A DNA stretch of 64,000 nucleotides. It comes from a virus. The notes under the pieces are model-generated. The model saw only the letters and a list, made by a program, of their open reading frames with translations. It ran no database searches and was not told where the DNA came from. The stretch lies in the UHGV virus genome UHGV-1378817; one strand, 5' to 3'. The translations under genes were made by a program, and so were the position numbers. Within the stretch, counting starts at the first letter, position 1, and every line of letters begins with the position of its first letter. Shown piece after piece: positions 1-64,000 of the stretch.

Positions 1-1414
1 ATCTTTCCCCGTTGAATTTTTCAAGTTCAGTCAGAAATGCTTCCAGAGTATCAGGATGGAAACTGGATTTTACAATCCTCACCATTCCTTGTTGGGCAAG
101 ATTGGCAAAAGGTGAGAACCTTGTCAGTTTAGATTTGTTGGAAGGCATTGGGTCTTCTTCAACCCTAAACCCTTCGGCGAGCAAGGATCTAGAGGAGGTT
201 AAGAACTCACTCTTACCTGCCTGACCTGGGTCCACAGAGAAGACGATTATGCAATCATCACCATCAAACTGCGCCTGTTTCCTGATGATCACATCTCGTT
301 CACCAGCCTTTTTACAGAACTTGCCTTCCAGACCTGTGGAATACCTCCCGTCATCCACGTTCTCAGGACAATAATCACCGGACAGGTAATAAAAGCCGTC
401 GCTATCTTTACTTACCTTAACACTGGCGGTAAAGTCAGGAAACTTATTACCAGAAGTTCTCTCGGTTCCTGCCTTATCCCATGCCCTACAAGATACTGAT
501 CCAAGGGGCACTCTGTCGGCATCACGAAGGAAAGATCTTTGAAAATAGTTTGCACCCTCAGGCTTTGCAAACCAGTTACCATGGAGAAGCTGAGCTTTTT
601 CAAGCTCGGGCAGACCTTCAAGGAAAGCAAGGTATTCTGGGTTGTCTCTTAAGCAGACAGGATTATCGAATATTGTTGCGCCTATAAACGAGAATGACAA
701 CGGTCTTGGCTTGATCTCCACACCCAGTCCGTTAACCGTGGTGTATTTCTCTATCAACTCTTCTTTAGAGTCTCCCCAGATAAATTCACCGTCGCGTCGG
801 ATAAAATATCTTTTCTTACCACATTTCTCCGGATCTGGATACCCTTCATCGTCCAACCACCATCTAACCAGTTTGGCAAGCATGTGTTCTGAATCGGGGT
901 TACAGCTGATAACCATTCTTGATGGATACTTTGACTGAGATCGCAGACGAGACATCAGATAGTCTATCTGCTCCCATTCGAACTGCGTGCCCTCATCGAA
1001 GCAAACCATGGTATACTCAAGCCCTTGATGGTTAAGCTTATCTTGTACATACTCCATGTGGCAGTATTTTACAACAGCTCCCTTTTTGCTTCTATCCCAC
1101 TTGCCAGTGTTCGGATCAAACCGTGGAAAAATGAACTTATGATCCTTCTCTCTGAACTTTGGCTTAATGTTTTCAGGCAGATCACTATAAATAGCTACTG
1201 CTTTAGGCCATAGTCCACCCTCACCTTCCAACTGTGGGGTTGTTCTTCGGAACATAACCACAGAGCTGTGGGGGTCATCAATAATTTTAAGTGGCATCAA
1301 TTGCAAGAGGAACGACTTGCCAGACCCTGCGGCACCGCCGATTACCAAAATATCTGCATCGTTTTCGAGGATCATCTTCTGCTTTTCAGAACACGGTCCG
1401 TAAATCTTAGACAT
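1..1414 (-). CDS. terminase large subunit, N-terminal ~470 codons; C-terminus lies beyond the window start
   Basis: Manual minus-strand translation from ATG at 1412-1414 stays open to position 1; absent from the ORF track because there is no in-window stop. Starts MSKIYGPCSEKQKMILENDADILVIGGAAGSGKSFLL (Walker A), then MVCFDEGTQF (Walker B-like) and NPEYLAFLEGLPELEKAQLLHGNW. Confidence 0.7.
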   Translation of the reverse strand, partial: MSKIYGPCSEKQKMILENDADILVIGGAAGSGKSFLLQLMPLKIIDDPHSSVVMFRRTTPQLEGEGGLWPKAVAIYSDLPENIKPKFREKDHKFIFPRFDPNTGKWDRSKKGAVVKYCHMEYVQDKLNHQGLEYTMVCFDEGTQFEWEQIDYLMSRLRSQSKYPSRMVISCNPDSEHMLAKLVRWWLDDEGYPDPEKCGKKRYFIRRDGEFIWGDSKEELIEKYTTVNGLGVEIKPRPLSFSFIGATIFDNPVCLRDNPEYLAFLEGLPELEKAQLLHGNWFAKPEGANYFQRSFLRDADRVPLGSVSCRAWDKAGTERTSGNKFPDFTASVKVSKDSDGFYYLSGDYCPENVDDGRYSTGLEGKFCKKAGERDVIIRKQAQFDGDDCIIVFSVDPGQAGKSEFLTSSRSLLAEGFRVEEDPMPSNKSKLTRFSPFANLAQQGMVRIVKSSFHPDTLEAFLTELEKFNGER

Positions 1415-1701
1415 TAACCTCTCTCCTTTGGAAACAGTGTTCTAATATAGTCTTGCAAAATGATCAATTTAGCTCTATCATTGCTACAAGACAGATTATT
1501 ATCCCTCATAATGCCAGAATTCACTGCATCTGGAGCACCTTTCTTCAAAGGCATAGCTTTAGCAGGTGGTTTCATGGCACCTTCCGGGGGTTTAACAATC
1601 AACCTTCCTACATCCGGAGGGTCAATCTTGTATTCTCTCTCAACGCTGGTTGCACACCCACATAATAACAAGCACACAATAAACAGTGTAGCAACTCTCA
1701 T
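1414..1701 (-). CDS. o-spanin-like outer-membrane lipoprotein (Rz1-like)
   Basis: N-terminus MRVATLFIVCLLLCGC (signal plus Cys), proline-rich periplasmic region; stop overlaps terminase ATG (TAATG); start overlaps upstream gene. Confidence 0.5.
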   Translation of the reverse strand: MRVATLFIVCLLLCGCATSVEREYKIDPPDVGRLIVKPPEGAMKPPAKAMPLKKGAPDAVNSGIMRDNNLSCSNDRAKLIILQDYIRTLFPKERG

Positions 1702-2096
1702 CGATCCTCCTGATTGATACTCTCATTATAAATATCTATAAGCTGATCAGGGAGTGTTGACTTCTTGCCTTCAGGTGATTGGAGGTAGATAATCTGCTTT
1801 TCTTTACCTGCCCTCTCAGCCATATTTAATTTATCCTGCAGATCAGAAAGAGATTTTTCAAGGTTTTTAACCTCCTCTGCGTGGCCCATTTTAATTTTGT
1901 CGGCCTGCTTTTGTTGCTGATCAAGGATCCGTTCCCACTTTAACTCTGTTGCTGACACACCCTCTTGGTAGGCATCATTAAGCTTGGAGTTAAACCAATA
2001 CACGGCCCCAAGATAAGCTGTACCTATCGCAGCTGCAAAAACTAAACCTTTTATGATCCCTCTATACCTACTCAGCCATGTTAAAACTGAAATCAT
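1698..2096 (-). CDS. i-spanin-like protein (Rz-like)
   Basis: Single N-terminal TM segment (GLVFAAAIGTAYLGAVYWF) followed by a charged, coiled-coil-like region; 4-nt overlap with the downstream lipoprotein gene. Confidence 0.5.
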   Translation of the reverse strand: MISVLTWLSRYRGIIKGLVFAAAIGTAYLGAVYWFNSKLNDAYQEGVSATELKWERILDQQQKQADKIKMGHAEEVKNLEKSLSDLQDKLNMAERAGKEKQIIYLQSPEGKKSTLPDQLIDIYNESINQEDR

Positions 2097-2109
2097 TTTA
2101 AGGCTCCAG

Positions 2110-2141
2110 AAACGAAAAAACCCCGCAGCTATACAGCTAAC
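2110..2141 (-). terminator. putative rho-independent terminator (minus strand)
   Basis: GC stem (CCCCG...CGGGG) around a palindromic loop, followed on the minus strand by a T6 run; downstream of ORF 2202-2471. Confidence 0.4.
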
Positions 2142-2201
2142 GGGGCGGGTTAAAATTGAGTAACCTAAATAGATCGAAACTAACTAAAAGGAGACTAATA
2201 C

Positions 2202-2471
2202 TTATCGAGGCACTCGGTGGATGATTCTAACAGTAACTGCATTTTCATTCATCAAGTATGCATCTACATCTCTGTAAATATAAAACTTCTGCTCACTATC
2301 AACAACACAAGCTACCGCCCCTTCAGAGTTGTCTTCAAAAAAGACCACCACTGCATCGCAGCTGAGTTCATGATATGACTCTCGAAGATTTACAGCCAGA
2401 GGATTGAAATCGTCACGAAAATCTACGGTATGGGTTGGATTTACACGCTCTACAATTTTAAGTGTATACAT
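2202..2471 (-). CDS. hypothetical protein
   Basis: ORF-track ORF 2202-2561 trimmed to the internal Met (MYTLKIV...) because the longer start overlaps tRNA-Pro. Confidence 0.4.
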   Translation of the reverse strand: MYTLKIVERVNPTHTVDFRDDFNPLAVNLRESYHELSCDAVVVFFEDNSEGAVACVVDSEQKFYIYRDVDAYLMNENAVTVRIIHRVPR

Positions 2472-2517
2472 TTTAAAGGTTCCTTTTGTTTGTATATGTT
2501 TAAAGTATAACTGAAAG

Positions 2518-2594
2518 TGGTCTCCACGGAGTGATTCGAACACTCGACCTCCTGATCCCAAATCAGGCGCTCTACCAAGCTGAGCTACGCGGAG
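2518..2594 (-). tRNA. tRNA-Pro (anticodon UGG)
   Basis: Minus-strand cloverleaf: 7-bp acceptor stem, anticodon stem CCUGA/UCAGG with loop UUUGGGA, T-loop GTTCGAATC, encoded CCA. Confidence 0.7.
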
Positions 2595-2605
2595 TATTTA
2601 TTATT

Positions 2606-2680
2606 TGGTGGCCCTGGGTGGAATTGAACCACCGTCTGGCGATTATGAGTCGCTTGCTTGAACCTTCCAGCTACAGGGCC
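2606..2680 (-). tRNA. tRNA-Met (anticodon CAU; could be a lysidine-modified Ile tRNA)
   Basis: Acceptor stem GGCCCUG/CAGGGCC, anticodon loop CUCAUAA, T-loop GGTTCAATTCC, encoded CCA. Confidence 0.6.
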
Positions 2681-2681
2681 A

Positions 2682-2757
2682 TGGTGCTGATAGCAGGACT
2701 CGAACCTGCAACCTATTGATTACAAATCAATTGCACTACCAATTGTGCTACATCAGC
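2682..2757 (-). tRNA. tRNA-Thr (anticodon UGU)
   Basis: Acceptor GCUGAUG/CAUCAGC, anticodon stem AUUGA/UCAAU with loop UUUGUAA, T-loop GGTTCGAGTCC, encoded CCA. Confidence 0.65.
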
Positions 2758-2762
2758 AAAAA

Positions 2763-2861
2763 GGTGCTAGGTGATGGAATCGAACCACCTATGTATTCAA
2801 CGACTACCTCGTCTATTTTCAGGATTAAAAATCCTCGCCCTTGCCAAAGGGCTTACCTAGC
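2763..2861 (-). tRNA. type II (long variable arm) tRNA-like gene, anticodon ambiguous
   Basis: Good acceptor stem (GCUAGGU/ACCUAGC), D-arm and T-arm (GGTTCGATTCC) plus a long variable arm, but the anticodon arm only forms a 4-bp stem with loop UUUUUAA; no encoded terminal A. Confidence 0.4.
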
Positions 2862-2959
2862 TCAGTATGTTGACCATGTTGCTAGTCGGCGATGACGACT
2901 GTAACATTTGATAATCCGGTTCTGCTTCCGGCTTTCGCTTAATTACAAGGTCAACAATA

Positions 2960-3049
2960 TGGCTGAGGGTAATGGAATCGAACCATCATCGAGTCATCCT
3001 CAACGGGACGGTTTTCAAGACCGCTTGAGCACCATTGCTCCCTACCCTC
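2960..3049 (-). tRNA. tRNA-Ser (anticodon UGA)
   Basis: Acceptor GAGGGUA/UACCCUC, anticodon loop CUUGAAA, long variable arm, T-loop GGTTCGATTCC, encoded CCA. Confidence 0.6.
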
Positions 3050-3164
3050 ATTTATAAACAATACTGATAATGACACTGATTTTCGAGCAGTTAGTGACTA
3101 GTATAAACGACGATAAATATCAATGCCATTATCTGTATGATTTATGCATTTAAAACTATAAATT

Positions 3165-3251
3165 TGGTGGGGAGTGGTGGAGTCGAACCACCCGAGTCGC
3201 AATGACAATAGATTTACAGTCTACACCGCTACCTCTACGGGATAACTCCCC
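3165..3251 (-). tRNA. tRNA-Tyr (anticodon GUA)
   Basis: Acceptor GGGGAGU/ACUCCCC, anticodon loop CUGUAAA, long variable arm, T-loop GGTTCGACTCC, encoded CCA. Confidence 0.6.
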
Positions 3252-3255
3252 AATT

Positions 3256-3330
3256 TGGCACCCCGTACTGGACTCGAACCAGTGTCAACGGCTTAGAAGG
3301 CCGCTGCTTTATCCACTAAGCTAACAGGGC
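3256..3330 (-). tRNA. tRNA-Arg (anticodon UCU)
   Basis: Acceptor stem with G-U wobbles, anticodon loop CUUCUAA, T-loop GGTTCGAGTCC, encoded CCA. Confidence 0.65.
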
Positions 3331-3426
3331 ACTGGGTGGCTTTCTTTTACACCTTAGCCGCCAGAAAAGGTGGGAGACCATGTTTACAATATTACACTGT
3401 TAAGCAAAGTTTGTCAAGAAAATATT

Positions 3427-3765
3427 TTAGCTATTGCCAACAGGTTGTATTTCTGTGGTAAATGGCATAAAAGGTGCTGGTTTTTCAGCCTCTTCTACTA
3501 CCACCTCTTCCTCTTCACCAAACATCTCATCATATTCTTCCTGCATTCGGTCTGCCTTATCAAGAACATACTCTGCAATGCTTTGACGAATATTTTGTTT
3601 GGTTTTCGGGTCCAACATCAGCTCTCTTAAAACTTTGTGAGCTTCTGGAACCATCGCTATAAAAGATTCCTTCATATCAAGGATGTTCTTCTCTAGCTGA
3701 ATGGCGTTGGACTCCTCTTTCAGAGGTCTGCCTCTACGGCGACGCTTTTTAGTTGTATCCGCCAT
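3427..3765 (-). CDS. hypothetical protein, basic N-terminus and acidic C-terminus
   Basis: ORF 3427-3918 trimmed to internal Met (MADTTKKRRRRGRP...); minus-strand TTGACA-17-TAAAAT promoter and GGAGGA RBS immediately upstream. Confidence 0.45.
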   Translation of the reverse strand: MADTTKKRRRRGRPLKEESNAIQLEKNILDMKESFIAMVPEAHKVLRELMLDPKTKQNIRQSIAEYVLDKADRMQEEYDEMFGEEEEVVVEEAEKPAPFMPFTTEIQPVGNS

Positions 3766-4113
3766 GTTTCCTCCATTATCACGTGATAGGTGGATTTTAT
3801 CATAGCAAATACTGATTGTCAAGTTCGCCGCAGGGTGGTATTCCCTGCGACTTGCCCAGCGTCCTGGACCAGCAAGACCCAACAAGTGGGTTTTCCAGCT
3901 ATACCCATTACCGCACACAGGCTCGACCTTATTACAGGTTGGCTGGGGTCACATCGTCATGTGCTGGCTGCCCCTACCATTTTAAGTGTGGTGCACTATC
4001 AAGCCCTCTAAGGGGAACTCAGCCTTCTCCGAACCCTGTTTCAAAGCATCCGGAGATAAAGCCATCAAATTCATCTTTAAATTGGATATTCATCATAATA
4101 CACGAAAACAACC

Positions 4114-4356
4114 TCATTGTAAAGCACAAATAAATAAAACATACTTAATTTGTTTGTTATCAGGCTCAGGGTAGAAGTAGAAGATCTTGCTATCACCGAT
4201 CTGAACACCACCATCCCAACAGCATAGCCCATAACCCGTATTCATACAAGCTAAGTCGTTGGCAAAATCTATTGCATCATCCAGTGCACGAAATTCACCT
4301 TCATCTTCTAAATAATCCTCATTCATGGAACGAAAAACGAGCTTAACCTTAAACAT
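4114..4356 (-). CDS. hypothetical protein
   Basis: 80-aa minus-strand ORF in a gene-dense minus block. Confidence 0.35.
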   Translation of the reverse strand: MFKVKLVFRSMNEDYLEDEGEFRALDDAIDFANDLACMNTGYGLCCWDGGVQIGDSKIFYFYPEPDNKQIKYVLFICALQ

Positions 4357-4432
4357 AGCATTACCTGTAGACCTCGTAAGTTAAAATTGTATCACATCAT
4401 ATTGCAGATCTTATCAGGTAACATTATTTTTG

Positions 4433-4642
4433 TCAACAGATTCCGGCCTTATCTCGCCTGTCTGCGTATTCTTTAATCGCAACCTCCTCGGCATGGGTGA
4501 CTAAATCTTCAAAGTAACTCTCAAGCTCCTCGTCAATGTCAGGAAACCAACTCTTTTTCCTGTCAGTGTGAATCGCAGACTTGTTGAATTTATTACAGTT
4601 CTTTGCTACCGGATTGTTCATTAATCGCCCCTCAGCGTTCAT
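4433..4642 (-). CDS. hypothetical protein
   Basis: 69-aa minus-strand ORF; start region overlaps the stop of ORF 4632-5210. Confidence 0.3.
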   Translation of the reverse strand: MNAEGRLMNNPVAKNCNKFNKSAIHTDRKKSWFPDIDEELESYFEDLVTHAEEVAIKEYADRRDKAGIC

Positions 4643-5210
4643 AGTAAATCTTATTTAACATTACCTCATCCTTTGCAGAGAGAATACCGAGATATGCATC
4701 ACCGAACCTACCTGCAACAACCTCTACATGATACATAACTTCGTTAATATCGTCAAGAGTGATAACTGGATGACCGTATCTCTCTGAGTATTGTCTCAGA
4801 GTGCGATGTAGGGAATCATCATCGTAGGCAGACTTTTTAATATCACAAACACGACGAATAGCCTTGATGTCGAAAAACCCTGTGCGATACCAACCAAGAA
4901 AAAGGTTTCGTACAGTGTCAACACCTACATCAACACCGTCAAGAACCTTATCTACAAGATAGCTGTCATCCTTTGGACCTGCTTCCTTAGTTCGAATGTA
5001 GTTGCCATCTTTTCCAGGTGACAGCTCCTTCTCATCACCAACCTGAATGCCATCATTTGGCGGTGTTAACCACTTATCCGGATGCTTACGATCACGAGCG
5101 TTAGAATGATTACGCTGGAAACCTGGCTTCCACTTGAAAGTTTTCTCCATCTGTTCTTCATTCTGATAACGTTTTGCAATCTTTTCACGGTCATCTTTGC
5201 GTGGACTCAT
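4632..5210 (-). CDS. hypothetical protein
   Basis: 192-aa minus-strand ORF; no motif I recognise. Confidence 0.45.
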   Translation of the reverse strand: MSPRKDDREKIAKRYQNEEQMEKTFKWKPGFQRNHSNARDRKHPDKWLTPPNDGIQVGDEKELSPGKDGNYIRTKEAGPKDDSYLVDKVLDGVDVGVDTVRNLFLGWYRTGFFDIKAIRRVCDIKKSAYDDDSLHRTLRQYSERYGHPVITLDDINEVMYHVEVVAGRFGDAYLGILSAKDEVMLNKIYYER

Positions 5211-5713
5211 AACTACCTCCTCTTCAAGTTATAGAAAAACTCACTGTATCGCTTTGTAACGAGCTTTTCTATCAAACTGGTGCGATTGCCTTACCTGGTA
5301 TAGTTTATATAGCTGTGGAGCGATTTAGGTGCCTTCTTGTCCGTTTCCACACATAAACTTCATCCAAGCTCGCGCGGGAGACTCTCAACCGACTCCTTAC
5401 GGCGCTGGCAAGCTTTCGTCGGTGGTCCACATCAGTGCTCGGCCTTTGGCCTGCGCTATCGCTTCGCTCCCACACATGTTAACAGACCTGCATGTATGCA
5501 CTTCTGTTATTGTGTGCACCAGGGAGGCCCGGCATCTCGCCCCTCGTAGGCGAGTGCCAATGAAGGGCCGACACTACCCATAGTAAGTAATAAATTTAAA
5601 ACATGGTACTTAGGATCTAGTATATTCTACATAAGTTAAGTATATGTACTTAGTACCATAAGTACTAGATCTTTTATTTTTTATTATTTAGTTATTTTAG
5701 TTATATTCTTTAT

Positions 5714-5795
5714 GTGTCCGTATCACGGACAGTTAGTGTCCGTATTACGGGCAGATGTGTCCGCGTGACGGACAGTAGTGTCCGTATCACGGACA
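5714..5795. repeat. four tandem copies of a 17-bp palindrome TGTCCGT-N3-ACGGACA (operator- or iteron-like array)
   Basis: Copies at about 5714, 5737, 5758 and 5779; two perfect (TGTCCGTATCACGGACA), two degenerate; spacing 21-23 bp. Confidence 0.6.
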
Positions 5796-5870
5796 GTTAC
5801 TAACCTCTGTTCCATAGCGAACATAAAACATACGAATCCTTATAGTACAGATATTTAAGTTTTTACTGGT

Positions 5871-6221
5871 CTAACCAGTTGTTGACATTCGAATAACCTC
5901 TTCTGGTGGCAAAACTTTGGAAAATGTGCATCTTTTACCTCTCCCTTGTGTGGATATTTCAACCACTCCTGCACATTCTAAAGTTTTAACGCACGCTGCT
6001 GCTTTTGTTTTCTTTATCCCAACATCTGCTGCAATTTTCCTTGTGCTGGGTGTGAAGCGTGAACTTCCTCCAAGCTTATACCAGTTGTGCAGGTAGCAGT
6101 ATACGATCTTGTCATACAAGTCAAGAACAACAACCTCCCCAGTTGTGTCATTCAAAACTTTTGACATAGACAGTATTTCAAGGGGGACTTTAAGATATAG
6201 CAGCTTATCCCCATCTTTCAT
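5871..6221 (-). CDS. putative helix-turn-helix DNA-binding protein
   Basis: 116-aa ORF; C-terminal segment TPSTRKIAADVGIKKTKAAACVKTLECAGVV looks like an HTH/winged-helix; sits next to the palindrome array. Confidence 0.35.
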   Translation of the reverse strand: MKDGDKLLYLKVPLEILSMSKVLNDTTGEVVVLDLYDKIVYCYLHNWYKLGGSSRFTPSTRKIAADVGIKKTKAAACVKTLECAGVVEISTQGRGKRCTFSKVLPPEEVIRMSTTG

Positions 6222-6268
6222 ATCTCCTGATTCTCCTTGTGTGGCAATTTTCTTTAAAATAGCAGGGA

Positions 6269-6823
6269 TTACTCCCCGCTGTCAATAGCAAGACTCATTG
6301 CAATACTGTATGCCTCTTCTAATGGTAAGAGTCTACCCCACACATCCCAACCGACATCAAACTGCCTGCCAAACAACTGTTGTGTGGTTCCGTGAGCATG
6401 ACCGAACAGTTGTACTGATCCGTGAGGCTTTCTGTTCCACTTTGCAAACTGGTAATGGCTCATACAGATCAAATTCTTGTTGTGGCGAAGCTCGTAATAA
6501 TCTACAACCTCATGATAGAACTCTTTCATAATTCTGACAGTCGTCCTTGTGTCATGGTTGCCACGAACAAGAATAATATGTCCGTTCAACATATTTAGAA
6601 TATCTGGAAGTAAGTTGTTGATATTTTTATCAGTAGTGCACGCAATATCTCCCAAGTGGAACACAGTGTCTGCAGGTGACACAACAGAGTTCCACTCGGC
6701 GATGATTCCCGCATTCATACTGTCAAGATTGTGATCATACTGAGATCTGTGTTTTTGACATGAATCAAACTCCATGACCCGCTGGTGGAGAAAGTGTGTG
6801 TCGCTTGTTACAAAGTATTTCAT
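6269..6823 (-). CDS. calcineurin-like metallophosphoesterase
   Basis: Motifs SDTHF (DxH), GDI, GNHD and GHAHG in canonical order; ORF 6269-6928 trimmed to Met MKYFVTSDTHF. Confidence 0.6.
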   Translation of the reverse strand: MKYFVTSDTHFLHQRVMEFDSCQKHRSQYDHNLDSMNAGIIAEWNSVVSPADTVFHLGDIACTTDKNINNLLPDILNMLNGHIILVRGNHDTRTTVRIMKEFYHEVVDYYELRHNKNLICMSHYQFAKWNRKPHGSVQLFGHAHGTTQQLFGRQFDVGWDVWGRLLPLEEAYSIAMSLAIDSGE

Positions 6824-6830
6824 ACATTCC

Positions 6831-7241
6831 TCATTTAAGTTTAATGCAGTTTTTAAGCTGGCGTTCCATACGATCCACAACCCTGTCTGGAACATCATGA
6901 ATGCTTTTATTACCGTGTCGGTTTTCAACCACGATTACGGTATAATTATACCCATGGCTGATTGCCATGTCAACATATTCTTGCACATGTTTTTCTTTTG
7001 TAAACGTATTACTTACCACGATACGGTCGTATCCCATACGCATCATATCTTCTACGTTATCTTTGCACCATTTTGCTGCAAGTGTTACTTTACTTGCATC
7101 CCAGTTGTAATTGCCGTCATCGTCGTACCAGAACATGTCGTTCTCAAAATGTGGATACAGACCTTCTAAAGATAGCGCATTTGCCAGTGTTGATTTGCCA
7201 GACCCTGGTAGACCACGCACGATATATAGCATTTTAGACAT
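6831..7241 (-). CDS. P-loop polynucleotide 5'-kinase-like protein
   Basis: MSKMLYIVRGLPGSGKSTLANAL Walker A; overall pattern resembles the T4 Pnk kinase domain; GGAGGA RBS upstream of ATG at 7241. Confidence 0.55.
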   Translation of the reverse strand: MSKMLYIVRGLPGSGKSTLANALSLEGLYPHFENDMFWYDDDGNYNWDASKVTLAAKWCKDNVEDMMRMGYDRIVVSNTFTKEKHVQEYVDMAISHGYNYTVIVVENRHGNKSIHDVPDRVVDRMERQLKNCIKLK

Positions 7242-7341
7242 AGTAATCCTCCGTTTTAATTTCAAAGATAGTATACCTAACTGTTTTGTTAATTTCAAGT
7301 GTTGACACTAGGTTATTTGTGTGGCAGGATAGACTGACAAA

Positions 7342-8277
7342 ATGACAAATGAGGAACGTATGATGAAGTATTTTAATGCAGACGACCTAGTTGACAAAGG
7401 TCTTGTAACCAGTAGATATTACCCAGATCTTGGGTTAAAGATCTATAAATACGCCAGAAAAGTATTTTACAACAATTTATGGCATTTGTCCCCTCGTTTA
7501 CTGGAGTGCCGAGGCATTGTTGTCGGTAATGAAGGAAATGTTGTGGCATGGCCCTTCACAAAAGTGTTTAACTTGGGAGAAAACTCCACCAACCTGCCTG
7601 ACAATAAGCTTGTGACGGCGGTAGAGAAAAAGAACGGATTCCTTGGTGTGGTATCATCTCATAAAGGTGAACTATTGTTCTCAACAACCGGATCTCTTGA
7701 TTCTCCATATTGTAACCTTGCAAAGGAAACCATCCAGGAGCAATGCGGTAATTTAGATCTTATCAAGAAGGTTATGGGCAATGAAAACATGACATTCATG
7801 TTTGAAATTTGTCACCCTTCAGATCCGCATATTGTTCAGGAAGATCATGGCGCATATTTGATAGGTTGCAGGTATAATGATTCTGGAATAATGCTACCAG
7901 AGGCAGCTTTAGATGGGATTGCCAAATACCTTGGTGCAAAACGTCCTCACACTGTGCGTGAAATTCCGTTCAGCTATGCAAAAGAATTGGCTGCAGAAAC
8001 AAGAGGTGAAGGGTATATGATTCGTAAGCCTTACTATCCTTATGATCTGCAGCTGAAGATCAAGTCTCCATACTATCTGGCACGGAAGGCCGTAATGAGG
8101 GGTAAAGCTTGGAAGATTTGGGATGATGATATCTTTAAACGTGTTGACGAAGAGTTTTACGGCATGGTAAACTTCATTCGCAACAACTACACAGAGGATG
8201 TATGGAACTGCCTCCTGGAGCAGGAACGCCGTGAGATACTTGACTACTATTTCCACAACGAGGACTATATGCAATGA
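7342..8277 (+). CDS. RNA ligase (T4 Rnl1-like)
   Basis: LLECRGIVV, PFTKVFNLGEN and nucleotidyltransferase motif I lysine in VEKKNGFLGVV parallel T4 RnlA (ECRGIMF, PMEKFFNLNEN, LTKEDGSLV). True start may be ATG at 7360 (better RBS). Confidence 0.55.
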   Translation: MTNEERMMKYFNADDLVDKGLVTSRYYPDLGLKIYKYARKVFYNNLWHLSPRLLECRGIVVGNEGNVVAWPFTKVFNLGENSTNLPDNKLVTAVEKKNGFLGVVSSHKGELLFSTTGSLDSPYCNLAKETIQEQCGNLDLIKKVMGNENMTFMFEICHPSDPHIVQEDHGAYLIGCRYNDSGIMLPEAALDGIAKYLGAKRPHTVREIPFSYAKELAAETRGEGYMIRKPYYPYDLQLKIKSPYYLARKAVMRGKAWKIWDDDIFKRVDEEFYGMVNFIRNNYTEDVWNCLLEQERREILDYYFHNEDYMQ

Positions 8278-8624
8278 AGAAGTTGATTGTGTGGCTGGAT
8301 GACTTGAGAGACCCGTCAAATTATGGGCTCCCAGACGCTATTTGGCTAAAGAATTCCTCCGAGTTTATGGATTTTATTAACGATAATAGAAAGCTCTACA
8401 GACGCGTTTCTGAGTGGCATATGGACAACGACCTTGGAGAGGTATTAGAAGGGTACGATTGTCTATCTATGTTGGAGGAAAAATTTGTATTTGGTAAGCC
8501 TCCTGTAGTTGACAACGTGAAGATTTTCGTGCATACTTCTAACCCATCAGCTGCTCGTAAATTCATGCTTGCAGCTGACTCGTTTAAAAAGTTTGGAATA
8601 GAGATTAAACAAAACATCTACTGA
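8274..8624 (+). CDS. hypothetical protein
   Basis: 116-aa ORF translationally coupled to the RNA ligase gene; no motif I recognise. Confidence 0.45.
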   Translation: MKKLIVWLDDLRDPSNYGLPDAIWLKNSSEFMDFINDNRKLYRRVSEWHMDNDLGEVLEGYDCLSMLEEKFVFGKPPVVDNVKIFVHTSNPSAARKFMLAADSFKKFGIEIKQNIY

Positions 8625-8632
8625 GGACACTT

Positions 8633-9394
8633 ATGCGACGACTTATTATTATCTCCGGTGCTGGTTTGAGCGCTGAATCTGGTATTCCCACTTTCCGATC
8701 TGGTAGCACTGCAATGTGGGAGAATTTCAGCATCGATGAGGTGTGCAACATCCACACCTTTGCCAAGAACTACTATAAGGTGCATGACTTTTACAATGCA
8801 CGTCGTGTAGCTCTAGGCAGTGTTGAGCCTAACCTTGCACATCTTCGGATCGCTGAGTGGTATTCCCGCTGGTCTGGTCGTGTGATCAACCTTACCACCA
8901 ATGTAGATGATTTGCTGGAGCGTGCTGGTGTAAAACATGAAGATATTTTACATGTCCACGGGTATTTGCCAGAAATAGTCTATGAGGACGATGAAGGAAG
9001 TGACGTCATTAAGGACATTGGATACTCTGAGGTAGACGCAGGAAAGTATACCTGGGTTAAGCCTAATGTGGTGTTCTTCGGAGAAGTAGCTCCGAAGTAT
9101 ACAGACATGTATGACCTGTTGACTTCTCTTACGAGCAATGATATGGTTATCCTTGTAGGGTGCTCCAACACAGTTATCAATTTTAACTGGGAGCTATTCC
9201 CTGCCTGCAATAAGGGAACAAAACTGCTGATCGTTAACAAATACGACTCACAGCAGCTAGGGGAGAATGGCATTTCACGTAGTGATATTTACCAATATGA
9301 GGATCGCGGCATCCCAGTTTGGTTTAACGGGGCGGTTGATGCTTTCTCTGATAAAACATTCATTGAGACCGTAGAAAACTTTATGGAACTTTAA
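8633..9394 (+). CDS. Sir2 (sirtuin) family NAD-dependent protein
   Basis: N-terminal GAGLSAESGIPTFRSG matches the sirtuin NAD-binding motif GAGISAESGIPTFRG; downstream NxxD...HG pattern (TNVDDLLERAG...HVHG). Confidence 0.7.
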   Translation: MRRLIIISGAGLSAESGIPTFRSGSTAMWENFSIDEVCNIHTFAKNYYKVHDFYNARRVALGSVEPNLAHLRIAEWYSRWSGRVINLTTNVDDLLERAGVKHEDILHVHGYLPEIVYEDDEGSDVIKDIGYSEVDAGKYTWVKPNVVFFGEVAPKYTDMYDLLTSLTSNDMVILVGCSNTVINFNWELFPACNKGTKLLIVNKYDSQQLGENGISRSDIYQYEDRGIPVWFNGAVDAFSDKTFIETVENFMEL

Positions 9395-9407
9395 AAGGAG
9401 ACCTTTA

Positions 9408-10121
9408 ATGCTGAATACCAAATTAATTGACAACCTGGAAAAACTGTCCCAACCTGAAAACTACCTTTGGTCTGCCAACTGGGTGGAAAACTGGAACCGT
9501 GTGGCAGCTAAAGTGAAAAAATCATACACACCATTCGAATTACAGCTTAGCTTCATTGAGGAAGAGTTCAATGAAGTTTTGGAAGAGCTGGAGAAAGGTG
9601 ATGGCGGAGATCACCTGCTAAAAGAGGCCTGCGATCTTCACGTTGTCACAAGTTATGCCGCTTATCTTGTTAATGATAATCACGAAAAGTGGTCAAACCT
9701 GTTTGATAATCCACAGGGTCTTAAGTTCAAGATCGGTGAGTTCTATGATACACTGATCGCTGCGAAAAACACCTCTAAGCAAAAAGCGTCCGCTTACCGC
9801 TTAGCAGAGTTGTCAACAGCTTTGCTGTTCCAGCTTCGCGGCGATGTGTGCGGGATGATGCGTAAGGTTCTCAAATCGAATGACAGCAAGTTTGCACGGG
9901 TCAACCATCTACGGTATTCACACGGTGCCAGTGCAGATATGCCTGCTGAACAACTCATCGAGTTGGAGATTAAAGATCTTGAGCGACGCTTTGATGGTCG
10001 ATATGAAGGTTTTGTTGCTAAGGAAGAATTCTACAACGGTAATAAAGTTATCATATTCCTTGACAGCAAAGGTAAGATCATGAAGCCTTCGAGCTTCAAG
10101 GATGTAACAGAGTATATTTAA
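9408..10121 (+). CDS. hypothetical protein, possibly MazG-like all-alpha NTP pyrophosphohydrolase
   Basis: FIEEEFNEVLEELEKGD...LLKEACDLHVV resembles the MazG EExxE...D acidic motif; weak. Confidence 0.3.
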   Translation: MLNTKLIDNLEKLSQPENYLWSANWVENWNRVAAKVKKSYTPFELQLSFIEEEFNEVLEELEKGDGGDHLLKEACDLHVVTSYAAYLVNDNHEKWSNLFDNPQGLKFKIGEFYDTLIAAKNTSKQKASAYRLAELSTALLFQLRGDVCGMMRKVLKSNDSKFARVNHLRYSHGASADMPAEQLIELEIKDLERRFDGRYEGFVAKEEFYNGNKVIIFLDSKGKIMKPSSFKDVTEYI

Positions 10122-10128
10122 CAACATA

Positions 10129-10147
10129 GCCGGGATTACCCGGCTTT
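10129..10147 (+). terminator. putative terminator hairpin
   Basis: AGCCGGG-att-ACCCGGCT followed by TTT, directly after the stop of ORF 9408-10121. Confidence 0.4.
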
Positions 10148-10154
10148 ACTTGTT

Positions 10155-10493
10155 GTGGAAAGTATGCAAGTGAGGAAGATAGTTATGTACAAGCACTCTA
10201 GAGATCTTGAAAACGATGCTGTGTTTGGGGATCAGATGAAAGAGTTGGTTAAACTCATAGGCAGGATAGAGGATAAGTTTGACACTAAGATCTACATCGA
10301 CAGCAAAGTATTCAACCACAAAATATGGACAAATCTGTGTGTTGGACTACATGGAGATAAAGATGTGGTAAATTTAGTTGTAATTAAGTTCATAGTGTGG
10401 CAGAATAAAACTATAAATTATTACGATCCACACCTGCTTGTTTACCCGATAAAAGACCTATTAGATAAGGAGGACTGCAGTGCCGTTATTTAA
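10155..10493 (+). CDS. hypothetical protein
   Basis: 112-aa ORF in the plus-strand operon. Confidence 0.35.
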   Translation: MESMQVRKIVMYKHSRDLENDAVFGDQMKELVKLIGRIEDKFDTKIYIDSKVFNHKIWTNLCVGLHGDKDVVNLVVIKFIVWQNKTINYYDPHLLVYPIKDLLDKEDCSAVI

Positions 10494-10749
10494 TCTTGCT
10501 AAACCTGTAGAAGCACACCAGTTTGACGGAAGCTCTTCATCAGTATCTGATCTGCAACGGTGGATTGATACAGGTGTGTTTACATCGTCACCTGTTCGTA
10601 CCAGAGATCTTCGTCGCATGTGTGAGCTTGTCGAGCCGTTTGGTAACCTGGTCTTGTACCAGGGAGATTGGTTAGTTGACTTTATGGGAGACTGGTTGGT
10701 AATGAGTAAAGAAGAGATGTTTAACATTTTTAAGGAAGAGGCCGAGTAA
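10480..10749 (+). CDS. hypothetical protein
   Basis: 89-aa ORF; stop overlaps the DNA ligase start. Confidence 0.35.
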   Translation: MPLFNLAKPVEAHQFDGSSSSVSDLQRWIDTGVFTSSPVRTRDLRRMCELVEPFGNLVLYQGDWLVDFMGDWLVMSKEEMFNIFKEEAE

Positions 10750-12032
10750 TGCATCAGATCAAAACAACACTGTACGCACTGAACAAAGATGGCAGCTACC
10801 AACAGTGGAAAGTATTCACGGATGGTGATAAGGTTATCGTAGAGTTTGGCAAGCTTGATGGTAAACTGCAATACAAAGAGACGGTATGCACGCCTAAGAA
10901 CGTAGGTCGTGCCAACGAGACTACCGCTGAGCAACAGGCCGAGCTTGAGGCTATTAGCAAGTGGGAAAAACAAGTCCGTCTTGGGTATGTTGAGAATATG
11001 GAAGATTGCGAGCAGGGTGTTGACCTTTTACCCATGCTGGTGCATGACTACCTGAAGCGTGGCAAGGCTCTTAAATTACCTTGCTGGATCTTGCGTAAGT
11101 TAGATGGCCTTCGTCTACTTGTTGTTTTCCAGAATGGTGAGCCCAAATTTATTTCCCGTGGTAATAAGTCCTACCCTATTCAAGGAAAGCTTCTGGAGCA
11201 ACTTCGCTCTTTCCACCTCACCACTGGGATTAAACAGCTCGACGGAGAGCTCTATATTCATGGTCTGCCTCTGCAGAAAATAGTTTCTCTTGCTAAACGA
11301 TGGCGCACACAGGAAGAAATTCAGGCCGAGATCGATAAAGACTACAAGGCAGATAAAAAACGCCGTCAGGCTGCTATTAAGGCAGGTTTAGCAACATACA
11401 AAAACTTCAATAAGATGGACATTCCTGTTGATGTTGAGCCTGTTCGTGATGATTTGCGTTACGGAGGGTATTGCAGCTACGACTTAGAGTATCATATTTT
11501 CGATATCCCTAGCGATAAGGTGTGGTGGGATCCTGAAACAGAGTCTGGGCGCTGTAAGGATCTTATGGAGGCAAATGGTGCCATTTCTTCTTTGATGCTT
11601 GATCATATTAAGGTTGTTGATGCAGAGCTTGCATATACAGTTGATCGGTGCGAAGAGTCTGTTGGTATATTTATGTCTGAGGGATATGAAGGTACCATTA
11701 TGCGTAACTTCTGTGGTAAGTATGAGTATGGTCAGCGAACATCTGAAGCATTGAAATGGAAAAAGTTCAACGACGCAGAGGTGAAAGTTATTGACGTTGA
11801 GAAAGATAAGAATGATGAAGGTGTTCTTATCTGTGTTGACAAGGAGGGTGTTGTTGTTAAAATGAAGATGAAAGGCACGCACGAGGAGCGTAGCTATGAC
11901 AGGATGCAGGAAATGATCGGCAAGTTTGTCACCTTCAAATATCAAGCAAGGACAGAAGACAACAATTACCAATTCCCTGTCGGTATCTGCGTCCGAAATG
12001 TTAACCCGGACACTTGGGAGGTGCTGGAATGA
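10749..12032 (+). CDS. ATP-dependent DNA ligase
   Basis: Motif I KxDGxR (ILRKLDGLRLLV), motif IV-like SEGYEGTIMRN, motif V-like LKWKKF; 427 aa. Confidence 0.75.
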   Translation: MHQIKTTLYALNKDGSYQQWKVFTDGDKVIVEFGKLDGKLQYKETVCTPKNVGRANETTAEQQAELEAISKWEKQVRLGYVENMEDCEQGVDLLPMLVHDYLKRGKALKLPCWILRKLDGLRLLVVFQNGEPKFISRGNKSYPIQGKLLEQLRSFHLTTGIKQLDGELYIHGLPLQKIVSLAKRWRTQEEIQAEIDKDYKADKKRRQAAIKAGLATYKNFNKMDIPVDVEPVRDDLRYGGYCSYDLEYHIFDIPSDKVWWDPETESGRCKDLMEANGAISSLMLDHIKVVDAELAYTVDRCEESVGIFMSEGYEGTIMRNFCGKYEYGQRTSEALKWKKFNDAEVKVIDVEKDKNDEGVLICVDKEGVVVKMKMKGTHEERSYDRMQEMIGKFVTFKYQARTEDNNYQFPVGICVRNVNPDTWEVLE

Positions 12033-12156
12033 TGTAGTGAGGTTCAGTAGGTAACGGTAGCCAATTGAATGATGGTTTTTCAATTGGCACCTACATAACC
12101 ACACTATGTAGTGTTGTTGATCGGGTTAGTTATGAGTAAACTGGAGAGTATGAAAG

Positions 12157-12627
12157 ATGAAACTTGATAAAAATGTTCAACGAAAAGCTTTCTTGGATAT
12201 GATCGCATATTCGGAAGGCACAGATAATGGTAGACAACCTACCAAGGATCGGGGGTACGATGTCATAGTCGGAGGCAAGCTGTTCAGCGATTACAGCAAG
12301 CATCCCGGTGTTTACGTTAAGCTAAATGCTAAGCTTACCTCCTCCGCTGCTGGGCGTTACCAGGTTTTGGAGAAGTTTGCTAAACACTACATGAAACAGT
12401 TAGGATTACCAGATTTTGGCCCTGCCAGTCAGGACAAGATTGCGTTGCAACTGATCCGTGAGTGCAAGGCTCTCGCCGACATTGACGAAGGGCGTATCCA
12501 CGAAGCTATCCGCAAATGCCGTTCCCGCTGGGCTTCGTTACCCGGTGCCGGATATGGTCAGCATGAACAGAAGATCGAGAAGTTGATCGAGGTGTTTAAA
12601 AAGGCAGGCGGCATTGTTCTGGATTGA
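12157..12627 (+). CDS. endolysin (lambda R-like lysozyme / lytic transglycosylase)
   Basis: QRKAFLDMIAYSEGTDNGRQPTKDRGYDVIVGG closely parallels lambda R (QRKAFLDMLAWSEGTDNGRQKTRNHGYDVIVGG). Confidence 0.75.
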   Translation: MKLDKNVQRKAFLDMIAYSEGTDNGRQPTKDRGYDVIVGGKLFSDYSKHPGVYVKLNAKLTSSAAGRYQVLEKFAKHYMKQLGLPDFGPASQDKIALQLIRECKALADIDEGRIHEAIRKCRSRWASLPGAGYGQHEQKIEKLIEVFKKAGGIVLD

Positions 12628-12690
12628 TCATTGACATAACCACACGGACGTGGTATTGTTACCTCATAAGATGTTCAGGAGGGTTTAACC

Positions 12691-12897
12691 ATGAAAGATT
12701 TTCTGTTGGCAATTTTGTTCATGGCAGCATGTCTGTCCTGTGGTGTCGTGTTTGCAGGTGAAACAGCGTATCTTGTCGATGTGTATCGGGACAATGGTAA
12801 ACGTATTTGCCTTTATGAGACAAGCCAAGGTGAGCTCTACGAGCTTGTGAAACAAGGCGAGGCAGGTTCCTGCCCTCGCACCCATTTCTTTGAATAA
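12691..12897 (+). CDS. small protein with N-terminal signal or membrane anchor
   Basis: MKDFLLAILFMAACLSCGVVFA hydrophobic N-terminus; directly downstream of the endolysin gene. Confidence 0.4.
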   Translation: MKDFLLAILFMAACLSCGVVFAGETAYLVDVYRDNGKRICLYETSQGELYELVKQGEAGSCPRTHFFE

Positions 12898-12906
12898 GGG
12901 GGATAC

Positions 12907-13371
12907 GTGGAAGACGGACGTTTAATGAAGTCTGAACGCAGGCTTATTGTGCAACTGATCCCAGAAACAGCTTGGTATAATAACCTCCGAAACGCTGTGA
13001 AGAAGAGTGAGTGGGATAAGATCCGTAAGAAGTGCTACAGAGAAGCCAACTACACTTGTGAGGTGTGCGGCGGTAAAGGCAGCAAACATCCAGTGGAATG
13101 TCATGAACTTTACACTTTCGAAGAGGGAGTGATCCGGCTTGTCGGACTGATAGCGTTGTGCCCAGATTGTCACACATCTGTGCATCCTGGGTTAGCAAAT
13201 ATCCGTGGAAAGTATGCTCAGGCAGTTAGTCAGTTGGCTAAGGTGAATAAGATCACTAAGGGTATGGCAGAGGCGTATTACCGAGACTGCTTTGCAGAGT
13301 GGCGTGAGCTTAGTAAAGTTCCGGAATGGAAGACTGACTTTTCTTGGATACATCAGTATTTGGAGAGTTAA
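12907..13371 (+). CDS. HNH-family endonuclease
   Basis: Paired Cys/His motifs CEVCGG...HPVECHELY...CPDCHTSVH typical of HNH zinc-binding nucleases. Confidence 0.55.
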   Translation: MEDGRLMKSERRLIVQLIPETAWYNNLRNAVKKSEWDKIRKKCYREANYTCEVCGGKGSKHPVECHELYTFEEGVIRLVGLIALCPDCHTSVHPGLANIRGKYAQAVSQLAKVNKITKGMAEAYYRDCFAEWRELSKVPEWKTDFSWIHQYLES

Positions 13372-14228
13372 GTGTGGTATACTACAATGACAATGATAAA
13401 GATGCAGTTGCTTGGTTGAAGAATCTAATATCTTTAGGACTACTTCCTCAAGGCGAGGTGGATGATCGTTCTATTACAGAGGTTACTGTAGAAGATCTTA
13501 GAGGTTTCACTCAGTGGCACTTCTTCGCTGGCATAGGTGGATGGCCTTTGGCCTTGAAACTTGCTGGCATTCCAGAAACTTGGTCGGTATGCACAGGATC
13601 TCCGTGCTGCCAACCTTTCTCTCAGGCAGGTAAGCAACGTGGAAAATTTGACCCAAGACATCTTGCACCAACATACCTCCGGCTCGTTAAACAGCTTAAA
13701 CCTGAGTTCATGTTTGGAGAGCAGGTTGCAAAAGCGGTTGAATCTGGATGGCTCGACGATATGCAGAATGAAATGGAAAACTCTGGTTACAGCTTCGGGG
13801 CTTCCATACTTAATGCTGCAATCCTCAACGCCCCGCACCGCCGCGAACGACTTTACTTCGGGGCAGTTAGCAACGTGGTTAACCCCTACGGTAACTCAGG
13901 TAGGGTGCAGATCTCAGGAAGCGATGGAAAGGCGCAAGCAACAACGCTTAGCAACTGGCAGGAAGTCATTAAGTCCTGGGAATCTGTGGGAGCAGGTGAG
14001 GATGTATTACGGGTGTGGGAGCATACAAGACAGTATCTATGCCGAGACGGAAAATGGCGTAAACTTCCTGAACCCGGCATTCCCTTGTTGGTTGATGGGC
14101 TATCCACCCCAATGGGATTGTCTCGCCACAAAGGCTTCGGTAACGCTATAGTTCCGCAAATAGGGGCACTTTGGGTGCAAGAGTTTATGAAGTCAGTGGA
14201 TGATTGTGTAAGAGGTGAGTATGGCTAA
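13344..14228 (+). CDS. DNA (cytosine-5)-methyltransferase
   Basis: Motif I FFAGIGGW, motif IV GSPCCQPFSQAG (PCQ catalytic Cys), ENV-like FGEQVAKAV. Confidence 0.6.
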   Translation: MDTSVFGELSVVYYNDNDKDAVAWLKNLISLGLLPQGEVDDRSITEVTVEDLRGFTQWHFFAGIGGWPLALKLAGIPETWSVCTGSPCCQPFSQAGKQRGKFDPRHLAPTYLRLVKQLKPEFMFGEQVAKAVESGWLDDMQNEMENSGYSFGASILNAAILNAPHRRERLYFGAVSNVVNPYGNSGRVQISGSDGKAQATTLSNWQEVIKSWESVGAGEDVLRVWEHTRQYLCRDGKWRKLPEPGIPLLVDGLSTPMGLSRHKGFGNAIVPQIGALWVQEFMKSVDDCVRGEYG

Positions 14229-14511
14229 GAAACCTGTAAAAGAGAAATTTGATAAGACAGCTTTTGTATTCGATACACCTCTGGACGACATCATCAGAGG
14301 TATGCAATCCTTGTATCGGAAGGCTGAATCTGAGCAGTTGTCTGAATCAGAACTTTACTGGCTTGGTTGGTGGGAGTTAAACCTGCCTAAAGCTGAAAGT
14401 TCTTGTCTGAGAACTGTTAAAACGTGCGCCCAAGAAAACGCTGCACTTGGAATCTACCACAAAAGGAAAAGATCAACAAAAAGCTCTCCAAGAAAGACCA
14501 AAAAGTCTTGA
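14215..14511 (+). CDS. hypothetical protein
   Basis: 98-aa ORF with basic C-terminal tail. Confidence 0.35.
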   Translation: MSMAKKPVKEKFDKTAFVFDTPLDDIIRGMQSLYRKAESEQLSESELYWLGWWELNLPKAESSCLRTVKTCAQENAALGIYHKRKRSTKSSPRKTKKS

Positions 14512-14536
14512 CAAAAGTGTTATTAATCTGATATTA
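14508..14536 (+). promoter_or_regulatory. sigma70-like promoter
   Basis: TTGACA-17 nt-ATATTA, upstream of ORF 14571 with AGGAG RBS. Confidence 0.45.
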
Positions 14537-14570
14537 TCGGTCAGATATCTATAAACTAGGAGAACTAGAT

Positions 14571-14879
14571 ATGCTTAAAATTTTTATTGTTGAAGATAAA
14601 GATATTGTCCAGTTGTATGCAAACGAGAATCATAAAGGTATGATTCTGAAGAAGGCAAGCAACCTTCATGAAAACACAATTCAACCTGGCGATGTAATTA
14701 AGATCTGTGGTTATATGATATCAGACTCCTTGATGAAAATAACCCACCACTGGGGGTCTAATCCGTTCCTTTTTGAAAAGTATTGGGATGTTGAGTCACT
14801 TATTGCAGAGAGTGATGATGCATTCCATTACAGCATCCAACCATCTTGCAGAATAACTAACAGGAGGGTCTTTGAGTAG
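14571..14879 (+). CDS. hypothetical protein
   Basis: 102-aa ORF with its own promoter and RBS. Confidence 0.4.
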   Translation: MLKIFIVEDKDIVQLYANENHKGMILKKASNLHENTIQPGDVIKICGYMISDSLMKITHHWGSNPFLFEKYWDVESLIAESDDAFHYSIQPSCRITNRRVFE

Positions 14880-16011
14880 AGAATATCCACTTATTGAGTC
14901 CATAGATTGTCTGGCTGATCTTCTTGAACCTGACGCTATAGTTTATTATGACTTCGATCAAGTTGCATATCAAGCTGCAGCAAGTTGTGAAAAAAGGACA
15001 ATTGAGGTAACACACAAAGCCTCCGGACGTAAGAAGATGTTTAAAACACGAACAGAGTTCTGGGGGCGGCAGAAGAACACCGTTGGTGGTTGGTTAAAAG
15101 CTGAGAATACCAACCGTGAAGCTGCATGTAAAAAGGCTGGCAAGGAGTTTATTCCGTGGACACGAGAAGATTTCGATGTCTTGGATATCCAAACCCCTGA
15201 TCCTGTAGAGAACTGCTTGCACACAATTAAGTGTAAAGCTAATGCAGTCCTTAATTATCTCGGTATTCCGGAAGATCGGTGCGTGGGGGTACTTGGAGGC
15301 ACAGGTAATTTCAGACTAGATCTTCCCATGCCGGAAAGATATAAAGCCAACCGTAACAATACTCTTCGACCACTGCTGCTTGGAGATGCAAGACAGTATC
15401 TCCAAAAGCAGTATAATGCTCAAGTGATCAACGGTATCGAGGCTGACGACTGGTTAGCTATCCAGCAATTTGAAGGTTGGAACCACTACCAAAAAACAGG
15501 TAAGTTCAACAAGTTTATTATCTCTATTGATAAGGACCAAAGAACACTACCGGGGCTTGTGTTCGATCCCATGCGAAACGATAAGGGAGATTTTGTAAGA
15601 GAAACCCCTATGCTGATCGATAACGGTATGGGAAACATCTTCATGAAGCCTAATGGAGAGGTTGGTGGTTACGGAATGCTGTTCTTCGGATACCAAATGC
15701 TGTGTGGTGATTCTGCTGACAACATCAAGCCGTATCAGGGACTTATCGGTAAGGGTAAGTTCGGAGATGCCTCAGCATTCTACCTACTGTCTCAGTGCAG
15801 CACTCCAAAGGAGATGTGGATGGCTATTATTGATCAGTACAAGAAGTGGTTCCCGAAAGGTGTTGTTAAGTATACTGACTTCAATGGTATTGATCGTAGA
15901 ATTTCCGTAGGTCAATGGATGAGTATAATTTTTGACTGTTTGTATATGAAGCGAACATTCAATGATCAAACAAAACTTGTTAACGTTCTTAGAAATGTTG
16001 GAGCAATTTGA
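14872..16011 (+). CDS. 5'-3' exonuclease / flap endonuclease (FEN family)
   Basis: GIEADDWLA and LCGDSADNIKPYQGL match the 5'-nuclease motifs (EADD; GDxSDNIPG). Confidence 0.65.
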   Translation: MSREYPLIESIDCLADLLEPDAIVYYDFDQVAYQAAASCEKRTIEVTHKASGRKKMFKTRTEFWGRQKNTVGGWLKAENTNREAACKKAGKEFIPWTREDFDVLDIQTPDPVENCLHTIKCKANAVLNYLGIPEDRCVGVLGGTGNFRLDLPMPERYKANRNNTLRPLLLGDARQYLQKQYNAQVINGIEADDWLAIQQFEGWNHYQKTGKFNKFIISIDKDQRTLPGLVFDPMRNDKGDFVRETPMLIDNGMGNIFMKPNGEVGGYGMLFFGYQMLCGDSADNIKPYQGLIGKGKFGDASAFYLLSQCSTPKEMWMAIIDQYKKWFPKGVVKYTDFNGIDRRISVGQWMSIIFDCLYMKRTFNDQTKLVNVLRNVGAI

Positions 16012-16343
16012 TGACTAAAAATTCTGTAGATAACGCAATTATGGAAGCTGTTTTTGAGGATGATCACACAACAGGGACACTTAAAACAAAAAATACATTC
16101 GTTGTTGCCACAGGTATGTGGCGGTTGTATGAAGATGACACCATTTCATACATCCTGTACACGGATGATTACGCAGATGACCGTGTATGGTCTGCTGTTT
16201 TAAAAGAGGATTGTGAGCTGATTGAGGGCGAGCGGTTATGCATGTTCACCAGTGTGGAAACAGATGTTAAGCTTTGCTCTCTCGTATTGTTCAAAGATAA
16301 GGCTTATGCTCCTGATGAAGGAGAGGAGGATGAGGAAGCATGA
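16008..16343 (+). CDS. hypothetical acidic protein
   Basis: 111-aa ORF, C-terminal EGEEDEEA. Confidence 0.35.
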   Translation: MMTKNSVDNAIMEAVFEDDHTTGTLKTKNTFVVATGMWRLYEDDTISYILYTDDYADDRVWSAVLKEDCELIEGERLCMFTSVETDVKLCSLVLFKDKAYAPDEGEEDEEA

Positions 16344-16969
16344 GAGAGCGTCTATTATCCATAGACCAGTCGTTGACACACACAGCTTGCGTTGTATGGG
16401 ACGATGGAAAGCCTGTTCATAAGGTTGTGTTACGAACTCAAAGCTCATCTGCAAAAGAGAAGAAACCAGGGACGGTTTCTTTTGCAACAGCTGCTGAGCG
16501 TATTGACTGGATCTGCAAACAGGTCAGATATTATATCCACACGCACGGCGTTGACACCGTAGTTATGGAAGGGCTTTCCTTTGGATCACGCGGGGATGCC
16601 ACACGTGAACTGGCTGGGTTGTTTTACGGTCTTGAAGTTATGCTTTGGGATGCCTTAGCTGATTGTGAAAATGACGGCCTGTTTAAGGTCCACACAGTGA
16701 CACCAACAACTGCCAAAAAGTTTGCTCGTAGTCATCTTCCTGAGGAACTGGCTTTCGAGGAGAAGAAAAAGCTTGACAAAAAGACAGGTAAAGAGCATAC
16801 TGTGAAGAAACCTGTTACAATGGATAAAAAGTTGATGGTTAAGGCCTGCGAAGTATCTGAACCTGGGTTCCTAGATGGGATCAATTTGGTACAAGGTAAG
16901 GCCGATCTCGCAGATGCTTATTGGATAGGCAGGGCGCATCTGGAGGGATTATCGCAAAGCGTAAAATAA
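16340..16969 (+). CDS. putative RuvC-like (RNase H-fold) junction resolvase
   Basis: N-terminal LSIDQSLTHTACVVWD and later VVMEGLSFG resemble RuvC-type catalytic acidic residues; weak. Confidence 0.35.
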   Translation: MRERLLSIDQSLTHTACVVWDDGKPVHKVVLRTQSSSAKEKKPGTVSFATAAERIDWICKQVRYYIHTHGVDTVVMEGLSFGSRGDATRELAGLFYGLEVMLWDALADCENDGLFKVHTVTPTTAKKFARSHLPEELAFEEKKKLDKKTGKEHTVKKPVTMDKKLMVKACEVSEPGFLDGINLVQGKADLADAYWIGRAHLEGLSQSVK

Positions 16970-17526
16970 GAAAGAAAGCTGTCAAAGCCCCCGTTCATAA
17001 CGGGTGGTTAAAAGATTCTAAGGACATAGCCAACTTTCGAAAAGAATTGTCAGAGGAGCAGGATGGTCTTGATCCGATCTTGTGCGAGCCACTTCGTAAG
17101 CCTTGTTTGGATCATGACCATCTGACTGGTCGTTGCAGGGGTGTTTTGTCACAATGCACTAATACCTTTGAGGGGTATGTGCTTAAATACTGGATGAAAT
17201 ACTGTAACGAGTATACAGATTGCAGTTTATCAGAGGCGTTGCGCCGGATGGCTGACTATTTGGAGAAAGACTACAGCGACTTCCCGCTCCACAAAAACTA
17301 CAGAGATGATATGACAAAGTTCTTGAGGAGATGCTCTAAAGCTACGATCATTGCACGAGCAGAATCAGATCTCAATCTTGTCATTAATCCAGAGTGCACC
17401 AAGCATGAGGCTATTGAGTTCTACATGCAGGAGTTTATAAAGAAAACTGAGGAGAGAGATTTCTATGGGGATGAAAAAGGTATTCAATCCTTGCGACTCA
17501 GTCCTGATCAGGATGAAATACCGTAA
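16921..17526 (+). CDS. endonuclease VII-like nuclease
   Basis: CEPLRKPCLDHDHLTGRCRGVLSQCTN matches the Endonuclease_7 pattern (C...C..DHDH.TG..RG.LC..CN). Confidence 0.5.
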   Translation: MDRQGASGGIIAKRKIRKKAVKAPVHNGWLKDSKDIANFRKELSEEQDGLDPILCEPLRKPCLDHDHLTGRCRGVLSQCTNTFEGYVLKYWMKYCNEYTDCSLSEALRRMADYLEKDYSDFPLHKNYRDDMTKFLRRCSKATIIARAESDLNLVINPECTKHEAIEFYMQEFIKKTEERDFYGDEKGIQSLRLSPDQDEIP

Positions 17527-17698
17527 CTGGAAAGGTGTTGTTGCAGATCGCTGCGTTACTGAGCCTAATTTATGGTTTGGCTCTACAGAGTATCATAAAG
17601 AAGAGCAGTGGTTGATGCGTGCCTTCGATGTAGACAAGGGCGAATATCGTGACTTCGCTTTAAAAGACATTCTTCAGTTTTACTAAGGAATCTTAACG

Positions 17699-18682
17699 AT
17701 GATGACAAAGTTAACTCTTGAGCAAATTTTAACACTAAAGCAACAGGGATACACTAATAGACAAATTGCTCGTGAATTTTTAGGCCGTGAGTCACGTGAG
17801 AGCTGGATCCGACTACAGCTTAAACGTGCACAAGAGAATATGTCAGAGATTGTAGGAGAAGCAACGGAGCGCTTCCTTGAAGAGCACAAAGGTGCTAAAG
17901 TTTGGGTGTATGATACAGAGACATCTCCAACAAACGGCTGGTTCTTTGGGCACTATAAGACCAACATTCAAACCTGCGGTATTGAAATTATGCCCTACAT
18001 GCTAACTTTCGCAGGTAAGTGGTTAGACAGTCCTAGTGTGGTTGACTGCGCTCTTCCTGATTACAAAATGTGGGATGAGGATATTCACAATGATCTCGAA
18101 TTGATTCAGGATTTGTGGTATTATCTGGATACATGTGATGTCGCAGTAGCCCACAATTCAGGTTTTGACTGTGGGTGGGCCAACCAACGATTTGCATTTC
18201 ACGGATTGCCTCCAACAAGCCCCTACAAAGAGGTTGACACCCTTAAAATGATCAAGAAGGCATTCCGTTTGAATGCAAACACTTTGGAGTATGCATGCAA
18301 ATACTTCCAACTTGCCCGACAGAAACTGATTGACCACACATTTGAAATGTGGATCAAGTGTGTTCACGGTGATCTTGAGGCGTTTAAACAGATGCGGGAG
18401 TACAATGTTGGCGATATCCTATCTCTGGAAGGCCTGTATTTGCTGGCTCGCCCGTTTGCTAAGCAGCACCCCAACATGTCATTGTACTACCAGGATGAGG
18501 AGCCAAAAGTTCGTTGCCCACGCTGTGGTGGAGAACACCTTCACGAGGAAGAAGCTTTGGCGTATACTCAACTGAGTGCATTTAAAACATACCGCTGCGA
18601 AGGTTGTGGATCTGTTGTTCGTGACCGTAACAACATCCGCACCAGAGAAGAAATGAAAAATACCCTGATTCAGATAATCTAA
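17699..18682 (+). CDS. DEDD-family 3'-5' exonuclease with C-terminal zinc ribbon
   Basis: Exo I VYDTETS, Exo II AHNSGFDCG, Exo III YNVGD; C-terminal CPRCGG...CEGCG. Confidence 0.55.
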   Translation: MMTKLTLEQILTLKQQGYTNRQIAREFLGRESRESWIRLQLKRAQENMSEIVGEATERFLEEHKGAKVWVYDTETSPTNGWFFGHYKTNIQTCGIEIMPYMLTFAGKWLDSPSVVDCALPDYKMWDEDIHNDLELIQDLWYYLDTCDVAVAHNSGFDCGWANQRFAFHGLPPTSPYKEVDTLKMIKKAFRLNANTLEYACKYFQLARQKLIDHTFEMWIKCVHGDLEAFKQMREYNVGDILSLEGLYLLARPFAKQHPNMSLYYQDEEPKVRCPRCGGEHLHEEEALAYTQLSAFKTYRCEGCGSVVRDRNNIRTREEMKNTLIQII

Positions 18683-18690
18683 CAATTATA

Positions 18691-18714
18691 GGGAGGCTTG
18701 CGCCTCCCTTTTCC
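18691..18714 (+). terminator. putative rho-independent terminator
   Basis: GGGAGGC-ttgc-GCCTCCC followed by TTTTCCTTTT, directly after the stop of ORF 17699-18682. Confidence 0.5.
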
Positions 18715-18727
18715 TTTTGGAGGCACT

Positions 18728-19546
18728 TTGAGCAAGAAAGAGTCCAACGACAAATACTACACAAACCCTGAGTATGCAGAATATCTTGTTGGTAAAGTAA
18801 AAGATAAGTATGGGAATTGTGCATACGTTGAGCCTTCTGCTGGAAGGGGTTCTTTTTCAAAACTATTTTCAGAGATACTGTCGTACGATTTAGTACCAGA
18901 TCCTGAATTTGAAGGACCAACACCGTGCATTCAGGCAAACTTCTTGGAGGTGCATCCCAAGGCAGATGTCTTCATAGGTAACCCACCATTTGGCAAGAAT
19001 TCATCCTTAGCTTGCAAATTCTTTAACCATTGTGCATCATTGCTAGAGCTTGGAGGGGCTATAGCCTTCATCTTGCCACGGACATTTGAAAAAATATTTT
19101 TTGCAAACAAACTGGACATGTCGATGCACCTTGTCTACAGCGAAAGGTGCCCTAAGAATTCGTTTTTACTTAATGGCAAACCTTATGACGTGCCATGTGT
19201 TTTCCAAATTTGGGAGAAAAAGGCGTGCAATAGGGATCCTGTAGAGATTGGAGAGAATAAGTTATTTTCTTTTAGCACACCAGATGACTACGACTTCTGT
19301 GTAAGACGTGTTGGGTATAATGCTGGAAAAGTATTGGGGGATGATGACCCAAAATCTGAAGAATCAACATATTTCATAAAATCTTTAGTTAACGGTGTTG
19401 ACAGAGTGTTTGCTGAATGCTATTCTTCTTTTCAAGAAGAAGCAGGTAAGACTGCTGGAATGAAGAGTATAGGTAAGAAAGAACTACAATACATTTTGGA
19501 GACCAGGTATGATCAAAAGCATAGACTTGACCAAAGAACTTACTGA
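18728..19546 (+). CDS. DNA N6-adenine methyltransferase
   Basis: Motif I EPSAGRGSF and motif IV IGNPPFG. ORF-track start at 18698 lies inside the terminator hairpin; a TTG near 18728 with GGAGG RBS is more plausible. Confidence 0.55.
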   Translation: MSKKESNDKYYTNPEYAEYLVGKVKDKYGNCAYVEPSAGRGSFSKLFSEILSYDLVPDPEFEGPTPCIQANFLEVHPKADVFIGNPPFGKNSSLACKFFNHCASLLELGGAIAFILPRTFEKIFFANKLDMSMHLVYSERCPKNSFLLNGKPYDVPCVFQIWEKKACNRDPVEIGENKLFSFSTPDDYDFCVRRVGYNAGKVLGDDDPKSEESTYFIKSLVNGVDRVFAECYSSFQEEAGKTAGMKSIGKKELQYILETRYDQKHRLDQRTY

Positions 19547-19967
19547 TGCAAAAGCTTTTGGTGAGACAGCGGTACAAAGAGGACAGGCGATGGGACTGGC
19601 ACTACCTTTCGTCTTAAAAGAGCACTTTACAGATTTTCAACTTATCAAAGGTGATAAGGGAATGCTTATCCTGGAGCATAAGTTGAGTAAGAAACGCTAT
19701 AAAGTCGTTTTTAATTCTAAAGCTCCAACAAAACTGGGATTCAGAACTTACAATCTTAACCCTTCCTACACTAAGGGTGTTGGAAGGGTAGAACAACAGC
19801 ATTTCAGTGCCAGAGCTTCTTTAGCCCCTTTGATGCTAAATTTCTCAGGGGTGGCTTTAGGATACCTTGATAAGAAAAGGGTTCTTCATGTTCGTTTCAC
19901 AGACTTTGTAACGCTTTTAGCTAACAACGAGGTTGATGAGAAGGGACGTGTAAAAACAAACTTCTAA
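19509..19967 (+). CDS. hypothetical protein
   Basis: 152-aa ORF downstream of the methyltransferase. Confidence 0.4.
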   Translation: MIKSIDLTKELTDAKAFGETAVQRGQAMGLALPFVLKEHFTDFQLIKGDKGMLILEHKLSKKRYKVVFNSKAPTKLGFRTYNLNPSYTKGVGRVEQQHFSARASLAPLMLNFSGVALGYLDKKRVLHVRFTDFVTLLANNEVDEKGRVKTNF

Positions 19968-19982
19968 TAACGCATAGTATGA

Positions 19983-20186
19983 TTGGAGACCGAAATGACA
20001 CTAGAGTTAACAATTCCAGACAGCTTTTCAGAAAACTTTATCCCAGAAATGATGAGTAAGATGCGATCATTGCTTGATCAGATTGAGGAGGCTGTTTGGG
20101 AAGACGATGCTGTAGTGGCTAACGAGCTGGTAGATAAGTGTAAAAGTATTATTGATGCAGTTGAAGAATACCACGGAGGTTTTTAA
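19983..20186 (+). CDS. hypothetical acidic protein
   Basis: 67-aa ORF coupled to the downstream gene. Confidence 0.35.
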   Translation: METEMTLELTIPDSFSENFIPEMMSKMRSLLDQIEEAVWEDDAVVANELVDKCKSIIDAVEEYHGGF

Positions 20187-20800
20187 TGGATATTATTGTT
20201 CTTAACGCCCCACCCAGCAGTGGTAAGGATCACATTGCAGATCTCTTGTTGGAAGCTATTCCTAACTCACACCACCGTGAGGTTAAGGAAATGCTCTTCA
20301 GTGTGGCAATTAAGGCAGCTGGTGTAACTCCTCAACTCTGGAATGCACTTTATGACCGCCACTACAAAGAAGAGCCTTGCCCTTTCTTAATGATAGACGG
20401 CAAGCATGTTTCTCCGCGAGAATGGATGATCCATTGTAGTGAAAATCTGATTAAACCTATCTTTGGTGAAGATGCTTTCGGTAAAGCCGCAGTCGCATCT
20501 TTGAAGAAAGATTTCCCTGAAGGTAAAGGGGTTATTGTTTACTCCGATGGGGGATTCAAAGAGGAGCTGGCATGCCTTAGCGAGTACGCATACAGCACAG
20601 GTGGAGATCTGTTGTTGTTCCGTATTCACCGTGTAGGATATGACTGGGGAAATGATTCCAGAACCTATCTAAGTCTGGAAAAGAACGGAATAAAAGGGGT
20701 TGAGTTTGATGTTGTAAACCCTGAAGGTGCACCTTGGGAGTGTGCATCGGAGATTGTGTGCAAGTATATTGATGCTAAAGAGGCCCAAGAAGAATGTTAA
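20186..20800 (+). CDS. putative deoxynucleoside monophosphate kinase
   Basis: MDIIVLNAPPSSGKDHIADLL resembles the T4 gp1 dNMP kinase N-terminus (MKLIFLSGVKRSGKDTTADFI). Confidence 0.45.
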   Translation: MDIIVLNAPPSSGKDHIADLLLEAIPNSHHREVKEMLFSVAIKAAGVTPQLWNALYDRHYKEEPCPFLMIDGKHVSPREWMIHCSENLIKPIFGEDAFGKAAVASLKKDFPEGKGVIVYSDGGFKEELACLSEYAYSTGGDLLLFRIHRVGYDWGNDSRTYLSLEKNGIKGVEFDVVNPEGAPWECASEIVCKYIDAKEAQEEC

Positions 20801-21387
20801 TCGGAATTGATGTAGATCTGACACTGGTAGATTCAGGAACAGCATGGTGGGAGTGGTTGGAGCGTTTGTATGGTCCAGCCAGTAAGACAGTAGCTAAACC
20901 TTCTAATGGGCTAATGTATTACGATTTGTCAAAGTATTGGCCTGATCGTCCCAAAGAAAACATCATAGGACCTTTTGATTTCTGGAGTGATCCGTTCCTC
21001 TACGACTTCCTTAAGCCTGAAGAGGGGGCTATTGAGGTTATGAAAGATTTGGTGGCTCGTGGTCACAAGCTTGCATTTATCTCGGTATGCAAGAAAGGTC
21101 ACCTTGCATCTAAATCAAGGTTCTTAAAGCGTTGGACCAGTGATTTTATGGACCTGGACGATCACACCCAGGGCCACGGCTTCTACGCCACACATTTCAA
21201 AGGGAATGTGGCTGTAGATGTTATAATTGACGACAGGCATGAATACCTGAACCAATTCGCTTCACGACCTGAAGTTATTAAAATCCTAAAAGATACGCCT
21301 TATGAGCAATTCGAGGAGTTAAAGGTCAGTGTTGACTATACCGCTAATAGCTGGTATAAAATAGGAAAATTTTTAGAAGGTATTTGA
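20794..21387 (+). CDS. HAD-superfamily phosphatase, possibly a deoxyribonucleotidase
   Basis: N-terminal IGIDVDLTL carries the HAD DxDxT motif. Confidence 0.4.
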   Translation: MLIGIDVDLTLVDSGTAWWEWLERLYGPASKTVAKPSNGLMYYDLSKYWPDRPKENIIGPFDFWSDPFLYDFLKPEEGAIEVMKDLVARGHKLAFISVCKKGHLASKSRFLKRWTSDFMDLDDHTQGHGFYATHFKGNVAVDVIIDDRHEYLNQFASRPEVIKILKDTPYEQFEELKVSVDYTANSWYKIGKFLEGI

Positions 21388-21388
21388 A

Positions 21389-21589
21389 ATGGGCAGATGT
21401 TCTAAAGGTGGCGATCCTGTAGTCAGATACGGTGACTGGCTAGAGGTGTATGATCTAGGAGGTAAGCTAGTGTATGCCTCTAGGATCACCCAAGATATGT
21501 GCTCTGACATGTTCAACAGATACCTTGCATTTAAGGCCAACATAAACCCAGACGAAATTTCCAAAATTAAAACAAGGAGAGCTAAATAA
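21389..21589 (+). CDS. hypothetical protein
   Basis: 66-aa ORF between the HAD and thyX genes. Confidence 0.3.
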   Translation: MGRCSKGGDPVVRYGDWLEVYDLGGKLVYASRITQDMCSDMFNRYLAFKANINPDEISKIKTRRAK

Positions 21590-22572
21590 TGCTAAAACTG
21601 TGCACTGCAAAGATTATTGCTGACAGCATTTCCGAGAAAGGTAAGCGTATCACCACTTTTGAACTAGAGTATCCTCGAATTATTCACTCAGAGCTTATGA
21701 CGCACCGAGTGTTCAGCCGAAACGCCATGTCTTCCCGTGCAGTACCTGTCGGCAAGATGCTGCAACAGATTGTGGAGAATCCGGCAATGCCAGTTCGCTT
21801 CGGTGTAAATAAGCGAGGAATGGAAGATGGTGGGGAACACGATCAAAAGATCCGTGTAGAGTACACTGACATGGAGCTAACTCCTGAAGAGTTTTGGAAA
21901 GAAGCTGCAAAAAACGCCGCTTGGCATGCAGAGAAGTTCGCCCTTGCTGGTTACCATAAGCAAGTATGTAACCGCTTAGTGGAGCCGTTCCAGCGCATGA
22001 AAACAGTTGTAACAAGCACCGAGTGGAATAATTTTTTCCACCTCCGTTGCTGGCACGATGCGGATCCTACGATTCAGATGTTAGCTAATTGTATGTGGGA
22101 GGCTCTTGAGAATAGCACTCCTGAAATCCTTAAACCGGGTCAATGGCACACCCCATATGTAGAGCACGTTTATTTGGACGGAGAGTTTAACTACGCTGTA
22201 CGTGACACAGAAGGAAAGCTCTGCATTCTCGATACTAAAGAAGCTCTGTCTATCAGTGCTAGTTGCTGTGCACAAGTATCTTATCGAAATATTGACAGCA
22301 CGTTTGAAAAGGCAGATAGTGTGGCTAAAAAATTGATTGGTGGGGATCGTATTCATGCAAGCCCTTACGAGCACCAGGCAACACCTATGGATCACGATAA
22401 CGCAATGGAACGTTTAAACTACTACCTGTCTTCATGTGAAATCACACAAGACATCAGTACTTGGCAGGAAGGTGTAACCCATCAAGACCGTGATGGTAAA
22501 TTCTGGTCTGCCAACTTTTGTGGGTGGGTTCAGCACAGACAACTGCTTAATAACCACTTCGTGAAAGGTTAA
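21589..22572 (+). CDS. thyX: flavin-dependent thymidylate synthase
   Basis: ThyX signature RHRxxSxxxxSxR present as THRVFSRNAMSSRA. Confidence 0.8.
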   Translation: MLKLCTAKIIADSISEKGKRITTFELEYPRIIHSELMTHRVFSRNAMSSRAVPVGKMLQQIVENPAMPVRFGVNKRGMEDGGEHDQKIRVEYTDMELTPEEFWKEAAKNAAWHAEKFALAGYHKQVCNRLVEPFQRMKTVVTSTEWNNFFHLRCWHDADPTIQMLANCMWEALENSTPEILKPGQWHTPYVEHVYLDGEFNYAVRDTEGKLCILDTKEALSISASCCAQVSYRNIDSTFEKADSVAKKLIGGDRIHASPYEHQATPMDHDNAMERLNYYLSSCEITQDISTWQEGVTHQDRDGKFWSANFCGWVQHRQLLNNHFVKG

Positions 22573-22601
22573 TCCTATCACAGTGATAGGTAACTTTTGT
22601 G

Positions 22602-22630
22602 TTGACTAATAGTATTAGATAATCTATAAT
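22602..22630 (+). promoter_or_regulatory. sigma70-like promoter with an adjacent perfect palindrome
   Basis: TTGACT-17 nt-TATAAT; immediately upstream is the palindrome CCTATCAC-ag-GTGATAGG at about 22573-22589. Confidence 0.5.
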
Positions 22631-22631
22631 A

Positions 22632-23132
22632 ATGGCTCACTTTGTTGGTGAGCCAGAAATGGAGACAGATATGAGTAATGTTATGATTCCTAAAAAGACA
22701 TTTATTTCAGTTACTTTAGATTTTCTATCTACCGTCCCCGGGTTTAACGTTCGCACACGAAACGGTCTCCGAGCTGCACTCTTTGCCGTAGGGTTTGATT
22801 TAAAAAGTATTGATGTTCTTCGTGGAAAAAACGTTCGATGCAAAAATAAGCCAACACATTATCGAAAGGCAGATGTATTTGCTGGTGTCATGCGTGCAGA
22901 CTTTAGATACCCACAAATGTATAACGGTGTAGATATTTTAGATGTAGATAAAGCACCTGGTGAGGCAATGCTTGTTCAAGATCTCCCGTATGATATCCCC
23001 GTAGAGGATCGTGTTAATGTAAGAAAGTATACAAAACAATCTGAAAAGGCTGAAGATATTCATATTGTTGATGAACCTTTCAATTTTGAAGATCTGCATC
23101 GCCTGGAAAAATTATTCGGTATTGAAAGCTAA
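22632..23132 (+). CDS. hypothetical protein
   Basis: 166-aa ORF downstream of the promoter. Confidence 0.4.
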   Translation: MAHFVGEPEMETDMSNVMIPKKTFISVTLDFLSTVPGFNVRTRNGLRAALFAVGFDLKSIDVLRGKNVRCKNKPTHYRKADVFAGVMRADFRYPQMYNGVDILDVDKAPGEAMLVQDLPYDIPVEDRVNVRKYTKQSEKAEDIHIVDEPFNFEDLHRLEKLFGIES

Positions 23133-23373
23133 GGTGGTGAAGATGAATCATAACTCCAAGTGGAAGGATCTTGGTTTTGCAAGTCGGGCAGAATATGTTG
23201 GTTGGCTTTGGTTCAACGGCCTGACAAACGATATTAAAATGTATGATGATGTTTATTATGACGAGTATACAGGTAAAATTATAAATATCTCTGTAGAAGA
23301 GGATACCTTTATCCAGCAAGATACTGATACCTGCCTTGATAAATACGTTAATGAAGTGGAGGAAGCAAATTGA
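23065..23373 (+). CDS. hypothetical protein
   Basis: 102-aa ORF; start likely at a later Met; GGAGGA near its 3' end serves as RBS for nrdA. Confidence 0.3.
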   Translation: MLMNLSILKICIAWKNYSVLKAKVVKMNHNSKWKDLGFASRAEYVGWLWFNGLTNDIKMYDDVYYDEYTGKIINISVEEDTFIQQDTDTCLDKYVNEVEEAN

Positions 23374-25685
23374 TCACCAAGGTAATTAAAAGCAACGGAT
23401 GTGAAGTGGCATTCGATCCAGAACGTTTAAATAAGGCAGCTATTTTCGGTGACGACGGTAACGGCAATTGGTCACACATTGCACTGGATGCATACAAACG
23501 ACTGTATGATGGATGTACAACCAAAGAAGTTAACCAAGCTATCATAGACTCCTGTGTTAGCCGTAAAGACGAAGCACATTCCCGTATGGCTGGTCGTGTT
23601 CTTATTGGTCAGATTTATAAAGAGGCTTTTGGAGGGTTTACAAAGATCCCTTCCTTACCATCATTTTACAATGACATGGTTGAGAAAGGTTATTGGGAGG
23701 ATATGGGTTATAGCTTTACCGAGCTAAACACTTTAGACGCTGTTATTGACCACAGTAAAGATCTCGGTTATGGCTATGCAGTCCTTAAACAGTTTCGCGA
23801 CAAATACGGGATCAAGGATACTCTTAAAGACACCTTGTTTGAATCTCCCCAGATGATGTTTATGGGGATAGCAATGGCTGTCATGAAGAATATGCCGAAA
23901 GAACGTCGTATCAACGATGTTGTAAAATTATACACTTATCTGTCCGACTTAAAGATCAATGCCCCGACACCGTACTTAAACGGGCTACGCACAGGTAAGA
24001 CAGGGTATGCATCTTGTTGTGTAATAAAAGCTGACGATACAGCAAAATCTATCGGTGTGGCACGTGAAGTTGCGTACACAATGACGGTTAACCAAGCAGG
24101 TATCGGCTACTATTTATCATCAAGATCTGCAGGCGATGGTGTTCGTGGTAACACTATTAAACATATGGGTAAGATTCCATATTATCGAGGTATTGATGCT
24201 GGGGTTAAGGAGAACAGACAACAATCACGTGGCGGTTCTGCAACAGTATCATTCCTTGCACTGGACCCGCAGATTGATGAGCTAATCCGTTTGAGAAACC
24301 CTATGACTGTTGCTTCAAAAAGAATCAACACCATGGACTACTCCATCGGTATTAATAGGTCGTTTATCAACCGTGTGGCTAAGAATTTAGATTGGATGCT
24401 TGTTTCTTATAAGCACGCGCCTCAACTGCATGAGGGTATCTTCACCATGTCTATGGAGGAGTTTGATGCAGAGGTTGATCGTATTGCTAAAGATGACAGT
24501 ATTCCTAAAACATGGATCCGAGCTAGAGATCTTGCTGTTGAACTGATCACGCAGCGCACTGAGGTGGGAAGGCTGTACGTATACTGGACAGATGAGATGA
24601 ATAGACATACACCTTTTAAAGATGTGATCTATTCAAGCAACCTGTGTGCAGAAATAGCCCTCCCGACAAAAGGCTATTCAGATATGCGTAATATCTTCAA
24701 GTACGATGCTGATGATGGAGAGGTTGCATTGTGCTTCCTGTCATCTCTTGTAGCTGGGAGGGTTACTCCAGAGGAGTATGAGGATGTTGCATACTATACG
24801 GTGCTTATGATTGACAATGTTATGGAAATCATGACATATCCGTATGAAAATATGGAAAGCACAGTTAAAAAACGCAGATCCATCGGGGTTGGCCTTACCA
24901 ATGTTGCACATTTTATTGCCAGCCACAAGGTTACTTACGGGTCTCCTGAAAGTAAACAGCTCGTTCACGATCTTGCAGAACTTCACAGCTATAGCTTGCA
25001 TAAGGCAAGTTTACGGTTGGCAAAAGAGCGTGGTGTCTGCGAGTGGATGCATAAAACAAAATATCCAGAAGGTTGGTTACCAATCGACACCTATAACAAA
25101 GAGGTCGATAGCGTGGTGAAAGATCCTTCTCTTAAACAGAATTGGGAAGGGTTACGTAAAGAAATCATTGAGAATGGTGGGCTACGTAATAGCGTTCTTG
25201 AAGCATATATGCCTAATGAAAGCTCTTCGCTGGCAACAAACACCACTAACGGGGTTTATCCTGTCCGTGAGCACATTATCTTTAAAAAGTCGCCACAAGG
25301 GCAGGTGCTGTTTATCGTTCCTGACTATGATGAGTTGAAAGAGTATTACACCTCGGCTTGGGACGTTGATACTAACGACATGATCGATATGTATGCCGTG
25401 ATTCAAAAATTCACAGGTCAGGCAATCAGCGCGGATTTATACATAGACTACACCAAGTTGAAAGATGGTAAAATTTCAATGAAGGAGCAGTTAGGGTACC
25501 TTATCCGTGCCACTAAATTCGGGATGAAGACATGGTATTATTTAAACTCTAGGGTTGGTGCTGGTGACTCCTTGGCAGAGGAACTTCATGCCAAGAAACA
25601 GGCTGAAGATGAAACCAGAAAGAACTATCCTTTGATTGCAGATAGTTCAGTTGAAGATCCGTATTGCGAAAGCTGTGCACTATAA
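23370..25685 (+). CDS. nrdA: ribonucleotide reductase class I large subunit
   Basis: 771 aa; ATP-cone-like N-terminus; active-site region NLCAEIALPT; TTG start with GGAGGA RBS. Confidence 0.85.
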   Translation: MITKVIKSNGCEVAFDPERLNKAAIFGDDGNGNWSHIALDAYKRLYDGCTTKEVNQAIIDSCVSRKDEAHSRMAGRVLIGQIYKEAFGGFTKIPSLPSFYNDMVEKGYWEDMGYSFTELNTLDAVIDHSKDLGYGYAVLKQFRDKYGIKDTLKDTLFESPQMMFMGIAMAVMKNMPKERRINDVVKLYTYLSDLKINAPTPYLNGLRTGKTGYASCCVIKADDTAKSIGVAREVAYTMTVNQAGIGYYLSSRSAGDGVRGNTIKHMGKIPYYRGIDAGVKENRQQSRGGSATVSFLALDPQIDELIRLRNPMTVASKRINTMDYSIGINRSFINRVAKNLDWMLVSYKHAPQLHEGIFTMSMEEFDAEVDRIAKDDSIPKTWIRARDLAVELITQRTEVGRLYVYWTDEMNRHTPFKDVIYSSNLCAEIALPTKGYSDMRNIFKYDADDGEVALCFLSSLVAGRVTPEEYEDVAYYTVLMIDNVMEIMTYPYENMESTVKKRRSIGVGLTNVAHFIASHKVTYGSPESKQLVHDLAELHSYSLHKASLRLAKERGVCEWMHKTKYPEGWLPIDTYNKEVDSVVKDPSLKQNWEGLRKEIIENGGLRNSVLEAYMPNESSSLATNTTNGVYPVREHIIFKKSPQGQVLFIVPDYDELKEYYTSAWDVDTNDMIDMYAVIQKFTGQAISADLYIDYTKLKDGKISMKEQLGYLIRATKFGMKTWYYLNSRVGAGDSLAEELHAKKQAEDETRKNYPLIADSSVEDPYCESCAL

Positions 25686-25690
25686 TTTTA

Positions 25691-25711
25691 AAGGGGCTTC
25701 GGCCCCATTTT
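25691..25711 (+). other. GC hairpin between nrdA and nrdB
   Basis: GGGGC-ttcg-GCCCC followed by ATTTT, between the nrdA stop and the nrdB RBS. Confidence 0.35.
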
Positions 25712-25723
25712 AGAGGTAGAATA

Positions 25724-26812
25724 ATGGCTGTATTTAATGCTGAGAACACCGCTCATAAAACTGGTGACTATCCGCTGTTTCTGGGACAGCAAATGGGTAT
25801 GTACGATTCTATCAACAAAAAATATCCACAACTGTTTGAACTATACAAAAAACAAAAAGAGCAAGATTGGGCAGAGGATGAAGTGGATTTGTCGCAATCT
25901 ATTTCAGATTTTGTAACATGCTCAAAGTCAACTTATGACGTGATGGTGCAGACCTTGATGTGGCAATGGGAGGCTGATAGCGTTGCGGCAAGATCGATCA
26001 TCTGCCTCTTTTCACCATTCATCACTAATAGTGAGCTTTTCACTCTATTGATGAAACAGTCGGAGATTGAAGTTCTTCACGCACTAACTTACTCAGAGAT
26101 TGTTAGACAATGCCTCCCCAATGCCCGTGAGATTATAGAAGAGATTCAGGAAAACCAAAACGTTCTGAGCAGATCCGGCGTTATTGTCAAATACATGCAA
26201 GAGCTTGAGGTTATTGGTGCAAAATACCGACTGGATCCTTCTAGTGTTGAAGAAGATGTTGTGCGGAAATGCATTCTTAGAGCGCTTTTTGCACTTTTAG
26301 CTCTGGAAAGTATTGAGTTTATTGCAAGTTTTGCATGCACTTTTGCAGTAGCTGAACAGGGTATCTTTGTTCAGGTGGCGCAGCTTGTTCAAAAAATCAT
26401 GCTTGACGAAATGCTACATTCGAAAGGGGATTTTGCCATCATTGATATCCTGCTTAATGATCCCGCATGGGAGAAAAGCTTCCTTGAGATAAAGGGGGAG
26501 TTAAAAGAGATTCTTGATGAAGTACGAACCAAAGAGTACGGTTGGAGTGACTATATTTTCAGCGAAGGAAGAGCGATTATAGGTCTTAACTCCCCGTTGC
26601 TTAAAGAGTGGGTTGACTATAACTGCTCACCGATTTATGATTACTACGACATCGACAAAGACTTTGTGCCGCCAACAAAGGACCCGCTACCGTTTATGCA
26701 GGTGTGGATGAAACCTTCATTGCAACAGACGGCGAACCAAGAAATGTCGAACACTGACTACCGCGTCAACACAACTGTTAACGACGCTGAAGAAGAAATT
26801 TGGGAGTTTTAA
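25724..26812 (+). CDS. nrdB: ribonucleotide reductase class I small subunit
   Basis: ORF 25664-26812 trimmed to Met MAVFNAENTAHK with RBS; position and size fit a di-iron R2 subunit. Confidence 0.7.
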   Translation: MAVFNAENTAHKTGDYPLFLGQQMGMYDSINKKYPQLFELYKKQKEQDWAEDEVDLSQSISDFVTCSKSTYDVMVQTLMWQWEADSVAARSIICLFSPFITNSELFTLLMKQSEIEVLHALTYSEIVRQCLPNAREIIEEIQENQNVLSRSGVIVKYMQELEVIGAKYRLDPSSVEEDVVRKCILRALFALLALESIEFIASFACTFAVAEQGIFVQVAQLVQKIMLDEMLHSKGDFAIIDILLNDPAWEKSFLEIKGELKEILDEVRTKEYGWSDYIFSEGRAIIGLNSPLLKEWVDYNCSPIYDYYDIDKDFVPPTKDPLPFMQVWMKPSLQQTANQEMSNTDYRVNTTVNDAEEEIWEF

Positions 26813-26815
26813 TAT

Positions 26816-27094
26816 ATGAGCTGCGAAAAATCTTTTTTCATCATCATTTACGGTAAGGATAACTGCCCACATTGTGTCAGAGCAAAAGAATTTGCAATCA
26901 GCAAAGGTCTGCCTTTTGTATATAAGACACTTGGCGAGGGCTACACAAAAGAAGAGCTTATTGAGAAGTGCAGTCCAATTGTCCCTAGAACGTTGCCGCA
27001 GATCTTCTTAGAAAGCGATCTTGACAGTGTCCATATAGGCGGTGCCGACGATTTCATCTCTTTTGTTAAGAATGGTTTTGGAGAGAAAAAGTGA
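26816..27094 (+). CDS. glutaredoxin / NrdH-like redoxin
   Basis: 92 aa with CPHC active-site motif (GKDNCPHCVRAKEF). Confidence 0.55.
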   Translation: MSCEKSFFIIIYGKDNCPHCVRAKEFAISKGLPFVYKTLGEGYTKEELIEKCSPIVPRTLPQIFLESDLDSVHIGGADDFISFVKNGFGEKK

Positions 27095-29214
27095 AAGTTG
27101 TAAAACGGGACGGTAGAGAAGAGTTCTATAACGGAATTAAGGTGATCAAGGCGGCAGAGTCCGCCTTACTTGAGTCTGGGCATACTGAAGAAGAAGCTTA
27201 CCGGATCGCCTGCGCGGTTAATGAAGTTGTTGCTAACAATCTACCAACCGACCAGTGCACGATCTCTGTAAAAAATATCCATATCCTTGTTGAAGATGCT
27301 CTTATGGATATGGGTTTAAAATGTGCAGCCAGAGAATACATCCAGTATAGACAGACAAGAGATAATAACAGAGAGGCAGGTGGAAAACTGCTTGCAGATA
27401 TTAGTGGCTTCTTGGATCGAACTTGTGATGAATTTACAAAAGAAAACGCAAATAAGCCTACTAATCATGTACACACTCATCGCGACCTGCTTGCGGGTAT
27501 TCTTAGCAAACACCTTGCATCAACACAGATCCTGCCAGACCGTGTCTCCGAAGAGCACAATAAGGGCTTCATCCATGTGCATGATCTTGACTACTTGATC
27601 AGTCCGTTAACAAACTGTTGTTTGGTAAACTATCCAGATATGTTGGAAAACGGATTCAACATTGGTAACGCCCATGTCAGTAAGCCGAAGTCAATAGGGG
27701 TTGCAACAACAATCCTTAGCCAAATCTCTAGTGCGGTAGCTAGTGCTCAATATGGTGGTCAGACTATGAGCCATATTGATCATTATCTGGCACAGTATGC
27801 TGAAGCAACCTATGAGAAGAACCTTAAATTTTGCCAGGAACATTGGTTGCCAGATGCTGAGAGTGTTGCAATGCAAATGACAGATAAAGACGTATTTGAC
27901 AGCATGCAGACTTTGCTCTATCAAATCAATACGTTAACTTCTGTCAACGGGCAAACTCCATTCATCACATTGAGTTTAGGACTGGATACCTCGGTCTTTG
28001 GTAGAATGATTACCAAAAACTACCTGAAAGTCCACAAAATGGGTCTTGGTGAAGAACGTATTACACCTGTGTTTCCTAAAGTGCTGTTCTTCCTAGAAGA
28101 GGGTGTCAACATGAACCCTGGGGATCCTAACTATGATTTGAAACGATTAGCTCTGGAATGCTGTGCAGAACGTATCTACCCTGACTTCGTGTCTGTACCA
28201 CTAAATAGAAAAGTGACAGGCTCGACAGATGGCAAAGTAACGAGCATGGGTTGCCGGAGTTTTCTTAGCAAATACAATGACTTGGAAACAGGCGAGGAGA
28301 AATATCTTGGCAGATTTAACTTAGGCGTTGTTAGCCTTAACCTGCCAATGATTGCGGCAAAAGCTAAGACGGAAGGTGTTGATTTCTTTGCAGTTCTTGA
28401 CGAATACTTGGATCTTGCATACGAGGCTCACCTTGTAAGGGTTAATCGTCTAAAAGGAACAAAGGCAGGGCAGAACCCCATCATGTGGTGTGAAGGCGCT
28501 CTTGCTCGCCTGGATCCTGAAGAGAGTATTGATAAACTCTTCTATGACGGGTACGCTTCCATCAGTATTGGGTATATCGGTGTGTATGAAACCTGTCAGA
28601 TTTTGGGTAGAGAGGGTGACAAGGCTTTAGCTCTTGGAATCCTTCAGCACATGAGAGATGCTTGTGAGCGATACAAGAAGGAAAGTAGACTAGCATTTAG
28701 CTTGTACGGCACTCCTTCTGAGAGTCTATGCTATAAAGCTGCAACCTGTCTGGATCGTGAATATCCGGAAGTGTTAAAGCACGATCATGAATATCTCACC
28801 AACAGTTTCCATCAGCCAGTATGGATAAATAGCTCTCCTTTTGATAAGTGGGAGTATGAGGAAGGTTTTGCTATGATCTCCTCTGGTGGCAACATCGGAT
28901 ACGTAGAGACACCTAACCTGAAAAACAACCTGGATGCTTTAGAGGCTCTTGTTGACTTCGGGTATAAACACATTATGTATTTTGGTATTAACCAACCTGT
29001 GGATAAATGTCTCAAGTGCGGTTTCTCTGGTGAGTTCAGTGCAACAGCTAAAGGCTTTGTATGCCCAGAGTGTGGAAACCATGAAGAGGGAACGATCAGT
29101 GTAATTCGACGTGTGTCTGGATACCTTTCCAGTCCTAACTCCCGTCCTTACAATAAAGGTAAGCAAGCGGAAGTTATCGAGCGAGTTAAGCACTACGGAA
29201 GTTGTGGTTGCTGA
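27091..29214 (+). CDS. nrdD: anaerobic ribonucleoside-triphosphate reductase
   Basis: 707 aa, GTG start; C-terminal glycyl-radical motif RVSGYL and Cys cluster CLKCG...CPECG. Confidence 0.85.
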   Translation: MKVVKRDGREEFYNGIKVIKAAESALLESGHTEEEAYRIACAVNEVVANNLPTDQCTISVKNIHILVEDALMDMGLKCAAREYIQYRQTRDNNREAGGKLLADISGFLDRTCDEFTKENANKPTNHVHTHRDLLAGILSKHLASTQILPDRVSEEHNKGFIHVHDLDYLISPLTNCCLVNYPDMLENGFNIGNAHVSKPKSIGVATTILSQISSAVASAQYGGQTMSHIDHYLAQYAEATYEKNLKFCQEHWLPDAESVAMQMTDKDVFDSMQTLLYQINTLTSVNGQTPFITLSLGLDTSVFGRMITKNYLKVHKMGLGEERITPVFPKVLFFLEEGVNMNPGDPNYDLKRLALECCAERIYPDFVSVPLNRKVTGSTDGKVTSMGCRSFLSKYNDLETGEEKYLGRFNLGVVSLNLPMIAAKAKTEGVDFFAVLDEYLDLAYEAHLVRVNRLKGTKAGQNPIMWCEGALARLDPEESIDKLFYDGYASISIGYIGVYETCQILGREGDKALALGILQHMRDACERYKKESRLAFSLYGTPSESLCYKAATCLDREYPEVLKHDHEYLTNSFHQPVWINSSPFDKWEYEEGFAMISSGGNIGYVETPNLKNNLDALEALVDFGYKHIMYFGINQPVDKCLKCGFSGEFSATAKGFVCPECGNHEEGTISVIRRVSGYLSSPNSRPYNKGKQAEVIERVKHYGSCGC

Positions 29215-29217
29215 TTC

Positions 29218-29247
29218 TTGACAAAAGCCACAAGGATGTGGCATATT
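29218..29247 (+). promoter_or_regulatory. sigma70-like promoter
   Basis: TTGACA-18 nt-CATATT just after nrdD; a second TTGACA follows. Confidence 0.35.
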
Positions 29248-29277
29248 ATTGACACACAGTGAGCTAGGAGGTGCAGT

Positions 29278-29391
29278 ATGTCATCAGGTATTTATAAAAT
29301 TTGCAAGTGCGGCTGTAGTTGCAATCTTCGTTGGTGCAAGGCACTAGACGATTTTATTTGGCATTGCCCTAAATGTGATGCGGAGTATCTA
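29278..29391 (+). CDS. small Cys-rich zinc-ribbon-like peptide (~37 aa)
   Basis: MSSGIYKICKCGCSCNLRWCKALDDFIWHCPKCDAEYL; AGGAGG RBS; stop overlaps the nrdG ATG (ATGA); below the ORF-track size cutoff. Confidence 0.4.
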
Positions 29392-29864
29392 TGAACATTG
29401 TCGGATACACAGAAATATCTTACACCGAAGGGCCAGGTATTAGAACTGCCTTGTGGGTATCTGGGTGCCCACACGCTTGCCCTGGTTGCTTTAATCAGGC
29501 ATTTTGGTCAAAAGATAAGGGGAGGGAGTTCACTGAAGAAGACTTGCAAAAAATCTTGTCAGATTTAGATAACCCGTCTGTGTGCGGTATCTCTCTACTG
29601 GGTGGAGAACCCTTAGCATACTATAATGAGCCAGATATTATTAGCCTGATGGAGAAAATTAAGGAAAAATTTGGTGACAAGAAAACTATTCTTGTATATA
29701 CTGGGTTCACATTTGACCATATCTCTAGTGATGTTCTTAAACTGGCTGATATCATCATTGACGGTAAGTATGTAAAAGATTTACCAACCAAGAAACCGTT
29801 CAGAGGCAGTGATAACCAAAGAATGTTTAAAAAAGTATCAGGCGGTTGGGTTCAGGTAGACTAG
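29391..29864 (+). CDS. nrdG: anaerobic ribonucleotide reductase activating protein (radical SAM)
   Basis: CPHACPGCFN radical-SAM CxxxCxxC cluster; directly follows nrdD. Confidence 0.8.
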   Translation: MNIVGYTEISYTEGPGIRTALWVSGCPHACPGCFNQAFWSKDKGREFTEEDLQKILSDLDNPSVCGISLLGGEPLAYYNEPDIISLMEKIKEKFGDKKTILVYTGFTFDHISSDVLKLADIIIDGKYVKDLPTKKPFRGSDNQRMFKKVSGGWVQVD

Positions 29865-29867
29865 TTG

Positions 29868-29897
29868 TTGACAAAGCTTTGTTGAGTTGGTTATAAT
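29868..29897 (+). promoter_or_regulatory. strong sigma70 consensus promoter
   Basis: TTGACA-18 nt-TATAAT, then GAGGAGG RBS and ATG at 29927. Confidence 0.55.
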
Positions 29898-29926
29898 TGC
29901 CGTAATGAAAGCAGAGGAGGTGCAAA

Positions 29927-30040
29927 ATGGCTAAAAAAGCCTTGAAGAAGGCGTACAAGAAAGAGATTGCGCTTGAGCTTAAGAAAAAACACAAGCGTGA
30001 AAAGAAACATCATGAAGATGAAGAGGGGGTGCAACAGTGA
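29927..30040 (+). CDS. small lysine-rich basic protein (~37 aa)
   Basis: MAKKALKKAYKKEIALELKKKHKREKKHHEDEEGVQQ; stop overlaps the GTG start of ORF 30037 (GTGA). Confidence 0.4.
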   Translation: MAKKALKKAYKKEIALELKKKHKREKKHHEDEEGVQQ

Positions 30041-30387
30041 CACAAGAACGTATCGATTTGGCTAATAAGTTTGTAGACCTCATTTTGCCACGGTTAGTTA
30101 CTCAACATGCAGATGCTATTTCTACTAATCTTGATGGCTTACGCCTAATGCTGAATCGCACAGATGACCCTCGTATTCGGGCTGATTTAGAAGCCTCTGC
30201 CAACAAACTGGAAAAGTTCTTGCAAGTAGACACGCAAGAAGCCTTGCACAAGATTATGGTGGAAGGTTTCTCTAAAGAATTTACCATTAAAGAGCTTAAG
30301 GAGCTGATCCACCAAGAAGAGATGAATATCCGAGTTCAGGCTGTTGCAAGCAGCATGGAAGCGGCTATTGAAAAACTGTTGCAGTAA
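30037..30387 (+). CDS. hypothetical protein
   Basis: 116-aa ORF coupled to the upstream small ORF. Confidence 0.4.
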   Translation: MTQERIDLANKFVDLILPRLVTQHADAISTNLDGLRLMLNRTDDPRIRADLEASANKLEKFLQVDTQEALHKIMVEGFSKEFTIKELKELIHQEEMNIRVQAVASSMEAAIEKLLQ

Positions 30388-30425
30388 AAGTACTTGGCAC
30401 ATCTCAATCTGAAAGGAGTCCCAAC

Positions 30426-31214
30426 ATGGGTCGAGCTAAAGAAACAAAACGCATGCGTGATGAAGCTAGAGAGGCTCGCAAATCTGATCGCCTGCGTAAG
30501 GCTGCTGAGAAATTTGCTGACGAACGAGAGCACACTGCTCCAGCTCTCCGACCAATGAATAAGAAGCAGCAAAAGTATCTTGATTATCTAGGGTCACGTA
30601 AGATTATTATTGTAAACGGTGTGTTTGGATCCGGTAAGACATTCATGGCATCTGCATATGCAGGTGATCTTCTGCGTAAGAACGAGATTGATAAGATCAT
30701 TGTTGCACGTCCTTACGTTCAGACAGGAAAGACTTCAGGATTTAAACCTGGAAATGCAATGCAGAAATTGTGGCCCTATCTTCGAAGCATGATGGACACG
30801 ATTTGTCGTCGTGTTGGCAAAGGTGCTTTTGCCGCAATGCTGGGAGACGGTCAGAACAGCCGTATCGAGATTTGTGAAGTTGAAAGCATTCGTGGTCGTA
30901 GTTTCGATGAGCGATGCTTTGTCCTGATTGACGAGGCACAGCAAACTAACCCTGAAGAAATGTTGTCAATTATCACAAGGATCTCTGATCAAGCCACCCT
31001 TGTAATTATGGGTGATAATAGCCAACGTGACATCCCTGGTAAATCTGGCCTTGCATGGGTGACGGATTTCTTTACTCGTCATCCAGATCCTGAGGTTGGA
31101 ATGATCAGCTTTGATAGTCCAGACGATGTCGTTCGTTCCGGGTTGGGTCGTCAGATCGCACTCAATCTTATTGAGGATCGTGCAAATCATATTTGGACCC
31201 CTGTTTCCGAGTAA
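30426..31214 (+). CDS. phoH: PhoH-like ATPase
   Basis: Walker A GVFGSGKTF, Walker B-like VLIDEAQ, overall PhoH layout. Confidence 0.75.
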   Translation: MGRAKETKRMRDEAREARKSDRLRKAAEKFADEREHTAPALRPMNKKQQKYLDYLGSRKIIIVNGVFGSGKTFMASAYAGDLLRKNEIDKIIVARPYVQTGKTSGFKPGNAMQKLWPYLRSMMDTICRRVGKGAFAAMLGDGQNSRIEICEVESIRGRSFDERCFVLIDEAQQTNPEEMLSIITRISDQATLVIMGDNSQRDIPGKSGLAWVTDFFTRHPDPEVGMISFDSPDDVVRSGLGRQIALNLIEDRANHIWTPVSE

Positions 31215-31219
31215 TACAG

Positions 31220-31240
31220 AAGGGTGGTTATTCCACCCTT
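31220..31240 (+). terminator. putative terminator hairpin
   Basis: AAGGGTGG-ttatt-CCACCCTT followed by AAAAT, after phoH. Confidence 0.35.
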
Positions 31241-31259
31241 AAAATGTCTAAAACGGTTG

Positions 31260-31288
31260 TTGACAAATAGGTAAGCTTTAGATATTAT
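31260..31288 (+). promoter_or_regulatory. sigma70-like promoter
   Basis: TTGACA-17 nt-TATTAT upstream of ORF 31317. Confidence 0.5.
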
Positions 31289-31316
31289 TATCGGACAAAA
31301 CAGAGAGAAGGACAGT

Positions 31317-31628
31317 ATGGCTACAATACAAGAGAAACTGAATAAAATATACTGCCTGTTTGTCTATAACGGCGAGACAATTTTGGCAAATAAAGGATCC
31401 AAGAATGTGTGGATCAAGGACAGCGGTGGTAACATAATTAACTTAGCGTTGCTACGTGAGCGCCGACACAGATTCTTTATCGAGTCTCGAATTATTGAAA
31501 GCAGCACTTGCTACAGAACAGGCGATAAAGTAATTGTTGACAATGATACGTGGTATGTGGTAGACTGGCAATCATTGAGTTGTGATGCTTCTGACAATCG
31601 TAAGTATTCCATAGTGATTGCTAAATAA
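31317..31628 (+). CDS. hypothetical protein
   Basis: 103-aa ORF. Confidence 0.4.
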   Translation: MATIQEKLNKIYCLFVYNGETILANKGSKNVWIKDSGGNIINLALLRERRHRFFIESRIIESSTCYRTGDKVIVDNDTWYVVDWQSLSCDASDNRKYSIVIAK

Positions 31629-31688
31629 AGGTAAATGTGAATCAGGTTTAAATAAATAGCTTTCAACTTCCAATATTAAGGATTTCTC

Positions 31689-32738
31689 ATGAATTTAACA
31701 CCTCGCAGCACCATGGTACACGGCATGAAAGAAAAACAGAACGGTTTCGAACCTATGAGTAATAAAATGTTTGGTATGCCGGGCGGTATTATGGAAACAT
31801 ACAGCTACCCAACACCTGTTGTTGACCACGTTCTTTATATCGACGATTTGGAGGACCTGCAGGATCATATGTCTCGTCTGCAGACGATTCGTATGGCTCA
31901 GCCGGAAGAAAGCATTCGCGTGATCATCAATAGCCCCGGGGGTTGCGTGCACATTGCAATGGCTTATCTGCAGGCATTCCGCGAGTCTCAGGCAAGCGTT
32001 GTTGCACATGCTGAAGGGATGTGCTGCTCTGCTGGAACAATCTTATGGCTTGGTTGCAAAGAACGTACTGTGGCTCCGGACACAGAATTTATGTTCCACT
32101 ACTATCAAGGTGGCACTTATGGTAACGGTGTTAACATGAATATTCAGGTCAGCTACTGGAAAAAACGTTTTGAACACCTGATCGAAAAATACTACGGTGG
32201 GGTGCTGACAGAAGATGAGATCGCATCCATCACAGCTGGTGGCGAAGTGTGGTTGGACGGAGAAGAGTTGGCAGCACGTACTGGAGCTATTATTCTGGAT
32301 GAAGGTAACATACAACGCATCCAGAATGGACAAAAACCGAAAAAGCTTCTGGCAAAAGGGGATGAAGAAGGCGTGTTAGGTGAAGCAGGTCTTCCGGAGA
32401 TTCACCAGTGCACCTCTTTAGATGAGTTAGTTCATGCTGTTGAATCTGCAAAAGCGGGTGGTTCGAAAGGTGATGTTCACACTGTGTTCCTGAACCTGCA
32501 GATGGAAAGTGGTGAGACCGTTAAGATTGCCTTAGGTGAGATCACCTCAGAAGATTTGCAGCGATTCTCTGTTGTTGAACTTCAAGACATTCTGTCCCAA
32601 TTGAAGACAACCCTGAACGGCGGTGAAGAGGTTAAGGTAAAAGATAAGACTCGTAAGCGTCTGGTGGACAATATTATTAAAACAGCAAAAGAGCTTAATG
32701 AAAAAATCCTGGGTGCAGGAATTGTCGAAGAAGCTTAA
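31689..32738 (+). CDS. ClpP/S14-family serine protease homolog with long C-terminal extension
   Basis: VIINSPGG and GMCCSAGT match ClpP-type motifs; about 150 extra C-terminal residues. Confidence 0.5.
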   Translation: MNLTPRSTMVHGMKEKQNGFEPMSNKMFGMPGGIMETYSYPTPVVDHVLYIDDLEDLQDHMSRLQTIRMAQPEESIRVIINSPGGCVHIAMAYLQAFRESQASVVAHAEGMCCSAGTILWLGCKERTVAPDTEFMFHYYQGGTYGNGVNMNIQVSYWKKRFEHLIEKYYGGVLTEDEIASITAGGEVWLDGEELAARTGAIILDEGNIQRIQNGQKPKKLLAKGDEEGVLGEAGLPEIHQCTSLDELVHAVESAKAGGSKGDVHTVFLNLQMESGETVKIALGEITSEDLQRFSVVELQDILSQLKTTLNGGEEVKVKDKTRKRLVDNIIKTAKELNEKILGAGIVEEA

Positions 32739-32750
32739 ACATTAATTCTA

Positions 32751-32772
32751 AAGCCCTCTTCGGAGGGCTTTT
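32751..32772 (+). terminator. putative rho-independent terminator
   Basis: GCCCTC-ttcg-GAGGGC followed by TTTT. Confidence 0.5.
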
Positions 32773-32789
32773 ATGATCTGGAGATTTGC

Positions 32790-33323
32790 ATGACTTGTGC
32801 TAGAAAACCTGATGAACAACGTAACGCCTACGACGAGTATGTGACACCGGAGTGGTGTGCAGAAGGGCTGTATGACCTTATTCCGTTCCCAGAAGACTGG
32901 ACCTACTTAGAGCCTTGCAGGAATAGTGCCTCAGGTGTGTTTTACTCCCGTATGCCGTTAGGATCTGCATGGGGAGAAATCCAAGAAGGTGTTGACTATC
33001 TGAATACAGAATACAACCATGTTGACTGTATTATCACCAACCCACCATACAGCCTAGCTCGTGAGTTTGTAGACAAGGCGTTGAAAGATGCTGACGTAGT
33101 TATTATGCTTTTGCGTCTTAATTTTCTGGAAAGCAAAGCCAGATTTGAATGGTGGCTTGATAATGCACCCACTACTGTGATCACAATATCTAAGCGTCCA
33201 TCATTTCAATCAAATGGTAGAACTGACGGGCAAGCATATGCGTATTTTGTGTGGGATAAGAAAAACCGTTTAGGCTTGCCGCCATTTATGTGGTTGGCAC
33301 CACCAGAGGTGGACCTGAAATGA
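32790..33323 (+). CDS. DNA N6-adenine methyltransferase (small)
   Basis: Catalytic motif ITNPPYS; 177 aa. Confidence 0.55.
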   Translation: MTCARKPDEQRNAYDEYVTPEWCAEGLYDLIPFPEDWTYLEPCRNSASGVFYSRMPLGSAWGEIQEGVDYLNTEYNHVDCIITNPPYSLAREFVDKALKDADVVIMLLRLNFLESKARFEWWLDNAPTTVITISKRPSFQSNGRTDGQAYAYFVWDKKNRLGLPPFMWLAPPEVDLK

Positions 33324-33604
33324 AAATGAGTGCTAAGGACAAATTACACCAGTTAGCGCTAAAACGTCCTGTAACGCTCCCTGACGAGCTTAACTCCATT
33401 TATGATGCGATTGTAGGGGAGATACAAAATAAAGCGTTAGCAGGCTTTCTGGGATGCGGATTTTCGATAAATCTACCCTCGCATCTCTCAGACTACTTCC
33501 CGCACATTGTTGGAGATTTAAGGGCAGGAGGTCTGCAGGTAGATGTTGTTGGCATCTCCCCAGAGAAAAATAATACGGTTGCCTACTTGACAGTAACCTG
33601 GTAG
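33320..33604 (+). CDS. hypothetical protein
   Basis: ORF 33290-33604 trimmed to Met MKMSAKD, coupled to the methyltransferase stop. Confidence 0.35.
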   Translation: MKMSAKDKLHQLALKRPVTLPDELNSIYDAIVGEIQNKALAGFLGCGFSINLPSHLSDYFPHIVGDLRAGGLQVDVVGISPEKNNTVAYLTVTW

Positions 33605-33880
33605 TTGTGTATTGTTGTTTTCAACAAGAGGGGGTCATTTATGTACAAGTCATTTTCAATCTACTCAAGACAGGCGAAACACTACACAGAGATCCTGATC
33701 ACTCAGAAAAAATCTGTGGAAGGTGAGTGGGAATATCACCATAAAATGTTGCGTCCAGACTGGGTTTTTGATAGACTTATTGCTATGATCCCTCTCGGAG
33801 AAGTATACCCTCTGACAGCCCATCGCGATGCTTGGGATTTAATTGATTACATAGATTCATTTAAGGAGCCTAGATTATGA
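33605..33880 (+). CDS. hypothetical protein
   Basis: 91-aa ORF. Confidence 0.35.
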   Translation: MCIVVFNKRGSFMYKSFSIYSRQAKHYTEILITQKKSVEGEWEYHHKMLRPDWVFDRLIAMIPLGEVYPLTAHRDAWDLIDYIDSFKEPRL

Positions 33881-34275
33881 AGATTGAGATTACTAAAGAA
33901 GGTAATAAAGTGTCCGGCAACTATGCAACAGTAATTCGGGATTTAATGTTTGAAGCCACCAAGATCGGTACATCTAAAGTTGGTCAAACTGTTAGTGTGA
34001 AAAGTAATATCGCCACAGGAGAGAAGGTATTCATTGTGGTCAAAGGGCAGGATCCCGTGGAAGGAACAGTGGGCCGAGGTGGCTACCTGTGCATTTCTGA
34101 AGAGCCGCGTATGTTAGTGGCTGACGCTACTATGGGTGGGAAACGTGTGTGCGAGGCGGATGAGGTAATGATTATCCAACCTGTTGATCCAGATGACCCA
34201 GCAACTTGGGTGGTAGGAAATGAAATCTTCTCTTTAGAAGAGTTATCCTTCCCAGCACCGCGCTCTGTTCAGTAA
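33877..34275 (+). CDS. hypothetical protein
   Basis: 132-aa ORF, MKIEIT N-terminus. Confidence 0.4.
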   Translation: MKIEITKEGNKVSGNYATVIRDLMFEATKIGTSKVGQTVSVKSNIATGEKVFIVVKGQDPVEGTVGRGGYLCISEEPRMLVADATMGGKRVCEADEVMIIQPVDPDDPATWVVGNEIFSLEELSFPAPRSVQ

Positions 34276-34312
34276 TAATTTATCTTACCAGGGACGGTAG
34301 GTAGGAGGTAGC

Positions 34313-34546
34313 ATGAAAGTTAAATTTCTTACAGATTTAGGGTACCCTTCCTTGGTTGACTGTGTTGGTAAAATTGTGGAAGCAAAACGGCTATCTGCAA
34401 ACGAGAATGTTGTCCTGGTTAAAGGGAAGGATTTACTAGCTGCAGGTGCAGAGTCTGGCAGGATCTCTCCTGATTATATGTATTACCTATCTTTAAGTAA
34501 TCTGCCAGAGCGAGGCGGTAAAGGCCTTGAAGTTGTGGAGGAGTGA
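34313..34546 (+). CDS. small acidic protein, paralog family member
   Basis: MKVKFLTD...KGKDLLAAGAESG...EVVEE; shares N-terminal MKVK-L-D and the (D/K)L(L/I)(A/T)AGA motif with ORFs 37968 and 38185. Confidence 0.45.
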   Translation: MKVKFLTDLGYPSLVDCVGKIVEAKRLSANENVVLVKGKDLLAAGAESGRISPDYMYYLSLSNLPERGGKGLEVVEE

Positions 34547-35076
34547 CAGGTATGCTTCTGATTAACTGGGAAGACCTCTATGGGGACAAAGACCCTGTTG
34601 CGTTTGTTGATCGTAGGTGGAGATACACTGAAGAACAACTGGCGGCAAAAAATTTAACTGCAAAACGCAGAAAGATCATCCAGTGCAAGTACAAATACGC
34701 ACAGTTTGCTGCAAAAGTGTCTCCACAAATCGAGAGCTTTGTGCTTAAATTGTATGACGAGTACCTCAAATTCCAATTGGATTTTGTGCAGGTGTACCGT
34801 GCACAGGTACGACCAGATACCAACATATGTAGATGGAAGGTTGTTTGTGAAGGTAAAGATTTGCCGCTCAGCTTGACAATTGAGTGGCGTTATGGGTATC
34901 ATGAGTGTGGTCTGTATGATATTTGGGATGTCATTGTAGATCCTGCTAAGCATCTGAACACAGAGGAGCTGGAATATATCAATAAGGTTATTCTCGATAT
35001 GTTTTTCAGCTACACACATGAAAACTCTGAGAAAGAACGGGATAATTTTCTTGACACCCTCAGCGACCATTTGTAG
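34543..35076 (+). CDS. hypothetical protein
   Basis: 177-aa ORF. Confidence 0.4.
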   Translation: MTGMLLINWEDLYGDKDPVAFVDRRWRYTEEQLAAKNLTAKRRKIIQCKYKYAQFAAKVSPQIESFVLKLYDEYLKFQLDFVQVYRAQVRPDTNICRWKVVCEGKDLPLSLTIEWRYGYHECGLYDIWDVIVDPAKHLNTEELEYINKVILDMFFSYTHENSEKERDNFLDTLSDHL

Positions 35077-35106
35077 TATACAATTTAACCTACAAAGGGA
35101 GGACCA

Positions 35107-35334
35107 ATGAGTATAAATGTTGTGCTAATAGGTTACCTGGTAATGTCCGTTATAACAGCGGTATTCTTGACAGGTGTATGCATCGTGTCCAGACGAAGGG
35201 TGAAGTTTGATGATTTTATCACCATCATCACTGCTGCACCTTTTTGGCCTGTTGTTATCTTCATCGTAATAATGTGCCTAGTTGATTACTACAAGAATAT
35301 CAGGAAGGAGAGTAGGGATGGAGGCCGCACCTAA
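35107..35334 (+). CDS. small membrane protein
   Basis: 75 aa with two hydrophobic segments. Confidence 0.4.
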   Translation: MSINVVLIGYLVMSVITAVFLTGVCIVSRRRVKFDDFITIITAAPFWPVVIFIVIMCLVDYYKNIRKESRDGGRT

Positions 35335-35535
35335 AACTATCTATACTGTTCTTAAAGAGATTGCGTTCTACGCAGATCTTAGCCAGGCACCTTTATGGGA
35401 AAAGAGCATGTATTTAAAATGGTGCGTTAATTTAGGGAGACCTTCCAGTGTTTCAAGCCATGTTTATTGAGATGCTATCTGGGATATTGTTACTGGTAGC
35501 CATCTTAGGTGGTGCAGTTCTGATGTATAACTATC

Positions 35536-35739
35536 TTGAAAAAGGAGACAGCAATGGTAAAAAATAAATCTTTAGAGCAGGCTGAAAACCTTCTCCACGA
35601 GCTGGTAAAGGAGTGGAAAGTTGAATACTCAGATTTTAATGCACGAGAGGGTGAAGATTATTGGCCTACGGAGCGCTCAGAGGGCGAATGGTATCAAGAT
35701 TTTATAGAGTGGTTATATCAGACGTGCGATGAGGGGTGA
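35536..35739 (+). CDS. hypothetical protein
   Basis: 67-aa ORF with RBS. Confidence 0.35.
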   Translation: MKKETAMVKNKSLEQAENLLHELVKEWKVEYSDFNAREGEDYWPTERSEGEWYQDFIEWLYQTCDEG

Positions 35740-36206
35740 CGATGTTTGTTAAATATGTAAAAACGTGCCTCAACAGTCTTGGCAGAGAGCATTGGTACAC
35801 CTTGCTTGAAAAAGGGGAAATTTTAACAAAATCTGGAAAGATAACTTTGATACCTCTTGATAGTAAAGGTAAAGACCCGTCACGACTTGTTATAGATGAT
35901 TACGTTACAGGTGTGACGTTCGAGGTCTCTGTGGAGAGGTTAATACGCAGAGCTGGCGGCCCTTATGACCGAAGAGAGTATGTTTTCGATTCCGTTACAG
36001 AGATGGGGGAGCATCCGTCTTTAATGTTCAGGATGGTAATCAGAGATATGAGGTCATCTATAGATAGGATCGTAAAGGACATTAAGGAACCTTTTAGAGT
36101 AAAAGTTAAGAAGTTTTTCGATTCTAAGATTAACATACTCGCCGTTGCACTAGGTGTAGTTCAACTTCTGTTAATTTTGCACTATTTTGAACTACTATTT
36201 AAGTAG
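35736..36206 (+). CDS. hypothetical protein with C-terminal TM segment
   Basis: 156 aa; C-terminal ILAVALGVVQLLLILHYF. Confidence 0.4.
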   Translation: MTMFVKYVKTCLNSLGREHWYTLLEKGEILTKSGKITLIPLDSKGKDPSRLVIDDYVTGVTFEVSVERLIRRAGGPYDRREYVFDSVTEMGEHPSLMFRMVIRDMRSSIDRIVKDIKEPFRVKVKKFFDSKINILAVALGVVQLLLILHYFELLFK

Positions 36207-36268
36207 TAGTTGAGATATGGCACAAAGGATGTGCCATAGTGAAATAAACTAAGAAAGAGGTAGAGAGA

Positions 36269-36616
36269 ATGCCAAAGATTAAAACGTTATTACTGTGGGT
36301 AGCTGTTTTAGCTTTTATAGGGTACTGGACTTGGGAAACTGAATTAAAAGATATCGGATATACCAGTCTTGAGAGCAAGGCGTGCATTGGCATAACCGAT
36401 GCGTTCAGGCAAAATGCTATGGATCACGAATGTGTTGATGCAGATATAGATGAGAAACTGTCTAAGGACAAAGATTTTTACCATGGGCATGCTTTACTTG
36501 ATAGTGGTGACACTGTAGAGTTCTGGTCGTGGTTTCGTGAAGATGGAACAATAAAAACAGCAGTAAAGATCTCTAACAAAGAGTTAATGCTGTTGCAGCA
36601 AAAGGAGGCTCAATGA
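36269..36616 (+). CDS. hypothetical protein with N-terminal signal/TM
   Basis: MPKIKTLLLWVAVLAFIGYWTW hydrophobic N-terminus. Confidence 0.4.
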   Translation: MPKIKTLLLWVAVLAFIGYWTWETELKDIGYTSLESKACIGITDAFRQNAMDHECVDADIDEKLSKDKDFYHGHALLDSGDTVEFWSWFREDGTIKTAVKISNKELMLLQQKEAQ

Positions 36617-36900
36617 TCTGGATATCCTATGCTGATGGCACCATGCTGTATACTGCAGGTACCAGATATGAAGTTCAGGAGAACGATAAAAAATTTATCG
36701 TAAAAACATTTGACAAGGACGACAACCTTTTGCTAGAATTGACTTACAAGGTTGGAGAGGTATCCAATATCCAATTGGATTGTGGTCATAAAGATAATCC
36801 ACTCAAAAAACCTGGAATAGGCAAGGCTTCAGAAGAACGTTTGTCTCGTATTGCAGAAAGCGTTTCTACACAAAAATCTAAGAAGGGGACTAGAAAATGA
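36613..36900 (+). CDS. hypothetical protein
   Basis: 95-aa ORF coupled to neighbours. Confidence 0.35.
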   Translation: MIWISYADGTMLYTAGTRYEVQENDKKFIVKTFDKDDNLLLELTYKVGEVSNIQLDCGHKDNPLKKPGIGKASEERLSRIAESVSTQKSKKGTRK

Positions 36901-37390
36901 AAAACTTACGTTTTAACACTTATTACTACAACACATTAAATGATTTGTACTATATTGTTCGAAGTAAAAGTCCTGAAACAGTCCTATTCTGCCGTGAACC
37001 CTTCAAAGGGGAGGAAGTAGAGTCTGAGATGAATGTTAGCCAAATCACCTCTTTGTTGCTCTCAGGCGCAATGGAAGAAGTAATATTCTAAACCAGGCGG
37101 GAGGGTTTTATGAAGCACTATTGCCTGTCTGGTAGAATGGGTGCAGATTGTGATTGGGTTTTCTTAAAACTTGTCAGCATTCGAGAGTTCATCCCAGAGG
37201 AAGAGCAAGAAAGTGAGCTGATGTCATGGATCAACCATTACGGTAACACTTTTCGACATGTTAAGGTAGAAGAGTTGCCAAGCGAGGCTGATTGACTATG
37301 ATTGCATCAATATTAACGTTTATGGGTGGCGTGGCATTCGGATTCATTGTTTGCCTGTTTATAGTGATTATGTCTATGCGAGGCTGAATT

Positions 37391-37687
37391 ATGAAACTTT
37401 TTGAGTGGTTTAAAAAGTTTAAATATAAAGCTGTAGCCATCGTGCCGTGGTCAATTCAGTGGGTTGATGAAGGTGGTCTACCAATACCTGGTGACAAAGA
37501 TACTGGGTACTGGATTATGATGGAGAACGGGTTTGGAAAGCGAAAGTATACGTGCACAAACTCTACTCGATCTGCACTTAATAGAGTGCCTGGTTACAAA
37601 CTTATGGTTGTGTGGAAAATGTCAGGCGTCCCTCCAGCCAATGCTCAATTTCTTACTGACAATCCTACCACGGTAGAGGGAGATTGA
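37391..37687 (+). CDS. hypothetical protein
   Basis: 98-aa ORF. Confidence 0.35.
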   Translation: MKLFEWFKKFKYKAVAIVPWSIQWVDEGGLPIPGDKDTGYWIMMENGFGKRKYTCTNSTRSALNRVPGYKLMVVWKMSGVPPANAQFLTDNPTTVEGD

Positions 37688-37971
37688 TAATGAAAAAGAT
37701 TAACAGTAGTGAAGTCGAGTTTAAACTTGTCGGAAAAGGCACTTACTGGGAAGTTCGTCAAAAGGTATATTTGTTCGGTCTTATTCCTTACTGGTCTAAA
37801 TTCTACTGGGGAGCTAACGAGTGGGGAAGATACGCCACCAAATCAATGGCACTTATTGGTATAGCAGAGTACATTGCAGCCAGAGATAGGGTTGGAGACA
37901 CTTATTACTATACTGCGGACGATATTCGTAACAGTGTTTACGTCCCACAACCACCTGATGGAGACCGTTGA
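37684..37971 (+). CDS. hypothetical protein
   Basis: 95-aa ORF. Confidence 0.35.
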   Translation: MIMKKINSSEVEFKLVGKGTYWEVRQKVYLFGLIPYWSKFYWGANEWGRYATKSMALIGIAEYIAARDRVGDTYYYTADDIRNSVYVPQPPDGDR

Positions 37972-38195
37972 TGAAAGTTAAAGTTTTAGATTCAAGCTTC
38001 TATATTGGTCAGGAGCCCTTAGTGGGGAAAGTGTTTACTGCTGTCCCTAACGAAGATTACCCCGACCTTTTAAAAATAAAAGGGGCAGATCTTATTGCCG
38101 CTGGTGCATCTCAGGAATGCTTTGACAGTCAGTGGACCTACAACTTTGCCCTAGGTGAGGATGTAGAGATAGTGGAGGACAATCATGAAGGTTAA
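37968..38195 (+). CDS. small acidic protein, paralog family member
   Basis: MMKVKVLDSSFYIGQEPLVGKVFTAVP...KGADLIAAGASQE...EDVEIVED. Confidence 0.45.
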   Translation: MMKVKVLDSSFYIGQEPLVGKVFTAVPNEDYPDLLKIKGADLIAAGASQECFDSQWTYNFALGEDVEIVEDNHEG

Positions 38196-38439
38196 AATTC
38201 TTGATTCTAACGTCTACTTGGGACAATCCTTCCTGAAGGGAAAAGTCGTTCCTGCGGTATACTTTGAAGGGTTGCCGTGGGATGATCCTGTTCGGCAACA
38301 TCACAGTTATGTAGGCCACAACGTAGTGTTTATCTTAGGAGCAGACCTGATCACCGCTGGTGCACCTGAATATTATTTCGGGGAAGAGTCCTATTATGCC
38401 TTTGGGGTAGGGTCAGATGCAGATATTGTAGAGCTGTGA
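38185..38439 (+). CDS. small acidic protein, paralog family member
   Basis: MKVKILDSNVYLGQSFLKGKVVPAV...GADLITAGAPEY...DADIVEL; adjacent to paralog 37968. Confidence 0.45.
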   Translation: MKVKILDSNVYLGQSFLKGKVVPAVYFEGLPWDDPVRQHHSYVGHNVVFILGADLITAGAPEYYFGEESYYAFGVGSDADIVEL

Positions 38440-38451
38440 TGGGTAACCGTT

Positions 38452-38850
38452 GTGAAAAATAAACTGTTCAAAGTTACAATGAAAATTCGCGGAGCTTGGA
38501 GCGTAAAGCAAGGGCGTATTCCAGAATTTGAGAAAGACTTCTACGTAGTCTCCACCTCGGAGGAGGCTGCATGCTGGCAAGCTGGCTATGCCTATGCAAG
38601 AACCTGGTACGAAGGATACCAGACTGGGGGCTATGACGGAGAAATTATCAGCAAGAGTGTAGAAGAAATTAATGTGTTGACAAGTGAAAAAGTTTTTGTT
38701 ATAGTGCATCCAGATTCCAGAGTGAAGCATTACTGGAATGCCAGAACAAAAACTTGGACACCGTTTGCAGATTCTGCTACGCCACTTTTAAACCAGAAAG
38801 CTCTTGACTCTGCCCCAAGTTATGGGGTTGTTGAAGAAAAGCTAAACTGA
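38452..38850 (+). CDS. hypothetical protein (paralog of ORF 40661)
   Basis: Shares HP-S...YW......WTP pattern with ORF 40661-41056. Confidence 0.4.
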   Translation: MKNKLFKVTMKIRGAWSVKQGRIPEFEKDFYVVSTSEEAACWQAGYAYARTWYEGYQTGGYDGEIISKSVEEINVLTSEKVFVIVHPDSRVKHYWNARTKTWTPFADSATPLLNQKALDSAPSYGVVEEKLN

Positions 38851-38867
38851 AACAGTGAGGTGCCACT

Positions 38868-39158
38868 ATGATGGATTTAGTTCTGAATATTGATAACGCA
38901 GGAGAGCTTAAAGACGATGGTGTAACAAGTATGGACAAACCCTGCTCTGCCGAGGTTGACTCAAAATGGACCTACAAGTTTGACGGAGAGATCTTCGCAA
39001 ATGATGAGAAGGTTGTAGATGCTGCAGCCATTTTGAACGCTTTAGGGTACGACCCTGTGAATTCTTTGATCAAGGATCCTGTTGAGTTTGCAGAGTATGT
39101 TCGAAAAATGGCAGATCTTGCTGTAGATATTTTAAGAACTATCGACAACAAGCTATAA
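38868..39158 (+). CDS. hypothetical acidic protein
   Basis: 96-aa ORF. Confidence 0.35.
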   Translation: MMDLVLNIDNAGELKDDGVTSMDKPCSAEVDSKWTYKFDGEIFANDEKVVDAAAILNALGYDPVNSLIKDPVEFAEYVRKMADLAVDILRTIDNKL

Positions 39159-39163
39159 AACTG

Positions 39164-39192
39164 TTGACACAACGCTTCGGCTATAGTATTAT
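39164..39192 (+). promoter_or_regulatory. sigma70-like promoter upstream of the HPF-like gene
   Basis: TTGACA-17 nt-TATTAT. Confidence 0.5.
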
Positions 39193-39241
39193 TGTTTTCA
39201 AAGAGAGATAGTTATTCCCTCTTCCTTAAAAGGAACACGTT

Positions 39242-39562
39242 ATGCAAATTGAAATCACTGGCAACAATGTAGAAATCACAGAAGGTATGGTATCTTTTAT
39301 TTCCCGCAAAATGTCCAAGCTGGAGCGTTTACATCCCTCTGTTAACTATGCACGTGTGAGTGTAAAAGTTGAAAATGATCACCAGGAAGTTATGGCGTTC
39401 ATTTTTGACAATTCTGGAAAAGAAGTTATTGCCAAGGCTAAAGGCAGTGATGCTTACGAGGCAACTGACCGTATGGTAGATGTTGCAGCACGTCAGCTGG
39501 CTAAATGCGGTGGAAAGAAAGGTAAGGGGAAAGGCAAAGTAAAGATTGACTTTGGAGAATGA
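39242..39562 (+). CDS. ribosome hibernation-promoting factor homolog (HPF/YfiA/RaiA family)
   Basis: MQIEITGNNVEITEGMVSFISRKMSKLERL... closely parallels E. coli HPF MQLNITGNNVEITEALREFVTAKFAKLEQY...; similar length, basic C-terminus. Confidence 0.7.
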   Translation: MQIEITGNNVEITEGMVSFISRKMSKLERLHPSVNYARVSVKVENDHQEVMAFIFDNSGKEVIAKAKGSDAYEATDRMVDVAARQLAKCGGKKGKGKGKVKIDFGE

Positions 39563-39699
39563 GGTGCTACAATGGGTGTGATTAAGAAATTAGTCCCAAA
39601 TGTAGAGATTGCATGCTTTGAAATTATGTTTGCAATCGCAGTTGTAGTTAATGTGTTAGGTTACGGCTATTAATATCAAATAATTGAGGAGACCTCTAA

Positions 39700-39969
39700 A
39701 TGAAAATTAAATTATTCAAAACTGAGCTGGCAGACAAAAACTGTGGACTGGTTGAAGGCATGATTGTTGAAGCACAACCAGTGGACTATATGAAGGTGGT
39801 TCGTGATGCCCTGGGTGAAGGTTTTGATCTGATGGAGCCAGCTCTGCGAGAAGATGTTATCGAGATGGCTAAAAAGCACACACCTGAAGGTTTGGTGGTG
39901 TTTGTTGCACCGGGTAACGGAGAAGAGTTGATTGTAACTCCTGATGTGTATGAGATTGTAGAGGAATAA
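39700..39969 (+). CDS. small acidic protein (possible distant family member)
   Basis: MKIKLFKTE...YEIVEE. Confidence 0.4.
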   Translation: MKIKLFKTELADKNCGLVEGMIVEAQPVDYMKVVRDALGEGFDLMEPALREDVIEMAKKHTPEGLVVFVAPGNGEELIVTPDVYEIVEE

Positions 39970-40060
39970 TCCTACTTGGATTAGCATACTTCCTCGATAA
40001 GGAAGATCTGTAATTATTTGTGGGAAAGGAATCCCAATCTCTTACCAGAGGTGATACTAT

Positions 40061-40324
40061 ATGATTGTTTATTTTAAAACTTCAGGTGGATACCCTGATT
40101 CTCAAAGTTTGATCGGAAAAACGTGCACAGCATACTCACCTCTTGATGAGGAGGTAAGCGATATTCTACGAAATATGTATCGGATTGACCCACAAGAAGC
40201 CTTTGATCAAAACCTTGTATTTGTCAAGGGCTCAGACATGAAGTCTTTGGGAGCATTCCCTGAAGCAGATGATGATGCCGTTTATTCGTTCATGACCCCT
40301 TTTGAAGCTATGGTTGTTGGGTGA
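40061..40324 (+). CDS. small acidic protein, paralog family member
   Basis: YPDSQSLIGKTCTAYSP and VFVKGSDMKSLGAFPE parallel motifs in ORFs 37968 and 38185. Confidence 0.4.
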   Translation: MIVYFKTSGGYPDSQSLIGKTCTAYSPLDEEVSDILRNMYRIDPQEAFDQNLVFVKGSDMKSLGAFPEADDDAVYSFMTPFEAMVVG

Positions 40325-40328
40325 TAAT

Positions 40329-40661
40329 ATGAAAGTACGCTTTATTGGTGAAACAATTCCTGTGCATCTCCGGTCTCCTGAGGATTCTGCAGATCTTGCA
40401 TCTCAAAAGGCGAGAGGTTATGATAAGAAAGTAACCTCAACCGATGTAGTGCTTGAGGCTACCAGTCTACCTGACCCTGCTGCATTCTTTAATCATTATG
40501 GGTACTATTTCAGCAATCTGATGAATATCGGTGAGCTTGTGTTTATCAGTGGTGGAGAGATTGTTAGCAAGCTTGGCGGCGATCCGGATGTCTTTCATGA
40601 AACCTGTCCTTTTGCATTTGTGGTAGGTTCAGATGTGGAAGTTATTGAGGAGGTGCGGTAA
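40329..40661 (+). CDS. small acidic protein (possible family member)
   Basis: ORF 40302-40661 trimmed to Met MKVRFIGE; ends VVGSDVEVIEEVR. Confidence 0.4.
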   Translation: MKVRFIGETIPVHLRSPEDSADLASQKARGYDKKVTSTDVVLEATSLPDPAAFFNHYGYYFSNLMNIGELVFISGGEIVSKLGGDPDVFHETCPFAFVVGSDVEVIEEVR

Positions 40662-41056
40662 TGGTAAGCCTATACCGTGTTGAGTATAGCTCAGATACTG
40701 TATACAACGTAAGAAGCAAAGATCGCAGCGACAGAGTGCAAGAAATGTATGTTCTTGCCGACAGTCCGTTATCTGCAGCGTTCAAGGCAGGGGCTCTTGC
40801 ATCTCGTTGGAAATTCGAAGGTGGATCTTTCTATGAAGAAACCCTTGAAGATTCTGTTGTTATTTCTTCTGTAGAGGTTTCAGATGACTACGAAGGGAAA
40901 AAGTTCGTAATGCGGCACCCACACAGCAACATTGCGTACTACTGGGATGTTCTGAACAACGAGTGGACCCCAGATCTTCAGAAGGCTACTGTGCTAACAC
41001 CGTTTTTGGCAGATAAGTTCCCACCAGAAGGTAATTTATCCGCACTGTTTCAGTAA
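40661..41056 (+). CDS. hypothetical protein (paralog of ORF 38452)
   Basis: Shares HPHSNIAYYWDVLNNEWTP pattern with ORF 38452. Confidence 0.4.
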   Translation: MVSLYRVEYSSDTVYNVRSKDRSDRVQEMYVLADSPLSAAFKAGALASRWKFEGGSFYEETLEDSVVISSVEVSDDYEGKKFVMRHPHSNIAYYWDVLNNEWTPDLQKATVLTPFLADKFPPEGNLSALFQ

Positions 41057-41074
41057 TTTTCTTGCACACAGGTG

Positions 41075-41103
41075 TTGACAACGCCAACCCTGTGTGAAAT
41101 AAT
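41075..41103 (+). promoter_or_regulatory. sigma70-like promoter
   Basis: TTGACA-17 nt-AATAAT upstream of ORF 41133. Confidence 0.4.
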
Positions 41104-41132
41104 ACCTTCATCTTAACAAGACAGGAGACCGA

Positions 41133-41393
41133 TTGATGAAGATTAAATTGAAAAACCTTGAAACGGCAGAGATTCAGGACGGTGTTGATTTCCGTTCTAA
41201 AGATGGTGACATCTTAGAGGTAAATATTCCAACCTACGAGCTGATTAAAGGTTTTGGCAACGTCCCAGAGGAAGGTATCGCAGACGTTCTTCTAATGTTA
41301 ATCGTTAGTGGGACAGTGTTCTTGGGTGAAGGTGAGAACGCTATTGCAATCCCAAGCCATTTTTATGAAGTAGTTGACGAAGAGGTGCTGTAA
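41133..41393 (+). CDS. small acidic protein
   Basis: MMKIKLKNLE...YEVVDEEVL. Confidence 0.4.
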   Translation: MMKIKLKNLETAEIQDGVDFRSKDGDILEVNIPTYELIKGFGNVPEEGIADVLLMLIVSGTVFLGEGENAIAIPSHFYEVVDEEVL

Positions 41394-41744
41394 ATGAAAG
41401 TAGAAATTACCGGTTTTGATATTAATATGGTTCCGGAAGATATTTTAGCTAAATTGCCGGAAGGTTTTGGTAACGGTGTTGTGGTGGATGCTGTTCCTCC
41501 TACCAAAGACATTCTGCTGCAGTATGGTGTAGCAGAGGAAGATGTCGATAAAGTTCTTACAATGATGGCAATCGATCGTGTTGTCGTTGTTAAAGGTCTC
41601 GATAATTTTGAGAGTGATCCCCTGATTATTCGTGGAGATGACTACAAAATCATCGATAATGAAGGCCAAGAGTTCTATGAGCCTTGTGCAGAAGATATTC
41701 TTAACTTATTACTGGAAGCAGGTACCGAAGAGGAGGACGAATAA
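41394..41744 (+). CDS. small acidic protein
   Basis: MKVEITGFD...; coupled to neighbours. Confidence 0.4.
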   Translation: MKVEITGFDINMVPEDILAKLPEGFGNGVVVDAVPPTKDILLQYGVAEEDVDKVLTMMAIDRVVVVKGLDNFESDPLIIRGDDYKIIDNEGQEFYEPCAEDILNLLLEAGTEEEDE

Positions 41745-42073
41745 TGAAGATTGACCCGTTACTGAAGGCTCGTGCAGAAAAAGCGTACACCATTAAGCTG
41801 ACCAACCTGGTTCCTACTTGTCATCCAGATGTAGGTTGGCCTGAAGGTCTGGTAGAGGGGACTGTAACAGCTGCATACCTCCCTAACATCAAATACCTCA
41901 TGGAGATCTTAGAGATGGATGAGGAAACTGCAGAACAGTTCCAGTTGGACATGAAACAAAGTGGGACTCTGGTTATTCACGGGTGGTACAATACTAAAGA
42001 TGCAGAAGACCCTCTTGTAACTTCTAATCTGGCATATGAAATCTTAGGACCTTTGAACCTGGGGGAAGACTAA
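41744..42073 (+). CDS. small acidic protein
   Basis: 109-aa ORF. Confidence 0.4.
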   Translation: MKIDPLLKARAEKAYTIKLTNLVPTCHPDVGWPEGLVEGTVTAAYLPNIKYLMEILEMDEETAEQFQLDMKQSGTLVIHGWYNTKDAEDPLVTSNLAYEILGPLNLGED

Positions 42074-42360
42074 TGAAAGATCTGGTTAAGATTAAGATTA
42101 AAGATACCAACGGCGAACTCAGCCATTTTGGAATTAATGATGGTGACGAGCTGATCGCACACCTACCTACCAAGGAAGTTGTAAGCAAAGCAGTTGCCGG
42201 AGAAGAAGATGCAATGCAGGCTGCAGGTGTGGATGAAAACTATGTAGCCATGTGTATGTGCCGAGATCAGGTTGTTCTGTATAAAGCGTATCGACCAAAC
42301 GGAGCCACGGAGTGGCTTGTATTCCGACCTGAAGGATATGAAATCCTAGAGGCACTATGA
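42073..42360 (+). CDS. small acidic protein
   Basis: MKDLVKIKIKD...YEILEAL. Confidence 0.4.
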   Translation: MKDLVKIKIKDTNGELSHFGINDGDELIAHLPTKEVVSKAVAGEEDAMQAAGVDENYVAMCMCRDQVVLYKAYRPNGATEWLVFRPEGYEILEAL

Positions 42361-42449
42361 TAAATCTTGCCAAGGTTGCAATGGTCCTGCTAATTATTTG
42401 CTGGTCAGTAACCTTAACACTGTGTCTTGTATTTCAGTAAGGTGCTTAT

Positions 42450-42713
42450 ATGAACATCCTGATGTGGGTTGTAGCAGTGGCGTTTGTTGCATGTTTTTGC
42501 TGCTGGGTTGCGGTGAGGATTTCTGTAGCTACCCTTCGGAAGTTGGGGTTCTCAGAGTGGGATATTAATATTCTTTCTTTTCGCAATGAAACAATCTCAG
42601 CCGCCCTGCTCTGTAAGAAATTCAAGTGGGAACCTTGTGAGGTCATGAGCTATCTAAGAACAGGTGATATCCCTGAAAGATTTAAAAAAGTTCTTGACGG
42701 CGATGATAAATGA
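42450..42713 (+). CDS. small membrane protein
   Basis: MNILMWVVAVAFVACFCCWVAV hydrophobic N-terminus. Confidence 0.35.
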   Translation: MNILMWVVAVAFVACFCCWVAVRISVATLRKLGFSEWDINILSFRNETISAALLCKKFKWEPCEVMSYLRTGDIPERFKKVLDGDDK

Positions 42714-42868
42714 CAGTATAGTGACTAACAAGAGGTGGTGAGTGATTGATTTTACTGAAGCTTTAATGATGGCCTTGTCTGTTTTAGCGCTATCGGTGTG
42801 TTTTGGGGCGTTATTCACATCTCTGGTTAAAGTTTTACATACAGTATTATTACCCAAGGAGCGCAGTA

Positions 42869-43120
42869 ATGACGAAGATTGACTTGAATGCTGGCGACCA
42901 TGTTGTTGTCAAATGCATTGGAGATTATCTTGGATTCACAATCGGCAATACTTACGAAGCGGTAGTGGCGAAGGTTTATCATGATAAAGTCCTCAGTCTT
43001 GTATTTGACTGCGATGATGATGGGGATGACCGATACGTCTGTGAGGTGCTGGCACGAGACGATAGTGAAGACCAGAAATTCCTGGTTATTGAACTGAACG
43101 GTATTTTTGTAGAACGTTAA
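42869..43120 (+). CDS. hypothetical protein
   Basis: ORF 42803-43120 trimmed to Met MTKIDLNAG with AAGGAG RBS. Confidence 0.4.
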   Translation: MTKIDLNAGDHVVVKCIGDYLGFTIGNTYEAVVAKVYHDKVLSLVFDCDDDGDDRYVCEVLARDDSEDQKFLVIELNGIFVER

Positions 43121-43148
43121 TTTAAAACAACATAAGGAGACTCTTACT

Positions 43149-43454
43149 ATGGCTAAATCTAAAGTTGAACTGTTCACCTCTCTTCCTTCTGACACTGCAG
43201 AACGTGATCGCCTTCGCAAAACAATCGAAGAGCTGGTGGAACTCCAGCTTCAGATTAAAGATCTGAAAGATGCCATCAAGGATATCATTCTCGTTGAGAA
43301 GCAGGATCATCTGTATTCTCCTAAATTCATCAAATCTCTGGTGGCTACAGAGTTCGATATTCGCTATGAGGCTGAAAAACGTCGCGCTAAAATCGAAGAA
43401 GAGGTTGAGCACATGTCTGAGGCAGACATTCTGTTCAAACGCTCTGTAGAATAA
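43149..43454 (+). CDS. hypothetical coiled-coil protein
   Basis: 101-aa charged ORF with AAGGAG RBS. Confidence 0.4.
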   Translation: MAKSKVELFTSLPSDTAERDRLRKTIEELVELQLQIKDLKDAIKDIILVEKQDHLYSPKFIKSLVATEFDIRYEAEKRRAKIEEEVEHMSEADILFKRSVE

Positions 43455-43458
43455 TGAC

Positions 43459-43490
43459 AAAGAGAGGGGCCTGGGCCCCTCTTTCACTAT
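43459..43490 (+). terminator. rho-independent terminator
   Basis: AGAGGGGCC-tgg-GCCCCTCT followed by a T-rich stretch, immediately after the stop of ORF 43149-43454. Confidence 0.55.
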
Positions 43491-43835
43491 TTGCAAAAGG
43501 AACCAGCTATGAGAATGCCAATCACTGTGAAAGAGCTAAATGAACGTGATGCAGGTGGTCTATGGCCTGCACGAAAAATCCGCTGCGTCTATATGAAAGA
43601 GAATCTTGAACATCTTGATCAACAGATCAAGGTCGGTGATATTTTTGAGGTCTTCTATTCCAATCGTCGTAACTGGGAAACCATTCAGCCTTCTGGTTTT
43701 GTTCTTGCCAAACTTGACACTGGAGAAGTGATTATCCCTGGGTTGGATATTGTCTTCGAAATTATCCAGGAGTGGGATCCGGATAAGATTAGATACGAAG
43801 AATTATTCGGTAAAGGTATTATCAAACCTGTGTGA
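43491..43835 (+). CDS. hypothetical protein
   Basis: 114-aa ORF. Confidence 0.4.
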   Translation: MQKEPAMRMPITVKELNERDAGGLWPARKIRCVYMKENLEHLDQQIKVGDIFEVFYSNRRNWETIQPSGFVLAKLDTGEVIIPGLDIVFEIIQEWDPDKIRYEELFGKGIIKPV

Positions 43836-44143
43836 GGTGGATTATGTCTACAAAGGCGGCTAAATACTCCTACATGCCATCAACCTCTGCAGAGGTAGAC
43901 TTTAGTTTCGATGTGTTTCCACTGTTTGAGGCGGTTCTGGCATACCCAACAATACTATCTACTCCTGAATCACTTGTGCCTGTTAAGTTGCAGAACGCTA
44001 TGCATTCTATGCACTACAACAATAAATGTAGGCACAGATGGTGTCAGGACGAGGAAAAAGATTTGGACAGTTTGAGAGATTTTGACAGTCACCTTTTGAC
44101 ACCTTTCAGCTACTCCAACCTTGATAAGCCCTCATGGGTATAG
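43832..44143 (+). CDS. hypothetical protein
   Basis: 103-aa ORF. Confidence 0.35.
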   Translation: MRWIMSTKAAKYSYMPSTSAEVDFSFDVFPLFEAVLAYPTILSTPESLVPVKLQNAMHSMHYNNKCRHRWCQDEEKDLDSLRDFDSHLLTPFSYSNLDKPSWV

Positions 44144-44298
44144 CAAAATATCAAATTTAAGACACCTAGGACGCTCTGTGGCGTCCTTTTCTTTATCTGG
44201 TGCACGATTGCATACCTTGGACAGGTAATCTCATTATAGAGCGCTTTAGAAAGAATTTGACTGTTTTCCTAAACCACCAACATCTTGAGGTATCATTT

Positions 44299-44520
44299 AT
44301 GAAAATTGTTCTATACGACGATAACGATATTGCTCTCAGTACTGTATATTTTGAAGATGATGATCTGCCAGATTTTCTACGTGTCTCCACATTTGCTGCA
44401 GAATACGGTGTGAGCCGTCAGGCAATGCATAAGTACCGAGAGTATCAGAATTGCTCATGGGCTGAGACCTTTATGCACTTTATCCAACGTAAGCAGGCTC
44501 TGGACCGCAAAAAGCTTTAA
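44299..44520 (+). CDS. small putative DNA-binding protein
   Basis: ORF 44200-44520 trimmed to Met MKIVLYDDND; FAAEYGVSRQAMHKY looks HTH-like. Confidence 0.35.
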   Translation: MKIVLYDDNDIALSTVYFEDDDLPDFLRVSTFAAEYGVSRQAMHKYREYQNCSWAETFMHFIQRKQALDRKKL

Positions 44521-44620
44521 GTGTATATACTTTTTATTTCGAGCGTAGCGAGAACGCACGTCCGTTTTGACCCAAATCACCATACGCTCGGATTTTAACC
44601 AAACCCTCGCGGCGTTTCTG

Positions 44621-44649
44621 TTGACACATTACCGCTCTCGTGATAGTAT
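44621..44649 (+). promoter_or_regulatory. sigma70-like promoter
   Basis: TTGACA-17 nt-TAGTAT; GGAGAA RBS and ATG at about 44682 downstream. Confidence 0.45.
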
Positions 44650-44681
44650 CCACACATCGTTTGGAGAATATGGGATACACA

Positions 44682-44771
44682 ATGAGAACATTGTCCGAAG
44701 TTTTAGTGGTGATCCTGATGATCATTACGTCCATAGCGGCTGTTGCCGGAATACTCACGGGTGGAACATGA
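44682..44771 (+). CDS. candidate small hydrophobic peptide (~29 aa)
   Basis: MRTLSEVLVVILMIITSIAAVAGILTGGT, single TM-like helix, own promoter and RBS; overlaps two featureless longer ORFs (44567-44980 plus, 44534-44953 minus) so the coding frame here is unresolved. Confidence 0.3.
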   Translation: MRTLSEVLVVILMIITSIAAVAGILTGGT

Positions 44772-45101
44772 TCAACACGCATGCATCTGAAGAGACATCT
44801 GAAGGAGTGACCATATGTCCATTGGCTGATCCAGTGAAAGGGGAAAACTTCGATTCTGAAGATTCTCCATCTTCGCTCCAGATAGATCCTGAGGCTGATG
44901 ACTTGACGTGGGGAGACATCGTAGATATCTGGTTCTCTATTATGCCTGAGCACGAAGAGTTCAGAGGTGGTAGACTATGAAGCACCGAGCCCACACAGGT
45001 TCCTCATGCTAAAGCATGGCCTGAAGAGGCAAACGTGCATAATTCCCGTGCATTGGAACGTATAAAACCCTGTTCACACTCTCATTTCCAGAGGAGATTT
45101 C

Positions 45102-45317
45102 ATGAAGATAGAAATATTTGGTGGGGCTGACAACACTCGTGGCCTGATTTACCTTGAATTTGATGAATCATACCTGCCAGAGGTGTTAAATATAGACTCT
45201 GTTGCTGAGGCTTTGGGAGTAAACCCTAAAGAACTCCACTCTTGTGCTGAGATCGATGGTTGGGAAGAGACCATGAACATTGATTTCAGTGAAGTAGAGG
45301 ACGAACCGCTGGACTGA
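45102..45317 (+). CDS. small acidic protein
   Basis: MKIEIFGG... 71 aa with GGAG RBS; last gene of the plus-strand block. Confidence 0.4.
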   Translation: MKIEIFGGADNTRGLIYLEFDESYLPEVLNIDSVAEALGVNPKELHSCAEIDGWEETMNIDFSEVEDEPLD

Positions 45318-45446
45318 CACACAATTAGCTGCCCGGCTAAAGTGCTGGAAGCGCACCTATAACACATCTTTCAACTAAATTTCCTACCACCACAATCACT
45401 TACCTCCAACACATGACTGTTTGCTTGTTTAGTGAGCAGTCATGCC

Positions 45447-45474
45447 TTGACATTCTTGCCTATCCTGATAAAAT
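45447..45474 (+). promoter_or_regulatory. sigma70-like promoter reading into a GC-rich non-coding segment
   Basis: TTGACA-16 nt-TAAAAT with no ORF downstream; followed by about 270 nt of unusually GC-rich sequence ending in a G-run and T-rich stretch near 45730-45760. Confidence 0.4.
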
Positions 45475-47725
45475 TAAGTTCTTCTCTTTTCTTTTACCGA
45501 GTAATTCGGGTTTTCTGTTCTCTTCGGTTTGAAGGGGTATGGAGATACACCTGAGTGAACAGGGTGAACAACCGAACCATTGGCTATGGCATTAGCATGG
45601 CGAAGCGGACGGGTGACGAAAGAGGGGCCGGAGGACACCAGTCACTGCCATATGATATATGGGTGATAACCTGAAGAGTCTGAATAAGTGTTTAAGTACC
45701 AGTCAGAGGAAAAGGTGAATGGTAGCCGAAGGGGGAGGGGGGTTTCTTGTATCTTTAATTTGTATATTATGTATACACTTGTAAACCAATATCATCTAGA
45801 TCTGTTTACCACACAAAGTGGATAGAGACAAATATTACCTATTAAACTTGAATTATTTATAGAAAATACCACAACACCACTTAAGTCTTTGATTTTACAC
45901 ACAAATCTTACAGATATTCAACCTCCATATTTAACATACCTGTAACATATTCCATACTCTACCTGCCTGATCAATTTCCCCAACTACATCCCTCATATTT
46001 CCCCTGTCTGTACTACCCTGCCCCACCGGGAGTCCCGTCATATCTGGCTTTCCAGCAAATATCACACCCACAAATATCATGCCTGAAGAGGGTTTCATCC
46101 CATAATACCTGCCTTGCCTGAAGAGCGCTTCATACACCACGTAAATTTTTTAATTGACCTCCCCTGCCCCGCCGGAGAGGTTGGCTTTTCCCACACAGAC
46201 CTGAAGAGTCAGCCAGAAATATCTGAATAGGCCCAGTTCTACCACGATTTTGACCTGACCTACAGGAGCGCTGCCAGGCGGACGAAATGGGAATACTTCT
46301 CATTCTTATAACAATTCTCAAATATCGAGGCAGTGAGGCAAATTAATAGGCCAGGCCGTTCACACAGTGGCACAACATTTGCAACCTATCTTGTGGGGGT
46401 GAATGAGAATACCTATCATTGTGAGAACCATTATCATTACGGGCAATTTAACATAATACCCATTATGCGCACCACTGGTGATACATACAGGGATTGATAA
46501 CACGAGTTACAGTTTACGCATATAACAATCATATTTCTTACTATTTGTGTGGGATATAGTTAGCAGCCGATAGATTAGATATTGACCTGTGGACTTCCAA
46601 CCGTCTAGACGTCTAAGCGCCCACACAACAAGGCTTATACATACATTACTGAATGTAAACAGGGCCGCAAAAATGCTACCATACCAGTTTGTAAATTTTC
46701 ATGCAGCACTTGACAAAGAGGAGGAAAACTTGTCTGACACAATGTCACACAATATGACACAATAACGGCTGTTACCATTCCATATCTCACTGTTTACGCA
46801 TAGACTGTTTACGCCTGGATAGTTTACACCTTGACAGTTTACACAGATATGATAAGCCATGACATTCGTTTGCATGAAAACAATTAGCAAGTTAACAATT
46901 AACAAGTTAATAATATATGACATAATATAAAAGCAGGGCAACTATTAGAAGATCTATAGTTGCCTTGCTTGTTATGTCATGATTAACTAAATACAAGGCA
47001 ACTATGATCTGATTAATAGTTTGCAGACAAACTATCACGGGGGTGATGGTTACTGCTTTTATATTATGTCGCGACTCCGTCGCGCCATGCCATTCGTTTG
47101 CATAGTTGCCTTATTGTTACAGATAAAATAATTGTATTGTTAATTATTTCTTATCTTTCTATTAGTCATCTAATGATTCCGGTTAGTATAGTAACGTACA
47201 GTAAACATTAGACGACTAAATATTTCTATGTTTATGATAACCTATCGTGACAATTCCGGACTGTTTACGAAAAATGTTGACACCTGAGCTGATTTATGTT
47301 ATGCAATTTAAACGAATAATTATTTTATGCAGGTATTGACTATTCCGTTATTCTATGGTTGGAATAAATACTTAGCAAGCTATAGAATGGTGAGCGTACG
47401 TAAATTCTGAGATTTGTCGGCTATAGTTATACTCGATTTTTCACGTAGAACACGCTTTTTGGTTTGTGTAAGTGTATGACTTATAAAGATTTTTAGTTGT
47501 TGACAAGATATTGAAGATGTGCATCAGGTTAAATTTTGTGCAATAGCTGCATTACGTGCAATTTTGGAAGGAAAACTGGTAAAAATAGCACCGATACCAC
47601 ACAATGAAAGGTTATGCAATAGCTATTTTATATGTATATTTGTACAGTGTGCAGGATTGATGGCTCGTCAATTATTCCACTTGCCAGGTAGGGCCGTTTA
47701 TGGTAGGGGAAGAGCAGACAAAAAG

Positions 47726-47744
47726 AAAGGGGCCTAAGCCCCTT
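47726..47744 (-). terminator. rho-independent terminator (minus strand)
   Basis: On the minus strand AAGGGGC-ttag-GCCCCTT followed by TCTTTTT, immediately downstream of the stop of ORF 47763-48182. Confidence 0.5.
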
Positions 47745-47762
47745 GATAATTCAGTTAAAAAA

Positions 47763-48182
47763 TTATAATGATTCGTATATTTCAAAAATCCGATTTGCCA
47801 GGTCGTTACGGTAGCGGAATTTTTCCTCACGTTTGATCATCAGATCTTTAAAGCCGTATTCTTTAAGCACTTCATTAACTTTATGGCGGCATACCTTCAT
47901 ATTATCTTGAGCGTCACCAATAAACTTGTTGCTGTGGTGCATTGCTTTAATTTCTTCTTCCAGGACCAGGGCAACTACCCGTACCGGATCAAGCTGGTAG
48001 GCGGTAACATCGATGCGGCATTGTAGACGGCTTTTAACGTCTGCCACCGGATATACTGCAACCTCTTCCCCGTCAACATTGACAATAATTAGTTTACCAT
48101 CGATTTCGAATCCTTTCGCCGCCGGACCGTGACAAAAAGCGTTATCAAAGCTATATGCCGGATTATTAGATTTAATGTTCAT
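47763..48182 (-). CDS. hypothetical protein
   Basis: 139-aa ORF. Confidence 0.45.
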   Translation of the reverse strand: MNIKSNNPAYSFDNAFCHGPAAKGFEIDGKLIIVNVDGEEVAVYPVADVKSRLQCRIDVTAYQLDPVRVVALVLEEEIKAMHHSNKFIGDAQDNMKVCRHKVNEVLKEYGFKDLMIKREEKFRYRNDLANRIFEIYESL

Positions 48183-48326
48183 GGTGTTTTTACCTCTTAG
48201 TTAATTTTCTTACAACTTCCCTTCAAAAAAGAATATAGCAAAACTGCCGATCCCTGTCAACCAAGGATGGCATAATTTTTATGTGATCAAGGGGCTTTAT
48301 TGCCCCTGACCATGTAACTTGTTGTA

Positions 48327-48590
48327 TTATTTGTTATTCATCCAGTTTTCCCAAGCTGCCTGATAATCTGCCTCACTGCGGCGGATCTCTTCTTGCTCTT
48401 CAAGCCGGATCTCTTCTTCTAGGTACCCCAAGATATCGGCTTTTTTGGTCTGGCGTAACATCCAATCATCTTTTTTACGGGTAAAGATCTTATATGCTTT
48501 CTCGCAAACCTCTTTTTTGCTACCTTTTTGGACTTCAAGAACTTTGTAGGCCATGTACTGAACTAGTTTGAGCTGATCAAGACGTTTCAT
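48327..48590 (-). CDS. hypothetical protein
   Basis: 87-aa charged ORF. Confidence 0.4.
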   Translation of the reverse strand: MKRLDQLKLVQYMAYKVLEVQKGSKKEVCEKAYKIFTRKKDDWMLRQTKKADILGYLEEEIRLEEQEEIRRSEADYQAAWENWMNNK

Positions 48591-48653
48591 GATGTTTACC
48601 TCTTTATGGGGTTCTGGTTTGGTGTGGGCCTTTTGGCCCGTGTCATTATCTTA

Positions 48654-48926
48654 TTACTTACGGCGGCAAAATTCAAGTGTTTTTAATTGATAATCTTCCT
48701 CAGCTTGGAGTACAACCGCCTCGATCATTTCGTTGGCATTGGTGAAGCCATACCCTTGAGCGAACTCATCCGCGCCACCTTCGTGATCATGTTCTGCGTT
48801 CATCGCTTCCACAAAATGGAATTCAAGATTATTGAGGTAAGGGCTTGATGTTCCGTCCTCTTTTTCGATGAGATCCCAGATAGCATTAAAACGTGATTCG
48901 ACTTCTTGATTAATCCAGCTTGACAT
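48654..48926 (-). CDS. hypothetical acidic protein
   Basis: 90-aa ORF. Confidence 0.4.
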   Translation of the reverse strand: MSSWINQEVESRFNAIWDLIEKEDGTSSPYLNNLEFHFVEAMNAEHDHEGGADEFAQGYGFTNANEMIEAVVLQAEEDYQLKTLEFCRRK

Positions 48927-49139
48927 AATGTTTTCCTCTCTTCTGGTTGTTGTGTGGGCACTTTTGCCCCTTCAAGATAAATGATACCCCCACCACCTGG
49001 CAGATGTCAACGGTTTTTATAGTTTTTTATATAACAGGCACCCCCGGTGATTGTCTCCCCCCGTCGCCAGGTGCCTGCCGTGAAACAAGTATAACAAAAA
49101 ACAGGACCATTGCAAGCCCTGTTTTGTAGTTTATAAATA

Positions 49140-49331
49140 TTATATTTTTTCGCCTATGTAGTCCGGTCGGTTTTTCTCTGTCATGCGCTTTAGCAATTCT
49201 TGCATGTTGCTTATGGCTTGTAGTGTATCCCCTTCCAGGCTTGAATCGACATAATCAGGATCGTCTATGACCTTTCTATGATTATGATAACGCAGTACCG
49301 CCAATACCTTTCTAACTTGTTCGATATTCAT
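49140..49331 (-). CDS. hypothetical protein
   Basis: 63-aa ORF. Confidence 0.35.
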   Translation of the reverse strand: MNIEQVRKVLAVLRYHNHRKVIDDPDYVDSSLEGDTLQAISNMQELLKRMTEKNRPDYIGEKI

Positions 49332-49480
49332 TTTTACCGCTCTTTAAAACAAGGTGCCAACCGTTTCCAATAGATCACTAACTATCAGGACAATACTGAT
49401 CAGCACATATCTAACCATAAGGGGAAAGAGCGCCAGCGATCCCGCCACAATCCCCAAGGTGATGATTATCTTTCTCATGG

Positions 49481-49765
49481 TTAACGGTTTACGTAAGTTT
49501 TCCCGTTCACGGTTATGGGCAGATCCTCCAGGTCTGGATCTTCCTTAAGGTCGCGAGCAAGCTCACCGCACCGGATACCCTCGAATCCGTAGTACTCTGT
49601 CGTGCCGTCCTTAAAAGTTTTAGCGGCAAGGCATAAGCGATAAGTAACCCCGATTCGATTGACGGCATGAATATCCGTTAGATTAACCTCTTTTGCCAGC
49701 TCTTTAGCCATTACAGGCGCATTAAGTCCAACAACCAGGGCAACCACTGCGATCATCTTTTTCAT
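49481..49765 (-). CDS. small secreted protein
   Basis: MKKMIAVVALVVGLNAPVMAKE signal-peptide-like N-terminus. Confidence 0.45.
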   Translation of the reverse strand: MKKMIAVVALVVGLNAPVMAKELAKEVNLTDIHAVNRIGVTYRLCLAAKTFKDGTTEYYGFEGIRCGELARDLKEDPDLEDLPITVNGKTYVNR

Positions 49766-49856
49766 TGTGTCTATCCTCTTTCTGCTACGTTTAAGGCGGA
49801 GGTAACCGCCTGTTTATGCTTTGTTGGTTAATTTTCGGGTATCGGTATAAATTAAA

Positions 49857-50072
49857 CTATGCTGTACGTTCAACTATAACAACGGTTTGGGGGATCTCAC
49901 CTTCCACCACTAATAAGGCCTTTTTCTGCGTGATGGATATCTTTACCCGTTGCAGCGTGGCGGTGAAGTCTTTCATTTCGTCACGTGGTGTTTTAGTGCA
50001 ATACCAGATCTCAGGCTTGCCGATCTGTAAGTTGCGTAAAAATTCCGTTTTGCCTGTTTTGTTAGTGATCAT
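49857..50072 (-). CDS. hypothetical protein
   Basis: 71-aa ORF. Confidence 0.35.
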   Translation of the reverse strand: MITNKTGKTEFLRNLQIGKPEIWYCTKTPRDEMKDFTATLQRVKISITQKKALLVVEGEIPQTVVIVERTA

Positions 50073-50263
50073 TTGCCAACCTCACCCGATACCGTTGGAA
50101 GACAAGATCACATTAGCCATGGTTGCAATCAGGCCAATACCCAGGGCAATAACCAGGATCACCGCATCAATTAATTTCTGTTTCATGGTGTTTATTCTCT
50201 TCTGTTAGTAACCTTATTCATGGGGCCGCTACTACAGCCCCAGGGTAAGGCGGCTATGTGCTT

Positions 50264-50551
50264 TTAGTGTTTCATTCCAACCATCGCGGCACGGATCGCC
50301 GTAGTGCTGTACTTGAAGCCGTCCGGGGTCTTATCTTGTCCGGTTAGCTCCAGAAAAAGCATCATATCCCGCGCCGCATCATTACGATTAGCATTAGCGT
50401 TAATAAAGCCTTGGGCCAACCGGTACAATGACTCATCGTTATTAATCCAAAGGCTTACATTCCAATGAGTTTTGTTTTTGTAACCGTTATAACCTTTATT
50501 GCTTTTCATGGTGTTTACCTCTTCTTTGTTCCAGGTGGCGGACCATTCCAC
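50264..50551 (-). CDS. hypothetical protein
   Basis: 95-aa ORF. Confidence 0.4.
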   Translation of the reverse strand: MEWSATWNKEEVNTMKSNKGYNGYKNKTHWNVSLWINNDESLYRLAQGFINANANRNDAARDMMLFLELTGQDKTPDGFKYSTTAIRAAMVGMKH

Positions 50552-50602
50552 CGCCTTATGTATTATGCTTTGTTAGATGGTTGTTTGTTGTCAAACTATT
50601 TT

Positions 50603-50782
50603 AACGATAATCATCGTACGCTTTATTAACCTGGCGAATATAACATTCAAAAGCCAGATCAATAGATTTATATTCACGGATATATTCACCATAGGAAACC
50701 ACATACATTTCTATAGCTTCCTCATATGCGAGGAGAATAGAATCTAAGCCTACGATCTCAGTCTTTGCAATAATAGCCATGA
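50603..50782 (-). CDS. hypothetical protein (~59 aa)
   Basis: Manual translation MAIIAKTEIVGLDSILLAYEEAIEMYVVSYGEYIREYKSIDLAFECYIRQVNKAYDDYR; preceded on the minus strand by TTGACA-16-TAGTAT promoter, GC hairpin and AGAGGA RBS. Confidence 0.35.
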
Positions 50783-50855
50783 TTTTTATCCTCTTTGTGG
50801 TTGGTGGGGCTTGTTGCCCCCTTTGATTTATATACTACAGTCTTATATGGTCATG

Positions 50856-51089
50856 TCAACTATTTTCAAAAAATTTTTCTGCTGTAATATTTTTCCCGGT
50901 AGGGTTCGCTACTTTCAAAATTTTATCATGCACTGGACGCCCAAAAGAATAAGCGCCGTACACAGTGCACCAATAATCGCCGTCAGGCTGTACTATTACC
51001 GCCGCATAGGGTACGCCTTTTTCGTTTTTGCTGACAAAATAGATCACGTTGCCATTAATAGCCTCGGCGCGTTTAATTTGTTCCATCAT
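50856..51089 (-). CDS. hypothetical protein
   Basis: 77-aa ORF. Confidence 0.4.
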   Translation of the reverse strand: MMEQIKRAEAINGNVIYFVSKNEKGVPYAAVIVQPDGDYWCTVYGAYSFGRPVHDKILKVANPTGKNITAEKFFENS

Positions 51090-51145
51090 GATGATTTGCC
51101 TCTCTTTATTTTCATAATTGGGGGGCCTTTTCGGCCCAGCCAGGT

Positions 51146-51430
51146 TTATTTATTGATAGCGTGCAGCGGGAAAGGTACGCCAGGTTGATAGATAACTTTT
51201 ACAACCTCATCAGGACAAAAGAAGTTGCAGAACTCACCGCAATAGGCCTCATCCTCTTTCAACTCTTCATCAATATACTCAAAAAAGTAGTCGATGCTTG
51301 GATAATCTTGCCCTGGGTTATAGTCAACCATTGTCAGGACCAGTTCAAGATCGTTGCGTAGGATATGCATACCCGCTTTTAAGTATTTTGCTTCCATTTC
51401 TACTACATCGCCAGCGGTAACAATAGCCAT
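51146..51430 (-). CDS. hypothetical acidic protein
   Basis: 94-aa ORF. Confidence 0.4.
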   Translation of the reverse strand: MAIVTAGDVVEMEAKYLKAGMHILRNDLELVLTMVDYNPGQDYPSIDYFFEYIDEELKEDEAYCGEFCNFFCPDEVVKVIYQPGVPFPLHAINK

Positions 51431-51657
51431 GGTTTTAACTCCTATCTATCCGGTTAATGATTGGGGGCCGCCCCCCTGATGAGTCCTATTATCCATATTG
51501 TAGGGCTTGATGCAAGTACTTATTTAAAAAATTTTTTAAGCGCTCCGTATGCCGTTGTAACGCCAAAATAATAAAGGCCATGCAACCGCATAGCCTTTAT
51601 GTGATTATATCGCTGCAGGCCCTGCCAGGGGCCTTATTTTGCATCATTTTACCGGAA

Positions 51658-51957
51658 CTATACAGAGAAAACATCGTTCACAATAGCGATCACAATGCCG
51701 CCCACCTTGTCACGGTCAACAATGCACAAATCACCATAAATCATGTGGTAGTCTGGATGATCTTTCACGGAATAGTCAATGAGTGTTTTCTTGTCGTCCA
51801 GCTTTGTAACTTCCATTCTCATAACGATATGAGAATCATCAAAGGCATTATTCCGAAAAGTCATAGCCTGACCACCAGGGCACCCAGTGATCTCAACTTC
51901 CACACCGTCTACGATCTGACCATCAAAGAAATAAAGATTATTAGCCGGGATAAACAT
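51658..51957 (-). CDS. hypothetical protein
   Basis: ORF 51658-51966 trimmed to ATG (MFIPANN) with AAGGAG RBS; downstream of palindromic promoter copy 1. Confidence 0.4.
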   Translation of the reverse strand: MFIPANNLYFFDGQIVDGVEVEITGCPGGQAMTFRNNAFDDSHIVMRMEVTKLDDKKTLIDYSVKDHPDYHMIYGDLCIVDRDKVGGIVIAIVNDVFSV

Positions 51958-52001
51958 GTTTATCACTCCTTGTTAACTGCGTGTTATTTTACCACGATTA
52001 A

Positions 52002-52047
52002 AATTTACTTTACCGATGGCCCTGAAGTCAAGGCCATCTAAAAATAA
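52002..52047 (-). promoter_or_regulatory. conserved palindrome-embedded promoter element, copy 1
   Basis: About 46 bp, near-identical to copies at 55714 and 56335; on the minus strand a TTGAC -35 sits inside the inverted repeat GATGGCC...GGCCATC. Confidence 0.55.
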
Positions 52048-52049
52048 AT

Positions 52050-52250
52050 TTACAGGCCTACAATCTCTTTGATTCGTTTTACTGCTGCCTCAGCGCCTTG
52101 GGGGTAGAAATTATGGTAACCGATCACGCGAGTGATACTAATCGCCGTTTGATGATCTTCATAATCGCCCTTGAAGATTTCTTGACCGTCAATCAGCACG
52201 GCAATTTTTTCTTCTTTTTTGAAGTTAATAACGCGGATATTGTTGCTCAT
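52050..52250 (-). CDS. hypothetical protein
   Basis: 66-aa ORF. Confidence 0.4.
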   Translation of the reverse strand: MSNNIRVINFKKEEKIAVLIDGQEIFKGDYEDHQTAISITRVIGYHNFYPQGAEAAVKRIKEIVGL

Positions 52251-52727
52251 TTTGTTTCTCCTTTCTGGTTTTTGTGTTGGTGGGGATTAGCTCCCCGTTG
52301 ATTGTCATTATCCACATTCTGGACCGGATTGCAACACCCCGGAAGAAAAATTTTTTAAAAAGATAGGCCCCATGATCGGGGGCTGTTCTTAGTTACTTAC
52401 TGCGATAAAGTACATCCCTACGCCTAGCAATATTTCAAGGGCGATGATCTCAAGCCATACCATAACCCGGCGCGCCTTATCGGTGCGGGGCTTATCCTTG
52501 GTTGTCATCGTCTCCCCCTTTCCTCCTGGTAGTAGTGACGCGATCTACAATGACCCCCAGGAGTCCTATCACGACACACATCACGAGAAAAATTATCTCC
52601 GCTGTTGTTCGGTCCATTATTATAAAAGTCCTCAAGATCAGGCCTGAAAATAAAGCTTTCGTTATTGAATCCATCACGCCAGGCGGCTGGCTTCAAATCT
52701 TCATTAAAGGGATTAATTAACGTGGTA

Positions 52728-53099
52728 TTATTTAAACGGCTGGCCCACATATTTTCTATTCCTCTCAAATAGGCGATCCGCCTCAGTTAAACATATCTCA
52801 TGGGCTTGATCTCTGGTTTTAGCTTCATCAAAAACCTGTTGCGCCAGGCTGCAACGTAGGGAGACTGGAAGATCACTATAATAGGCGTTGACAAACGTTT
52901 GAGCGTCGTACAGGTCTGAAAATACTTTACCCTTTCTATTATCGCCTTTGTCAACAATTGCAAGGATAACAAGTACAATAGTTGCAACCACCCCCAGGAA
53001 AATAGATATAATAAACCATAAAAAGGCGGATCTACCTATCTTGCCAGCGATCCAGGCGTTGAACAAGGCAACTACTACAGCCAAAATAATAAATTCCAT
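52728..53099 (-). CDS. membrane protein
   Basis: ORF 52728-53132 trimmed to Met MEFIILAVVVALFNAWIAG; two hydrophobic helices; AGAGG RBS. Confidence 0.45.
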   Translation of the reverse strand: MEFIILAVVVALFNAWIAGKIGRSAFLWFIISIFLGVVATIVLVILAIVDKGDNRKGKVFSDLYDAQTFVNAYYSDLPVSLRCSLAQQVFDEAKTRDQAHEICLTEADRLFERNRKYVGQPFK

Positions 53100-53163
53100 T
53101 CTATGTACCTCTTTTGTAGTTCTGTTTAACAATAAGGCGGCAAATATGCCGCCTGTTACCTGA

Positions 53164-53544
53164 TTAAAAATTATCGCCGTAAATCTTTCCGCTTTCTACC
53201 CATACCACCACGCGAGGCATACTATCCCACACGTCTTGTTTTAGATTGAGCGCGTGCAATTCTTCGGTGGTGCTCATACCGGGCACGGGCTGATTGTATA
53301 CTGCAAAACGACCGCCTGCATAATCATAGGCCAGGGTTAAATCACACTGGATCATCTTTTTGATCATGGCATTAAGCATGGCGTTAGCCGCATATTGATC
53401 ACGTTTTAAAGGCAACTCTTTGATTAGTTTGCGATAGTTTTCGATATGGTCGCACACTGTTTCACGAGGAAGATCTTTCATATCTTCACGGAATGTAACC
53501 AGGTTAAACATAACGGTGTCAATAGCCTTGGTAGTGTTTTTCAT
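53164..53544 (-). CDS. hypothetical protein
   Basis: 126-aa ORF. Confidence 0.4.
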   Translation of the reverse strand: MKNTTKAIDTVMFNLVTFREDMKDLPRETVCDHIENYRKLIKELPLKRDQYAANAMLNAMIKKMIQCDLTLAYDYAGGRFAVYNQPVPGMSTTEELHALNLKQDVWDSMPRVVVWVESGKIYGDNF

Positions 53545-53634
53545 GATGTTATCCTCTTTGTTTTGTGTTGGGGCAAACGTCTTGCCCCCTTGAGTTTTAA
53601 TATAGCAGGTTTTTAGGTTATTGCAACACTTTAT

Positions 53635-54258
53635 TTATGAAAAAGTCATCTCACCATATTCATCGACATCAAACCGCCAATCATTGGCCTCGATAAGGCC
53701 GATCAGGTTTTCTGCGGTGAACTGTTCTAGATAGGCCTCCTTCAGGTCTACGTAAACCTTGCGGGATAGCTCCCGTACCGTCTCGGTGATCAGTTCTTCC
53801 AGGTCTTCCACTTTGTTTTCTTGTTTGGCGGTCAGATCTAGCCAAGTGGTATCAATGTACCCGCTTACAGTGTTTTCATGGCTGTAATGGCTGTACTTGT
53901 CGCGTTCAACACTGGCTGATAACTCGCCATCGTGCATTGTGCCGAACAAGTGACGAATTGATCGGAACTTGGTCAGGGCCTTTACTTTACGCAAAAATTT
54001 TTCTAAATCCACGTTTTCAGCACTGATTGACGCGCCGTCACCCTGGCACCAAAAGCCGGACCAATGTACTTCGGTATCTTCAAGGCCGTACTCTGGAAAG
54101 ATATATTCTTTGTAGTGTTCAATTACACTTTCTGCAAAAAAGTTATCCCCGCTGTGTTCTTCTCTTTCGCGGACCATTTCAATAGCTTTTTCTTTTTGTT
54201 CGTCGGTCAGCACGTCGAAAGATAAATTGTAACCTGTGGTAATGTTAACGGTGGTCAT
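53635..54258 (-). CDS. hypothetical protein
   Basis: 207-aa ORF; contains FWCQGDGASIS; no family assignable by eye. Confidence 0.45.
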   Translation of the reverse strand: MTTVNITTGYNLSFDVLTDEQKEKAIEMVREREEHSGDNFFAESVIEHYKEYIFPEYGLEDTEVHWSGFWCQGDGASISAENVDLEKFLRKVKALTKFRSIRHLFGTMHDGELSASVERDKYSHYSHENTVSGYIDTTWLDLTAKQENKVEDLEELITETVRELSRKVYVDLKEAYLEQFTAENLIGLIEANDWRFDVDEYGEMTFS

Positions 54259-54332
54259 GATATTTTCTCCTATTTTCTTTGTTAGTGGCGGGAAAACTTC
54301 CCGCCTGTGTGCTTAAGTATACTTATTGAGAT

Positions 54333-54593
54333 TTACTTGTCAACACTATTTTTTAAATTATTGTGGCGTAAAATATTCAAGATCTCTTCAACGTCATCAA
54401 CACGGCGGCAATTTTTAAACGCTACCAATTGCCCCAGGATTTTAATCACTGGACGGCCTTGCCAGTGCCCTTGGAGAAAGCGCGCTTTAACTTTATCGGT
54501 GGAACTATCACGCCACCAAATAGCCTTGTTGTTGCAGTAGTAAAAATTATTCAGGATAACATCAACTTTATCAAAATTTTTTAATTTACGCAT
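54333..54593 (-). CDS. hypothetical protein
   Basis: 86-aa ORF preceded by a minus-strand TTGACA-16-TATACT promoter. Confidence 0.4.
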   Translation of the reverse strand: MRKLKNFDKVDVILNNFYYCNNKAIWWRDSSTDKVKARFLQGHWQGRPVIKILGQLVAFKNCRRVDDVEEILNILRHNNLKNSVDK

Positions 54594-54997
54594 GGCGTTT
54601 ACTCCTTTCTCTCTTTGATGTGGTTAGTATAGCTAACCTGTTGACGATGTCAATGATATTTTTAACGCCATGAAACGGCCCTGGGCGATGTTTTCAGGTT
54701 AAAGGGGGCGATTGCATAGGTGGGGCCTTTTTGGCGCTTACAGGGCCAACCAGGGGCGCTATTCGTAGGATAGAAATAAAAAGCCCCGCACAATGGCGGG
54801 GCGTTGGTTGTTATTTGCCTTTGTGGCGGTATCGTTCCGCCTGTCGTTCACGTTCCAAAAGCAGGCCCGGTAATTTGCGATCATAATGATTCCGCCAGAT
54901 CTTCCCAAATCTTTTTGGCTTATTCAGTTTATTGTTGCGCTGGCGGCGTTCCGGCAGCTCTTCGGAAGCATGAGATCGCTTTACAATCTTCTCAAAA

Positions 54998-55351
54998 TTA
55001 ATCTTCATATATTCCCCCCTTGCTAACTTCAATATTGGCCTGAATAGCCCGGATACGGCGCTTTATAACTTCCTGATCTGTGTGATCGTATCCCCAAAAG
55101 TCTACGATTTTTGCGCCTCCAGCCTTTAGGCGGTATAGTGTTTCTTGCATCTTGTAAGCCGGGATCGGTCGCGGTGTTACCTGGTCGCCCTTCTCATTCT
55201 TGTACTTGATAATGTAGTCTTCATTGTCGTTGAATACCCAAAATGGGTATTCTGTGAGCGCGTTGCTCTCTTTTTCGTTTTTAGATTGGATCTTGTTTAC
55301 AATTAAAGCCGTAGCAATAGCGCCAATAATAAAACTTGCCCCGCTGATCAT
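54998..55351 (-). CDS. membrane-anchored protein
   Basis: ORF 54998-55414 trimmed to Met MISGASFIIGAIATALIV; AAGGAG RBS. Confidence 0.4.
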   Translation of the reverse strand: MISGASFIIGAIATALIVNKIQSKNEKESNALTEYPFWVFNDNEDYIIKYKNEKGDQVTPRPIPAYKMQETLYRLKAGGAKIVDFWGYDHTDQEVIKRRIRAIQANIEVSKGGIYED

Positions 55352-55426
55352 GTACTTTCTCCTTTCATTGTGTTGATAAACTGTCTTTATAGATGGCCCT
55401 GCTACCAGGACCACCGAAAAAACAGC

Positions 55427-55672
55427 TTATTTGACGATACCGACAAAACAGATCCCGCCTTCCCCTATATAGGCAATATCGGTAATTTTATAATTTGTCA
55501 AGATCCGCGTGTTCAGATCATTAATAAAATCGGTCATCGCGTTGGTGTAGTTGTCTTCCGTGTCTAAGGCATAATCCCAGGTGTAAACCTTTTTACGTCC
55601 GAAGCCTTTTACCATGATACGGGCGCTTTTGGTGTTGGTAGGGGCATAATATTTAGTGATTAGTGCTGCCAT
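55427..55672 (-). CDS. hypothetical protein
   Basis: 81-aa ORF with AGGAG RBS; downstream of palindromic promoter copy 2. Confidence 0.45.
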   Translation of the reverse strand: MAALITKYYAPTNTKSARIMVKGFGRKKVYTWDYALDTEDNYTNAMTDFINDLNTRILTNYKITDIAYIGEGGICFVGIVK

Positions 55673-55713
55673 GGTTTTAACTCCTATGCATTAGTTCAGT
55701 GTTAACAGTATAA

Positions 55714-55759
55714 AGTTTACTTTATTGATGGCCCTAAAGTCAAGGCCATCTAAAAATAA
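55714..55759 (-). promoter_or_regulatory. conserved palindrome-embedded promoter element, copy 2
   Basis: AGTTTACTTTATTGATGGCCCTAAAGTCAAGGCCATCTAAAAATAA on the plus strand; same element as copies 1 and 3. Confidence 0.55.
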
Positions 55760-55761
55760 TC

Positions 55762-56103
55762 TTACTCGTTTTCTTCCAGCTCCGCAAGCTCTTCTTTTGC
55801 TTCTTCCAACCCTGTCTGTAATTCCTGGTATTCTTCATCGTCCTCAATATCCAGGCTGTCGATGTAGTCGCTAAATCCGCAGCGGTAAGCGATAGGATCT
55901 AGCTCCTTGAGGATACGCGACGGAAGAAAAGAAATGTTTCCGATCATAATTTCGCCGTAGATCTCGTCTAACCATTCATCATAGTTTTCGTCGTACTTGT
56001 CCTCGTCGATTTCAAAGTTATCGATCTTATTCTCAAGGTCTGCGATCTGTTTTTTCAGCGCGGCGATCTGCATAGCTTTTTCTGCGGCGGTCATAGTAGT
56101 CAT
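55762..56103 (-). CDS. hypothetical acidic coiled-coil protein
   Basis: 113-aa ORF, highly acidic C-terminus. Confidence 0.4.
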   Translation of the reverse strand: MTTMTAAEKAMQIAALKKQIADLENKIDNFEIDEDKYDENYDEWLDEIYGEIMIGNISFLPSRILKELDPIAYRCGFSDYIDSLDIEDDEEYQELQTGLEEAKEELAELEENE

Positions 56104-56179
56104 GGTGTTTTTCTCCTTTTGTGTGTTCTGGGAAGTTTTCCCGTTTATGTGCTTATTATATCGATTTAAGTTAGCTTGT

Positions 56180-56302
56180 CAATTAAAAGTTTAAGAAAAA
56201 TTTTGCGACACCGTTGGCGCTACCCATCAACATTTGCGCCAGGATGTACCCAATGATGCAAACGATGATGGTTACCTTTGTGTGCTGGCGTGTAGTACTC
56301 AT
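56180..56302 (-). CDS. small hydrophobic membrane peptide (~40 aa)
   Basis: Manual translation MSTTRQHTKVTIIVCIIGYILAQMLMGSANGVAKFFLNF; G-rich RBS; downstream of palindromic promoter copy 3; below the ORF-track cutoff. Confidence 0.35.
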
Positions 56303-56334
56303 CTTTAAGCCCCCTTTTCCGCTCAACTGTGGTT

Positions 56335-56380
56335 AGTTTACTTTATTGATGGCCCTGGTGTCAAGGCCATCTAAAAATAA
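56335..56380 (-). promoter_or_regulatory. conserved palindrome-embedded promoter element, copy 3
   Basis: AGTTTACTTTATTGATGGCCCTGGTGTCAAGGCCATCTAAAAATAA; differs from the other copies mainly in the 3-nt palindrome centre. Confidence 0.55.
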
Positions 56381-56382
56381 GC

Positions 56383-56787
56383 TTAATAAGTTTTCAGTAC
56401 TTTCCCGTCCAATCTGTCAAGCTGGATCTCGATAGCTGCAGAAAACCTATTGTAAACCACATCACCCATAGAATCCAACCAGTCTATGACATTATACACT
56501 TGCTCTTTGTTCTTGCAGGTCCGGATCCGTTTCATGATGTAAGCCGGATCAATATTGGTACTCTCGTTGGTGTTCCCCTGTACCTTGTTTGCCGTATTAG
56601 TTACATCTTTAATGGCCTTTACCACCACCTGGAATGGCTTTAAGGTGCCTTTTGCGTTCATCTCACGCGCTTTTGCGGCGCGGTTGTTATATGTTACACA
56701 ACGGCGGCAAATGTTGATCAAATGCATGTCAATAATTTTTTCATCGTTTGCCAACTCGTTCATGATGCGGCGTACGTTCTTATTCAT
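56383..56787 (-). CDS. hypothetical protein
   Basis: 134-aa ORF; minus-strand TTGACA promoter, GC hairpin and RBS upstream. Confidence 0.45.
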   Translation of the reverse strand: MNKNVRRIMNELANDEKIIDMHLINICRRCVTYNNRAAKAREMNAKGTLKPFQVVVKAIKDVTNTANKVQGNTNESTNIDPAYIMKRIRTCKNKEQVYNVIDWLDSMGDVVYNRFSAAIEIQLDRLDGKVLKTY

Positions 56788-56869
56788 GATCTTTTTCCTT
56801 TGTGCTGGCGGGAAACATTCCCGCCTTTTGTGTCTAGTTTATTTAAATTTTGCAGCGTGTCAATGATTT

Positions 56870-57268
56870 TTATTCGTGGGCGCATGTTACAATGTGCTTT
56901 TTATAGCCCAGGTGGTCAGCAAGTGCCGACAAAAACTCTTCTTCGTAGATCCAGCCGTCGGCAGTGATCCCCATAGCATTTAATGCGCTCTCAAGTGCTG
57001 CGTTAGCTTTATCGTAACCGTGACCGCTCGCCTTGCCGCCAGTATAACCGTACTTATTGTTCTTGTTGTCGTGAATCCAAAACACGCAGTAGTGAGTGTT
57101 ACCACTGGCGGCGGCATAATACCGGATCTCAGCTACTTCGTGCAAATTATTGTCATCGTCCAGGCCCACCAGATTATAAGCCTTGTAAAATCCACGATCA
57201 CGGCGGCAGTTCTTGACATCAGAAAAAGAAAAGTCCGCATTATCAAAATTAAAGGTAGTGGTTTTCAT
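56870..57268 (-). CDS. hypothetical protein
   Basis: 132-aa ORF. Confidence 0.45.
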   Translation of the reverse strand: MKTTTFNFDNADFSFSDVKNCRRDRGFYKAYNLVGLDDDNNLHEVAEIRYYAAASGNTHYCVFWIHDNKNNKYGYTGGKASGHGYDKANAALESALNAMGITADGWIYEEEFLSALADHLGYKKHIVTCAHE

Positions 57269-57332
57269 GATTTTATCCTCTTAGTGTCTTTTGTGCTTTT
57301 AGTGTATTTGGTGTCGGACTATATGTCAATAC

Positions 57333-57530
57333 TTATTTTTTATTAAACCAGTGGTTGATCTGTCCTTTTGTCAGGGCGCAACGATTAAGCTGTTGCCGGG
57401 TATAGCTCTGACCGCGACGGAATTTATAAAGGCCTTGCCCGTTGTTGATGGTTACGTCCACCTGGCAAACCATTTGATCGGTGACCACCTGGCGAGTGTT
57501 GCGACGTACTTTGATCCCGTATGCGTTCAT
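57333..57530 (-). CDS. small basic protein
   Basis: ORF 57333-57608 trimmed to Met MNAYGIKVRRNTRQ with AGAGGA RBS; minus-strand TTGACA-16-TATTAT promoter near 57590-57620. Confidence 0.4.
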   Translation of the reverse strand: MNAYGIKVRRNTRQVVTDQMVCQVDVTINNGQGLYKFRRGQSYTRQQLNRCALTKGQINHWFNKK

Positions 57531-57611
57531 AAATTTATCCTCTTTACTGGTTAGTGCGGTGTTGTTCACCTTGTAGGGTAATAATACCATGATTAACCTT
57601 GTTGTCAACGA

Positions 57612-57752
57612 TTATTTTAAATTATTTTTATGATAGAATCCACCTGCCGCCCCCGCCAGGTTAACCACCATTTTTTCGTACTCTTCTTTATGTTCTCGCG
57701 CTTCTGTATCATTAATCACTACATTTCCCAGGTGAGTAGCATTACCTTTCAT
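57612..57752 (-). CDS. hypothetical small protein (~46 aa)
   Basis: Manual translation MKGNATHLGNVVINDTEAREHKEEYEKMVVNLAGAAGGFYHKNNLK with GGAGGT RBS. Confidence 0.3.
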   Translation of the reverse strand: MKGNATHLGNVVINDTEAREHKEEYEKMVVNLAGAAGGFYHKNNLK

Positions 57753-58766
57753 TTTTGTACCTCCTCTTCAATTGTTTTCCCTACAGCATGGGCCTACCAG
57801 GTTTGCAAGATTTCACCCTCTCCCACCTGGTCAGTTAGGTCCTGCCAGGCTGGCCCCGCCAGGTTGCAACGGTTAGCGCATCAGGTTAGAAAAATTTTTT
57901 GAAAAGGTGTTGACAGCGGCCCCGCCAGGTGGCACAATATACCTATCGAAAGGACGGCAGGCACCGGTGACGGGGGAGACAACCACCGGGGATGGGCGCT
58001 GCATAAAATGAGAACGGTTATCATTATCATTTAAAAATTTATGCAAAAAATCCTTGCCTTCTTTGTCCTGTGTGATACTATAATAACAAGCCGGGGCAAC
58101 AGGGGCCGGGAGACAATCACCGGGCCTGCCCGTTATTCTGCAAACGAGAATGATTATCATTCAAAATTCTAAATGAGAACTCCTCGCATTTAATAAATTT
58201 AATTAGCACGCTAATTACCCTCCGTAACAATTTCCTATAAAATAGTATCCACTAAAATATTCCCATATAGAAATTTTAAAAATCCATTTCTGAAAACGAA
58301 AAATCGATTTCGTCCCCAAAAATTTCAGGTCGAGAGCTGGAACGATTTCCAGAAAATCCGATTCAGAAAACGAAAAACAGATCGAGTACTGAGAAATTTA
58401 TCGAGAAAAATTTTCAGAAAATTCAATCTTTGAAACGAAAAACAGATCGAGTACTTGGAAAGCTGTACCGCAACTTCAAGATAGTGGCTGGATTATTGCC
58501 ATAAAAGGCCAAGGGCGAGTGGGAAAGTTCTGGTAGAAGGGTGTGAGCATACGCGGAAAATCTGGAATGGTAGCCCGGAATATGACGCAAACGATAGGAT
58601 GAGTGGTTCAGCTCATCGTGTCTACCCTGAAAAATCCATTTTAGTTTTCGATCCGTTTTCTGATTTTCTAAGAATTTTAAAATATCTGGCCTGGTGAAAT
58701 ATCAAAAAGGAGGAAATCCATTTTAGAAATCCCCCTTATACTTGATATGCCAGAAATTTTCAAGTA
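57753..58766. repeat. 1-kb ORF-free, repeat-rich intergenic region
   Basis: No credible ORF; GCCCCGCCAGGT(T/G) repeats, two tandem paralogous units, 68-bp-spaced direct repeats, AAATCCATTT motifs; itemised in findings. Confidence 0.55.
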
Positions 58767-59096
58767 TCAGCTATCTTTGTTTTTAGGTTTATACATGCGG
58801 AGAGGTATAGTCTTTGTAACATTCCACTTCCTCAACCCTTCCCAGCTCCAATTGTGGGCGTGGTATCCGGTTATGCATGCACTGCTAGAGTGATCGTAAG
58901 CATAAGAGAACGCTAAGCGCACCAGGTGAGGCCAGTCCTTCCACGGTTGTGGCCCGTAAGCTTTTCTCCAACACCGACACAAACTAAATGTCTCAAGGAT
59001 AGGAAGGATAACAAACCCATACACTGTAACCAAAATAGTCAGTGCAATGATTGTCAGGAACACATACCCTGCAGTTGAAATGATGATCTCTGTCAT
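58767..59096 (-). CDS. membrane protein
   Basis: N-terminal hydrophobic segments (IISTAGYVFLTIIALTILVTVYGFVILPIL). Confidence 0.4.
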   Translation of the reverse strand: MTEIIISTAGYVFLTIIALTILVTVYGFVILPILETFSLCRCWRKAYGPQPWKDWPHLVRLAFSYAYDHSSSACITGYHAHNWSWEGLRKWNVTKTIPLRMYKPKNKDS

Positions 59097-59356
59097 TTGT
59101 CGTCCCCTTTCTTACGGATATAAATGTGAGAACCTGCCTGTATATAAATTTCTCGACCATCTTCTGCAAAGATGTGGAATACACGATCACCTTCGTACTC
59201 GATACGAGATATCTTCATAATTGTCTTTCCGCCTGGGATGCGGATCTCGTCTCCCACAGCGATGTTCCATGCAGATTTAAGCTTAAACATCCGCACCCTC
59301 CTTTGGGAACTCGAATTCTGGCATAGCCATATACGCCACAACAGGGTTGTAATCAA
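59093..59356 (-). CDS. hypothetical protein
   Basis: 87-aa ORF coupled to the downstream gene. Confidence 0.4.
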   Translation of the reverse strand: MITTLLWRIWLCQNSSSQRRVRMFKLKSAWNIAVGDEIRIPGGKTIMKISRIEYEGDRVFHIFAEDGREIYIQAGSHIYIRKKGDDK

Positions 59357-59528
59357 AGTAGAAATGACCGTTAATTATCCCAGTTTTGTGCACATGGTCA
59401 CCAGATCCTGCAAGAACAATCTCGCAAGCTCCGAAATCTACCTTACCATTCTCATCTGCCATGGCTACAATATACTTTCCTAGAGGCATGTTTTCAACGC
59501 CGTCTACAAATGTCCACCCTTTGTTCAT
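59283..59528 (-). CDS. hypothetical protein
   Basis: 81-aa ORF. Confidence 0.4.
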   Translation of the reverse strand: MNKGWTFVDGVENMPLGKYIVAMADENGKVDFGACEIVLAGSGDHVHKTGIINGHFYFDYNPVVAYMAMPEFEFPKEGADV

Positions 59529-59548
59529 ACTTTATCTCCTGCACTTTC

Positions 59549-59884
59549 TTAAGGTAACCAGTAAACAATCTCGCCTTTCAGCTTCATGTCATTTCCAACA
59601 TAAATTTGCCAGCCATCCATCGTTTTGGCAACTGCAGGCCCAAAGTCATCCGCACCCCTTACCTCTTTCCAGGTCCCGTAGTCAGGTTGCCAGATATAAA
59701 ATCCACCTTCTTTGTCCCATGCTCCATACACCACGTTTGACAGGTTTCCCATTGCAACAATAGTGGGCCGTGGGAATAATGCATCTACAGATGCGCCACA
59801 ATATCGGGTATCTTTTAAATTGCAATCCCAAAAGATGTCTGCCAGTGTGGCGGCGATAGCTTTACGTCTTTCCAATGTTACCAT
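59549..59884 (-). CDS. hypothetical protein
   Basis: 111-aa ORF. Confidence 0.4.
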   Translation of the reverse strand: MVTLERRKAIAATLADIFWDCNLKDTRYCGASVDALFPRPTIVAMGNLSNVVYGAWDKEGGFYIWQPDYGTWKEVRGADDFGPAVAKTMDGWQIYVGNDMKLKGEIVYWLP

Positions 59885-59891
59885 ATCATAC

Positions 59892-60083
59892 TCACTTGTT
59901 GTTAAGAAGTTCTAAAACTTTCTGTCTTACTTTGTCAAGGTCTGTGGATTCAAAAACTGTACGGTATCCCCAACTTTGCCCATAGGAGTGACTGCAATCC
60001 CCGTAGCACCATTGCTCAATTTGATAGTATTCAAGGAACGGGTGCTGTCTAACTATGATACCATCTCGGTTAAAAATTACCAT
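59892..60083 (-). CDS. hypothetical protein
   Basis: 63-aa ORF. Confidence 0.35.
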   Translation of the reverse strand: MVIFNRDGIIVRQHPFLEYYQIEQWCYGDCSHSYGQSWGYRTVFESTDLDKVRQKVLELLNNK

Positions 60084-60146
60084 AATACATCGCTCTCTGT
60101 TAGTTTATGCGTATATTATACACTGCAGTTTTCAGATGTCAACCTC

Positions 60147-60398
60147 TTACAGATTGCTCCAGTACAATCGGCATTTACATTTTGGGCAATGAGGTTCTTT
60201 TATATAATAACCATCAGTCTTTGGAACACTTTTTGGTGCAGTTTTAAGATTGTACCTGGTAAAACATCGGAAGCAGGTTACCTCTCCCACCTGTTGATCG
60301 TTGATCCACTCACCAGAGTAAAGTTCTTTCTTGTTTCTCATAATTCTCTCCCAAATCATCTGCAATCTTATACCAAAATCTCCAGCCAGAAAGCACAC
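60147..60398 (-). CDS. small zinc-ribbon protein
   Basis: CFRC...CPKCKC Cys pairs. Confidence 0.35.
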   Translation of the reverse strand: MCFLAGDFGIRLQMIWERIMRNKKELYSGEWINDQQVGEVTCFRCFTRYNLKTAPKSVPKTDGYYIKEPHCPKCKCRLYWSNL

Positions 60399-60592
60399 GG
60401 GAACACTTTGAGGATTGAATCTTTACTTGGCTCGGAAGTTCTTTTTCCGTATGGTAGGTAGAAATACCCTCCTGCAGATTCGAATATAGCTCCTTCGGTT
60501 GTATCTACCACAGCAAGAATTAAGATTTTAGTCTCCACAGTGCTCTCCTCTCTTAGTTGTTGTGGAAACTATATCACCTCAGAAGATGGTCG

Positions 60593-61090
60593 TCAACACT
60601 TTTTGTACTCTACTACAACCACATCAATATCTGTGGTTGCAAGATTAATTACATCTTCTACATGTTTCCACTTTAGACCTCCAATACCGCATCCGATTTT
60701 AGGAATGTAGAACGGCAATGACATACCTTTGAATACCTCGTTGACTCGCTCAAAACCTTTCATGATTGAGAAGTATTCAGCATTGGGCCCTGGGTAGAAC
60801 TGGGTATATAGGTTGATTCCATATACGACCCTGGCCTTGGCAAAATGCTCCCAACAAGAAAACATACCCAGCTTGTCTAGATTACCATAAGCAGTCTCTT
60901 TGTCGGCTGCCAGTGCTTGAGGGAACTCACGGGCAATATCTTTCGCTATACCTGCACCCATTGTGTGAAAGCAGTTACAACCGTGGATCATGTGGCCTGA
61001 CCCTTTCTTGAAAATGGAGATTAGATCTCCCTTTACAGTATCAATAATCACGGTATTCCAGCTCCTCTTCTGCAATTTCCAAAAACTCAT
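60593..61090 (-). CDS. macro-domain protein (ADP-ribose binding/processing)
   Basis: VIIDTVKGDLISIF...HGCNCFHTMGAGIAKDI fits the macro-domain N-terminal pattern. Start uncertain: the longest ORF reaches 61150 and overlaps the upstream gene by about 110 nt; Met at 61090 still overlaps by about 50 nt. Confidence 0.45.
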   Translation of the reverse strand: MSFWKLQKRSWNTVIIDTVKGDLISIFKKGSGHMIHGCNCFHTMGAGIAKDIAREFPQALAADKETAYGNLDKLGMFSCWEHFAKARVVYGINLYTQFYPGPNAEYFSIMKGFERVNEVFKGMSLPFYIPKIGCGIGGLKWKHVEDVINLATTDIDVVVVEYKKC

Positions 61091-61466
61091 CCCAACCCTG
61101 TGGCATATTTGAGTTGCCGAAGTGGCTTTCGTAGTAGAGATTTTTACCACTTGGAAGGTAGAAATCTGTTACCTCATAGAATCCACAATCGTCGCACTCA
61201 CCTTCTTCAAACTTGGCCTCGACCTTAATACCGAGGAAGGTGAAAAGTTTATGGATATCTTCAGTTTCGAACTCCCAGTGAATGTTGTTTTCCGCATCGG
61301 TGTAGAACTGGATCAGCAGACCATTGTCCAGTTTACCAAAATACTCTGTGAAGTAACTTCCTTCCCAGAAATCTTTATGACAAATAATATCCATACGTTT
61401 GCCCATAATAATGGTGTGAGCGTTTTGGGCATCATCACGAATCAGTTTTGGCATTTCATAGATCAT
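61041..61466 (-). CDS. hypothetical acidic protein
   Basis: 141-aa ORF; CDDCG motif. Confidence 0.4.
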   Translation of the reverse strand: MIYEMPKLIRDDAQNAHTIIMGKRMDIICHKDFWEGSYFTEYFGKLDNGLLIQFYTDAENNIHWEFETEDIHKLFTFLGIKVEAKFEEGECDDCGFYEVTDFYLPSGKNLYYESHFGNSNMPQGWDEFLEIAEEELEYRDY

Positions 61467-61534
61467 CTTAGTTCTCCGGGTTCAACAGGTGGTGGTGCTA
61501 CAGGAAGATCATAAAACATGGCTATCACAGTCTC

Positions 61535-61732
61535 TTACACAGGAATTGCTTCAAATAGACCGTTATCTATACCGTCCTTCAGATAGAGATTATATTCTAT
61601 GTCGGTATCTGTATAAAGGGCAGCATCCAGCATTCTATCTGTGAGTCCATCCATCGGGTGGAGAAACCACCACCCACGCCAGTCAAAGTAACAGCCTGGT
61701 GCATCTTCTCTTACACGGATTCGATAAATCAT
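61535..61732 (-). CDS. hypothetical protein
   Basis: 65-aa ORF. Confidence 0.35.
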   Translation of the reverse strand: MIYRIRVREDAPGCYFDWRGWWFLHPMDGLTDRMLDAALYTDTDIEYNLYLKDGIDNGLFEAIPV

Positions 61733-61828
61733 GGGCAGTGGCCTCCTGTTAGTTATACATCCCAGTTTTCTTCGTTCATCACGTCCTCCCGTTCTATGAA
61801 GTTATAATTGCACACCTTTCAACCTGTG

Positions 61829-62245
61829 TCAACAGAAAACTTCAACAAATTCTTCCACAGTTTTAATGTCGTGGGAAAAAGGTTTACGGCTATAACGGGC
61901 AATAGCACTGTCAACCACAGCGCGATACTCTAAATCTTCAGAATATTTCATGAAGCATTGCAGCGTCTCTGGGCAGATAGCTAAATAGCTCCACCACCCC
62001 TCTTCAGATTGGTAGTCGAATCCCATACTCTCCAACCATGAAGCATATACGCCTGCACCCTCAAGCCAGTGAGTATTTTCATCCAGAAACTTGTTAATAG
62101 ACATGTGAGCTTCTAAGCATTTATCCAGCTCTTTTCCGTTAACCAGCCACGCACTGACCGTGGCGCATCCAAAGTCTACAGATTGAGTTGACAGGTTGTA
62201 TTGGTCATAGTTCTCAGGTTTAACAATGATATCTTCTAATGTCAT
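61829..62245 (-). CDS. hypothetical protein
   Basis: 138-aa ORF. Confidence 0.4.
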   Translation of the reverse strand: MTLEDIIVKPENYDQYNLSTQSVDFGCATVSAWLVNGKELDKCLEAHMSINKFLDENTHWLEGAGVYASWLESMGFDYQSEEGWWSYLAICPETLQCFMKYSEDLEYRAVVDSAIARYSRKPFSHDIKTVEEFVEVFC

Positions 62246-62307
62246 TTTTCAGATCTCCTTATACAAAAATGCCCCACCCTTTCGGGCAGGGCTATGTTAA
62301 CTAATTG

Positions 62308-63534
62308 TTAAAAAGGGATGTCATCATCAAAGGCGTACTGTGCTGGATTCTGATCCATTGGGTCATCTTCCTCATCATTTACAGGAGGAGCGTCTACAGT
62401 GTTTTGCTGTGGAGCTGCTTCCTGTTTGGCAGCCTGAGGTTCTTGATGGTCAGTTGACCCAGCACCGTTCTTGATCCAATCGTACAACGGCTCAGCCAGA
62501 TTAGTCAAGACATCTTTTGCTTCTGCAGTAATTGCCGCTGCAAAATCATCAACTTTCGTTTTCTTGTCAATACGGCGACAAGCGTTCAACACCGCATTAC
62601 CGACACTGGCACCTACTTCATCCTCAGTTCGGTTGGTGGCTTGAGCATACTCTTTCTTAAGCTCAATGGTGACTACGTGCAGTGTTTTAGCCACGCTTAG
62701 TGGGTCGTCCACCTTAAACCCGCGATCTAGGATGATTTGCAACGCATTGATGCTATGTCCCGTCTCCACACCAATAGGGTCGTAAGAGGATTTACGCTTG
62801 CCACCAGAGCCTTGGGTGCCGTTCTCTGCCTTAGGTGGATAGGCTTTGAAACCACTGATAATGTTTCCGGTGTCTTTGTCAACAATGGCTGCAACACGAC
62901 CACCTACCACCAGGTCTTTAAGCTGCTCATCAGTGACAACCATGGCACCTTCGCCAATCTTGTGGTCATTAACAGTAACCACGTTGCCAACAATCTGAGT
63001 CACATCGCCATAGATGCGTAAAACGTCCTGATTGGCATTCTGCTGAGGTTTCTGCTTCTGGCCTTGTGATTGTGCACCTTGTTGCTGTTTTTGCTGCTGA
63101 GTCGCTGCTGGAGCCTCTCCTGCACCCAGCTTGACCATCTTAGCTAGTGAGCCTTTGTAATAGGTCTTACCGTTATGCTCGTTTGCCTTCAAAGGGATAT
63201 TTACGATCCATCCCGGCGTTACGGTTTCCCACTTGTCATCAATTTTAACAGAGACAGAGTCTTGATGACCAGGTTTAAGCAGCTTATCACCCATACTGAT
63301 CCAAACTTCTTCACCACCTTGAAGCAGGTTATCAGAGGAATCCAGTTCAGAAATCAGTAAAGAGATGGTGTGGCTGGATTCAATTTTCTTACCTTGCCAC
63401 ACAGTGGTTTTAATACCTGTTGTAGGATCAGCACCTTTGATAGGTTTGATGCTGACACGTTTAATCATGCCGTGAGCCAGTAAAACAGTTTCACGCGGAT
63501 TCATCGGGTTAGCGAATTGTTGAATAACGCTCAT
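62308..63534 (-). CDS. single-stranded DNA-binding protein-like
   Basis: 408 aa ending in DDDIPF, the canonical acidic SSB C-terminal tip; Gln/Gly-rich low-complexity linker before the tail. Confidence 0.5.
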   Translation of the reverse strand: MSVIQQFANPMNPRETVLLAHGMIKRVSIKPIKGADPTTGIKTTVWQGKKIESSHTISLLISELDSSDNLLQGGEEVWISMGDKLLKPGHQDSVSVKIDDKWETVTPGWIVNIPLKANEHNGKTYYKGSLAKMVKLGAGEAPAATQQQKQQQGAQSQGQKQKPQQNANQDVLRIYGDVTQIVGNVVTVNDHKIGEGAMVVTDEQLKDLVVGGRVAAIVDKDTGNIISGFKAYPPKAENGTQGSGGKRKSSYDPIGVETGHSINALQIILDRGFKVDDPLSVAKTLHVVTIELKKEYAQATNRTEDEVGASVGNAVLNACRRIDKKTKVDDFAAAITAEAKDVLTNLAEPLYDWIKNGAGSTDHQEPQAAKQEAAPQQNTVDAPPVNDEEDDPMDQNPAQYAFDDDIPF

Positions 63535-63899
63535 TATTTGTCTCCTTGTTCTTCGTTAGTGTTTGCTGTGTGTGCAAACCCTGCTTGAATTAATTTGTCC
63601 TGAACTTGAGCCAACAGGCCCATTGCAAAACTTGTAGTCCCAGAGAGGGCCATTAGCATATCTCGTTGTTGAGCTACCCAACCTAAGGCATAGTCCAAAC
63701 GACGATATTTTTCTTCTTCACGCAGAGCCTGAAATAATTGTTCAGCCTCCGGTTGTTGTGTGAGCTCCTGAAGTCTTCCCATGAAAGAAGAAAGCACTAG
63801 CAAAAGAGACACTTGATCTTTACTTAACCCTAAGAAAAATTCTTGAGGTTGTTCTTGCTCGTTCATCGCAACCGACGCTTGATCGTTCATTTGTTCCAT
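63534..63899 (-). CDS. hypothetical protein
   Basis: 121-aa ORF whose stop overlaps the SSB-like gene start. Confidence 0.4.
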   Translation of the reverse strand: MEQMNDQASVAMNEQEQPQEFFLGLSKDQVSLLLVLSSFMGRLQELTQQPEAEQLFQALREEEKYRRLDYALGWVAQQRDMLMALSGTTSFAMGLLAQVQDKLIQAGFAHTANTNEEQGDK

Positions 63900-64000
63900 T
63901 ATGGAATCTCCGATTTTATTTGAACAACATAGAAGGAGACACTATTTTAGCATCCCTTCTGTAAATTACAATAGATATTTGTTAGCCAATCACTTCAAAA

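Follow-up and report, generated by a model that had tools for sequence, protein, structure and literature searches.

A conserved non-coding locus with predicted Fur operators and iterons in rV5-like phages

Several phage origins of replication are activated by transcription. The primary origin of T7 combines tandem promoters with an AT-rich stretch, oriE and oriF of T4 combine a promoter with iterons or an unwinding element, and the lambda origin carries iterons. In the virulent coliphage T5, the injection-stop (iss) region contains DnaA boxes, i.e. sites for a host DNA-binding protein (preprint 10.1101/866236). Among the sites of the host metal regulator Fur, the one at gpmA is reported to be one of the strongest (Chen et al. 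2007, PMC2189734). In a full-text literature search, phage Fur boxes were found only upstream of cargo genes of temperate phages, and no description of Fur boxes in virulent phages was found. For rV5 the origin was sought by skew analysis in the genome paper and none was found; our literature search on the rV5 origin and on Vequintavirus transcriptomes gave nothing relevant.

Locus identity, coding status and conservation

The DNA analysed here, referred to as the window, is a stretch of 64,000 nucleotides of the virus genome UHGV-1378817, which belongs to an rV5-like Vequintavirus, a phage of E. coli. Its segment 57838-58787 is best explained as a non-coding cis-acting control locus common to the Vequintavirinae, the promoter-hairpin-Fur-box part of which is also present in Phapecoctavirus. 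The island is non-coding and strongly constrained in sequence. Eight Vequintaviruses are 89-99% identical over the core (57850-58449) and 47-81% over the flanks; in 40-nt bins the values are 0.47-0.57 across 57770-57849, step up to 0.95 at 57850 and reach 99.3% in the bin 58130-58169. The left edge of the core (57838-57873) holds two copies of the GC-rich motif CCTGGC(G/A)GG(G/A)CC, the second adjoining a minus-strand TTGCAA. This motif is also repeated in or beside early promoters of the rV5-like phage group, and similar TTGCATCCTGGCGGGG promoters occur in GAP31 and PVP-SE1.

The initial annotation had described the region as ORF-free. This holds in substance, although a minus-strand ORF of 95 aa (57873-58160; gp193 in rV5) is present, which is not gene-like, and a second minus-strand ORF of 55 aa lies at 58423-58590. 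It is highly improbable that these encode small proteins as annotated in GenBank (rv5_gp193, gp194 and equivalents). Such ORFs are indeed annotated in rV5, Gotham, Mangalyan and HMD-6, but the calls differ from record to record and none is made at the island in the records of Alma, nomo and PDX. The ATG of the 95-aa ORF falls within a predicted Fur box and lacks a ribosome-binding site, neither ORF matched a Pfam family, the reading frame is not kept among relatives and no frame with a start codon is common to the genera. Frame-breaking indels occur in the flanks and in one viable natural variant, and 1-2-nt indels lie inside the gp194 region. The variant, phage AlexBoehm or Bas56, carries a deletion of 134 nt (not a multiple of 3) that arose by recombination between the two tandem units described below; it cuts out the middle of the 95-aa ORF, removing unit 1 and the first half of unit 2 and thereby fusing the units into one. 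The ORFs flanking the island likewise matched no Pfam family or domain. A small ORF in unit B (..RETnTnPARYSANEND.., ..TPGVPnILQMRMII..) was rejected, as it has no common start codon and its frame changes between genera; the apparently conserved frames of unit B are a by-product of DNA conservation. A blastn comparison of 57900-58210 with E. coli genomes gave no match, thus the locus was not acquired from the host.

Several genera have the same architecture. In Seunavirus, Mydovirus, Certrevirus and an IMG/VR relative, a sigma-70 promoter is followed by a GC-rich hairpin, by between one and four Fur-type boxes, by another promoter and finally by three iterons. Phapecoctavirus shares promoter, hairpin and Fur-type boxes; its AT-rich repeats differ and it has no such iterons. 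Conservation of the repeats in related phages had been set beforehand as a test, and the repeats are kept. Among the explanations offered by the initial annotation, a cis-acting DNA site fits best to repeats that are non-coding and conserved. In other genera a small plus-strand gene lies ahead of the locus; no homologue of it was found in the window.

Predicted Fur operators

The two tandem units share the ending GAGAAYNNTTATCATT (58010 and 58146), as described earlier, and related copies are also found at 46289-46438. What had been missed, and is the most informative fact about the locus, is that this ending reads as a Fur operator; the identification of the unit ends with host Fur operators is well supported by sequence comparison. 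Predicted operator 1 (58007-58031) has the sequence AATGAGAACGGTTATCATT, with a second overlapping register at 58013, and scored 23.9 and 11.3 bits for the two registers. Predicted operator 2 (58143-58161; AACGAGAATGATTATCATT; 23.7 bits) differs from the ryhB operator at 2 of 19 positions, and 29 bp after it follows a degenerate operator 3 (58172-58190; AATGAGAACTCCTCGCATT; 19.0 bits). Compared with the 19-bp dyad GATAATGATAATCATTATC, the matches were 16/19 at 58007, 15/19 at 58143 and 9/19 at 58172. Known ent Fur sites reach 13-16/19 against the same dyad, a range that includes the boxes at 58007 and 58143. The Fur box is described by this dyad or by the 7-1-7 form TGATAATnATTATCA. The consensus phage box AATGAGAATGATTATCATT, with its 16-nt core at 58146-58161, matches the ryhB operator AATGAGAATGATTATTATT at all but 1 of 19 positions.

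We built a scoring matrix from 11 phage boxes alone and scanned 70 kb of E. coli DNA with it. In the 26-kb ent cluster, seven of the eight matches of at least 8 bits fell in three Fur-controlled intergenic regions (fepA-fes, fepD-entS and fepB-entC), which make up 2.8% of that DNA. The best match in the 22-kb ryhB region (28.0 bits) abuts the ryhB start, and the best one in the 22-kb gpmA region (29.5 bits) lies just upstream of gpmA. We concluded that the predicted boxes of the phage carry the specificity of Fur operators, and it is very probable that Fur actually binds them.

The boxes are concentrated in non-coding DNA. All six strong boxes of the window lie within two ORF-free islands, and shuffled sequences gave 0-5 weak matches. 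The whole rV5 genome has 8 matches of at least 12 bits, of which 6 are in the two islands and 1 is at an island edge, compared with a mean of 1.06 in shuffles. Relative to the promoters described below, the predicted boxes are positioned at approx. +50 to +70 of P1 and P2 and at least 25 nt upstream of PC; the only promoters that they overlap are weak minus-strand candidates. A box spacing of approx. 29-32 bp is also seen in GAP31, phAPEC8 and L091, and approx. 30-bp phasing recurs in several phage groups, with four boxes in phAPEC8 and four in the unrelated contig L013.

The left terminal repeat of T5 carries the same palindrome of Fur type, ATGAGAATGATTCTCAT, at approx. 9.15 kb, near the start of the iss region. 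An exact-match scan of viral contigs, which was too unspecific for gathering homologues, detected a Fur-type box in more than 120 unrelated contigs. With the left half-site fixed as GAGAAT, the right half was ATTATC or ATTCTC in many contigs, and the occurrence of both on the right fits a protein site better than an RNA stem. The box in T5 and in these contigs suggests a general phenomenon. We tentatively propose, and regard as rather less than an even chance, that unrelated virulent lineages (rV5-like phages and relatives, phAPEC8-like and T5-like phages and many uncultured contigs) plant near-consensus Fur operators, often with approx. 30-bp phasing, in those non-coding control regions that are best conserved, where host iron status, sensed by Fur, would license early transcription or replication, or Fur would be drawn off the host regulon.

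Promoters, hairpin units and iterons

A plus-strand TTGACA promoter antisense to the flanking genes had been noted before, and our analysis agrees with it. This promoter, P1 (57910-57938), consists of TTGACA, a 17-nt spacer with GCCAGGTGG and a TG-extended CACAAT, with a predicted start at approx. 57945. It has 10 of 12 consensus matches in addition to the TG and is almost invariant in eight phages; the same layout of TTGACA, GCCAGGTGG and -10 element also drives a real gene at approx. 49010 on the minus strand. P2 (58054-58084, plus strand) was read by eye from the sequence and scored under the threshold of the promoter scan. It comprises TTGCCT with a spacing of 16 nt to TACTAT or of 19 nt to TATAAT, and also TGtGATACT; its predicted start is at approx. 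58091. The P2 spacing is non-optimal in the window, and the counterpart PB has the canonical 16-17 nt in GAP31, L091, L022 and phAPEC8. Further to the right, an 18-bp palindrome TAATTAGCACGCTAATTA precedes a third candidate promoter, PC (TTACCC-17-TAAAAT, 58215-58243), directed toward the iterons. Palindrome and PC together (58200-58243, plus strand) are 92-96% identical, and GAP31 and PVP-SE1 have a TTGACA promoter at the equivalent place.

Transcription of the island from the plus strand is probable. The AT skew is positive (plus strand A-rich) over 57800-58600, the reverse of the flanking minus-strand genes. Rightward transcription is also indicated by unit A of the relatives, since this structured RNA, which is backed by covariation, takes the place of unit 1 and is encoded on the same strand. 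Unit A itself is absent from the window, as are TGTAAAGA and TTTGAGATAA, which are likewise present in relatives. Plus-strand transcripts may end at an AT-rich hairpin at 58735-58787, which is weak, has 11-nt arms, is followed by CTTTGTTTTT and shares bases with the stop codon of the minus-strand gene at 58767; its folding energy (-7.7 kcal/mol) is no better than that of shuffled sequences.

The repeats and motifs that the initial annotation had listed were all recovered, some at slightly corrected coordinates. The triplicate motif GCCCCGCCAGGT is exact at 57853 and 57919 and has one mismatch at 57650 (chance expectation 0.1). The tandem relationship of the two units also stands, with GGGAGACAAYCACCGGG at 57974 and 58108 (expected 0.16), and a third, previously unreported copy of GGGAGACAAYCACCGGG lies at 49043-49059 on the minus strand. 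Unit 1 (57947-58008, plus strand) is a GC-rich hairpin with the loop motif GGGAGACAACCACCGGG and is a paralogue of unit 2 (35 bits, E 1e-5). Unit 2 (58080-58145, plus strand) is a hairpin in which GGGAGACAATCACCGGG is followed by TGCCCGTTATTCTGCAAAC (61 bits; z = -2.6). It is the part that is conserved across genera: its counterparts in Seunavirus, Mydovirus, Certrevirus and Phapecoctavirus are 80-88% identical and in every case lie in DNA without annotation.

The reading of these two units as small RNAs is weakly supported. A promoter and the potential to form hairpins are present, but a terminator, significant covariation and special folding energy are not. RNAalifold on an alignment of 24 units gave no consensus structure. 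With a covariance model with hand-set structure, 37 unit copies were realigned, representing 34 distinct sequences; among these, 66.7% of the cells were paired, compared with 65.3% after shuffling, and 49 of 500 shuffles reached the observed value. The plus-strand hairpin has many wobble G-U pairs in its outer stem. The mean folding z-score of -0.43 was unexceptional compared with shuffles. As consensus fold, covariation and folding energy were all null, we make no claim of structured RNA for units 1-3. No terminator-like site was found after unit 1 or unit 2 that would bound a short transcript, and Rfam gave no family at E up to 1 for window positions 55000-61000 and three related loci.

Three iterons with a GC content of 33-37% follow at 58266-58322, 58340-58396 and 58405-58461. 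Their cores ..GAAAACGAAAAAnnGATCGAGTAC occupy 58366-58390 and 58432-58455; the first copy, at approx. 58292-58319, is degenerate. The direct repeat and its degenerate third copy had thus been recognised correctly, but the spacing is 65 bp and not 68 bp, and 24-25 nt and not 26 nt are shared. The copies are 63-79% alike, spaced 78 and 65 bp in the window, with unrelated linkers. Homologous iterons, exactly three and spaced 67 and 74-76 bp, are found in GAP31, PVP-SE1, KpS11 and L012, and phages of Cronobacter, Salmonella, Klebsiella and Proteus all keep these three repeats. Their 70% consensus is AAAnnTTTT..AAATACGnTnTnGAAAnnGAAAAnnCGATCGAGnAC, and they contain internal dyads as are typical of DNA sites.

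After the iterons comes a variable spacer (58462-58649, identity 0.73-0.81) with 1-2-nt indels at 58522, 58545, 58554, 58600 and 58629. It includes a hairpin at 58593-58622 (-15.7 kcal/mol, z = -3.5, plus strand only), the pairing of which is preserved via G-U by the changes in phage ime. A second conserved block (58632-58730) contains AAATATC motifs and reaches an identity of 0.95 in 58650-58689. The motif AAATCCATTT, reported earlier as repeated, was confirmed at 58280 and, within this block, at 58632 and 58714. Mydovirus has a similar block after its iterons.

Proposed control and relation to known systems

We propose that the island is a plus-strand-transcribed, Fur-gated cis-acting locus that may serve as a replication origin and be tied to host iron, and we give this reading a probability of roughly 45%. 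Host RNA polymerase would start at two or three tandem sigma-70 promoters (57910, 58054 and possibly 58215) and proceed rightward against the flanking genes. The first two transcripts would each open with a GC-rich hairpin leader (units 1 and 2), and within approx. 10 bases after each hairpin there would be a predicted high-affinity Fur operator (58007, 58143, 58172). Further downstream the polymerase would meet the three iterons, 65-78 bp apart in AT-rich DNA, and the other repeat block. Once the phage DNA enters the cell, iron-loaded Fur would sit on the operators and gate rightward transcription into the iterons by occlusion or as a roadblock. The iteron region would most likely be a transcription-activated replication origin or a comparable protein-assembly site, and phage DNA synthesis, which relies on ribonucleotide reductases that need iron, would in this way be linked to the iron supply of the host. 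Such a link to host iron may concern the transcription or the replication of the phage. The gene content of rV5 includes NrdAB, NrdDG and a glutaredoxin. Against gating, the boxes lie approx. 50-70 nt past the predicted starts and not on -35 or -10 elements, where Fur usually represses, and roadblock control by Fur is unusual.

That the island functions as an origin is possible, though we consider it somewhat doubtful. It contains at least three regularly spaced direct repeats that are homologous among relatives, and the GC content is 33-37% over 58100-58500 compared with 40-48% in the flanks; relatives have GAAAAATTTTTTCG motifs at the AT-rich region. On the other hand, neither a DnaA box in the island nor a recognisable cognate initiator gene beside it was found, the flanking ORFs being without Pfam match. 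GC skew at the island was uninformative. At approx. 45.4-47.8 kb lies another non-coding island, which is larger, carries Fur-type boxes as well as separate repeats, and is an equally good candidate for the origin.

The predicted operators could also act on the host. Multiplying phage genomes would then draw Fur off host promoters, so that iron uptake, RyhB and Mn-dependent NrdEF are derepressed for the benefit of the phage, and hairpins and iterons would serve a separate role. The titration principle is established (PMC2189734; compare the plasmid Fur-titration assay), and the phased arrays as well as the box scores, which in the phage-built matrix are on par with the strongest host sites and above those of ent (19-24 compared with 13-17 bits), agree with such a sink. 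We still think it unlikely, with about six strong boxes per genome only and with the boxes fixed between the promoter-hairpin module and the iterons across genera, which argues for a local, position-dependent role. A cell contains thousands of Fur molecules, only part of which would be titrated by a few hundred genome copies. An arrangement as at ryhB, in which the operators control embedded leftward promoters and low iron leads to an antisense RNA to the P1 and P2 leaders, acting as sRNA or by transcriptional interference, is equally improbable in our view. Candidates are TTGAAT-18-CAGAAT (58166-58137) and TTCTCA (58186-58181) with GATAAT (58164-58159). The box would form the promoter spacer, as is classical for Fur, and the same box is found in the promoter of ryhB. 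Nearly all genera keep TTGAATGA behind the box and nnGAAT in front of it, and the RNA would begin with the conserved half of the unit. Both promoters are weak, however (8/12 with an 18-nt spacer, or a 15-nt spacer), and neither was listed by the promoter scan. The candidate -10 element differs between genera at its -11 position, what pairs as G-U in the plus-strand hairpin is a C-A mismatch in the minus-strand one, most genera have no U-tract after the hairpin, and comparable elements are missing in unit 1.

Units 1-3 might instead be independent phage sRNA genes or promoter-proximal RNA elements (antitermination of the nut/put type, 5' stabilisers), in which a protein or a target RNA would bind the conserved loop GAGACAAnCACC and the role of the Fur boxes would merely be to time production. 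Each unit begins 8-10 nt past a sigma-70 -10 element, and the third copy (49025-49088, minus strand) and the paralogues of other genera are intergenic, in sense direction and directly after a promoter. Conservation is seen in the loop motif but not in the 5' arm of the stem, and one stem position shows a compensatory change from A-U to G-C between L038 and L039. The missing terminators, the covariation and folding results, the blank Rfam search and the viability of the phage with fused units make this another reading to which we assign a low probability. Least credible of all is the decoy proposed in the initial annotation, in which the repeats would act as a ToxI-like RNA antitoxin against abortive infection by type III toxin-antitoxin systems. 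Direct repeats downstream of a promoter speak for it and nothing else does: three copies with a period of 65-78 bp, 63-79% identity and unrelated linkers are no head-to-tail array of near-identical units of approx. 34-36 nt, no similarity to a known antitoxin RNA and no Rfam family was found at E up to 1, and the iterons, conserved in phages of four host genera, have dyads like those of DNA sites. We regard the decoy reading as disfavoured.

If Fur operators serve one of these roles in several unrelated virulent lineages, as proposed above, there would be a widespread and unrecognised regulatory link between phage development and bacterial iron homeostasis. Phages of the rV5 type are widely used candidates for therapy and biocontrol, and the BASEL collection includes them. 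Should the locus be gated by Fur, the growth of the phage would depend on the availability of iron, a metal that is scarce in the gut and in infected tissue, and this would bear directly on phage therapy. The island also provides a concrete, conserved candidate for the origin or the early control of rV5-like phages.

Compared with RyhB-type sRNA genes, the locus is similar in that a nearly identical Fur box adjoins a short hairpin-forming non-coding unit. It differs in that the box comes after the unit in the best-supported orientation, no terminator follows, and there is neither sequence similarity to RyhB nor a match in Rfam. It resembles the T5 iss region in being large, non-coding, conserved and rich in repeats, in lying in a virulent coliphage and in carrying sites, here predicted, for a host DNA-binding protein. 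T5 belongs to an unrelated phage family without homology past the box, and its region is linked to two-step DNA entry, for which there is no hint in the rV5-like island. As in the T7, T4 and lambda origins, tandem promoters lead into an AT-rich stretch with spaced, dyad-bearing direct repeats, and the non-coding locus is more conserved than the neighbouring genes. Unlike in these origins, no initiator gene or DnaA box was found at the island, predicted sites of a host metal regulator stand between promoters and iterons, and the second island competes with it. The E. coli Fur operators of ryhB, gpmA, iucA and ent have the same 19-bp dyad, the phage matrix recovers host sites, and host Fur clusters show the same overlapping and phased sites (PMC2189734). 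In contrast to the host operators, the phage boxes are predicted from sequence and have no iron-related gene near them; they are found in a virulent phage, past predicted promoters and beside hairpins and iterons.

A constrained non-coding island in an rV5-like genome

Sequence searches matched the region to 122 phage records, with Escherichia phage ime at the top (96.9% identity) and rV5 itself at 88.5%, and on this similarity we assigned the window to an rV5-like Vequintavirus. The rV5 counterpart of the island (116,612-117,666) lies within a long minus-strand stretch of small early genes; the rV5 genome paper does not discuss it and could not place the origin. The initial annotation had seen no credible gene here, which was confirmed by a constrained non-coding core, frame-breaking indels and discordant ORF annotation. 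In an alignment of eight Vequintaviruses the mean pairwise identity per stretch was 0.89-0.99 in the core (57850-58449). It fell to 0.47-0.57 in the left flank (57770-57849), together with deletions of 10-48 nt, was 0.73-0.81 in 58450-58649, with 1-2-nt indels at five sites, and returned to 0.95 in 58650-58689. We concluded that the island is non-coding and strongly constrained. The AT skew switches across it, the plus strand being A-rich. A stable hairpin was found at 58593-58622 on the plus strand only (-15.7 kcal/mol, z = -3.5), within a variable spacer; its pairs are retained via G-U wobble in ime, AlexBoehm and Alma, and rV5 and Mangalyan diverge more.

In AlexBoehm (Bas56, L149) 134 nt equivalent to window 57974-58107 are missing. 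The deletion is a clean recombination between the two tandem units at the common GGGAGACAA, leaving a single chimeric unit and removing Fur box 1 and promoter P2. Because AlexBoehm is a viable BASEL isolate, the unit duplication is dispensable. The same loss takes out the middle of a 95-aa minus-strand ORF (57873-58160; gp193 in the rV5 annotation). ORF calls in the island are discordant among GenBank records, several of which call none, and Pfam gave zero family matches for its ORFs. On these grounds a small-protein reading, with minus-strand ORFs such as gp193, was rejected.

Elsewhere in the window, ARAGORN reported a tRNA-like gene of 99 nt, whose anticodon has four bases (atcc), at 2763-2861 on the minus strand, inside the phage tRNA cluster; the rV5 annotation has no tRNA at the equivalent place.

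Fur-type operators at the unit ends

Every motif listed in the initial annotation was recovered, all in counts far over shuffle expectation. The GC-rich motif GCCCCGCCAGGT is found at 57853 and 57919, a copy at 57650 having one mismatch, and the plus-strand promoter P1 (57910-57938) reads TTGACA-17-CACAAT with a TG extended -10. The tandem units carry GGGAGACAAYCACCGGG at 57974 and 58108 and end in GAGAAYNNTTATCATT at 58010 and 58146; AAATCCATTT recurs at 58280, 58632 and 58714. The repeats described as 68 bp apart do form a family, of three copies (58266, 58340 and 58405), but the spacing of the two good iteron cores is 65 bp. The list was short of a third hairpin unit (49043-49059, minus strand), and the other ORF-poor island was found to contain box-like motifs as well (46289-46438). 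In this phage group, early sigma-70 promoters repeatedly have the GC-rich motif CCTGGCGGGG(CC), or the complement of it, within or adjoining their spacers (window 57853-57864, 57919-57930 and about 49000; L004 1010-1030; L005 1025-1045); it may serve as a promoter signature specific to the group or as a regulator site.

A dyad, AATGAGAAT-n-ATT(C/A)TCATT, makes up the unit-end motif. A weight matrix made of 11 boxes from related phages only was used to scan host DNA. Of its eight matches of at least 8 bits in the 26-kb E. coli enterobactin cluster, seven fell between genes, at fepA-fes, fepD-entS and fepB-entC, intervals that together make up 2.8% of the scanned cluster. The best match in the 22-kb ryhB region (28.0 bits) adjoined the 5' end of ryhB on its upstream side, and that in the 22-kb gpmA region (29.5 bits) was just upstream of gpmA, a site described as among the strongest Fur sites (Chen et al., PMC2189734). 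A single position distinguishes the ryhB operator AATGAGAATGATTATTATT from the consensus phage box AATGAGAATGATTATCATT; the window copy at 58143 is AACGAGAATGATTATCATT. Judged by their sequence the unit endings are Fur operators, and we predict Fur binding with a probability of about 0.8.

In the window the matrix found six strong boxes, split between this island (58007, 58143 and 58172) and the other one (46286, 46402 and 46420); shuffled sequence yielded 0-5 weak matches. The complete rV5 genome contains eight matches of at least 12 bits against a shuffle mean of 1.06, six of them within the two islands and one at an island edge. When viral contigs were scanned for exact matches with the left half-site held at GAGAAT, the right half-site was ATTATC as well as ATTCTC across many contigs. 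Finding both opposite a fixed GAGAAT fits a site bound by a protein dimer better than it fits an RNA stem.

Over 120 IMG/VR stretches, from highly diverse phages, contain the exact box ATGAGAATGATTMTCATT, often in tandem arrays or immediately 3' of TTGACA-17-TATAAT promoters. Arrays of 2-4 Fur-type boxes about 29-30 bp apart were seen in the unrelated contigs L013, L028, L041, L053, L067 and L094, and a box right downstream of a consensus TTGACA-17-TATAAT promoter in L042, L050, L054 and L064. In T5-like phages the left terminal repeat contains this Fur-type palindrome too, as ATGAGAATGATTCTCAT, and some have tandem boxes (L008 3160-3177; L007-L011, L023, L094-L096; chee24 MF431730 at about 9.15 kb). 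Its position is close to where the untranslated repeat region associated with the injection-stop signal begins; a preprint on that region describes DnaA boxes and is silent on Fur (10.1101/866236). In the full-text literature the phage Fur boxes we found were all in temperate lambdoid phages, upstream of sitABCD, and we found nothing on Fur boxes in virulent phages.

Shared architecture and structured RNA in related genera

Sensitive blastn recovered unit 2 and its box, 80-88% identical, from Seunavirus (GAP31, PVP-SE1, 4MG), Mydovirus (Mydo, KpS11), Certrevirus (POP15), Erwinia phage Hena1 and Phapecoctavirus (phAPEC8), all matches falling in unannotated DNA. The related loci have a common order: a sigma-70 promoter, a structured RNA (unit A), TTTGTAAAGAnnTGTAAAGA, a second promoter, a hairpin unit whose loop is GAGACAAnCACC, Fur boxes (one to four, at intervals of about 29-32 bp), another promoter, three iterons, and TTTGAGATAA with AAATATC repeats. 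phAPEC8 follows this order up to the boxes, other AT-rich repeats replacing the iterons. The iterons are homologous among the window, GAP31, PVP-SE1, KpS11 and L012, with three copies in each, spaced 67 + 74-76 bp in the relatives and 78 + 65 bp in the window. Neither unit A nor the motifs TGTAAAGA and TTTGAGATAA were found when the window was searched; in Vequintavirus the hairpin-unit duplicate, unit 1, occupies the place held elsewhere by unit A. In the uncultured relative L129 (4960-5440) a gene-sized insertion with an ORF from about 4986 separates hairpin unit from promoter, and may be a mobile or homing element targeting the locus.

Unit A is a plus-strand RNA of about 85 nt directly after the sigma-70 promoter (GAP31, L004 1290-1400; PVP-SE1, L005 1310-1420; phAPEC8, L006 1370-1470; also L012, L022, L038, L039, L091, L129, L131, L133 and L143). 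It comprises a first hairpin, a pseudoknot between the loop and downstream sequence, a second, variable hairpin and a tail, AAGGUnGAUCGCCGGUAG, that is invariant. Pairing was possible in 82.8% of cells versus 74.7% in shuffles, none of 500 shuffles attaining the observed value. Compensatory changes were present at six pairs, and the pseudoknot changes from CCCC/GGGG to CCAA/UUGG or CCAG/CUGG. We concluded that unit A is a real structured RNA on the plus strand, and rightward transcription of the syntenic locus is therefore supported. Rfam gave no match to unit A, which looks like an undescribed phage RNA family.

A covariance model of the hairpin units found exactly three in the window, at 57947-58008, 58080-58145 and 49025-49088 (minus strand). 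Other genera have paralogues within ordinary intergenic DNA, in sense direction immediately past a promoter. All copies can form the outer stem, and many an inner CCGG stem that encloses the conserved loop. Covariation was not significant (66.7% paired cells versus 65.3% shuffled), folding energy was ordinary (mean z-score -0.43), a search 3' of the units found no terminator, and conservation at the sequence level concerns the 3' half and box junction, TGCCYGYYATTCnnnAAATGAGAAT. For these reasons we regarded the units as leader hairpins close to promoters, their role being uncertain. The frequent G-U pairs of the outer stem would favour the plus strand, if the stem matters. The third unit (GGGAGACAATCACCGGG; context 48990-49135) runs in the direction of its flanking genes and lacks a Fur box after it. 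It is bordered on one side by a terminator-like hairpin, in which a TTGCAA-17-TATACT promoter is embedded, and on the other by a TTGACA..GCCAGGTGG..TATCAT promoter.

A possible iron-responsive control region

We propose that host polymerase would initiate at P1 (57910), P2 (58054) and possibly PC (58215), and proceed rightward via the hairpins toward the AT-rich iterons. Iron-loaded Fur would occupy the operators between hairpins and iterons and make activation of the site iron-dependent, in one direction or the other. rV5 encodes the iron enzymes NrdAB and NrdDG, which supply its deoxynucleotides. Plus-strand transcription is probable; that the iterons mark a replication origin is a more tentative suggestion. 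Against the mechanism, the boxes lie downstream of the predicted starts and not over the promoters. No DnaA boxes were found in the island and no initiator gene near it. Against an origin here, repeats and Fur boxes are also present in the second island, at 45.4-47.8 kb. This stretch (45440-47760; 'non-coding' 104,013-106,618 on the rV5 map), where plus- and minus-strand gene blocks converge, contains the direct repeat GTTTAC(G/A)C four times (about 46790-46850), and is an alternative origin or terminus candidate.

The phage boxes could instead titrate Fur, by the titration principle, but six per genome look too few for such a sink and their position is fixed, so that we regard this as unlikely. 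Leftward Fur-repressed promoters within the boxes, giving an antisense RNA, would agree with the conserved flanking TTGAAT and nnGAAT, but these promoters are weak and the explanation improbable. It is also doubtful that the hairpin units are autonomous small RNAs or nut/put-like elements. The RNA-antitoxin decoy suggested in the initial annotation was not borne out, a ToxI-type decoy being rejected on repeat geometry and zero Rfam matches.

The proposed iron-responsive control is directly testable. Fur operators and iteron-bearing control regions are both known kinds of element. The T7 primary origin and T4 oriE and oriF are transcription-activated phage origins, and the island can be likened to them in its tandem promoters leading into an iteron-bearing AT-rich stretch.

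Follow-up and report, generated by a model that had tools for sequence, protein, structure and literature searches.

A macro-domain gene with a GTG start in an rV5-like coliphage, most likely encoding a stand-alone enzyme of the T4 Tk.4/AdfM family

The window analysed here is a 64,000-nucleotide stretch of the UHGV virus genome UHGV-1378817. The 1.5 kb surrounding the feature under study are 99.6% identical to Escherichia phage EduardKellenberger (BASEL Bas59), and 119 phage records show 80% identity or more, almost all of them from rV5-like coliphages of the genus Vequintavirus; to judge from these matches, the source phage is an rV5-like coliphage belonging to this genus. Every gene in this region is encoded on the minus strand, in a long series of small genes lying downstream of those for DNA primase/helicase and DNA polymerase. 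Two open reading frames overlap here, one spanning 60593–61150 (185 aa, with GTG as its first start) and the other 61041–61466 (141 aa), and both were confirmed on the minus strand at the positions given in the original prediction. The features of the junction are as follows.

61041..61466, minus strand: upstream gene, 141 aa, function unknown, phrog_8157
61062..61067, minus strand: Shine-Dalgarno (SD) sequence GAGGAG, 9–10 nt before the GTG start and inside the end of the upstream gene
61052..61150, minus strand: open but non-coding extension of the macro frame, coding solely in the frame of the upstream gene
61049..61051, minus strand: GTG start codon of the macro gene, its position kept in relatives
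61041..61051, minus strand: 11-nt overlap GTGATTATTGA, running from the macro start codon through the TGA stop of the upstream gene, read directly
60593..61051, minus strand: macro-domain gene, 152 aa plus stop, GTG start; T4 Tk.4/AdfM family, phrog_335

Ahead of the domain, the macro frame is free of stops as far as 61170 and offers four candidate starts, GTG 61150, ATG 61090, TTG 61075 and GTG 61051; the overlap with the upstream gene amounts to 110 nt when counted from GTG 61150, 50 nt from ATG 61090 and 11 nt from GTG 61051. The original prediction had placed the overlap at 50–110 nt and proposed that the macro protein either starts at an internal codon or is produced as a fusion by translational frameshifting. 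The arithmetic is right for ATG 61090 and GTG 61150, but the real overlap is 11 nt, the larger values having arisen because the reading frame was followed back to its first possible start. Likewise, the start is indeed internal, but it is GTG 61051 and not the internal Met codon at ATG 61090.

Every line of evidence agrees that GTG 61051 is the true start of the macro gene. The same 459-nt CDS is annotated in five independently annotated GenBank phages, near-identical or related to the window phage, and in two of them, Mangalyan and LL12, the CPT annotators marked the RBS at GAGGAG. In Bas59 the gene bears the tag bas59_0089. Among 38 IMG/VR loci, 27 have ATG or GTG at the codon corresponding to 61051, most of the remaining loci have an ATG no more than three codons from this position, and in most of the 38 an in-frame stop lies 1–15 codons upstream of it; the start codon is then followed by I-[IV]-x-x-[VI]-x-G-[DN]. 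In a comparison of junction sequences, the codon is GTG in L001–L003, L044 and L045, and ATG in L004–L007 and L046. In an alignment of 40 homologues (39–84% identity, mostly 145–160 aa long and devoid of the extension), all 40 N-termini fall within two residues of MIxxTVKGDL, and the 90%-identity cluster holding the window protein, with its 365 member sequences, has a 152-aa representative. The anti-SD duplex preceding GTG 61051 is calculated at −8.3 kcal/mol, within the best 5% of positions in 59000–63900, compared with −5.7 at a spacing of 0 for ATG 61090 and +0.4 for GTG 61150, so that SD sequences at the alternative starts are weak, misplaced or absent; together with their non-conservation in relatives, this rules out both codons as starts. 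Moreover, the first beta strand in the AlphaFold (AF2) model occupies residues 2–8, and because it begins at residue 2, the predicted fold would be complete without any N-terminal extension. The product predicted from this start begins (f)Met-Ile-Ile-Asp-Thr-Val-Lys.

The substitutions found in relatives within the 123 nt upstream of 61051 follow the frame of the upstream gene. Twelve of 16 substitutions relative to nomine (L044) and 8 of 10 relative to LL12 (L045) fall at third positions of that frame and are thus largely synonymous, altering 4 and 3, respectively, of 40 residues of the upstream gene; read in the macro frame, the same substitutions scramble the extension, altering roughly one third of its residues for L044 and one fifth for L045. 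The stretch 61052–61150 thus evolves as non-coding sequence in the macro frame. That it is open is no more than chance would produce (P about 0.37): when the codons of the upstream gene were shuffled 20,000 times, the open run in the +1 frame had a median of 25 codons and reached at least 36 codons in 37% of shuffles, with 41 codons observed.

An extended macro protein (from ATG 61090 or GTG 61150), or a frameshift fusion with the 141-aa protein, would draw on the openness of the frame, which includes both of these codons, and on a T5 run (GAG TTT TTG, 61085) where +1 slippage is possible in principle. The relatives speak against both products, beginning with the in-frame stops just before the equivalent start in most of them. 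The T-run reads TTCCTG in L004, and ATG 61090 is replaced by AGG in L004 and by CTG in L044. In L004, whose macro protein is 88% identical, the upstream gene is cut short by a 2-nt indel, which also brings another sequence in frame with the macro start; its junction is a 4-nt ATGA overlap with an ATG macro start, and the frame relation between the two genes differs from that in the window. In a scan of the upstream gene, the overlap zone contained no XXXYYYZ heptamer, and the T5 run, the only shift-prone element, had no rare or hungry codon next to it; a canonical −1 slippery heptamer could not in any case yield the fusion, because the macro gene is read in the +1 frame with respect to the upstream gene. 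The RNA fold of the 120 nt around the junction was no better than that of shuffles (z = +0.6), giving no stable downstream structure. With neither a slippery site nor a structure present, and neither the frame relation nor a trans-frame product conserved, the frameshift put forward in the original prediction is refuted as far as the comparative data reach. One database protein, P0016, matches both genes and was considered as evidence of a fusion. It links the first 55 residues of the upstream protein with macro residues 87–152, and it was traced to a 508-nt deletion in one assembled contig, located between two 10-nt direct repeats, CCAGTTCTAC (window positions 61311–61302 and 60803–60794); from this sequence arrangement, P0016 is to be read as a broken allele and not as a product of translational frameshifting.

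The overlap is thus an ordinary short stop/start overlap of tightly packed phage genes. Overlaps of 4 and 8 nt are also present nearby, and such short overlaps are common within this gene cluster. A search for promoter consensus sequences between the 141-aa gene and the macro gene returned no strong match, the best scoring 9/12. Since the macro start codon overlaps the upstream stop by 11 nt, the macro gene would be co-transcribed with the 141-aa gene, and the geometry of the junction suggests that the two are probably translationally coupled. Translation would begin at GTG 61051 by means of GAGGAG within the last codons of the upstream gene, and ribosomes finishing that gene 8 nt downstream would probably assist initiation.

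The assignment of the protein to the macro domains, made in the original prediction on the basis of motifs, is borne out by the profile search. Pfam PF01661 (Macro) matches with 25.9 bits against a gathering cut-off of 22 (E = 1e-5), covers profile positions 1–117 of 118 and begins at residue 55 of the 185-aa reading frame; phrog_335 matches with E = 2.5e-59. In agreement, the AF2 model (pLDDT 91.3, pTM 0.88) predicts a three-layer alpha/beta/alpha macro fold. Of the 139 PDB matches (E ≤ 1e-3) obtained with this model in Foldseek, the 17 ranked highest are all macro domains; among the best 50 of the 139, the rest of the list includes macro-derived designed proteins. The set comprising TARG1, DarG, SCO6735, BT1257 and Poa1p (TM 0.69–0.75) occupies ranks 1–26, whereas alphavirus macro domains appear only from rank 36. 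In a profile search of the PDB, DarG (5M3I), BT1257, SCO6735 (5E3B), TARG1 and Poa1p were matched at E values of 1e-13 to 1e-9. Taken together, the profile matches and the modelled fold point to the TARG1/DarG/SCO6735/Poa1p ('ALC1-like') class, rather than to the MacroD or viral nsP3 types. In the NCBIfam and PADLOC collections only DarG models match above noise, the PADLOC model scoring 46 bits for the window protein and 36 bits for T4 Tk.4.

Within this class, the identity of the active-site residues allows a finer placement. Four segments are invariant in the 40 homologues, namely H23-G-C-N26-C, M31-G-A-G34, N80-x-Y-T-Q84 and P117-x-I-G-x-G122, and equivalences to the known enzymes were taken from profile alignments to 5m3i, 5e3b, 2fg1 and 4j5r. 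The codons concerned lie at the following positions.

60974..60976, minus strand: codon of Asn26 in the HGCNC motif, equivalent to DarG Asn22 and SCO6735 Asn27; invariant in the 40 homologues
60800..60802, minus strand: codon of Gln84 in the NxYTQ motif, at the position of DarG K80, TARG1 K84 and SCO6735 Gln85; invariant in the 40 homologues
60677..60694, minus strand: Gly-rich loop GCGIGG, residues 120–125, whose G120 and G122 correspond to G126 and G128 of SCO6735; both invariant

All three of the SCO6735 residues Asn27, Gln85 and Gly128 are matched (by N26, Q84 and G122), and Gln at the position of Gln84 is found in both SCO6735 and BT1257. It was previously demonstrated that Q85A and N27S abolish the activity of SCO6735 or nearly so and that G128E reduces it (PMC9411070), and mutation of the equivalent Asn cripples SCO6735, DarG and PhiKZ AdfM alike (PMC9411070; PMC13309987). 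The alignments thus suggest an active site of the lysine-free SCO6735 type, with neither a TARG1-type nor a DarG-type catalyst. SCO6735 of Streptomyces coelicolor (PDB 5E3B) and BT1257 of Bacteroides (2FG1/2AFC) belong to the same class and have the same lysine-free active site; unlike the window protein, to which they are about 24% identical, they are cellular proteins. SCO6735 also differs in having a longer mobile loop with Lys89, as well as Lys34; these positively charged residues, tested for DNA substrates, are not conserved in the window protein, where they align with G88 and A33, respectively.

The other members of the class are more distant in their catalytic residues or in their architecture. 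DarG (from T. aquaticus and M. tuberculosis; 5M31, 5M3E, 5M3I) is structurally close (TM ~0.73) and gives the best match of the PDB profile search (E = 1e-13), but it is about 330 aa long, with a C-terminal DarT-binding domain and the catalytic Lys80, whereas the window protein corresponds to the macro half and ends at residue 152. Gln84 of the window protein aligns with DarG Lys80 (YTQF versus PTKK), while the Asn is conserved. An identification as DarG proper was considered and rejected: NCBIfam NF048014 scores 45.7 bits against a cut-off of 250, with only positions 2–144 of 338 matched, and the PADLOC DarG profile is matched at positions 3–143 of 329. Human TARG1/OARD1 (4J5R/4J5S) is the top Foldseek match (TM 0.72–0.75) and has the same domain size, but where it has the catalytic dyad Lys84/Asp125, the window protein has Gln84 and Gly (ITKK versus YTQF and GCGLD versus GCGIG), and membership in the TARG1 type was rejected. 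The yeast ADP-ribose-1''-phosphate phosphatase Poa1p (6LFQ–6LFU) is of the same class and shares the HxCNC motif, differing from the window protein in its low identity (22–23%) and in being about 30 residues longer. Its His23, Ser30 and Phe152 align with His23, Thr30 and Gly124 of the window protein; that these Poa1p residues are important was gathered solely from the titles under which mutant structures stand in the PDB. It is this enzyme from which GenBank and PHROGs derive the names 'Poa1p-like' and 'phosphatase'.

The closest studied relative is Tk.4 of phage T4, now AdfM, which shows 39% identity and 66% positives over residues 1–150 of the window protein (E = 1e-43). It is likewise a stand-alone phage macro domain, of ~150 aa, and shares the N-terminus MIxxxIKGD, the HGCNCFHTMG and NLYTQ motifs, and Gln at the position of DarG Lys80. 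Both genes are found among early or accessory genes and both overlap their upstream neighbour, tk.4 by 4 nt (with vs) and the window gene by 11 nt. The two settings differ otherwise: T4 belongs to the Straboviridae, where the gene is flanked by vs and tk and starts with ATG, whereas the window phage belongs to the Vequintavirinae, where the neighbours are of unknown function and the start is GTG. The T4 record describes the gene after vs as 'contains A1pp phosphatase motif'. In the T4-like Krischvirus JK32, the tk.4 slot, flanked by vs and tk, holds a copy with 67% identity to the window protein, and because this copy occupies that very slot, the Vequintavirus gene can be placed in the same family as tk.4. 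A knockout phenotype is known for T4 Tk.4 only: it has recently been reported that tk.4 is the single T4 gene required on DarTG2 hosts, as confirmed by a clean knockout, and the gene was renamed adfM accordingly (bioRxiv 10.1101/2025.11.20.689424, November 2025 preprint). By its published description, the chimallivirus AdfM (PhiKZ gp104) is likewise a stand-alone phage macro domain countering DarTG2, and it removes DarT2 marks from DNA in vitro (PMC13309987); in contrast to the window protein, which is of the Gln type, it has a DarG-type active site containing Lys78, and it undergoes import into the phage nucleus.

We consider it most likely, with a probability of roughly 0.6, that the locus encodes a stand-alone 152-aa macro enzyme, translated from GTG 61051, which would remove ADP-ribose placed by DarT2 on phage DNA. 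The present analysis itself supplies the gene model and fold, together with the family assignment and the conserved residues, and the homologues T4 Tk.4 and SCO6735 suggest that the substrate and the anti-DarTG2 role are most likely as proposed here. Indeed, SCO6735 acts on DNA by hydrolysing ADP-ribose linked to thymidine, and it shields Streptomyces against DarT (PMC9411070). By analogy, the 17-kDa enzyme would bind and release ADP-ribose on the thymidine of single-stranded phage DNA, with Asn26 and Gln84 positioning the distal ribose, as proposed for SCO6735, and replication would thereby be restored in hosts carrying DarTG2. The original suggestion that the protein may reverse host ADP-ribosylation thus remains the best-supported function, its closest studied relative being an anti-DarTG2 factor. 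Against a function on DarT2-modified DNA stand the identity to T4 Tk.4 of only 39%, the genetic nature of the T4 evidence, available as a preprint, and the lack of conservation of SCO6735 K34 and K89. A literature search on Vequintavirus macro domains or on the DarTG2 sensitivity of the subfamily found nothing specific.

The substrate cannot be read from sequence because the class also acts on protein, RNA and small ADP-ribose compounds, that is, on protein Glu/Asp-ADP-ribose, O-acetyl-ADP-ribose, ADP-ribose-1''-phosphate and RNA uracil-ADP-ribose (the latter reported in PMC13036486). A possible, though distinctly less probable, alternative keeps the gene model as it stands and assigns another substrate to the enzyme, either ADP-ribosylated RNA or proteins, or small ADP-ribose derivatives such as ADP-ribose-1''-phosphate (as for Poa1p), O-acetyl-ADP-ribose, or ADP-ribose-based immune signals or toxins. 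In line with this, Aravind and colleagues, in their survey of viral NAD/ADP-ribose systems, argued that small ADP-ribose derivatives are the main targets of macro domains in phages (PMC9503650). Both protein ADP-ribosylation and uracil-ADP-ribose on RNA can also be reversed by SCO6735 and TARG1, and Poa1p is among the closest structures, its His23 and Ser30 aligning with His23 and Thr30 of the window protein. The database names 'phosphatase', 'Poa1p-like' and 'O-acetyl-ADP-ribose deacetylase' point the same way, but the 'phosphatase' labels are transferred annotations, and Poa1p Phe152 has Gly as its counterpart. Furthermore, the sole functional data for the family, those on T4 Tk.4, indicate DarTG2, and the active-site residues match those of the thymidine-ADP-ribose hydrolase SCO6735. 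Multiple activities are, in any event, not mutually exclusive.

More speculatively, the gene might form part of a Vequintavirus-specific split counterpart of DarG, with the macro enzyme as the hydrolase and the 141-aa protein as a separate toxin-binding or DNA-targeting partner, or else encode a lysine-free enzyme countering the ADP-ribosylation of nucleic acids or proteins by an undescribed defence; we regard this as a long shot. About as improbable is the more general notion that the macro protein and the probably coupled 141-aa protein make up a two-protein unit analogous to the two-domain DarG. It would accord with the finding that DarG requires its second, DarT-binding domain for full neutralization (PMC11257639), and with the stop/start overlap, of 11 or 4 nt, that every Vequintavirus relative examined retains. 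The C-terminal half of the 141-aa protein is conserved (FxEGECDDCG...HFGN...WEEF), and its tail of about six residues is variable, the three codons that overlap the macro start falling within this tail; its homologues are confined to Vequintavirinae-like phages, and neither Pfam, NCBIfam and PADLOC nor a fold search detected a family or fold relative, which speaks against a partner of this kind. Outside the genus, moreover, the pairing is not kept: the 141-aa homologue of L005 and L006 lies 1.2–1.5 kb downstream of the macro gene, with other genes in between, so the adjacency does not reflect a conserved functional pairing, and in T4 and Krischvirus the upstream neighbour is vs. The frequency of short overlaps in the cluster weighs in the same direction. 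A toxin partner next door was considered as well. In a Pfam search, the ten neighbouring genes gave no match except for one phage zinc-binding domain, PHROGs assigned the neighbours to families of unknown function only, and these small phage genes showed no ART or PADLOC match and no adjoining darT toxin gene; an adjacent ADP-ribosyltransferase was rejected. Weakest of all, the N-terminally extended or frameshift-fused macro protein discussed above deserves next to no credence.

The gene itself is already known, insofar as its CDS stands in GenBank at the same coordinates and its family already has a named function. Most Vequintavirus records nonetheless label it 'hypothetical protein' or 'phosphatase', and the link to AdfM and to an SCO6735-type site improves this annotation. 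The counter-defence idea of the original prediction was right in kind, and the homologues now suggest a specific form for it, that of an AdfM-like anti-DarTG2 factor. Because tblastn found homologues in 2,825 of 50,697 phage records, T4 included, the function of the family outweighs that of a single copy. For the rV5-like phages, which are candidates for phage therapy, the prediction is that they should resist DarTG2 through their macro gene.

The overlap of 50-110 nt that the original prediction placed at the start of the macro gene has a counterpart in the same gene run, where an open reading frame with a Phage_zn_bind_2 domain, 83 aa long in its mechanically called form, overlaps the preceding 56-aa gene. 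A 64-aa form is annotated in GenBank relatives, and the 83-aa form is an over-extended reading frame, an artefact of the same kind as the macro-gene overlap. This frame, the promoter-like sites, the hairpin and the upstream 408-aa gene lie in the window as follows.

Features of the macro gene neighbourhood
60115-60142, minus strand: perfect (12/12) sigma-70 consensus (TTGACA, 16 nt, TATAAT) in the coding strand, shortly after the end of the 83-aa frame
60147-60398, minus strand: reading frame with Phage_zn_bind_2 domain (PF23903, E=1.6e-22)
60568-60596: TTGACG/TATAGT site overlapping the macro gene stop
62271-62292: strong terminator-like hairpin after the 408-aa gene
62308-63534, minus strand: gene for the 408-aa protein, in the same gene run as the macro gene and upstream of it

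The 408-aa protein carries a long Gln-rich linker followed by an acidic tail ending in AQYAFDDDIPF; in E. coli SSB, the C-terminal tail that mediates protein interactions has the same tip. No Pfam family matches the 408-aa protein, and PHROGs assigns it only to phrog_4477, whose function is unknown; the protein may be this phage's single-strand DNA-binding protein or a mimic of the SSB tail. Between the 138-aa and 408-aa genes, phages bov10K2 and Mangalyan encode an 'endonuclease VII' of approximately 580-620 nt (L001 3509-4087 and L002 3507-4130), whereas in the window, as in Bas59, the two genes are separated by just a 62-nt spacer (62246-62307); the nuclease gene is thus polymorphic for presence or absence.

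A macro gene also occurs in the tk.4 slot of the T4-like Shigella phage JK32 (Krischvirus; L046 1501-1956). The JK32 gene is 67% identical to that of Vequintavirus, whereas T4 Tk.4 is much farther (39%), which suggests that the gene has been exchanged between unrelated phage families.

Several relatives carry broken macro alleles. In the Logan-assembled Vequintavirus contig ERR11560567 (L047 2001-2366), 508 nt are deleted between two copies of CCAGTTCTAC (window 61302-61311 and 60794-60803), giving P0016, in which the first 55 residues of the upstream protein run directly into macro-protein residues 87-152. Of two further relatives, one has lost an internal segment in frame at a WEH repeat (P0018) and the other is frameshifted (P0062). 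Evidently the macro gene can be dispensed with under some conditions, which is what one would expect of a counter-defence gene.
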